This document shows positions 1-32,000 of a stretch of DNA of 32,000 nt, in pieces. How positions within the stretch are numbered: the first letter of the stretch is position 1; each line of letters starts with the position of its first letter. The DNA is taken from assembly GCF_000012345.1 (NCBI RefSeq), contig NC_007205.1, positions 600,001 through 632,000 on the forward strand, in the 5' to 3' direction. The position numbers and the translations under genes were made by a program. The notes beneath the pieces were generated by a model, which worked only from the letters and a program-made list of their open reading frames with translations, was not told the DNA's origin and searched no databases. This stretch comes from Candidatus Pelagibacter ubique HTCC1062 (GTDB taxonomy: Bacteria; Pseudomonadota; Alphaproteobacteria; Pelagibacterales; Pelagibacteraceae).

Positions 1-1
1 A

Positions 2-217
2 ATAAATAATAGAGATGAACTTTTAAACTCAATAGAAGAATATAAAAAAAAATATAGTAATAAAAATGATGTACCAAGACCAGAGCATTGGTCAGGTTGG
101 AATTTGATACCCACAAGTATAGAATTTTGGTTAGATGGAGAGAGCAGAATTCATGAAAGACTTAAATATACTAAAGATACCGAGGGAAACTGGGTTAAAT
201 CTTTATTAAGCCCCTAA
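2..217 (+). CDS. pdxH: pyridoxamine 5'-phosphate oxidase, C-terminal fragment (gene begins upstream of the window)
   Basis: Frame open from the window edge to TAA at 215-217. The hand translation ...VPRPEHWSGWNLIPTSIEFWLDGESRIHERLKYTKDTEGNWVKSLLSP matches the conserved PdxH C-terminus (HW.G....P..IEFW.....R.H.R..Y...W...L.P). Confidence 0.75.
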   Translation: MNNRDELLNSIEEYKKKYSNKNDVPRPEHWSGWNLIPTSIEFWLDGESRIHERLKYTKDTEGNWVKSLLSP

Positions 218-1227
218 AAGGTTCTTTGCAGACTAAATGATGTAAGACTCTCTAAAATCTTTTTTTCATCACTATCCTTAAATACAGTTAAAGAATTTGA
301 TGCAAGGTTAATAAAATGTTCAGCTTTTTTGTAGCATTCATTTATTATGTTGTATTTCTTAATAAGCTCTAAGGTTAAATTTAAATCTTCATTTGATCTT
401 GTTTCTTGTTTAAAAATATTTTTTAACTTATCTTTTTCTATTGATGATACATTCTGAAATAATAAAATAACAGGTAAAGTAATTTTACCCTCAAGAAAAT
501 CTTTACCAATTTTTTTACCAAAAAATTTTAGATCAGAATTGTAATCTAATGTGTCATCAGCAATTTGAAATGTTAAGCCTAAGTTTTTTCCATAAAACTC
601 TAGTGCCTCTTTTTCTTTTGTTTCTTTATTAGATAAAATTGCACCAACCTTAGTTGCTGCAGAAAAAAGTTCAGCTGTTTTTGCTGTAATAATCTTAAAA
701 TATGTTTCCTCCAACATGTCTACTTCACCTTTGTGTTGTAGTTGTAATACCTCTCCTTGAGCGATCTTTGACGAAGTTGAGGATAAAAGTTTTAAAACTT
801 CTATATTACCATCATCGACCATCATTTCAAAACATCTACTTAAAAGATAGTCACCAATTAATACAGAAGAGTGATTTCCCCAAATTGAATTTAATGTTTT
901 TTTACCTCTTCTAATATTTCCAAGATCAATGACATCATCATGCATTAAAGTGGCCCCATGTATCATTTCTACACATGCTGCTAAATTAATATCTCGACCT
1001 CCTTTAGTGTAGCCACATAACTTAGCTGACCCAAGTGTTAGTAGGGCTCTTAATCTTTTTCCACCAGTGTCGATATGATATTCAGTCATTTTTTGAACGA
1101 GGTCTACATCACTCAAGAGTTTTGATTTAATCTTTTCTTCAACTAAAACTAATTTTTCATCAACAGAATCTTTTAGCTGATAATATGAATTATTTATTTG
1201 GTTTCTAAGTTGAACTACAGTTCCCAT
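214..1227 (-). CDS. ispB: polyprenyl (octaprenyl-type) diphosphate synthase
   Basis: 337 aa ORF with both trans-prenyltransferase aspartate-rich motifs (LMHDDVIDLGNIRRG and FQIADDTLDY) and GKRLR near the N-terminus. Confidence 0.85.
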   Translation of the reverse strand: MGTVVQLRNQINNSYYQLKDSVDEKLVLVEEKIKSKLLSDVDLVQKMTEYHIDTGGKRLRALLTLGSAKLCGYTKGGRDINLAACVEMIHGATLMHDDVIDLGNIRRGKKTLNSIWGNHSSVLIGDYLLSRCFEMMVDDGNIEVLKLLSSTSSKIAQGEVLQLQHKGEVDMLEETYFKIITAKTAELFSAATKVGAILSNKETKEKEALEFYGKNLGLTFQIADDTLDYNSDLKFFGKKIGKDFLEGKITLPVILLFQNVSSIEKDKLKNIFKQETRSNEDLNLTLELIKKYNIINECYKKAEHFINLASNSLTVFKDSDEKKILESLTSFSLQRTF

Positions 1228-1271
1228 AAAAAATAAGTTAGTATAATTAAGTTATATTTATTACTTATCAA

Positions 1272-1299
1272 TTGACGCACCTTAATCTTCAACTATAAG
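1272..1299 (+). promoter_or_regulatory. candidate sigma-70 promoter for sppA-glyQS-ppdK
   Basis: TTGACG (1272-1277), a 16-nt spacer, then TATAAG (1294-1299), about 40 nt upstream of the sppA ATG. Confidence 0.35.
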
Positions 1300-1339
1300 T
1301 AGGCTTTATATTAAATCAAAAATTCTATAAGGATTAACA

Positions 1340-2146
1340 ATGTTCTCTTTTTTTAAAAAGAAAAAAATAATAGCTCATATCAAGCTAAATGGTGTAATTG
1401 GCAATGCTGGAAAGTTTAAACAGGGCATAGATTTTGCAGGACAAGAAGAGATTATAGAAAAGGCTTTTTCACTAAAAAAAGCAAAAGCAGTGGCAATTAC
1501 TATAAATTCACCGGGTGGATCGCCAGTCCAATCACATTTAATCTACAAATTTATTAGAGCTCAAGCTAAGAAAAACAAAATAAAAGTAATAGTGTTCGCG
1601 GAAGATGTTGCAGCTTCTGGTGGATACTTAATAGCTTGTGCAGGAGATGAGATATATGCAAATTCAAGTTCAATTATTGGATCAATAGGGGTTATTTATT
1701 CATCATTTGGATTTACAGAACTAATTAAAAAAATTGGTGTAGAAAGAAGAGTTCATACAGCTGGAAAAAATAAAAGCTCATTAGATCCCTTTCAAGAAGA
1801 GAAGTCAGAAGATATTGAGAGACTTAAGAATATCCAACTAGATCTGCATAAAGATTTTATTAAAGTTGTAGAAGAAAGCAGAGGATCTAAACTTAAAAAG
1901 GATGGGATTGAATTGTTCTCAGGAGAGTTTTGGGCGGGTAGTAAATCAAAAGAGCTAGGCCTAATTGATGGACTTGGTAATGCTAATGAAATTTTAAAAG
2001 AAAAATTTGGTGAAGATGTGATTATCAAAAAATTTGAAAAATCTAAGGGTTGGTTAAGTAAGAAATTATCTTCATCTAGCAATCAAATAGATCAACTAGC
2101 AAATATTTTAGAGGAAAGATCTATCTGGCAAAGATATGGCTTCTAA
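1340..2146 (+). CDS. sppA: signal peptide peptidase SppA, 36K type (S49 family)
   Basis: 268 aa with the INSPGGS and AASGGY serine-nucleophile motifs typical of S49/ClpP-fold peptidases. An AAGGA Shine-Dalgarno sequence lies upstream. Confidence 0.8.
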
Positions 2147-3020
2147 GGAAAAAATTATAAAACCTAAATTTCAATCGTTTCAAGATACTATTTTGAATCT
2201 TCAAAAATATTGGAGCAAACAGGGATGTATTCTTCTACAGCCATATGACATAGAAGTTGGTGCAGGAACCTTTCATCCTGCTACAACCTTAAGATCATTA
2301 GGACCTAAGCCATGGAAAGCAGCTTATGTTCAGCCATCAAGAAGACCCACTGATGGAAGATATGGAGAAAACCCAAATAGATTACAGCATTATTATCAAT
2401 TCCAAGTTTTAATAAAACCTTCACCAGATAATATCAAAAAACTTTATTTAAATAGTTTGGCAGTAATCGGTATTAATCATAAAGAACATGATATTAGATT
2501 TGTTGAAGATGATTGGGAAAGTCCAACTTTAGGTGCGGCAGGTTTAGGATGGGAAGTTTGGTGTGATGGAATGGAAATTACTCAATTTACATACTTTCAA
2601 CAAATGGCTGGATTTGAATGTAAACCTGTTTCAGTTGAAATAACATATGGTCTTGAAAGAATTTGCATGTTTACTCAACAAATGAAAAATGTTTATGATC
2701 TAATATGGAATGATGAAGGTGTAAAATATGGGGATGTGTTTCTTCAAGCTGAAAAAGAGTTTTCAGCATATAATTTTGAACATGCCAATACAGAAAATCT
2801 ATTCAAAATGTTTGATATGTTTGAGCTTGAAGCAAAAGCATTGGTAGATAAAAAAATTTCATTACCTGCATATGATCAATGTCTAAAAGCAAGCCATGCA
2901 TTTAATATTTTAGATGCAAGAGGAGTTATAAGTGTTGCTCAAAGAGCGGGTTATATAGGGCGTATTAGAGACATTACAAAAGCAGTTGCCGAAAGTTGGT
3001 TAAGCAGTCAAACAGATTAA
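2136..3020 (+). CDS. glyQ: glycine--tRNA ligase alpha subunit
   Basis: 294 aa with full-length resemblance to GlyQ ([47 protein letters not shown]). The start overlaps the sppA 3' end by 11 nt. Confidence 0.97.
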
Positions 3021-5089
3021 TGTCAGATTTTTTTATAGAGTTGTTTAGTGAGGAAATACCAGCTGGTTTGCAGAGTAACTCACGTAATGTTTTATTAGAA
3101 AATTTTCAAAATTTATTTGAGGAAAAAAAAATTCTGTTCAAAAAAAGTTCTTCATTTTCAACACCAAATCGTCTTATAATTTTATTTGAAGGCCTATCTA
3201 AAGAAATAATACAAAAAGCTGAAGAAATAAAAGGACCAAATGTTAAAGCTCCAGAAAAAGCTATTGAGGGGTTTTTAAGGTCAAATCAAATAGAAAAAAA
3301 AGATCTTCTTAAAAAAACATTGGAAAAAGGAGAATTTTATTTTTTCAAGAAAGCATCAAGTAAAATTAATACCATAGATTTACTTCAAGAATATACACCT
3401 ATAATCCTTGATAAATTACAATGGAAAAAATCTATGACATGGGGAAACTATAACCTTAGTTGGGCGAGACCATTAAAATCTATCCTAGCAGTTTTTGATG
3501 ATAAAAGTTTAAATTTTAAATTTCATCATTTAATAGCCTCTAACTCAACATTTATTGACAAAGAGTTTGAAGATAAAAAAAAAATATTTAAAAATTTTAA
3601 AAGTTATAAAGATTTCTTTAGTCAGTCTGGCATAATTATAGATCACGTATTGAGAAAAGAATTTATTGTTAAAGAAATTGAAAAAATATCTAGAAAAAAC
3701 AATTTCATTGTCGAGCCTAATAATAAACTTTTAGATGAAGTTACAGATATTGTTGAGCAACCAAATATTTTAGTGTGCAAGTTTGATCAGAAATTTTTGA
3801 ATATTCCAAAAGAAATTTTGATTATTACAATGCAATACCATCAAAAATATTTTCCAACATTTGATAAAAAAGGAAAAATTACCAATGAATTTTTAGTTGT
3901 GGCAAATAACAATGATGAAAAAGGTTATATTAAGATGGGTAATGAAAGGGTTGTAGAAGCAAGATTAAGCGATGCTCAATTTTTTTGGGAAAAAAATAAA
4001 TCTCAAAATTTAGTTAAACAAGTTTCAAAATTAAAAAATATGAATTATTTTAAAGGTCTTGGGTCTTATTTTGACAAAATTCAAAGAATGAGAAAACTTG
4101 GAGGAATAATTTCTGATGAATTATTAATTAGCAAAGATCAAGTTGAACTATCAGCATCGATTTGCAAAGTTGATTTAGTTTCTGATATTGTTGGTGAATT
4201 TCCTGAGCTTCAGGGAATTATGGGTGGACATTTTGCTGAAGTGCAAGGTTTTGATAAAGAGATAGCGCTAGCAATAAGTGAGCATTATCAACCAGTAGGT
4301 CTTGATAGCAAAACTCCAAAGAAACCATTTAGTATTGCTTTAGCTTTAACTGACAAAATTGATACCTTAGTAGGTTTTTTTGGAATTAACCAAAAACCAA
4401 CTAGCTCAAAAGATCCTTACGCGCTTAGAAGGTCTGCACTTGGTGTAATAAAGCTATTAATTGATAATAATAAAGAGTTTAAGATTAAAGATCTTATTAG
4501 TTATTCCACTTCACTACATAAAGACCAAGGGTTTATTTTTTCAAACGACTCATCTCAAAAAGAATTATCCGATTTTTTAATGGACAGATTAAAATACTAC
4601 ATGAAAGAGAAAAAGATTAGATCAGAAATAATAGAAGCCAGTATAAAAGCACATGGATTAGACCATATGAACAAAATATATAAAAAAGCTTCAACACTTA
4701 ATGGGCTAATTAGCAAAGTCATAGGAGAGGACATTATTACAAGCTACAAAAGAGCTTACAGTATACTTGAAAGTGAGTTAAAAAATACAGATCTTGAACT
4801 ATCAAATACAACTGACCCTGGTATTTTTAAAAATGACTATGAAAAAAACCTATTTAAAAAAATTAATGAAATACGAAAATATTTTACAAATATTGGCAAA
4901 GATGAAAACTACCGAGAAACACTTGAAATTCTTGCTGGTGCTAAAAAAGCAACTTCAGAGTTTTTTGACAATGTTAAGGTCAATGATGATGATAAAAATA
5001 TTAAAAAAAACAGATTGGAACTTTTACAAATGTTATGTAGAACATTTGATAATTACATAAATTTTTCAAATATAGATATCAAACAGTGA
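3020..5089 (+). CDS. glyS: glycine--tRNA ligase beta subunit
   Basis: The ORF is open from 2996. The ATG at 3020 gives the canonical GlyS N-terminus [15 protein letters not shown] and forms a TAATG overlap with the glyQ stop. Internal motifs include DPYALRR. Confidence 0.95.
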   Translation: MSDFFIELFSEEIPAGLQSNSRNVLLENFQNLFEEKKILFKKSSSFSTPNRLIILFEGLSKEIIQKAEEIKGPNVKAPEKAIEGFLRSNQIEKKDLLKKTLEKGEFYFFKKASSKINTIDLLQEYTPIILDKLQWKKSMTWGNYNLSWARPLKSILAVFDDKSLNFKFHHLIASNSTFIDKEFEDKKKIFKNFKSYKDFFSQSGIIIDHVLRKEFIVKEIEKISRKNNFIVEPNNKLLDEVTDIVEQPNILVCKFDQKFLNIPKEILIITMQYHQKYFPTFDKKGKITNEFLVVANNNDEKGYIKMGNERVVEARLSDAQFFWEKNKSQNLVKQVSKLKNMNYFKGLGSYFDKIQRMRKLGGIISDELLISKDQVELSASICKVDLVSDIVGEFPELQGIMGGHFAEVQGFDKEIALAISEHYQPVGLDSKTPKKPFSIALALTDKIDTLVGFFGINQKPTSSKDPYALRRSALGVIKLLIDNNKEFKIKDLISYSTSLHKDQGFIFSNDSSQKELSDFLMDRLKYYMKEKKIRSEIIEASIKAHGLDHMNKIYKKASTLNGLISKVIGEDIITSYKRAYSILESELKNTDLELSNTTDPGIFKNDYEKNLFKKINEIRKYFTNIGKDENYRETLEILAGAKKATSEFFDNVKVNDDDKNIKKNRLELLQMLCRTFDNYINFSNIDIKQ

Positions 5090-7749
5090 ATAAGCTAATT
5101 TTAAACTTTAAATCAAAAGACTCAAAAAAAATTAAAAATCCTAAAAATTTTTTAGGTGGAAAAGGGGCAAACCTTTCTGAAATGGGCAGAATGGGACTGC
5201 CAGTTCCTCCTGGATTTACAATTTCAACAAAAGTTTGTGAATTATTTTATAAAGATAAAAAAAAATTAAATTCAAAAATTGTTAATATTATAAAAAAGGA
5301 ATTAAAAATTATCGAAAAAGAAGTAGGGAAAAAATTTGGTGATTTAAAAAATCCTTTATTATTATCTGTTAGATCTGGTGCAAGAGTTTCAATGCCTGGC
5401 ATGATGGACACAATTTTAAATTTAGGATTAAATGATAAGACCGTTCTTGCACTATCAAAAAAAACTTCTAATAGCAGATTTGCAAAAGATAGTTATCGAA
5501 GATTTATTCAGATGTATGGCAATGTTGTTATGGGTGTTGAGGGCTATCACTTTGAAGAATTAATTGAAAATTACAAATTAACCAAAGGTGTTCTTTTAGA
5601 TACAGATCTTGATGCAGATGATTGGGAGGGATTAATTAATGATTTTAAAAAAGTTATTAAAGATCAAACCAAAAAAGAATTTCCCCAGAACGTATATAAT
5701 CAATTATTGGGAGCTATTAGTTCGGTATTTCTATCTTGGGAAAGTAACAGAGCAAAAGTTTATAGAAAACTAAACCAAATTCCTGCTGAATGGGGAACTG
5801 CAGTTAACGTTCAATCAATGGTATTTGGCAATATGGGTAATGATTGTGCAACTGGTGTTGTCTTTACAAGAAATCCATCAGATGGGGTTAATGAAGTGTA
5901 TGGTGAATACTTAATTAATGCTCAAGGAGAAGATGTGGTGGCAGGCACAAGAACTCCTCAGTATATAACCAAAAAAGCAAGAAAAGATGCAAAAGCAAAA
6001 GAAGCTTCGATGGAAGAAGCTATGCCAAAAGTATTTAAACAATTAGATAAGATTTTAAAAATTTTAGAAAAACACTACAAAGATATGCAAGACGTAGAAT
6101 TTACAGTTGAAAATAATAAATTGTGGATGCTACAAACAAGATCAGGAAAAAGAACTTCAAAGTCAGCTGTTAGAATTGCAGTTGATATGGTTAAAGAAAA
6201 ATTGATTTCTAAAAAAGAAGCAGTAATGAGAATAGATCCAGCTTCTTTAGACACATTGTTACACCCTACATTAGATGAAAAAAACACACTAAACGTTATA
6301 GCAAACGGTTTGCCAGCATCTCCAGGTGCTGCAAGCGGTAAGGTTGTTTTTACATCAGAGGAAGCAGAAAGATTAAACAATGTTATGCAGGATACTATTT
6401 TAGTACGTGTAGAAACTTCACCTGAAGATATTCATGGAATGCACGCTGCAAAAGGAATTTTAACAGCAAGGGGTGGGATGACTAGTCATGCTGCAGTGGT
6501 TGCAAGAGGAATGGGAAGACCATGTGTTTCAGGTTCTAGTGAGATTGATATTAACTATGAGGCGAAAACCTTTAAAACTTCTTCTATTGAAATTAAAGAG
6601 GGAGACATTATTACAATTGATGGTTCAACAGGAAGAATTATCCTAGGAGAAGTGCCAACGGTTAAACCAGAAATTTCAGGAGACTTTTCTAAATTAATGA
6701 GCTGGGCAGATAATTTTAGAAAACTAAAAGTGAGAACGAATTCAGAAACACCATTAGATACAAAAACTGCAAGAGACTTTGGAGCAGAAGGCATAGGACT
6801 TTGTAGAACCGAACATATGTTTTTTGATGAAGAGAGAATTTTATCTGTTAGAGAAATGATTTTATCAAAAACAGTAGAAGATAGAAACAGGGCGCTAGCA
6901 AAACTTTTACCACATCAAAAAAAAGATTTTGTACAAATATTCAAAATTATGAATGGTCTTCCTGTCACAGTGAGACTGTTAGATCCACCATTACACGAGT
7001 TTCTTCCAAAAACAGAAAAAGAAATTAATGATGTAGCAAAAGTAGTGGGGTTACCATTAAAAGAAATTGAGTCTCGAATTAACGAGTTACATGAACAAAA
7101 CCCGATGCTTGGTCATAGAGGGTGTCGATTGGGAATTTCTTTTCCAGAAATTTATGAAATGCAATGTAGAGCAATCTTTGAGGCTTTATCTGAACTTAAG
7201 ATAAAAAAAATTAAGTCGGCATTTCCAGAAATTATGATCCCTTTAGTATCAACTGAAGCTGAGATTAGAATAATGAAAGATTTAGTAGTCAGGGTTGCAA
7301 AAGAAGTTCAAAAGGATAAAAAAATTAAAATAGATTATTTAGTTGGTACAATGATTGAATTACCAAGAGCAGCAATTAAAGCTGATGATATAGCTAAACA
7401 CGCTGAGTTCTTTAGTTTTGGAACTAATGACTTAACTCAAACAACATTTGGCTTAAGTAGAGACGATAGCGGTAAATTTTTAAATGATTATCTTGAGAAT
7501 AAGATTTTTTCTATAGATCCATTTATCTCTATAGATGACGGAGTAGGTGATTTAATAGAAATTGCAGTTGAAAAAGGAAGAAAAACAAATAAAAAAATTA
7601 AACTTGGAATTTGTGGAGAACATGGTGGAGACCCTAAAAGTATTCACTTTTGTGCTAATGCTGGTTTGGATTATGTTTCTTGCTCACCATATAGAGTTCC
7701 AGTAGCAAGATTAGCTGCTGCACAAGCTGAACTTTCTAAAAAAAATTAG
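5086..7749 (+). CDS. ppdK: pyruvate, phosphate dikinase
   Basis: 887 aa with the catalytic-His motif GGMTSHAAVVARG, a C-terminal PEP-utilising domain (NDLTQ, CGEHGGDP) and an ATP-grasp N-terminus. The GTG start overlaps the glyS TGA (GTGA). Confidence 0.95.
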   Translation: MNKLILNFKSKDSKKIKNPKNFLGGKGANLSEMGRMGLPVPPGFTISTKVCELFYKDKKKLNSKIVNIIKKELKIIEKEVGKKFGDLKNPLLLSVRSGARVSMPGMMDTILNLGLNDKTVLALSKKTSNSRFAKDSYRRFIQMYGNVVMGVEGYHFEELIENYKLTKGVLLDTDLDADDWEGLINDFKKVIKDQTKKEFPQNVYNQLLGAISSVFLSWESNRAKVYRKLNQIPAEWGTAVNVQSMVFGNMGNDCATGVVFTRNPSDGVNEVYGEYLINAQGEDVVAGTRTPQYITKKARKDAKAKEASMEEAMPKVFKQLDKILKILEKHYKDMQDVEFTVENNKLWMLQTRSGKRTSKSAVRIAVDMVKEKLISKKEAVMRIDPASLDTLLHPTLDEKNTLNVIANGLPASPGAASGKVVFTSEEAERLNNVMQDTILVRVETSPEDIHGMHAAKGILTARGGMTSHAAVVARGMGRPCVSGSSEIDINYEAKTFKTSSIEIKEGDIITIDGSTGRIILGEVPTVKPEISGDFSKLMSWADNFRKLKVRTNSETPLDTKTARDFGAEGIGLCRTEHMFFDEERILSVREMILSKTVEDRNRALAKLLPHQKKDFVQIFKIMNGLPVTVRLLDPPLHEFLPKTEKEINDVAKVVGLPLKEIESRINELHEQNPMLGHRGCRLGISFPEIYEMQCRAIFEALSELKIKKIKSAFPEIMIPLVSTEAEIRIMKDLVVRVAKEVQKDKKIKIDYLVGTMIELPRAAIKADDIAKHAEFFSFGTNDLTQTTFGLSRDDSGKFLNDYLENKIFSIDPFISIDDGVGDLIEIAVEKGRKTNKKIKLGICGEHGGDPKSIHFCANAGLDYVSCSPYRVPVARLAAAQAELSKKN

Positions 7750-8579
7750 ATTTCAAATTTAAAATCTATAGCTGGTACACTATGAGTGATACTTCCAATT
7801 GAAACTCTATCGACACCCGTTGCTGCAATTTTTTTAATAGATTTCAAATTAACATTTCCAGAAGCTTCTGTTTCATAATGTTTTTTAGCCATTTTAACAC
7901 CTGCCTTAAGTGTTTTATTGTTCATATTATCGAACAAAACAGTATTAAATTTTAAACCCATTATTTTTTTAAGTTGATTTAAATTATCAACTTCTACTGT
8001 AATTTTTCTTCCTTTTTTGTTTTTGATTGCAAGAGATACTAAAGTTTTAATATCAGAACTTGCAATATGATTGTCTTTAATAAGAAATTCATCACTTAAA
8101 TTAAACCTATGGTTTGTACCACCACCTAACGTAACAGCATATTTTTGTATTACTCTTAAGGTTGGAATTGTTTTTCTAGTACAGCAAATTTTAGTTTTTT
8201 TATTAGCTAATTTAACAAATTGATTGGTCTTAGTAGCAATTCCAGAGATATGACTTAAAAAATTTAAAGCAACCCTCTCACCAATTAAAATATTTTCAGC
8301 CCTACCTTCAATTGTTGCTACTACGTCGTTCTTTTTGACTATTGAACCTTCTTCTTTTTTAATAATAAATTTAATTTTATTATCAATTAATTTGAAGGTT
8401 TGTTTAACAAACTCTAAGCCAGCAATTACAGCTTGTTGGTTTGAAATTAATTTGATTTTTATAACTTTACTATTCTTAACTAAACTTGAAGTAATATCTC
8501 CATTTGGATAAAGATCCTCATTTAATGCAAGCTTAACTTTATTCTTGATATAATAGTTGCTTAATTTAATTTTAGGCAC
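7746..8579 (-). CDS. nadC: nicotinate-nucleotide diphosphorylase (carboxylating), quinolinate phosphoribosyltransferase
   Basis: 277 aa with the typical NadC motifs ERVALNFL, TRKT.P..R, GGG..HR..L.D..LIKDNH. Confidence 0.9.
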   Translation of the reverse strand: MPKIKLSNYYIKNKVKLALNEDLYPNGDITSSLVKNSKVIKIKLISNQQAVIAGLEFVKQTFKLIDNKIKFIIKKEEGSIVKKNDVVATIEGRAENILIGERVALNFLSHISGIATKTNQFVKLANKKTKICCTRKTIPTLRVIQKYAVTLGGGTNHRFNLSDEFLIKDNHIASSDIKTLVSLAIKNKKGRKITVEVDNLNQLKKIMGLKFNTVLFDNMNNKTLKAGVKMAKKHYETEASGNVNLKSIKKIAATGVDRVSIGSITHSVPAIDFKFEI

Positions 8580-8584
8580 ATTTA

Positions 8585-9589
8585 TTATCTGCCAATAGCA
8601 GTCATTCTTTCAACGGGTATTCTTGCCTTGTTGATAGTTTCATTATCCATAATTATCTCACCAGTTTCATTTTCTAAACAGGCCAAAATTTTTGGTAGAG
8701 TAATTCTTTTCATATGAGGACATAGATTGCATGGTTTAATAAATTCAACATTAGGATTTTCTACCTGAATATTGTCACTCATAGAACATTCTGTAACCAT
8801 CATTACCTTTTTAGGTTGATTGTCCTCTACATATTTGATCATTCCTGAAGTTGAACCAGCAAAGTCACTTGCTTTAATTACATCGGGTGGACATTCAGGA
8901 TGTGCAATAATCTTTATTCCTGGATTATTTTTTCTTATATCGTGGATTTCTTTTTCGTTAAATTGGTCATGAACAATGCAAATTCCTTTCCAAGCAATAA
9001 TTTCAACATCTGTCTGAGAAGCTACATATTTAGCTAAATAATCATCAGGTAGAAATATAACTTTTTTAACACCAAGAGAATTAACAATCTTAACGGCATT
9101 AGCTGATGTACAGCAAATGTCAGTTTCAGCTTTAACATCTGCCGAAGTATTTACATAGGAAACAACAGGTACCCCTGGATATTTTTCTTTTAATAATCTT
9201 ACATCCTTACCTGTAATAGAGGATGACAAGGAGCATCCTGCAAGCATATCGGGTAACAAAACTTTTTTTTGTGGACTCATTAGCTTTGCTGTCTCTGCCA
9301 TAAAGTGTACACCAGCCATTACAATAATATCTGCTGAAGTTTTTGAAGCTTCAATTGCAAGAGCTAACGAGTCTGCTGCAAAATCTGCTACACCGTGATA
9401 AATTTCTGGTGTTTGATAATTATGCGCAAGAATAACCGCATTTTTTTCTTTTTTTAATTGATTAATTCTATGGATATAGGGAGCATGAACTGACCATTCA
9501 ATCTCAGGTAAAACCTTTGAGATTTTTTGATAAATTGGATCGGTTGCTTTTTTTACTTCTTCAGTAAACTCCATACTAAAACCTATCAA
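8585..9589 (-). CDS. nadA: quinolinate synthase
   Basis: 334 aa with ILAHNYQ, VHFMAET and conserved Cys residues for the 4Fe-4S cluster. It lies 5 nt upstream of nadC on the same strand. MEFTEE is an alternative start 5 codons downstream. Confidence 0.92.
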   Translation of the reverse strand: MIGFSMEFTEEVKKATDPIYQKISKVLPEIEWSVHAPYIHRINQLKKEKNAVILAHNYQTPEIYHGVADFAADSLALAIEASKTSADIIVMAGVHFMAETAKLMSPQKKVLLPDMLAGCSLSSSITGKDVRLLKEKYPGVPVVSYVNTSADVKAETDICCTSANAVKIVNSLGVKKVIFLPDDYLAKYVASQTDVEIIAWKGICIVHDQFNEKEIHDIRKNNPGIKIIAHPECPPDVIKASDFAGSTSGMIKYVEDNQPKKVMMVTECSMSDNIQVENPNVEFIKPCNLCPHMKRITLPKILACLENETGEIIMDNETINKARIPVERMTAIGR

Positions 9590-9625
9590 TTTGATACAAT
9601 CTTGTCATGCATTTATTCTGACGCA

Positions 9626-10513
9626 CTAATTAATCCAACTAGGAATTTTGATTTTTAACTTGGCGTTTTTGCTTTTAAACTCATTTTCTTGATTAAAATT
9701 ATCATCCAAATATTTAATTAAAGCAAAAGGATATTCATTACTTATTAAAACTTTTCCTATCTCAAAATCACCATTATAGATTAAATCATCTTGATTTATT
9801 TCTCCTTCAATTAAATAAATAGGTAATAATCTTTTTGAAAGTTTATTTTTTAATTTAATTCTTGCAGTATTCTCTTGCCCAACATAACAGCCTTTTTTAA
9901 AGTCTATTCCATTCAATTCTTCAAAGTTACATTCAATTCCAAATAGCTTATTCTGTAATTCATTCATGTTTTTTTGAGGAATTCCTAATTGATGACTCAA
10001 TTTATAATATTCAGCAATTGGAGAATCTTTTAGCTCTAATTTTTTTAAAGACAGATAAAGCTTTTCTAAATTGATGATAAGCCTTGCACCTAAATCTTTA
10101 TTTCTTGGGTCTAACAAGATGGAATCTTCTCTATATTTAATTGTGTTCCCAGCAATATCTTTTGATCCTTCAAATTCTAAAAATTTTTCTTTATTAAACG
10201 CAGCTACAACAAATTCGTTACTAAGATTCATAATTTCAACTTTTGATCTAAGTTTATAGACACTAAGTTGTTTGAAAAGTGCCTCTGTTTGAGATTTTTC
10301 ACAGTCAATGAAGTAGCCAGACTTGTGTTTTATGATAATAAAAGCGAAAAGAAATTTTCCTTGAGGAGTTAATAGTGATGCAAAACAACTACTGTCTTCA
10401 CTTACTTTATTAATGTCATTACTAATCATATTCTGTAAAAATTCTTTAGCATCTGCACCGTTTATATACAGAATTCCTCTATCTTCTAAAATGTATACAT
10501 TTTGATTATTCAT
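9626..10513 (-). CDS. ygfZ: YgfZ/CAF17-family folate-binding protein (GcvT-like, Fe-S cluster maintenance / tRNA modification)
   Basis: 295 aa containing the family signature KGCYVGQE. Confidence 0.75.
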   Translation of the reverse strand: MNNQNVYILEDRGILYINGADAKEFLQNMISNDINKVSEDSSCFASLLTPQGKFLFAFIIIKHKSGYFIDCEKSQTEALFKQLSVYKLRSKVEIMNLSNEFVVAAFNKEKFLEFEGSKDIAGNTIKYREDSILLDPRNKDLGARLIINLEKLYLSLKKLELKDSPIAEYYKLSHQLGIPQKNMNELQNKLFGIECNFEELNGIDFKKGCYVGQENTARIKLKNKLSKRLLPIYLIEGEINQDDLIYNGDFEIGKVLISNEYPFALIKYLDDNFNQENEFKSKNAKLKIKIPSWIN

Positions 10514-10556
10514 AATTGATTGATGTCTTAATATAATATAATTACTTTTTTCATAA

Positions 10557-11861
10557 ATGTTAGATCTAATAATTAAAAACGGTTCTTGCTACATAGATAA
10601 AGATCTTAAAGATCAAGATATAGCAATCAAAGATGGTAAAATCATAGAAATTGGTAAAATTGATAGTGAAGCAAAAGAAGTTTTTGATGCCAAGGGATTA
10701 ACTGTTTTACCAGGATGTATTGATACTCAAACTCATTTTAGGGAACCTGGATCAACTGACACAGAAGATCTTTATTCTGGAAGTAAGGCAGCAATTGTTG
10801 GAGGAATAACTAGTGTTTTTGAAATGCCAAATACTAATCCACCAACTTCTAATAAAATTGAATTTCAAAAGAAATTAGATCTTGCAAAAAATAGAATGTA
10901 TTGCAACTATGCTTTTTATTTTGGCGCAACACCAGACAACGCTGATGAGTTAGCAGACTTAAAAAACTTAGAAGGATGTTGCGGAATTAAGCTTTTTGCT
11001 GGTTCTTCGACAGGAAATCTATTGGTTCAATTTGAAGAAGATATTGAGAAAGTATTTAAAAGTAGCTCTAAAGTTGTTTCAGTTCACTCTGAAGATGAAG
11101 AAATTTTAAATAGGAATAAAAAATTAATTAAAGATGGAGATGTTCACTCACATCCAATTTGGAGAAGTGAAGAATGTGCAATTTCATCGACTAGAAGAAT
11201 TGTAAGAATAGCTGAGCGATATAAAAAAAAAGCACACATCCTTCATGTAACAACAAAACAAGAAATTGATTTTTTATCGCAGCACAAAGGTAACATCACA
11301 TTTGAGATAACACCTCAACATCTAACAATCTATGCCCCAGATTGTTATGATAAACTTGGAACTTATGCTCAAATGAACCCACCAATAAGAGATAAGTCTC
11401 ACTATGACAGGTTATGGTATGGAGTAAAAAATAATCTTAATGACACAATTGGATCTGATCATGCTCCACATTTAAAAGCAAATAAAGAAAAAAAATATCC
11501 CAATTCACCATCTGGAATGCCAGGTGTTCAGACACTTTTACCAGTTATGTTAAACCATGTTAATGATGGAAAATTAAGTTTAGAACAATTAATGAATTCT
11601 ATATGTGAAAATCCAGTAAAAATTTTTGGCATTCAAGATAAAGGTTTTATTAAAGAAGGATTTGATGCAGACTTTACAATTGTTGATATGAATAAAAAAA
11701 TTACAATTAAAAATGAAAATATTGAAAGTAAATGTGCTTGGTCACCTTTTGATGGGTATGAATTTAAGGGAACTCCCGTGTCAACAATTATTGCTGGCCA
11801 AATCAAAATGAGAGATGGTAAGATATTGGGAGAACCTGATGGTAAGCCTTTAAAATTTTAA
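10557..11861 (+). CDS. pyrC: dihydroorotase (class I, amidohydrolase superfamily)
   Basis: 434 aa with DTQTHFREPG, VHSED, LHVTT and GSDHAPH metal/catalytic motifs. The first motif is QxH rather than HxH (see rejected list). Confidence 0.8.
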   Translation: MLDLIIKNGSCYIDKDLKDQDIAIKDGKIIEIGKIDSEAKEVFDAKGLTVLPGCIDTQTHFREPGSTDTEDLYSGSKAAIVGGITSVFEMPNTNPPTSNKIEFQKKLDLAKNRMYCNYAFYFGATPDNADELADLKNLEGCCGIKLFAGSSTGNLLVQFEEDIEKVFKSSSKVVSVHSEDEEILNRNKKLIKDGDVHSHPIWRSEECAISSTRRIVRIAERYKKKAHILHVTTKQEIDFLSQHKGNITFEITPQHLTIYAPDCYDKLGTYAQMNPPIRDKSHYDRLWYGVKNNLNDTIGSDHAPHLKANKEKKYPNSPSGMPGVQTLLPVMLNHVNDGKLSLEQLMNSICENPVKIFGIQDKGFIKEGFDADFTIVDMNKKITIKNENIESKCAWSPFDGYEFKGTPVSTIIAGQIKMRDGKILGEPDGKPLKF

Positions 11862-12190
11862 ATAGTTTTTATAGTAAAGCTATTTACCAGAACAACACCA
11901 GTAACAATAAAGAATAACCCTAAAACAGCCTGCCATGATAGTGATTGTTTGAAGAAAATATATCCTAATATTGCAATTGTAAATATACCAAGGCCACTCC
12001 ATGTTGCATAAACAATAGCGATAGGAAGTTTATCAACCACAAATGTTAAAAGGTAAAATGAAGATAGATACAAAATTGCAAGTGTTGTGGTTGGAATTAT
12101 TTTGGTAAAATTTTGTGACACGGGTAATAACATTGTTCCACCTACCTCACAAAAAATTGCAATAGTTAAAAATAAATATGTCTTTATCAT
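11858..12190 (-). CDS. small multidrug resistance (SMR/EmrE-type) transporter
   Basis: 110 aa with 4 predicted TM helices, the essential membrane-embedded Glu (FCEVGGT, equivalent to EmrE E14) and the WSGLG motif. The start forms a TAATG overlap with the prpE stop. Confidence 0.8.
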   Translation of the reverse strand: MIKTYLFLTIAIFCEVGGTMLLPVSQNFTKIIPTTTLAILYLSSFYLLTFVVDKLPIAIVYATWSGLGIFTIAILGYIFFKQSLSWQAVLGLFFIVTGVVLVNSFTIKTI

Positions 12191-14085
12191 TATTTAAGAA
12201 TACTATTTTTCATTAAGTCTTCTTTTATCTCAGTTAAAATTGCAGGATCGTCAATAGTTGCTGGCATTTTATAATCTTCCCCATCAGCAATTTTTCTTAT
12301 TGTTCCTCTTAATATTTTTCCAGATCTTGTTTTTGGCAATCTTTTAATAACAATTACAATCTTAAATGCAGCAACAGGACCAATTTTATCTCTAACCATC
12401 TGAATGCACTCTTTTGAAATTGTTGCGTGATCTTTTTCAACACCAGATTTAAGAACGACCAAACCAATTGGCAATTGTCCTTTTAGTTTATCTGCAACGC
12501 CTAATACTGCACACTCAGCAACTGATTGGTGTTCTGATAAAACTTCTTCAATTGCTCCAGTTGATAATCTATGACCTGCAACATTAATAATGTCATCTGT
12601 TCTAGACATAATCCAAATGTAACCATCTTCATCTATATGACCTGCATCATAAGTTTCATAGTAACCGTCATAGTTGGTCATATAATTATCTTTGTATCTT
12701 TTATCTGCATTCCATAATGTTGGAAAAGTCCCAGGAGGCAAAGGTAATTTTATAACTATATCTCCCATCTCATTAGGTTTTGCTAAAGTTTGATCTGGCT
12801 TCATAATTTGAACGTCATAACCAGGAACAGCCTTACAAGCTGAGCCATACTTTGTTTTCATCATTTCAATTCCTGTACAATTAGAACTAATTGCCCAACT
12901 AGTTTCAGTTTGCCACCAATGATCAATTACAGGAACTTTTAATAAATTTTCTGCCCACTTAATGGTATCTGGGTCTGCTCTTTCACCAGCTAAAAACAAT
13001 GACTCAAATTTACTTAAATCATACTTGGAAAAAAATTTTCCCTCAGGGTCTTCTTTTTTAATAGCTCTAAAAGCAGTTGGTGCAGTAAAAAGTGATTTTA
13101 CTTTATAATCAGAAATTATTTTCCAAAAAGCACCAGCATCAGGAGTGCCAACAGGTTTTCCTTCAAATAGTACTGTGGTGCAACCTTTAAACAAAGGAGC
13201 ATAGACTATATAAGAATGACCAACTATCCAGCCAATATCACTTGCTGACCACCAGACATCATCAGTATCGATATTGTAAATATTTTTCATAGTCCATTTT
13301 AGAGCAACTATATGACCACCAATATCTCTAACTATTCCTTTTGGCACACCTGTAGTTCCTGAGGTATATAAAATATAAGCTAAATCATTTGAATTCATTT
13401 CAACACAATCTACTTCTTTTGCATTTGAAAGTGCCTCATCCCAACTGATTTCTCTTGGAGCATTTATATTTGCTTCATTTCCAGATCTTTGAAATAGGAT
13501 TAATTTTTCTATCTTATGTGATGCCATTTTTATGGCCTCTTCCACTAGAGGTTTGTACTCAACAGTTCTTCCAGGTTCAAAACCACACGAAGCCGTAACT
13601 AATATTTTTGCTTTACTATCATCGATTCTGCTTGCTAATTCACTGGATGCAAAACCACCAAACACCACAGAGTGAATTGCTCCAATTCTTCCACAAGCCA
13701 ACATTGCTATAACTGCCTCTGGGATCATGGGCATATAGATTATAACTCTATCTCCCTTATTAACCCCTTGGTTTTTTAAAGCTCCTGCAAATTTTGAAAC
13801 CTTTTCTTTTAATTCTTTATAGGTAAACTGCTTTTTGTTGCCAGTTATGGGACTGTCATAGATTAAAGCTAATTTTTCACCTCTACCTTCATCGATATGA
13901 AGGTCTAAAGCATTATAACAGGTGTTAGTAACCCCATCTTCAAACCATTTATAAAAAGGAGGATTAGATTTATTTAGAATTTTTGTTGGTTTTTTAAACC
14001 AAAAAATATCGTTAGACACTTCTTGCCAAAAATCTTCAGGGTTTTTTATAGAGTTTTGATAAATTTCACTGAATTTTTTATTCAT
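12190..14085 (-). CDS. prpE: propionate--CoA ligase-like acyl-CoA synthetase (AMP-forming)
   Basis: 631 aa. The N-terminus FSEIYQNSIKNPEDFW, ILYTSGTTGVPKG, DIGWIVGHSYIVYAPL, GRTDDIINVAGHRL and LPKTRSGKILR follow E. coli PrpE as I remember it. A distinction from Acs is not proven. Confidence 0.72.
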   Translation of the reverse strand: MNKKFSEIYQNSIKNPEDFWQEVSNDIFWFKKPTKILNKSNPPFYKWFEDGVTNTCYNALDLHIDEGRGEKLALIYDSPITGNKKQFTYKELKEKVSKFAGALKNQGVNKGDRVIIYMPMIPEAVIAMLACGRIGAIHSVVFGGFASSELASRIDDSKAKILVTASCGFEPGRTVEYKPLVEEAIKMASHKIEKLILFQRSGNEANINAPREISWDEALSNAKEVDCVEMNSNDLAYILYTSGTTGVPKGIVRDIGGHIVALKWTMKNIYNIDTDDVWWSASDIGWIVGHSYIVYAPLFKGCTTVLFEGKPVGTPDAGAFWKIISDYKVKSLFTAPTAFRAIKKEDPEGKFFSKYDLSKFESLFLAGERADPDTIKWAENLLKVPVIDHWWQTETSWAISSNCTGIEMMKTKYGSACKAVPGYDVQIMKPDQTLAKPNEMGDIVIKLPLPPGTFPTLWNADKRYKDNYMTNYDGYYETYDAGHIDEDGYIWIMSRTDDIINVAGHRLSTGAIEEVLSEHQSVAECAVLGVADKLKGQLPIGLVVLKSGVEKDHATISKECIQMVRDKIGPVAAFKIVIVIKRLPKTRSGKILRGTIRKIADGEDYKMPATIDDPAILTEIKEDLMKNSILK

Positions 14086-14229
14086 CTCTAATGATTCTTT
14101 ATTTTGATATTTTAAGACTTATTAAATTAAAAATTGTATTAAAATTCAAAAAGTAAGTAAAATCAATACAAATTAGAGGCAATTAAACCTTCTAAAAACT
14201 TAATTATTTTGATAGTTAATCCTCAACAT

Positions 14230-14267
14230 GACTTAAACATTTGTTTAAGTCTAGTTTATATAAACTA
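14230..14267. promoter_or_regulatory. two adjacent perfect palindromes upstream of proteorhodopsin (candidate operator or 5'-UTR hairpins)
   Basis: GACTTAAACA-tt-TGTTTAAGTC (14230-14251, 10-nt arms) is immediately followed by TAGTTTATATAAACTA (14252-14267, a perfect 16-nt palindrome containing TATATA/TATAAA -10-like hexamers). Confidence 0.4.
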
Positions 14268-14287
14268 AAAAGTTAAAAACTAACGAA

Positions 14288-14295
14288 AGAGGGAG
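14288..14295 (+). promoter_or_regulatory. strong Shine-Dalgarno sequence of the proteorhodopsin gene
   Basis: AGAGGGAG lies 6 nt upstream of the ATG at 14302. This is by far the best SD in the window; most other genes here have weak or no SD. Confidence 0.6.
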
Positions 14296-14301
14296 TTTTT
14301 T

Positions 14302-15069
14302 ATGAAAAAACTAAAATTGTTTGCTCTTACAGCTGTAGCCCTAATGGGTGTTTCAGGTGTAGCAAACGCAGAAACTACACTGTTAGCTTCTGATGACTTT
14401 GTTGGAATTTCATTCTGGCTTGTGTCAATGGCGTTATTAGCGTCAACGGCATTCTTTTTTATTGAAAGAGCATCGGTTCCAGCTGGCTGGAGAGTTTCAA
14501 TCACTGTTGCAGGACTAGTTACTGGTATTGCATTTATTCACTACATGTACATGAGAGATGTGTGGGTTATGACTGGTGAGTCACCAACAGTATACAGATA
14601 TATTGACTGGTTAATTACAGTTCCATTATTGATGTTAGAATTCTATTTTGTTCTTGCAGCAGTAAATAAAGCAAACTCTGGAATTTTCTGGAGATTGATG
14701 ATTGGTACTTTAGTAATGTTAATCGGTGGATACTTAGGAGAAGCAGGATACATCAACACTACACTTGGTTTTGTAATCGGTATGGCTGGATGGTTCTACA
14801 TTCTTTATGAAGTATTCTCAGGCGAAGCAGGAAAAAATGCAGCGAAAAGTGGAAACAAGGCTCTTGTTACTGCATTTGGTGCAATGAGAATGATCGTTAC
14901 AGTTGGTTGGGCTATCTACCCATTAGGTTATGTATTTGGTTACATGACTGGTGGAATGGACGCAAGCTCACTAAACGTGATTTACAACGCAGCTGACTTT
15001 TTGAACAAGATCGCTTTTGGTCTAATCATTTGGGCAGCAGCAATGTCTCAACCTGGTAGAGCTAAGTAG
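14302..15069 (+). CDS. proteorhodopsin (green-absorbing, proton-pumping type)
   Basis: 255 aa with signal peptide MKKLKLFALTAVALMGVSGVANA and 7 TM helices. RYIDWLITVPLLMLEFY carries the Schiff-base acceptor Asp (local D102 = D97), the tuning residue Leu (L110 = L105, codon TTG 14629-14631) and the donor Glu (E113 = E108). His (H80 = H75) and the retinal Lys in DFLNKIAFG (K236 = K231) are also present. Confidence 0.97.
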   Translation: MKKLKLFALTAVALMGVSGVANAETTLLASDDFVGISFWLVSMALLASTAFFFIERASVPAGWRVSITVAGLVTGIAFIHYMYMRDVWVMTGESPTVYRYIDWLITVPLLMLEFYFVLAAVNKANSGIFWRLMIGTLVMLIGGYLGEAGYINTTLGFVIGMAGWFYILYEVFSGEAGKNAAKSGNKALVTAFGAMRMIVTVGWAIYPLGYVFGYMTGGMDASSLNVIYNAADFLNKIAFGLIIWAAAMSQPGRAK

Positions 15070-15095
15070 TTTTACTCGTTAAATAATTAGAAGAA

Positions 15096-15132
15096 GGGCA
15101 GGTATGTTTTTACATACTTGCCCTTTTTTTTT
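15096..15132 (+). terminator. Rho-independent terminator of the proteorhodopsin gene
   Basis: GGGCAGGTATGT-tttt-ACATACTTGCCC is a 12-bp stem with one G:U pair, followed by a run of nine T (15124-15132). Confidence 0.8.
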
Positions 15133-15145
15133 ATCTCATTATATT
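15118..15145 (+). promoter_or_regulatory. candidate promoter of the ferredoxin operon, overlapping the proteorhodopsin terminator
   Basis: TTGCCC (15118-15123, part of the terminator 3' arm), a 16-nt spacer, then TATATT (15140-15145). The fdx ATG starts 7 nt after the -10 hexamer, so a leaderless or near-leaderless mRNA is implied. No SD is present. Confidence 0.35.
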
Positions 15146-15152
15146 TAGATAT

Positions 15153-15473
15153 ATGCCAAAGATTACATACTTAGAAGATAATGGAAAGTCTCATACCATA
15201 GAAGTCTCCAATGGATTGAGTGTAATGGAGGGCGCTGTTCAAAACGACATTCCTGGAATTGATGCTGATTGTGGTGGTGGAATGGCTTGTGCTACTTGTC
15301 ATGTTTATGTCAAAGAAGAATGGTTTGACAAACTTCCAAAAAAAGAAGATGGGGAAGAAGATATGTTAGATATGGCGTTTGAACCAAAACAAAACAGTAG
15401 ATTGAGTTGTCAAATATTAGTTTCAGATGAATTAGATGGACTAACAGTTAGCATTCCATCAAAACAAGGTTAA
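15153..15473 (+). CDS. 2Fe-2S ferredoxin (adrenodoxin/putidaredoxin type)
   Basis: 106 aa with the Cys ligand pattern [11 protein letters not shown] ... LSCQ typical of vertebrate-type [2Fe-2S] ferredoxins. Confidence 0.85.
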
Positions 15474-16490
15474 ATGATTAAAACAGATGCATTAATAATT
15501 GGCGCAGGTCCAACAGGATTATTTTGTGCTCATCAACTAGGTTTAATTGGATTGAATTGTGAGATAGTTGATAATTTAGATAAAATTGGAGGCCAATGTA
15601 TTGAACTTTATCCAGACAAACCAATTTATGATATTCCAGCAGTTCCAGAATGTACTGGAGAAGAATTAACTAATAATTTAATCAAACAAATAAAGCCTTT
15701 TAATATTAAATTTCATCTTAATGAAAGAGTAGAAGAAGTTAATAAAGTTAATAATAAGTGGATTGTAAAAACAAATAAAAAAAAAGAGTTTGTAACACCA
15801 AATATAATTATTGCTGGTGGTGTGGGATCATTTGAGCCAAGAAAATTTTCGCCAAAAGAATGTGAAAAATATGAAAATCGATCTTTATTTTACTCAATTA
15901 AAGATAAAACAATTTTTCAGGATAAAACAATTTCAATATTTGGAGGGGGAGATTCAGCATTAGATTGGGCAATTGAATTATCAAAAAGCTCATATGTAAA
16001 CTTAATACACAGAAGAGATGAATTTACAGGAGCTCAATTGAGCATAGATAAAATTAAAGAATTAGAAAAATCTGGAAAACTAAAAATTTATACTAAATAC
16101 CAATTAAACTCAGTTAAGGGAGAGCAAAATATTAAATCAATAGAAATAAAACATGACGACGAAAGTTTAAAAGAGTTAGAAACAAATTATGTTTTGGGCT
16201 TTTTTGGACTGATTATGAAGCTTGGTCCTATTGTAGACTGGGGTTTAAACTTAGATAAAAAAACAATTCCCGTTAACACAGAAAATTTTGAAACAAACCT
16301 AAATGGTATATTTGCAATCGGAGATATTTGTACCTATCCTGGAAAACTAAAATTGATACTTTCAGGATTTCATGAAGGAGCTTTAGCTGCTAGAGGATGT
16401 TTTAAATATGCTAGACCTGATGAAAAGTTAAGATTTGAATTTACTACCACATCAAAGGCGGCCCAAGAAAGACTTGGCGTTAAAAAGTGA
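15474..16490 (+). CDS. ferredoxin--NADP+ reductase, thioredoxin-reductase-like type
   Basis: 338 aa with FAD motif IIGAGPTGL and NADPH motif GGGDSALDWA, and no CxxC redox disulfide. The start codon directly follows the fdx stop. Confidence 0.8.
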   Translation: MIKTDALIIGAGPTGLFCAHQLGLIGLNCEIVDNLDKIGGQCIELYPDKPIYDIPAVPECTGEELTNNLIKQIKPFNIKFHLNERVEEVNKVNNKWIVKTNKKKEFVTPNIIIAGGVGSFEPRKFSPKECEKYENRSLFYSIKDKTIFQDKTISIFGGGDSALDWAIELSKSSYVNLIHRRDEFTGAQLSIDKIKELEKSGKLKIYTKYQLNSVKGEQNIKSIEIKHDDESLKELETNYVLGFFGLIMKLGPIVDWGLNLDKKTIPVNTENFETNLNGIFAIGDICTYPGKLKLILSGFHEGALAARGCFKYARPDEKLRFEFTTTSKAAQERLGVKK

Positions 16491-17113
16491 TAGAATTATT
16501 TACAGCAGATACTCCAAACGGAAAAAAAATTACAATAATGTTAGAGGAAATAGGTTGTGATTTTAAAATTACTAAAATTGATCTGTCAAAAGATGAACAA
16601 TTTAAAACAGATTTTAAAAAGATAAGCCCGTTTGGAAAAATACCAGTAATTATAGATCACGAAAATGGACAGTCATTATTCGAGTCTGGAGCAATACTTA
16701 TATATTTAGCAGAAAAATATAATAAATTTTATGAAACAAAAGATCGAAATGTTATAAATCAATGGTTGATGGCACAGATGGGAATTATTGGACCAATGAT
16801 CGGGCAACATCATCAATTTCATCATTATAATCCTGGTAAAAGTGAATTTGGAGAAGAAAGATATTTTAAAATTACAAAAAGAATTTATAGCGAATTGGAT
16901 GAAAGATTATCTTCATCAAAATACTTAGCAGGAAATGAATATACGATTGCAGATATTGCAACTTGGCCATGGATTGCAAGACATGAATGGCATGATATTG
17001 GTCTTAAAAATTATAGCAACTTAACTAGATGGTATTTAGATATTGCAAGAAGAGAAGCTGTTATTAGAGGGTACGATTTATTAAAAAACAACTCTAAGAT
17101 TCCACAACCATAA
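16487..17113 (+). CDS. glutathione S-transferase, Nu class (YfcG/YghU-like)
   Basis: 208 aa. The N-terminus MIELFTADTPNGKKITIMLEE parallels E. coli YfcG (MIDLYFAPTPNGHKITLFLEE, from memory). The GTG start overlaps the FNR TGA. Confidence 0.78.
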   Translation: MIELFTADTPNGKKITIMLEEIGCDFKITKIDLSKDEQFKTDFKKISPFGKIPVIIDHENGQSLFESGAILIYLAEKYNKFYETKDRNVINQWLMAQMGIIGPMIGQHHQFHHYNPGKSEFGEERYFKITKRIYSELDERLSSSKYLAGNEYTIADIATWPWIARHEWHDIGLKNYSNLTRWYLDIARREAVIRGYDLLKNNSKIPQP

Positions 17114-17121
17114 TAATCTTT

Positions 17122-17895
17122 ATGAGTGTTTTGATTTCATCAATATACTTTAGTCCTGTAAAATCTTTATCTTTTACAAATATCAAATCATGTATCATTA
17201 AAAAAGATTTGGGAATTGTAAATGATAGAAGTTTTGCATTTACCAGAATTATTGACTCAAAAAAAGCTCTTATACTTGAGAAAAATCCAAGTGAAAGAAA
17301 GCTTAATAATTTCTTAACATTAAAAAATTCACCAGTTTTAAATAAATATAATTTTGAATACAAAAATAATAAATTAATTTTAAAACTTGGTGACAAGCAG
17401 CTATTATCAATAATAGCAGATGATCCAGAGCAAAAATCTATACTTGTAAATACAATACTAGAATTAGAAAATTCATTAACCAAACCAATTTTCTTATTAC
17501 AAAGTAATATTGCCCCTTTCTTTGATACATCTCATTCAAATAAGATCTTTAATTCCATATCCCTTATAAATTTAAATAGTATTAAAGATTTTGAAAAAAA
17601 AATTAATCAAAAAATTGAATTAGAGAGATTTAGAGGAAATTTTTACATTGAAGGACTTGAAGCTTGGGAAGAGCGTAAATGGATTGGAAAGATTATAAAA
17701 ATTAATAATATTTCTTTTAAAATAGAAAAAAATATTCCACGTTGTACTGCAGTTAATTTAAAACCTGAAACAGATATTAGTGATAAGAGTTTGCTGAAGT
17801 TATTAAAAAAAAACTACGATCATTGTGATATGGGTGTTTACTTGAGGTCTTTAGATGAAGGCAAAGTAGAAGCAGGAAATATAGTGGAATGTTAA
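17122..17895 (+). CDS. MOSC domain protein (MOSC_N beta-barrel + MOSC, YcbX/mARC-like, without a fused ferredoxin domain)
   Basis: 257 aa. The N-terminus IYFSPVKSL is typical of MOSC_N. FRGNFYIEG and the invariant-Cys motif IPRCTAVNLKPETD are typical of MOSC. Confidence 0.75.
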   Translation: MSVLISSIYFSPVKSLSFTNIKSCIIKKDLGIVNDRSFAFTRIIDSKKALILEKNPSERKLNNFLTLKNSPVLNKYNFEYKNNKLILKLGDKQLLSIIADDPEQKSILVNTILELENSLTKPIFLLQSNIAPFFDTSHSNKIFNSISLINLNSIKDFEKKINQKIELERFRGNFYIEGLEAWEERKWIGKIIKINNISFKIEKNIPRCTAVNLKPETDISDKSLLKLLKKNYDHCDMGVYLRSLDEGKVEAGNIVEC

Positions 17896-17928
17896 TAATA
17901 AAGAGGTTTTAGCTATCAATTTTTAAGT

Positions 17929-18471
17929 TTAATCATCAGCGTATACCTTTTCATCTTTTTCATGCTTTTCTTGTGCTGCAATACAAAGATGGGCAACTGG
18001 TCTAGCCATCAATCTTTTTAATCCAATTGGTTCTGCAGTTTCTGCACAAAATCCAAAAGTTTTATCTTTTATTCTTATTAAAGCTTGGTCAATTTTAGAA
18101 ATTAATTTGATTTGTCTATTAATTGCTTTCATTTCTACAGTTTTATCCGTGTAAGAACTTGCTTGATCAACAATATCTGCTGAAACACTATTGTCATCCA
18201 TTGACCCATTGTAAAGAGCTTCATTATTTGCTTTTACCAATTCTTTTTTCCATTCAGTAAGTTTTATCTTAAAAAAAGATAAATGCTTATCACACATATA
18301 TTTTTCTGTTTCTTTTGGGATATATGTTTTTGAAATTTTAATTGGTGCCTTTACTTTGATTTCAGGTGTACTATTTTTTTTTATTACTTTAGTAGCTTTT
18401 TTGACTACAGCAGCAACTTTTTTTGTTTTAGCTGTTGGTTTTTTAGTAGATGGTTTTGAGATTTTAGGCAT
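17929..18471 (-). CDS. dksA: DksA/TraR-family RNA polymerase-binding regulator, 2-Cys variant with lysine-rich N-terminal tail
   Basis: 180 aa with the coiled-coil tip motif DIVDQA (DxxDxA). The C-terminal region FGFCAETAEPIGLKRLMARPVAHLCIAAQE aligns to the DksA zinc finger but keeps only 2 of the 4 Cys. Residues 1-50 contain 16 Lys. Confidence 0.8.
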   Translation of the reverse strand: MPKISKPSTKKPTAKTKKVAAVVKKATKVIKKNSTPEIKVKAPIKISKTYIPKETEKYMCDKHLSFFKIKLTEWKKELVKANNEALYNGSMDDNSVSADIVDQASSYTDKTVEMKAINRQIKLISKIDQALIRIKDKTFGFCAETAEPIGLKRLMARPVAHLCIAAQEKHEKDEKVYADD

Positions 18472-18549
18472 ATGTATAAATTTAGTGGCCGGAGTATATT
18501 CAGCAATTAATACGTGTCAAGCAAGCTTAATTCATATAAAATCAATGAA

Positions 18550-19872
18550 ATGTTAATCAATAAAAACAATATAAATAAATTGTTTTATAGTTTTCTTATA
18601 ATTCATTTAATTTTATGGACATTGATTCCTACATTAACAAATAACAATTTACCACTTGATACAATTGAAGCCTTGGCTTGGGGAAGTAATTTAGATTGGG
18701 GATTTAATAAACATCCGCCAGCGAGTGCATTTTTTCCAGAAGTTATTTATCAAGTATTTGGTTCGCAGGACTGGTTTTATTATTTGTTAAGTCAATTGTT
18801 TGTAGTAACTGCATTTATTATTGTTTTTAAATTTGCTGAAGAACTTTTTAAGAATAAAACTTTAAGCTTAATATCGGTACTTCTTTTAGAGGGTATTTAT
18901 TTCTATAATTTTACAACACCCGAATTTAATGTGAATGTTTGCCAATTACCTTTTTGGTCGTTGTGTGTTTATTATTCTTGGAAAATATTTGATAAAAAAG
19001 TAATAAACTTTAAACATTGTTTTTTGCTTGGAGTTTTTGCAGCCGTAGGTTTTTTATCAAAATATCTTTTTGTTTACCTTCTAATATCAATAGTTCTATT
19101 ATTTTTTTATATAATTTTTGTAAAAAAATATCAAAAATTTGATTTTAAATATCTAATATCTTTTGAGGTCTTTATTGTTTTATTAATTCCTCATTTAATT
19201 TGGTTAACTAATAATGATTACATTACGATTACATATGGGCTAGCCAGAACAGGACTTGAGACTTCAAGTTTATTAGATCATATAACTTACCCTTTAATAT
19301 TTTTAGGTAAACAAATAGGAATACTAATTCCATTTTTTTTAATGTCATTTTTTTTAATAAAAAAAATTAAGTTAAAAGTAACTTTAAAAGATAAGAAGCT
19401 ATTGTTCTTAATATTTATTAATCTAATTCCAATTGGATTAATGTTCTTAACCTCCATGTTAACAGGGTCTAAAATAAGAACAATGTGGATGACCCCATTT
19501 TATTTATTTTTTGGTGTATTTATTATCTATATCTTTCAAGCACAAATAAATCTTAAAATGTTAAATGGGTTTATATCAATATTTTTGATCTTGTTTATTT
19601 TTTCACCCTTTGCTTATGCTTATATTTCAATTACTGAAACTGACAAAAGAACAGATTATTTAGGTAAAGAAATAGCAATTAAAACTGAATACTTATGGAA
19701 GCAAAATTATACATTGCCAATTAATGTTGTCCTTGGCGATGAATGGCATGCTGGAAATTTATCATATCACCTAAATTCTAGACCCGTTTGGGAAGGGGTG
19801 ATTACAAAAGATAAGCTTAATTCATTGTCGAAATATATTTGCATTGATAATATTTGTGTAGGAAATAGATGA
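18550..19872 (+). CDS. GT-C fold membrane glycosyltransferase (ArnT / PMT_2, GT39/GT83-like)
   Basis: About 12 TM helices. The first periplasmic loop LPLDTIEALAWGSNLDWGFNKHPPA matches the PMT_2/ArnT-type D-x-x-E ... HPP signature. The ORF is open from GTG 18514; I prefer ATG 18550 (MLINKNN...). Confidence 0.7.
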   Translation: MLINKNNINKLFYSFLIIHLILWTLIPTLTNNNLPLDTIEALAWGSNLDWGFNKHPPASAFFPEVIYQVFGSQDWFYYLLSQLFVVTAFIIVFKFAEELFKNKTLSLISVLLLEGIYFYNFTTPEFNVNVCQLPFWSLCVYYSWKIFDKKVINFKHCFLLGVFAAVGFLSKYLFVYLLISIVLLFFYIIFVKKYQKFDFKYLISFEVFIVLLIPHLIWLTNNDYITITYGLARTGLETSSLLDHITYPLIFLGKQIGILIPFFLMSFFLIKKIKLKVTLKDKKLLFLIFINLIPIGLMFLTSMLTGSKIRTMWMTPFYLFFGVFIIYIFQAQINLKMLNGFISIFLILFIFSPFAYAYISITETDKRTDYLGKEIAIKTEYLWKQNYTLPINVVLGDEWHAGNLSYHLNSRPVWEGVITKDKLNSLSKYICIDNICVGNR

Positions 19873-20741
19873 GCAAGATAAAAATTTTAATCCCTATATA
19901 TAATGATTGGCAGTCAGCTTTTAAACTTTTAGAAGATATAGACTTACAAGTTAATGATTTAAAGCATGAATTCTCAATTATAATTGTAAACGATTGCTCT
20001 ACGGAAGAAAAACCTTCCAATGATTTTAATTTTAATAACCTTACGTCTATCAAAATAATCAACATGAAAACAAATAAGGGACATGCTAGATGTAATGCGT
20101 CTGGCTTAAGATATATTGCTGAGCATGAAGATTACGATTATATAATTCCAATGGATGGAGATGGTGAAGATAGACCGGAAGAAATAACTCTTCTTATTAA
20201 TAAGATAAATAATTATCCTGATAAAGTTATTACAGCTAATAGAGTAAAAAGATCTGAAGGTTCTTTCTTTAAACTTTGTTACCTTTTACACAAATATTTA
20301 ACTTTTGTTTTCACCGGACAGTCTATTAAGTTTGGTAACTTTATTTGCTTACCTAAATTTGCAGTTAACAAAATGATAAAAGATAAAGCAACATGGAGTA
20401 GTTTTTCAGGTGCTGTTGCTAAACTATTTAAAGATAGAAAATCTATCCCATCAATAAGAGGTAAAAGATTTTTTGGTCCATCGAAAATGAGTTTTATTAA
20501 CTTATTAAAACACTCACTATCAATTATAGCTGTTTTTAAAATGACACTATTGATTAGATCTATATTTTTTTTAATTGCTTACTTATTTTTAATTGCCAGT
20601 AATCTATCATGGATTACATTATTTCCTATTATAGGAGTTATTATTATGATGATTTCAGTAATTATACTTTCTCAGAGAGAAAGTATTTTAGAATTTGAAA
20701 ACTCTTTAGAAAATATTAACAGCATAGATCAACTTAAATAG
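19869..20741 (+). CDS. GT2 polyprenyl-phosphate glycosyltransferase (ArnC/GtrB/Dpm1-like) with C-terminal TM helices
   Basis: 290 aa with IIVNDCS, the PMDGDGEDRP (DxD region) and two C-terminal hydrophobic helices. It shares an ATGA start/stop overlap with the upstream GT-C gene. Confidence 0.75.
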   Translation: MSKIKILIPIYNDWQSAFKLLEDIDLQVNDLKHEFSIIIVNDCSTEEKPSNDFNFNNLTSIKIINMKTNKGHARCNASGLRYIAEHEDYDYIIPMDGDGEDRPEEITLLINKINNYPDKVITANRVKRSEGSFFKLCYLLHKYLTFVFTGQSIKFGNFICLPKFAVNKMIKDKATWSSFSGAVAKLFKDRKSIPSIRGKRFFGPSKMSFINLLKHSLSIIAVFKMTLLIRSIFFLIAYLFLIASNLSWITLFPIIGVIIMMISVIILSQRESILEFENSLENINSIDQLK

Positions 20742-22014
20742 CTTTTATTATTGGTAGCGAATGAAAATTAGCTGTATCTATCTTTGAAGAGTGGTCTCTT
20801 CTCATATTCCATTTTTTATTTACTCCAGCGCTAGCTAAACTTAATGTTGATCGTCCATACTTATAATTTGTACTATCAATAGATCTCATTAAGCCTTTAA
20901 TTTTCTCATCTTTTTCAGTGGAAAATAGATTTTTACTGCCACTTGAACTAACTAAACCAGTCAATGTTATGCCTGCTTTTTGATATCTGTATCCATTAAT
21001 AAAGATTTCATTTAATGCAATCAAAGCAGTTTTAACTATTTCAATACTATTATTGGTAGCTATTGGAAAATCTATAGTTTTAGCATTTGAATAATACACC
21101 CCTCTATTTTGAAAAGGGCTTGTTCTAACAGACACAGTTATTGATTTTGCTATTAAAGATTCTGATCTAATTTTTTCTGAAGCATTTAAACAATAGCTTG
21201 CAACTGCCTCTTCTAACTCTTGAAACTTTTCAACTCTTGTACCAAATGATCTTGACACTACACAACTTTTTCTTTTGGAAGTTTTAGTTTCTAGTGGGAT
21301 ACAAGGAATACCTCTAAGTTCTAAGGCAGTTCTAGAACTTAAAACATTAGAACTTTTTTTAATCCAAGTATTTGACATATTTTTTAATTGTTTGGCATTA
21401 TAAATTCCATTTTGATGATAAAATTTTGTCATCTGTTTACCAACTCCCCACACATCGTTGATATCTATTTTTTCTAATAGTGGATCAATATTTTCAATTC
21501 CTATCAAGTTTGTAACACCAGATTGTTTTTTCTTTGCTATATGATTTGCAATTTTGCTTAGTGTTTTTGTTTTAGCAATACCAATGCTAGTTGGAATTCC
21601 TGTCCATTGTAAAATAATGCTTCTAATTTCTTTTCCCACATCTTCTACTTCATCATCTGGATAATTACTCAAATCTAAAAAGGCCTCATCTACTGAATAT
21701 ATTTCTAATTCAGGATTAAATCTTTTTAAAGTTCTCATCACTCTTCTAGATAAATCTCCATACAAAGAATAATTTGAAGAAAATACATAAACTTTATTTT
21801 TAAGTATTATTTCTTTAGCTTTAAAGTAAGGCTCACCCATTTTAATACCAAGAAACTTTGCTTCATTCGATCTTGCAATAATGCAGCCATCATTATTCGA
21901 CAATACGACAACTGGCTTATTTCTAATCTTAGGATTGAATAATCTTTCACAGGAAACATAAAATGAATTACAATCTACTAATGCTATTTTCTTAGTACGT
22001 TGAATGGATGACAT
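20734..22014 (-). CDS. umuC: DNA polymerase V catalytic subunit (Y-family)
   Basis: 426 aa. The N-terminus IALVDCNSFYVSCERLFNP, VVVLSNNDGC, SVDEAFLDL and the helix-hairpin-helix region VWGVGK are typical UmuC motifs. It overlaps umuD by 23 nt. Confidence 0.9.
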   Translation of the reverse strand: MSSIQRTKKIALVDCNSFYVSCERLFNPKIRNKPVVVLSNNDGCIIARSNEAKFLGIKMGEPYFKAKEIILKNKVYVFSSNYSLYGDLSRRVMRTLKRFNPELEIYSVDEAFLDLSNYPDDEVEDVGKEIRSIILQWTGIPTSIGIAKTKTLSKIANHIAKKKQSGVTNLIGIENIDPLLEKIDINDVWGVGKQMTKFYHQNGIYNAKQLKNMSNTWIKKSSNVLSSRTALELRGIPCIPLETKTSKRKSCVVSRSFGTRVEKFQELEEAVASYCLNASEKIRSESLIAKSITVSVRTSPFQNRGVYYSNAKTIDFPIATNNSIEIVKTALIALNEIFINGYRYQKAGITLTGLVSSSGSKNLFSTEKDEKIKGLMRSIDSTNYKYGRSTLSLASAGVNKKWNMRRDHSSKIDTANFHSLPIIKAI

Positions 22015-22387
22015 AAGTCACAACCCCCCAGATAAATACTTCAGATTCATCTCCAATGATTATTTTATCTTCAATATTTTTTGAACCTGATGTTAAAAAT
22101 TGTCCATCTTTAGATCTAACAAAACTTTTAACAACTAACTCATCGTGAACATTTGCAACCACTGTTGAAAAATTTTTAGGTTTTAAGCTTCTATCAATAA
22201 CTAATAAGTCACCATCATAAATACCAACATCAGTCATCGATTTTCCCTGAACTCTAATGATAAAAGTTGCAGGAACATTTTTGATTAAGTGAACATTAAG
22301 ATCTACATCTTCTTCAATGTAATCTGTTGCAGGAGAGGGAAAGCCAGCTCCAGCTTTATGCAAGTAAAAGGGAATAGTTAATTTCAT
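21992..22387 (-). CDS. umuD: DNA polymerase V accessory subunit / S24 LexA-like autopeptidase
   Basis: 131 aa with the cleavage-region motif AGAGFPSPA, catalytic Ser in VQGKSM and Lys in LVVKS. Confidence 0.88.
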   Translation of the reverse strand: MKLTIPFYLHKAGAGFPSPATDYIEEDVDLNVHLIKNVPATFIIRVQGKSMTDVGIYDGDLLVIDRSLKPKNFSTVVANVHDELVVKSFVRSKDGQFLTSGSKNIEDKIIIGDESEVFIWGVVTYVIHSTY

Positions 22388-22402
22388 GTTCTTGTTTTGT
22401 TC
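22388..22402 (-). promoter_or_regulatory. alphaproteobacterial-type LexA (SOS) box, GAAC-N7-GAAC, abutting the umuD start codon
   Basis: The plus strand reads GTTC-TTGTTTT-GTTC (22388-22402). On the coding strand this is GAACAAAACAAGAAC immediately followed by ATG. It is a perfect match to the GTTC-N7-GTTC direct-repeat consensus. Confidence 0.6.
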
Positions 22403-22405
22403 TAA

Positions 22406-22434
22406 TCTATAGACTAGTTATGCAGTACACGCAA
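22406..22434 (-). promoter_or_regulatory. candidate sigma-70 promoter of umuDC
   Basis: On the minus strand: TTGCGT (22434-22429), a 17-nt spacer, then TATAGA (22411-22406). The SOS box lies just downstream, around the expected transcription start. Confidence 0.5.
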
Positions 22435-22457
22435 TAGGTTGTATTTTGAGTCTGTAA

Positions 22458-22490
22458 CTGAATCAAAGGTGAATCAAAACGTGAACATTG
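22458..22490. repeat. helically phased short direct repeats (TGAATCAAA x2 plus degenerate TGAACATTGAAAC)
   Basis: cTGAATCAAAg gTGAATCAAAac gTGAACATTG. The two exact 9-mers start at 22459 and 22470 (11-bp period). TGAATCA is a near-palindromic 7-mer. Confidence 0.35.
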
Positions 22491-22552
22491 AAACTACATT
22501 TTGTGCTCTTGTGGATAACTTCAACCAGAGATAGTTTAAGCTTCATATTAAA

Positions 22553-23122
22553 ATGAAAAAATTTCTATCAATTGTGTTTCTTAGCTTAATTATAACTTCT
22601 AACAGTATGTCATATGAAGAAGCAAACTATGAAGTAGTGAAAAAAAATGAAGTTTATGAAATCAGGAAATATTCTGATCGTTTAGCAATTGAAACAGATA
22701 TATCAAATGAAGGCAACAGTTTTAGAAAATTATTTAACTACATATCAGGTAACAATACTAAAAATGAAGAGATTAAGATGACAACACCAGTCACCCAAAT
22801 GGAAAAAAAAGGAAATATGACCATGCAATTTTATTTACCTTCAAGATTTAATAAAGAAAACATACCAAGCCCGTCTAATCCAGATGTTAAAATATTAAAT
22901 ATTAAAGGTGGTTATTATGCAGTTATTAGATATTCAGGAAGGGCTTCTGATAAAAATTTTATTAAACATAAAAGCATTTTAGAAAATGAATTAAAAAAAG
23001 ATAATATGATAATTTTGAGCCCACCTATTAAAGCAACTTACGATGGACCTTTCACGCTACCCATGAATAGAAGAAATGAAGCAATGTTTGAAATAAATAT
23101 AAAAAATAAAGGAGAAATATAA
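22553..23122 (+). CDS. SOUL heme-binding family protein, secreted
   Basis: 189 aa with an N-terminal signal peptide, the YEV..K...YEIRKY start of the SOUL/HEBP fold, and the motifs FR.LF.YI.G.N and M.F.LP. Confidence 0.7.
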   Translation: MKKFLSIVFLSLIITSNSMSYEEANYEVVKKNEVYEIRKYSDRLAIETDISNEGNSFRKLFNYISGNNTKNEEIKMTTPVTQMEKKGNMTMQFYLPSRFNKENIPSPSNPDVKILNIKGGYYAVIRYSGRASDKNFIKHKSILENELKKDNMIILSPPIKATYDGPFTLPMNRRNEAMFEINIKNKGEI

Positions 23123-23485
23123 ATGAAAAAACTAACATGTCACTGTGGAGAAGTAGAAGCAGAAATAAACATGCCTGATAACTTAGAAAAAGTTTTAAAA
23201 TGTAATTGTTCTATTTGTAAAAGAAAAGGAGCAATAATGTCTATGGTTAAGAACGAAGATTTTAAAATAATTAAAGGTGAGGATAAGTTAAAACTTTATC
23301 AATTTCATTCAAAAATTGCGAAACACTATTTTTGTTCGAACTGCGGAATTTATACACATCATAATCCAAGAGCCAATCCAGCTATGACAGGATTTAATCT
23401 TGGATGCGTAGATGAAATAAATACGTTTGAATTAGAAAATGTTGCAGTCAATGATGGACAAAATCATCCTCTAGACAATAAGTGA
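23123..23485 (+). CDS. GFA family protein (glutathione-dependent formaldehyde-activating / CENP-V-like zinc protein)
   Basis: 120 aa with the Cys pattern CHCG ... CNCSIC ... FCSNCG characteristic of GFA. The ATG directly follows the SOUL stop codon. Confidence 0.75.
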   Translation: MKKLTCHCGEVEAEINMPDNLEKVLKCNCSICKRKGAIMSMVKNEDFKIIKGEDKLKLYQFHSKIAKHYFCSNCGIYTHHNPRANPAMTGFNLGCVDEINTFELENVAVNDGQNHPLDNK

Positions 23486-23492
23486 TTTTTTT

Positions 23493-24419
23493 ATGCAAGC
23501 AGTTAATGATTGTTTTAAAAAAGTAAAAAAAGATTGTTTTAAATTTATCTCTTCTCAAGAAACTAAGAAGGATAAATTTAAAAATAAAGATAAGATGATC
23601 AAATCCTTTTTAATACCTGTTAGTTTTTGGATAGCAAAAAAAGTTAATAAAAAAAGACCATTAATGATAGGTTTAGCTGGAGGACAAGGGTCAGGCAAAA
23701 CAACTATCTCATCAATTTTAACTTTAATTTTAAAAAAATATTTTAAGTTAAATGTTTTTAAAGTTTCTATTGATGATTTTTATAAAACAAGAAAAGACAG
23801 AATATTATTGTCTAAAAATAAACACCCTTTATTAATGACAAGAGGAGTACCAGGAACTCACGATGTAGATTTAATGTTAAATTTTTTTAAACAGATTAAA
23901 GATAAAAACTTTAAAAGTTTACAAATTCCAACATTTGATAAAGCAATAGATGATAGGTGCCAAAAGAGTTTGTGGTATAAAATCAAAACAAAGCCTGATG
24001 TGGTTATTTTTGAAGGTTGGTGTGTTGGAGCAAGAGCTCAATCAAGTAGCCAACTTAAAAAACCAATTAACTCACTTGAAAAAGTTTATGATCAAGGAAC
24101 TAAATGGAGAACCCATGTTAACAATCAATTAAAAACTAAATATAAAACCTTATTCAAACAATTAGATGGATTACTGTATCTAAAGGCTAAAAACTTTAGC
24201 TTATTAAGAGAATGGAGATTAAAACAGGAGCGAAAGCTCTGGGTTCAAACAAAAAACAAGAAAAACCTAAAGATTATGAGCAGTGGAGATGTGATAAACT
24301 TTATGCAGACTTATCAAAGAATTACTCAACAAATGTTTAAAGATGCGATAAAAAGCTCATCAGTTATAATGAATTTAAATAGTAATCATCAGATTGAAAA
24401 AATAAAATTTAAAAAATAA
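23493..24419 (+). CDS. P-loop kinase resembling plant/cyanobacterial/fungal-type D-glycerate 3-kinase (GLYK/TDA10 family)
   Basis: 308 aa with GLAGGQGSGKTT, SIDDFY, RGVPGTHD, PTFDKAIDDR, VIFEGWCVG and WRLKQE. These line up in order with the motifs I remember from Arabidopsis GLYK. Confidence 0.6.
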   Translation: MQAVNDCFKKVKKDCFKFISSQETKKDKFKNKDKMIKSFLIPVSFWIAKKVNKKRPLMIGLAGGQGSGKTTISSILTLILKKYFKLNVFKVSIDDFYKTRKDRILLSKNKHPLLMTRGVPGTHDVDLMLNFFKQIKDKNFKSLQIPTFDKAIDDRCQKSLWYKIKTKPDVVIFEGWCVGARAQSSSQLKKPINSLEKVYDQGTKWRTHVNNQLKTKYKTLFKQLDGLLYLKAKNFSLLREWRLKQERKLWVQTKNKKNLKIMSSGDVINFMQTYQRITQQMFKDAIKSSSVIMNLNSNHQIEKIKFKK

Positions 24420-25717
24420 TGAAAAAAATAATATTAATATCCTTAGCTATTATTCTTTTTAATGGAAAAGCTTTTTCAGTACCTTTATCAAAAGCATTGT
24501 TACAAGCGTACAATGAAAACCCGGTATTAAATGCAGAACGTGAAAATATTCAAGTTTCTAGAGAAGATGTAAAAATATCAAGAAGTGAATTTTTACCAAG
24601 TGTAACACTGTCAGGTTCTAAGAGCCAAGAAAATACAGAAAAGCTAACTGATGGAACAGGTGCTAATTCATCTTTTACTGAAGTCGATCCAAAAACTCAA
24701 TCAATAAATATTGAGCAAAAATTATTCCAAGGATTTGCAGGTATAGCCAGCATGGAAAAAAGTAAAATTGGATTAACTTTAGCTGAGGCAAAACTTTTAA
24801 AAACTGAACAGGAGATTTTGTACCAAGCTATTGAAGCTTATTCAGGTTTAGTTTTTTCTGATGAAAAACTTAAGATTAATCAAGATAACGTTAACCTGTT
24901 AAAGAGGCAAGTTGAGACCAATCAAGCAAGATTAGAAAGAGGTCAAATTACTATATCTGATTTAGCACAATCTGAGTCTTCACTTGCAGGTGCGCAAGCA
25001 CAATTTTTACAAGCAAAAAATGAAACAATTACAGCTAAGCTAACCTATGAAAAAATTATAGGCCCAATTGTAAATACTAATACTTTGAGCAAGAATTCAG
25101 ATTTAACTTTTGAATTACCAAAAGATTTAAATGAAGCAATTGAAATTTCAAAAACAACTAATCCAAATTTAATTATTTCAAGGTTAGAGTATGAACAATC
25201 TGAACAAGATGTAACTATAGCCAGATCTGATCTATCACCGTCTGCATCTTTATCCTTTAATAGTTCAAAATCAGACAATGTAAGTTCAAGTATTGGAGAG
25301 CGTGATAAAGAAATATTAAAAGCAACTATTTCATGGCCAATTTTTAATGGTGGAAAAAATACTGCCTCATTAAATAAAAGTAAAAATTTGAAAAATAGAA
25401 AAAAATTATTATTAGATAATACCTTAAAAACAAATGATGCAAATATTGCAAGTGCATGGTCAAGCTTTCAAGTATCAAAAAGTTTATTGAATTCAGTTAC
25501 TGCGCAAGTTAAAGCTGCAGAAACGGCAAACGAAGGAATAACAGTTGAATATGAAACAGGTCTTGGAAGATCTACACTTGATGTTATTCAGTCAAACTCA
25601 ATTTTATTAAACTCAAAAATAAGCCTAGCAAATTCTGAAAGAAATTATTTACTTTCACAATTTAAACTTCTTCAAGCCATTGGTTTGTTGAATAGCAATT
25701 ACTTAAAAATACAGTAA
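24419..25717 (+). CDS. tolC: TolC-family outer membrane efflux/type I secretion channel
   Basis: 432 aa with a signal peptide and two repeated OEP halves (LL.AY..NP.L.A; SPS.SLS). It shares a TAATG overlap with the upstream kinase gene. Confidence 0.85.
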   Translation: MKKIILISLAIILFNGKAFSVPLSKALLQAYNENPVLNAERENIQVSREDVKISRSEFLPSVTLSGSKSQENTEKLTDGTGANSSFTEVDPKTQSINIEQKLFQGFAGIASMEKSKIGLTLAEAKLLKTEQEILYQAIEAYSGLVFSDEKLKINQDNVNLLKRQVETNQARLERGQITISDLAQSESSLAGAQAQFLQAKNETITAKLTYEKIIGPIVNTNTLSKNSDLTFELPKDLNEAIEISKTTNPNLIISRLEYEQSEQDVTIARSDLSPSASLSFNSSKSDNVSSSIGERDKEILKATISWPIFNGGKNTASLNKSKNLKNRKKLLLDNTLKTNDANIASAWSSFQVSKSLLNSVTAQVKAAETANEGITVEYETGLGRSTLDVIQSNSILLNSKISLANSERNYLLSQFKLLQAIGLLNSNYLKIQ

Positions 25718-25758
25718 TTAAGCCATTTTATTATAAAAAAAATAACTATTGAAAATAA

Positions 25759-25773
25759 GAACAAAATGTGTAC
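25759..25773 (+). promoter_or_regulatory. candidate LexA box variant in the recA promoter (GAAC-N7-GTAC)
   Basis: GAACAAAATGTGTAC has one mismatch to GAAC-N7-GAAC, and its first 8 nt are identical to the umuD box. It sits between a TTGAAA -35 (25749-25754) and a TACATT -10 (25771-25776, 16-nt spacer). Confidence 0.4.
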
Positions 25774-25821
25774 ATTTAAGAGACGATTCGAACACTAATT
25801 ATTTAATAAAAAAGGCATAAA

Positions 25822-26973
25822 ATGACTAAAAACAACCTAAAAGTAGTTAAATCTACAAAAGCGCAACAATCAGAAGGCAACGAAAAAAACAAAGCTTTGG
25901 ACGCGGCAATGAGCCAAATTATCGATAATTTTGGAAAAGGATCAGTAATGAAACTTGGCCAAAGAAGAGCGATGGACGTCGAGTCTATTTCAACTGGATC
26001 ATTAAGTTTAGATGTAGCGCTTGGAATAGGTGGTTTACCAAAAGGAAGAGTTATTGAAGTCTATGGACCAGAATCATCTGGTAAAACAACTTTAGCATTG
26101 CAAGTATTAGCAGAAGCCCAAAAAGCTGGAGGAATTTGTGCGTTTATAGATGCAGAGCATGCCTTAGATCCAATTTATGCAAAAAAACTTGGTGTAGATA
26201 CTGAAGAATTATTAATTTCACAACCTGATACTGGCGAACAAGCTTTAGAAATAGCTGATACTTTAGTTAAATCAGGATCGATTTCTGTTATCGTAATTGA
26301 CTCTGTTGCAGCACTAACACCTAGAGCTGAAATTGAAGGAGAAATGGGAGATCACCATGTAGGACTTCAATCAAGATTAATGAGTCAGGCTTTAAGAAAA
26401 CTAACAGGTTCAATCTCAAGCACGAACACAATGATGATTTTTATTAACCAAATTAGAATGAAAATTGGGGTTATGTTTGGAAGTCCAGAGACTACATCTG
26501 GTGGAAATGCACTTAAGTTTTATTCATCTGTTAGAATGGACATTAGAAGAATTGGTGCCATTAAAAATGGAGATGAAATTATTGGTAATTCAACAAGAGT
26601 TAAAGTGGTTAAAAATAAAGTAGCACCACCATTTAAAGTTGTTGAATTTGACCTAATGTACGGCAAAGGTATTAGTAAAGTGGGTGAATTAGTTGACCTT
26701 GGTTCAAAAGCTGACATTGTTGAAAAAGCTGGAGCCTGGTATGCTTATAAAGGTGAAAAAATTGGCCAAGGAAGAGAAAATGCTAAAACTTATTTAGAGC
26801 AAAATCCTAAAATTGCAGCAGAAATTGAAATGGCAATTAGAGAAAAGGCTGGAGTGATAGCAAAAAAAATTGAAGGTAATCCACTAGATCCAGAAAAAGC
26901 AGCAAAAGATCAAATAGAGGAGCCTAAACTGGAAACAAAGGAAGAAGTAACACCTCCATCTAAAAAGAATTAG
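25822..26973 (+). CDS. recA: recombinase A
   Basis: 383 aa with Walker [10 protein letters not shown], the L1/L2 regions, [28 protein letters not shown] and a charged C-terminal tail. Confidence 0.98.
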
Positions 26974-26994
26974 TTAAAGTCATCTTTAATTATT

Positions 26995-27023
26995 AAAAGG
27001 CGCTTAATTTAAGCGCCTTTTTT
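26995..27023. terminator. Rho-independent terminator after recA, plausibly bidirectional (also closes the convergent protease gene)
   Basis: AAAA-GGCGCTT-aattt-AAGCGCC-TTTTTT. The stem is flanked by an A-tract and a T-tract, so a hairpin plus U-run forms on both strands. Confidence 0.8.
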
Positions 27024-27026
27024 CCC
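27005..27026 (+). repeat. direct repeat T, copy 1 (3' half of the recA terminator)
   Basis: TAATTTAAGCGCCTTTTTTCCC is identical over 22/22 nt to 28474-28495. Weaker similarity continues about 15 nt further (..ACT.TT.TCTAG). Confidence 0.9.
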
Positions 27027-27082
27027 AGACTGTTTCTAGGAATACCAACGCTTATTCAAACATACTCACACCAGATCTTTGC

Positions 27083-27115
27083 TTTATCTCTAAAAGTTCT
27101 AGTTATGGTTCTAGT
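27083..27115 (+). repeat. direct repeat X, copy 1
   Basis: TTTATCTCTAAAAGTTCTAGTTATGGTTCTAGT matches 28325-28357 at 31/33 nt. It contains the internal direct repeat GTTCTAGT-N4-GTTCTAGT. Confidence 0.85.
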
Positions 27116-27122
27116 CATCCTA

Positions 27123-27167
27123 TAAAATCCTATAACCCAGAACCACGATCCCTAAAAGTTTTTTCAT
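27123..27167 (-). pseudogene. 15-codon stub duplicating the 5' end of the protease gene (repeat M, copy 1)
   Basis: 27147-27167 (GATCCCTAAAAGTTTTTTCAT) is identical over 21/21 nt to 28264-28284, the protease start region. On the minus strand it reads ATG AAA AAA CTT TTA GGG ATC GTG GTT CTG GGT TAT AGG ATT TTA TAG (MKKLLGIVVLGYRIL*), beginning 1 nt after the protease stop codon. Confidence 0.6.
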
Positions 27168-27168
27168 A

Positions 27169-28284
27169 TTATTTAAATTCACTGAAGAATGCTTTTTGAT
27201 TATTGGCTTCTGCTCTCATTTTATTAATGTTAGCAACTGTCATATGACATTCTAGATAAACTGTTGCTTCTGTGATTAATTTTCCTAAATCTTTATTAGT
27301 TAATTCTTTATTGTTGGGTTGTGAAAATTTTAAGCTATTTGAGTTTGCAAAGGTTTTTAACGTTGAGGATTTAATTCCAAAGTGAACACCCTGTACACCC
27401 TCTTGAACCCATGAAGCTACTGCAATTCCCACAATATTTCCTTTTTGATTCATAATAGGTCCACCACTGTTACCTGCATTTATTGAAGCATCAGTTTGGA
27501 AGTTTGAATAATTATCCCCAGCTCCTGCAAGAGCTGTCACAACCCCTTTGTGAGTTTTAATTGCAGAACTAACTTTTTTTCCTAATGGATAACCTGCTAC
27601 AACTACATCTTCTAACAATGAAACATCTTCATTTGATATTGGAAAGATACTCGCTGGTTTAATATTTGTTTTTAGTATTGCTATATCGTTCATCTTATCA
27701 ACAGCTAATATTTGTGCATCTATTTGATTACCCTTAAAGCTAACTTTAGTTGTATTGCAGCCATCTATAACGTGATGATTGGTAATTATATGGCCCTCAC
27801 TTGAAACAAAGAATCCTGAACCTGATCCTGCAGGAACTACTTTGTTGTCATCAGGTTTTGGTTTTTGCTTTTTAGGTTCTTTCTTTTTAGGTTTTTCTGA
27901 GAAACGAACACCTTTAATAATCTCCTCTGGTTTTAAAGTTTTTTCAAATATATCCACTTCATTGTCCCAGGGATGTCTTACAAACTCAGTACCATTGAAA
28001 GAGTCTATCCAACTAGAAATTTCATATTTAAACAATAAACATCCGTCCTCTCTAATATTCTTCAATTTTGACTCTTTTTTACATTTGTCTAATGCTTTTT
28101 TTTTTGAAATTTCGAGAGACTTCCTACCCTTAAATGATGAATATATTCCATCATACACCTTCTCTGTGTTACCCTTTGATAGCTCCATATCAAAATAATT
28201 TTTATATGCTACATAATAGCTTTTTGCATAAGCATTCCCACTTAACAACAAACCTAAAACAATGATCCCTAAAAGTTTTTTCAT
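27169..28284 (-). CDS. secreted trypsin-like serine protease (S1C/DegP-like catalytic domain, no PDZ domain)
   Basis: 371 aa with signal peptide MKKLLGIIVLGLLLSGNAYA, an N-terminal ~100-aa domain with a Cys pair (ALDKCKK...EDGCLLF) and a Lys/Pro-rich linker EKPKKKEPKKQKPKPDD. The catalytic triad motifs are TNHHVIDG (His), NDIAILK (Asp) and GNSGGPIMN (Ser). Confidence 0.8.
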   Translation of the reverse strand: MKKLLGIIVLGLLLSGNAYAKSYYVAYKNYFDMELSKGNTEKVYDGIYSSFKGRKSLEISKKKALDKCKKESKLKNIREDGCLLFKYEISSWIDSFNGTEFVRHPWDNEVDIFEKTLKPEEIIKGVRFSEKPKKKEPKKQKPKPDDNKVVPAGSGSGFFVSSEGHIITNHHVIDGCNTTKVSFKGNQIDAQILAVDKMNDIAILKTNIKPASIFPISNEDVSLLEDVVVAGYPLGKKVSSAIKTHKGVVTALAGAGDNYSNFQTDASINAGNSGGPIMNQKGNIVGIAVASWVQEGVQGVHFGIKSSTLKTFANSNSLKFSQPNNKELTNKDLGKLITEATVYLECHMTVANINKMRAEANNQKAFFSEFK

Positions 28285-28324
28285 TATTAAACGTTATCAA
28301 AAGACTCGAGAATTAACCATCTGA

Positions 28325-28357
28325 TTTATCTCAAAAAGTTCTAGTTGTGGTTCTAGT
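28325..28357 (+). repeat. direct repeat X, copy 2 (upstream of the protease start)
   Basis: TTTATCTCAAAAAGTTCTAGTTGTGGTTCTAGT matches 27083-27115 at 31/33 nt. Confidence 0.85.
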
Positions 28358-28422
28358 TTATTACTTAATTTGATGAGTCTTTACGCAAATTATCTTTAAT
28401 CAATTTTTTATTATCTGCATAA

Positions 28423-28460
28423 CTAGTGTAAGCTAGTGTGAGCTAGTGTGAGGTAGTGTG
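28423..28460. repeat. 10-bp tandem repeat, about 3.8 copies
   Basis: CTAGTGTAAG CTAGTGTGAG CTAGTGTGAG GTAGTGTG, in the divergent protease/alaS spacer. Confidence 0.9.
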
Positions 28461-28473
28461 TCCCTCAAGTGCA

Positions 28474-28495
28474 TAATTTAAGCGCCTTTTTTCCC
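28474..28495 (+). repeat. direct repeat T, copy 2 (orphan terminator half without its pairing partner)
   Basis: TAATTTAAGCGCCTTTTTTCCC matches 27005-27026 at 22/22 nt. The complementary GGCGCTTAA arm is absent here, so no hairpin can form. Confidence 0.9.
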
Positions 28496-28539
28496 TACAC
28501 TTATCTAGACATCAAATAAAAAAGCTGTATTTTAATTAT

Positions 28540-31209
28540 ATGGCTGACAAAACACTAAATCAAATTAGAACAACTTTTTTAGATTATTTTGAAAAAAATG
28601 ATCACAAGATTGTTGAATCTAGTAATTTAGTTCCAAATAATGATCCGACATTAATGTTTGCAAATTCAGGAATGGTACAATTTAAAAATATATTTACTGG
28701 ATTAGAGAAAAGAGACTATGTAAGAGCAACAACTTCGCAAAAATGTGTAAGGGCAGGTGGTAAGCATAACGACCTTGAAAATGTAGGTTATACACCAAGA
28801 CACCATACATTTTTTGAAATGCTTGGAAATTTTTCATTTGGAGATTATTTTAAAGAAGAGGCAATTAGTTACGCATGGAATTTAATAACTAAAGAGTTCG
28901 GAATTGATAAAAATCGTCTCTATGTAACAGTTTATCATAACGATGAAGAAGCATTTAACTTTTGGAAGAAAATAGCTGGTTTTAGTGATGATAGAATAAT
29001 CAAGATAGCAACGTCAGATAACTTTTGGTCAATGGGTGATACAGGGCCTTGTGGACCATGTTCTGAAATATTTTATGATCACGGTGATCATCTAGAGGGT
29101 GGTTTACCTGGCACTAAAAACGAAGATGGTAATAGGTTTATAGAAATATGGAATTTAGTATTCATGCAATATGAGCAAATTTCAAAAGATAAGAGAATAA
29201 ATTTACCAAAACCATCTGTGGATACGGGTATGGGTCTTGAGAGAATAGCGGCACTATTACAGGGAACACACGATAACTACGAAACAGATCATTTTAAAAA
29301 ACTAATACTATCTGCATCTGACACATTAAACGTTAAAGTAACTGATGACAATCAATCAAGCTTTAGAGTAATAGCAGATCATTTACGAGCAAGTTCATTT
29401 TTATTAGCAGAAGGAGTTTTACCTTCTAATGAAGGAAGAGGTTATGTTCTAAGAAGAATTATGAGACGTGGAATGAGACACTCACATTTACTTGGTTCTA
29501 AAAAACCAGTTTTCTATAATATTTTTAAAACGCTTCTAGAAGAAATGTCTAATAATTATCCAGAACTTGAAAGAGCACAATCTTTAATAAAAGAAACATT
29601 AAAAACAGAAGAAGAAAAGTTTTTGGTTTTATTAGATAGAGGGATAAAAATATTAAATGAAGAGCTAGAGAAAGTAGAAAAGATATTGCCTGGTGAAGTG
29701 GCATTTAAGCTTTATGATACATTTGGTTTTCCATTAGATTTAACAGAAGATATTTTGAAAAATAAATCAATGACTGTCGATGGGGAGAAGTTTGATTTAT
29801 TAATGAAAGAAAGTAAAAAATTAGCAAAAAAAAATTGGAAAGGATCAGGGGATAGTTCGGTAGATCAAATTTGGTTTGATATAAAAGATCGTTTAGGGGC
29901 AACTGATTTTTTAGGATATTCTACAGATAAAGCAGAAGGTGTAGTCACTTTAATTCTTAAAAATAATAAAGAGGTTCAAGATCTACAAGAAAACGATGAA
30001 GGCATTATAATAACAAATCAAACACCATTTTATGGAGAGTCAGGAGGACAAGTTGCAGATACTGGAATAATCTCTAAAGAGGCTTTTGAATTTGAAGTGT
30101 CTGATGTTCAAAAAAAATTAGGAGATTTATTTGTTCATTACGGAAAAGTTAAAAGAGGTTCAGTTAAACTAAAAGACAATGTTGAATTAAAAATAGATAC
30201 ACAGAGAAGAAATAATATTAGAGCTTACCATTCTGCCACTCATTTGTTGCACGAAGCATTAAGAAGAGTTTTGGGTGAGCATGTAACCCAAAAAGGATCT
30301 TTAGTTCAATCTGATCGATTAAGATTTGATTTTAGTCATATGAAACCTATTTCAGATGAAGAGATTAGAAAAATTGAACATTATGTAAACTCAATAATTG
30401 AAAAAAAGTCAGAGGTGAAAACAAGAATAATGACACCTAAAGAAGCTGTTGAAAATGGCGCCCTAGCATTATTTGGGGAAAAATATGGTGATGAAGTTAG
30501 AGTTTTGTCTATGGGAGATGAAGAAGGTAAATTTTTCTCAACTGAATTATGTGGAGGAACTCACGTTGTAAACACAGCTGATATTGGAAAATTTAAGATT
30601 ATTAGCCAATCTTCTATTGCTGCAGGCGTAAGAAGAGTTGAAGCATTAAGAGACGCACAGTTAATTGATTTTTTAAAGGAAAAAGAAAACCAATCCAATT
30701 TGTCGGATCAAAAAAATGAGGCAGTTATAAAAGAATTAGAGACAAAGATTATTAAATTAGGAGGAAAACCTAATCTTCAAAACAAGGATCAAGTAACTTT
30801 AATAAAAGACCTTAATAGACAATTTGATCAACTTTCAGTTATCTCAATATTAAAAGATAAAGATAAAAATAAAATCAACGATCAAACCATTAATGGATTT
30901 AAAGTTAGATTTCAAAATATTATAGATTTACCATTTAAAGATTTACGTAAGCTAATTGATGAAGGCAAAAAAGAAATTGGTGAAGGGTTAGTTGTAATTT
31001 ATGCAATCAATGATAATAAAGTTGGGTTGGCTGTAGGTGTTACCAAAACATTAGAAAAAAAGTTTGATGCTGTAAAAATTGTTAGAGCTGGTTCAGAAGT
31101 TATTGGGGGTAAAGGCGGTGGTGGCAGAGCTGACTTTGCACAAGCTGGAGGAACTTTGCCTGATAAAATTGAAGAGTCTTTTGAAAATATTAAAAAACTA
31201 ATTAATTAA
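28540..31209 (+). CDS. alaS: alanine--tRNA ligase
   Basis: 889 aa with the class II core ([42 protein letters not shown]), the editing-domain HxxxH/CxxxH motifs ([13 protein letters not shown]) and a C-terminal DHHA1 domain ([16 protein letters not shown]). Confidence 0.97.
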
Positions 31210-32000
31210 GCTTTTTCTTAAGCTGACCATCTAATTCATCTAAAAATTGATTAGTCGTTAGATAATTACTTGAGGGCCCAATTAAAATTGCCAAATCTTT
31301 TGTCATTGATCCATTTTCAACACAATCAATACAAACTTTTTCTAATGTAGTTGAAAATTTAATCAAATCTTCATTACCATCTAATTTTCCTCTATGTGCC
31401 AAACCTCTAGTCCAAGCAAAAATTGAAGCAATTGGATTTGTAGAAGTCTCTTTACCTTCTTGATGCATTCTGTAGTGTCTAGTTACAGTTCCGTGAGCCG
31501 CTTCTGCTTCCATAGTTTTTCCATCTGGTGCAAGAAGAACACTTGTCATTAGCCCTAATGATCCATAACCTTGAGCCACAGTATCAGATTGAACATCTCC
31601 ATCATAATTCTTACAAGCCCAAATATATTTACCACTCCATTTCATAGCACAAGCAACCATGTCATCAATTAGTCTATGCTCATAAGTAATGTTAAGTTTA
31701 TCAAAATCAGATTTAAACTCTTTATCAAAAATATCTTGGAAGATATCTTTGAACCTACCATCATAAATTTTTAAAATAGTATTTTTAGTAGAAAGATAAA
31801 CGGGCCATTTTTTAATTATTCCATAGTTAAAGCAAGATCTTGCAAAGTCTTCTATAGATTTATCTAAATTGTACATCGATAAAGCAATTCCTGGTCCAGG
31901 AAAGTTAAAGACCTCATATTTAATTTCATCACTGCCATCTTCTGCAGTCCATTTTATTTCCATTTTACCTTTACCGGGTACTTTAAAATCTGTTGCTCTA
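31202..32000 (-). CDS. icd: NADP-dependent isocitrate dehydrogenase, eukaryotic-like (type II homodimeric); 3' part, N-terminus lies beyond the window
   Basis: The frame stays open past the ATG at 31963 to the window edge (...[17 protein letters not shown], compare human IDH1 ATDFVVPGPGKVEI). Downstream motifs include [17 protein letters not shown] and NPIASIFAW. Confidence 0.9.

Follow-up and report, generated by a model that had tools for sequence, protein, structure and literature searches.

The recA-alaS spacer of Candidatus Pelagibacter ubique HTCC1062 holds a 1469-bp islet (27027–28495 in the window, by which we mean the whole 32-kb stretch analyzed here) that we interpret, with a probability of about 0.88, as an integrase-less, single-cargo derivative of ~9.1-kb circular, satellite-like SAR11 integrative elements, integrated site-specifically. 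This interpretation is carried by an empty attB in related genomes, an attP in free elements, the collinearity of that attP with attL and attR at the two ends of the islet, variable cargo, arrays of cassettes, and an integrase gene located beside attP. A first-pass annotation of the stretch had recognized an insertion scar and a hot spot, both of which stood up to analysis, and had overlooked the mobile-element origin and an integrase encoded in trans.

Results

Layout of the islet and its host flanks

The islet lies between recA (25822–26973, plus strand; Pfam RecA, E = 2e-142) and alaS (28540–31209, plus strand; Pfam tRNA-synt_2c, E = 8e-211), and the gene order tolC-like/recA/alaS is kept in 25 SAR11 loci. 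The recA terminator is a bidirectional hairpin (26995–27023) with perfect 13-nt arms (26995–27007 and 27009–27021), an A-run before the arms and a T-run after them, and a folding energy of −15.7 kcal/mol on the plus strand (z = −4.95) and −16.2 kcal/mol on the minus strand. The first copy of a 22-nt repeat, T1 (27005–27026, plus strand), begins in the loop of this hairpin and spans its 3′ arm and U-tract, and the folding energy bears out its first description as the functional half of the terminator. The second copy, T2 (28474–28495, plus strand), is an orphan terminator half without a pairing arm, and the alaS start codon follows 44 nt later. The sequence around this copy does not fold (−3.4 kcal/mol; z = −0.1) and empty sites carry a single T, in agreement with the earlier view of T2 as an insertion scar. 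Between T2 and alaS is a promoter-like block (28497–28539, plus strand; TAGACA-16-TATTTT at 28506–28533) of host origin, and empty sites have the identical sequence on their right side.

T1 is followed by the P′ arm of the element (27027–27115, plus strand), which contains a conserved 21-mer, GGAATACCAACGCTTATTCAA (27039–27059), and the repeat X1 (27080–27115), and then by a conserved post-X block with a 15-codon stub (27116–27167, minus strand). The cargo gene (27169–28284, minus strand) encodes a secreted S1C/Trypsin_2 serine protease of 371 aa according to Pfam, and is preceded by a 5′ leader or promoter region (28285–28321, minus strand) whose sequence recurs upstream of differing cargo genes in three other loci (L089, L139, and L119). 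The P arm comprises X2 (28322–28357, plus strand), a spacer (28358–28420), and four tandem, core-proximal 10-mers, AACTAGTGTA AGCTAGTGTG AGCTAGTGTG AGGTAGTGTG (28421–28460, plus strand); P arms typically have three to four such units, the last of which is 13 nt from T in 53/58. Aligned to autonomous elements, the spacer equals their integrase-start spacer in length without being homologous to it, the alignment is gap-free from X to the 10-mers, and the spacer is kept among cassettes carrying different cargo. The protease is the only long ORF of the islet, so that no recombinase is encoded there, as had been noted before, indicating a non-autonomous derivative. An Rfam search of the islet returned nothing above threshold, and a promoter/terminator scan, which also missed the recA hairpin, was uninformative.

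Three repeat pairs of different origin

Three repeat pairs, all in direct orientation, are nested in the order T1-X1-M1-gene-M2-X2-T2, and repeat scans reproduced the positions, identities, orientation, and nesting given in the first-pass annotation. T (TAATTTAAGCGCCTTTTTTCCC) is identical at 22/22 nt, has a chance expectation of 0 in shuffled sequence, can be extended to 25 nt with one mismatch, and occurs exactly twice in the 32-kb window, where no third copy was found even with 3 mismatches allowed. X is identical at 31/33 nt (27083–27115 and 28325–28357) and extends to 36 nt with 33/36 identical (27080–27115 and 28322–28357; 0 expected), while M is identical at 21/21 nt (27147–27167 and 28264–28284) and extends to 34 nt with 30/34 identical (27134–27167 and 28251–28284). 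All three pairs are real and non-random, and they have three different origins.

X has a two-unit form with a 12-nt period: X1 consists of TTTATCTC, 5 nt, and then GTTCTAGT-N4-GTTCTAGT, and X2 is of the same GTTCTAGT type. X and M share a 14-mer core (four matches vs. 0.22 expected), and the two pairs were originally described as four copies of one motif. That description failed, since the likeness is lost in relatives with another X sequence type; X varies by type and M is constant. Types of X are alike within one cassette and unlike between cassettes, with an identity between X1 and X2 of the same cassette of 19.2/26 as opposed to 14.4 ± 0.65 for shuffled X2, and none of 10,000 shuffles reached 19.2. 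The position of X is equally regular. Wherever an X of the P′ arm is detected, it begins at +44 from the 21-mer, and the distance from X2 (measured from its TTTATCTC start, 28325) to T2 is 149 nt in the window, 149–150 nt in 25/27 pairs found, including two empty scars, and 159 nt in the remaining two (L095 and the empty scar of L119). X1 and X2 are probably binding sites for the arm-binding domain of an integrase or for an accessory factor. The LexA box of alphaproteobacteria is GTTC-N7-GTTC, and we considered X as such a box beside recA; the candidate was dropped because its spacing is wrong (GTTC-N8-GTTC), other X types are without GTTC, and X is part of the element's attP.

M2 (28251–28284) is the 5′ end of the protease gene, and M1 opens the 15-codon stub (27167 to 27120; MKKLLGIVVLGYRIL and a stop codon) one base past the protease stop codon, both as first annotated. 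M2 encodes a signal-peptide leader. Stubs of the M1 type are fixed at +90 to +108 from the 21-mer (mostly +100 to +108) in 28 loci with various cargo, the start codon of the stub is missing in L108 and L139, and the M2 leader is common to many unrelated cargo genes. M1 and M2 are not a local duplication: M1 is what remains of the start of a signal-peptide gene, fossilized at a constant place in the left arm of the cassette.

Free circular elements with a matching attP

An exact copy of T was found in two IMG/VR viral contigs, L091 and L092, where it forms the attP core. In both contigs the right arm of the window (10-mers through TCCCTCAAGTGC) is located left of T, and the left arm (GGAATACCAACGCTTATTCAA through X) is located right of T. 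Terminal overlaps of 77 nt in L091 and 120 nt in L092 indicate circular assemblies of ~9.1 kb. A third, metagenomic attP (L110) matches the attR end of the window (28423–28495) at 73/73 nt, and its sequence right of T is 89% identical to attL of the window over 111 nt without gaps. The two ends of the islet are hence found joined across T in L091, L092, and L110, with the P′ arm of the window collinear with the sequence right of T in all three. We gave up the idea that L110 is a chromosomal tandem array, since it has matching arms at both junctions, which makes it more likely that two variants were joined as a concatemer or by wrap-around assembly.

The free forms carry matching X on both attP arms, and in autonomous elements the P-arm X lies within the first ~20 codons of the integrase gene. 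A scenario in which the insertion of cargo at X duplicated this repeat is unneeded, as autonomous elements already have X on both arms. Other genes of the element encode an AEP primase with DUF5906 and a RusA-like resolvase, and no capsid or terminase genes were detected with Pfam and PHROGs. Free circular elements with the same T, X, and 10-mers carry no protease, and neither relatives of the protease nor the integrase-less spacer were found in searches of viral contigs. GenBank phage records gave no match to the element or its integrase.

A putative integrase beside attP

An ORF of 572 aa begins ~70 nt from the P-arm 10-mers, beside attP. Its product matches the PHROG_1 integrase family (E = 1.9e-15) and has 346 homologs, some of which possess PF00589 or are named integrase; contigs with homologs cluster at ~9.1 kb and at ~18 kb, the size of a dimer. 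The protein itself has no Pfam match (PF00589 is missed), and a profile search of PDB sequences retrieved nothing. Residues R387, K414, K507, R510, H534, and Y544, whose catalytic roles were assigned by motif inspection, are invariant in 20 homologs of 57–85% identity. The top eight PDB matches in Foldseek are all tyrosine recombinases, with a weak model (pLDDT 61) and E-values of 4e-3 or worse, and the N-terminus in that low-confidence model (pLDDT 61) resembles the arm-type binding domains 3jtz, 3rmp, and 3ju0 (TMt 0.56–0.59). The 572-aa protein would catalyze the attP x attB reaction and would bind repeats of the attP arms. On the 1.3-Mb HTCC1062 contig, no member of the integrase family was present among the best 120 matches.

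Empty sites and variable cargo

Nineteen related Pelagibacter species (L001–L019), with RecA 83–92% identical in amino acid sequence to that of the window, lack the protease at this site, and the recA terminator leads directly into the alaS promoter over ~100 bp with one T (AAAAGGCGCTTAAATTAAGCGCCTTTTTTCCC joined to TAC..ATCTAGACATC). The recA hairpin is undamaged there and constitutes the attB palindrome. In distant SAR11 (L020–L025) the recA-alaS interval is 2.2 kb, no protease was found, and the genes present are a 517-aa aldehyde dehydrogenase-like gene, named by sequence resemblance, and a gene of 115–124 aa.

A metagenome search by the 21-mer returned 106 stretches, 80 of which were fetched; as the search was seeded with element sequence, frequencies of occupancy are not to be read from its counts. 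Among the products of cargo genes located between recA and alaS are pilin-like proteins, a methyltransferase, DLH and MBL hydrolases, proteases, a GT4 glycosyltransferase, secreted proteins of unknown function, and TPR proteins, some of which have a methyltransferase domain; full elements are also present at this site. At the same place, L089 has a protease of 504 aa whose N-terminal domain is unrelated, and this locus shares its arms with L138 and L139, in which the cargo differs. L154 is an empty 227-bp scar, and in two loci, L119 and L106, cassettes stand in tandem with three copies of T. Junctions numbered 16 between cassettes, 44 between recA and P′, and 12 at an integrase-linked attP. 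The left flank of the motif was readable in 72/81 occurrences and was always the recA hairpin or the P arm of another element; the target was single in 44/44 recA-adjacent loci, with nearly the same T sequence. L154 and the first unit of L119 are empty and have a single X, which fits a deletion between X1 and X2.

These loci agree with the hot spot postulated from the repeats: the terminator meets the alaS promoter directly in some lineages, different genes lie between the T copies in others, and the arrangement is not invariant among related genomes. Nor are T, X, and M a generic family of scattered repeats, as indicated by the absence of further copies in the window and by the uniform left flanks in metagenomes. 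A comparison of the protease gene with its neighbors had also been suggested, and GC content and codon usage turned out to be ordinary for SAR11, so that composition would not have flagged the gene.

Discussion

In the current study, we traced the recA-alaS islet of HTCC1062 to a family of circular elements and propose the following route for its origin. The element would integrate by site-specific recombination between an attP with the 22-nt T as its core and a chromosomal attB, for which the palindromic recA terminator supplies its 3′ half. As the element brings its own T, a full terminator would be rebuilt at attL (T1), and an orphan half would be left at attR (T2), directly before the untouched alaS promoter. 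attL would then comprise T1 and 27027–27115 (core and P′ arm), attR would comprise 28322–28473 and T2 (P arm and core), and X1 and X2 would represent the two copies of a 36-nt, two-unit repeat from both attP arms. The mirrored order of the repeats had been taken as a sign of repeated events; for T and X, one integration of an element with X on both attP arms suffices. M1 would be the decaying stub of an earlier leader-bearing gene, now part of the left arm, and transcription of the cargo may proceed from the P-arm side and end at the bidirectional recA hairpin. Cargo is probably exchanged when conserved arms and leaders recombine homologously, and possibly also by an integrase in trans.

The cassettes share one form, namely T, P′ arm, X, one cargo gene, X, a fixed-length spacer, 10-mers, and T. 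It is conceivable, if somewhat doubtful, that these integrase-less units are functional miniature cassettes, that each keeps an entire attP of conserved geometry and is excised and integrated in trans by the 572-aa integrase of a matching 9-kb satellite-like element with the X type as a specificity code, and that they build integron-like arrays. Were this true, arrays of genes for surface and secreted proteins would be built at the SAR11 recA terminator. Contigs of circular or excised cassettes were looked for and not found, which, together with the absence of the spacer from viral contigs, suggests that the cassettes may be immobile fossils, shuffled by homologous recombination only.

Homologous recombination could also be thought to account for the entire locus, with T, X, and M serving as portable homology by which circles or fragments of DNA derived from other SAR11 cells enter through RecA-dependent insertion or replacement (Campbell-type or double-crossover) in which no site-specific recombinase takes part. 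The swaps of cargo between identical arms in L089, L138, and L139, the many variable segments bounded by M on both sides, and the lack of circular cassettes would all be expected on this account, which we nevertheless consider unlikely. In circular elements of 9 kb, exact T adjoins an integrase gene and has both arms joined as attP, the block of identity begins in the loop of a palindrome as in tRNA att sites, the geometry of the arms is kept within 1 nt across non-homologous spacers, and 22 nt is marginal for RecA-dependent exchange.

Local duplication by slippage, which would make T2 an attenuator or insulator of alaS and X1/X2 operators of the protease, draws on the protein-binding-site shape of X and on the location of T2 shortly before alaS. 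It is very improbable given that the context of T2 does not fold, that the same repeats occur in free circles without the protease, that related genomes have neither the repeats nor the gene here, and that the order T1-X1-M1-gene-M2-X2-T2 is impossible from tandem duplication. A discrete insert between direct repeats might also recall the insertion of a transposon, an IS, or a MITE-like element, T being the target-site duplication. We see virtually no chance of this, as a 22-nt duplication is far beyond known target-site duplications, the repeat scan revealed no terminal inverted repeats at the ends of the insert, no transposase is present, and the site is always the same in the 72/81 readable flanks, including all 44 adjacent to recA, with T nearly invariant. 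As in site-specifically integrated elements, T is identical at 22/22 nt on both sides of the islet and occurs once where the site is unoccupied.

The most abundant clade of bacteria in the ocean has HTCC1062 as its type strain. Mobile-element genes were reportedly absent from the genome as it was first presented. Data that conflict with initial claims of no horizontally acquired genes in this strain were reported later (Rusch et al., 2007). The recA-alaS locus is a clear mobile-element footprint in HTCC1062 and offers a defined mechanism for one small strain-specific insert. The terminator palindrome adds a non-tRNA target to the known integration sites of SAR11, and the locus represents a compact hot spot at which cells exchange single genes for pilins, proteases, hydrolases, and TPR proteins. 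We know of no genetic system for SAR11. The cognate integrase, an attP of ~250 bp, and a natural chromosomal attB that takes up inserts with recA and alaS left undisturbed would be a candidate tool for site-specific integration.

Marine satellite-like integrative elements in Pelagibacter are a known class. Like the VEIMEs and Pelagibacter phage satellites (PMC9618062, PMC11876622), the elements described here are ~9 kb, have a putative tyrosine integrase and a primase/helicase, and belong to a Pelagibacter host; they are also similar in having replication genes with no capsid or terminase gene detected, and in their circular or dimer-sized contigs. The listing in IMG/VR and the dimer-length contigs may be indirect signs of packaging in helper-phage capsids. 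Periplasmic serine proteases have been noted on a Pelagibacter-associated module 2 (Eppley et al., 2022; PMC9618062). Integration regions in Pelagibacter are frequently near tRNAs (Eppley et al., 2022, PMC9618062; Biller et al., 2025, PMC11876622), whereas attB here is the palindrome of a Rho-independent terminator between recA and alaS. In these two reports we found no description of single-gene cassettes that lack an integrase and have complete arms, or of arrays of them, and we came across none of a terminator that serves as attB or of such cassettes in which the geometry of the arms is conserved. Temperate pelagiphages likewise share a short core (11–46 bp) between attP and a structured-RNA gene of the host, rebuild the host feature after integration, and include HTCC1062 among their hosts (Zhao et al., 2018, 10.1101/410191; Du et al., 2021, PMC8477408). 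However, every temperate pelagiphage known is stated to integrate at a tRNA gene (Du et al., 2021; PMC8477408), and these phages are 30–40 kb in size with structural genes, while the present element and its integrase match no GenBank phage.

Three further systems resemble the cassettes in part. Tycheposons of Prochlorococcus (Hackl et al., 2023, as cited in PMC9618062 and PMC11876622) reportedly target tRNA genes. They are comparable in their deep-branching large tyrosine recombinase with a primase/helicase module, for which the 572-aa protein may be a counterpart, and in cargo-bearing or decayed copies that form arrays between partial target copies in flexible islands of a streamlined marine bacterium. 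They differ in having tRNA/tmRNA genes rather than the recA terminator as the target, and the cassettes here are usually single-gene, with both attP arms at fixed spacing. Integron cassettes are comparable as promoterless-looking single genes, stacked one way at one site with the recombination site repeated between them, but there is no attC hairpin, IntI, or Pc promoter here, and the repeated unit is a phage-type attP remnant with core and both arms. Cis-mobilizable elements (CIMEs) usually span many kilobases and arise by accretion next to an ICE; like these and other att-flanked islands that lack an integrase, the islet is an insert flanked by attL and attR, without a recombinase, that would in principle be mobilizable by the integrase of a related element. 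The empty 227-bp unit resembles a solo scar.

The islet is an insertion in the recA terminator

The HTCC1062 islet consists of a single minus-strand gene (27169-28284) for a 371-aa Trypsin_2/S1C protease, flanked by recA (25822-26973) and alaS (28540-31209) and enclosed by three pairs of directly oriented repeats. The window contains exactly two copies of T (TAATTTAAGCGCCTTTTTTCCC), T1 at 27005-27026 and T2 at 28474-28495; a third copy was absent at up to three mismatches, with none expected by chance. The X copies are identical at 31/33 positions as delimited in the first-pass annotation and at 33/36 over 27080-27115 and 28322-28357; the M copies are identical at 21/21 positions, within a longer match of 30/34 over 27134-27167 and 28251-28284. 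The repeat pattern reported around the protease gene was confirmed. Likewise, T1 proved to be the 3′ arm and U-tract of the recA terminator, a perfect 13-bp hairpin (-15.7 kcal/mol, z -4.95) that is bidirectional, since the opposite strand folds equally well. T2, described earlier as an orphan half lacking its pairing arm, lies in a context with no fold (-3.4 kcal/mol, z -0.1).

Species-representative genomes scanned with recA as seed provided 25 SAR11 loci. In the 19 closest (recA 83-92% identical at the amino acid level), alaS begins ~100 bp past recA and the spacer lacks the protease gene, which answers the earlier question of whether some lineages pass directly from the recA terminator to alaS. 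The empty spacer reads ...AAAAGGCGCTTAA(A/T)TTAAGCGCCTTTTTTCCC|T(T)AC...ATCTAGACATCAAATAAAAAAGCTGTATTTTA..ATG, and HTCC1062 has exactly this sequence left of 27026 and right of 28495, indicating a 1469-bp insert with a 22-bp flanking duplication. The duplication starts within the hairpin loop of the recA terminator. In six distant loci (L020-L025), the recA-alaS interval of ~2.2 kb holds two conserved genes, one aldehyde dehydrogenase-like (517 aa, by sequence resemblance) and one of 115-124 aa, and no protease was found in it. The ATCTAGACATCAAATAAAAAAGCTGTATTTTA block before alaS (28497-28539; L001-L019) is near-invariant across species whose alaS proteins are 63-83% identical, a conservation that exceeds the needs of a simple promoter.

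The islet ends are attP arms of a ~9.1-kb element

Two viral contigs from IMG/VR, L091 and L092, contain the exact T 22-mer. It is preceded there by the sequence of the window's right end, CTAGTGTG 10-mers (28421-28460) and then TCCCTCA(A/C)(G/A)TGC, and followed by that of the left end: 12 nt, GGAATACCAACGCTTATTCAA, ~20 nt and an X-like repeat. The right and left ends of the islet are the P and P′ arms, respectively, of an attP. In L110, a metagenomic variant, the match to the last 73 nt of the right end is 73/73, the 111-nt left end is 89% identical without gaps, and X equals X1 exactly. Terminal direct overlaps of 77 nt (L091) and 120 nt (L092) indicate circular assemblies of ~9.1 kb. The element carries a 572-aa ORF starting ~70 nt from the 10-mers, genes for a 923-aa AEP-primase/DUF5906 protein and a RusA-like resolvase, and small ORFs with no assigned function; it showed no capsid or terminase matches and no protease. 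Integrase-bearing contigs peak near ~9.1 kb and ~17-19 kb, the latter twice the unit length, and L110 (16.6 kb) is a head-to-tail fusion of two distinct variants whose arms match at each junction, which suggests concatemers or wrap-around assemblies.

There is good, though not conclusive, evidence that the 572-aa protein is a tyrosine recombinase. It has no Pfam match of its own, and its PDB-sequence profile search was empty. It matches PHROG_1 (integrase; E 1.9e-15) and has 346 metagenomic homologues, several with PF00589 or an integrase name and one from a Pelagibacterales MAG; R387, K414, K507, R510, H534 and Y544 are invariant in 20 homologues. Only tyrosine recombinases head the PDB list for its low-confidence AlphaFold model (pLDDT 61), the N-terminus of which separately matches arm-type DNA-binding domains of P4-like/HPI integrases. 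The first ~20 integrase codons of autonomous elements contain the P-arm X, hence the short peptide repeats in integrase N-termini, such as LETSLET (L092 ~790-870, minus strand) and KLDAKLDAKLD (the pseudogene in the L161 right arm).

Occupants of the recA-alaS site

A search of metagenome contigs with the conserved P′-arm 21-mer (27039-27059 in HTCC1062) returned 106 stretches, 80 of which were examined. The 21-mer (n=81) follows the recA hairpin in 44 cases (attL), another cassette's P arm without an integrase in 16 (cassette-cassette junctions, i.e., arrays) and an integrase gene in 12 (attP-like); for the other nine, upstream sequence was too short for classing. Where contigs reach alaS, the distance from the 21-mer start to the alaS start codon ranges from 262 to 3603 nt. 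Cargo genes, in most cases on the minus strand, encode proteases, two prepilin-like proteins, a methyltransferase, secreted dienelactone-hydrolase/S9-like proteins, an MBL-fold hydrolase, TPR proteins of 397-834 aa with or without a methyltransferase domain, a GT4 glycosyltransferase and several secreted proteins of unknown type. Another P. ubique genome (L089) combines HTCC1062-type arms with a 504-aa protease. In L154, the site holds an empty 227-bp unit (T, P′ arm, one X, spacer, 10-mers, T); in L119, a unit of this kind precedes a cargo cassette, and L106 has three T copies and two cargo cassettes. An integrase start or fragment is retained beside alaS in L094, L161 and L162, and L107, L114 and L115 retain 250-330 nt from the element interior next to recA; these six are decayed autonomous copies. 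With empty sites and varied cargo between T copies, the hot spot postulated in the first-pass annotation stands in substance, by a mechanism other than the one proposed.

In a close HTCC1062 relative (L156; recA 97% identical), attL is followed by >7.5 kb of metabolic-looking minus-strand genes, from +133 to beyond +7300 of the 21-mer, that are aminotransferase-like, peptidase M24/creatinase-like, EamA-like and MoeA/MobA-like by sequence resemblance only. The contig stops short of alaS, and the block may be large cargo or a rearrangement.

Arm geometry and mobility

X is composed of a constant head TTTATCTC, ~5 nt, and two 7-8-nt units ~12 nt apart. The P′-arm X begins at +44 from the 21-mer wherever detected, and X is 149-150 nt from the next T downstream in 25 of 27 X2/T2 pairs, including two empty scars; the two exceptions, L095 and the empty scar of L119, have 159 nt. 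The 10-mers number 3-4 units, the last lying 13 nt from T in 53/58 arms, and the X-to-10-mer spacer is non-homologous and of the same length in integrase-bearing and integrase-less arms. X, the 10-mers or both are probably arm-type binding sites. Since X is on both attP arms, the order T1-X1...X2-T2 is expected from a single integration, and the repeated events previously invoked for this mirrored order are not needed. The core reported as common to X and M is confined to GTTCTAGT-type X and is not general; other unit types are xATCTAGT, TCTCTAGT, TTGCTAGT, GTxTCGAGT and TTGCATGT. The type is equal within one cassette, or on both arms of one free attP, and often unlike between neighboring cassettes in arrays. 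Within-cassette X1/X2 identity is 19.2/26 vs. 14.4 ± 0.65 with X2 shuffled among cassettes, a value reached in 0/10,000 shuffles, and is indicative only, as related cassettes are non-independent samples.

Most likely, the terminator palindrome serves as the integration site of the autonomous ~9.1-kb element, and by analogy with tRNA-targeting integrases, crossover would occur within T, probably near the loop. Integration would rebuild the recA terminator and leave the alaS promoter-like block (TAGACA-16-TATTTT) untouched, so that the site would tolerate inserts. The HTCC1062 islet has no integrase; of the attP arms, it retains ~90 nt on the P′ side and ~150 nt on the P side. Such cassettes may still move in trans. 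In favor of movement are the conserved arm geometry, the agreement of X types within a cassette, the many arrays whose junctions are mismatched, and the presence in metagenomes of a cognate autonomous element. Against it, circular cassettes were not seen, viral contigs contained none, and cassettes could be spread in SAR11 by homologous recombination.

The element class, small Pelagibacter integrase/primase elements, is already known, and the islet is a variant of it. VEIME satellites of this kind include some with periplasmic serine proteases (PMC9618062), and Pelagibacter tyrosine-recombinase elements are "frequently near tRNAs" (PMC11876622). Temperate pelagiphages are reported to use tRNA attB sites only (PMC8477408), in contrast to the recA terminator used by this family. 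Small variable inserts in HTCC1062 were noted, with no mechanism given, by Rusch et al. (2007), and a recent SAR11 pangenome study described islands without canonical mobile elements, leaving recA and alaS unmentioned (PMC11796062). In the literature searched, we found no description of a recA-terminator attB or of integrase-less cassettes, a result limited to that scope and no proof of novelty.

Leaders and the protease family

The M1 stub, MKKLLGIVVLG(F)YRI(L/N)*, occupies a fixed position in 28 loci, +90 to +108 relative to the 21-mer and mostly +100 to +108. It accompanies cargo genes with or without the same leader, and in L108 and L139 its start codon is gone. The stub is a fossil incorporated into the cassette left arm. 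The leader ATGAAAAAACTTTTAGGGATC (MKKLLGI(I/V)VLGLLL) forms the 5′ end of many unrelated cargo genes and also starts protease paralogues elsewhere, e.g., in L090, between gatB and a methyltransferase. Because it is common to many unrelated genes, M1/M2 identity reflects a shared leader, not local duplication. Since L089, L138, L139, L119 and the window share arms and leader and differ in gene body, the leader may serve as portable homology for gene-body swaps.

Additionally, a conserved leader of ~37 nt, CTACCAAACCTCTAATCAGGTGTCTAGGTGATGGAAT (reverse complement shown), lies between the cargo ATG and X2 upstream of unrelated cargo in L167, L137, L160, L111, L142, L144 and others, and may be a shared promoter or 5′-UTR element. 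The HTCC1062 cargo leader (28285-28321) differs from it.

The protease family (27169-28284 in HTCC1062; P0003-P0033, L089, L090) is modular: dozens of metagenomic proteins of 244-546 aa share 87-94% identity in the catalytic domain, which makes up the C-terminal 61%, and have unrelated N-terminal domains. The L089 protease likewise has ~90% DNA identity to that of HTCC1062 in the C-terminal domain and an unrelated N-terminal domain. A paralogue in Pelagibacter sp. Uisw_092 lies between gatB and a methyltransferase. A full-length homologue (P0002, 73% amino acid identity) occurs in a different small island on a TARA contig (L088, 1-4040), indicating that integrative elements of at least two kinds carry members of this family. 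The island's order is a tRNA-like 5′ fragment (CAT anticodon; ARAGORN finds no complete tRNA), a 301-aa Phage_integrase, a zinc-ribbon membrane protein, two paralogous 180-aa proteins and the protease, with AGGTACTCAC repeats after the tRNA-like end and CTACCAAACCTCTAATCAGGTGTCTAGGTGATGGAAT (1100-1150) between the integrase and the next gene.
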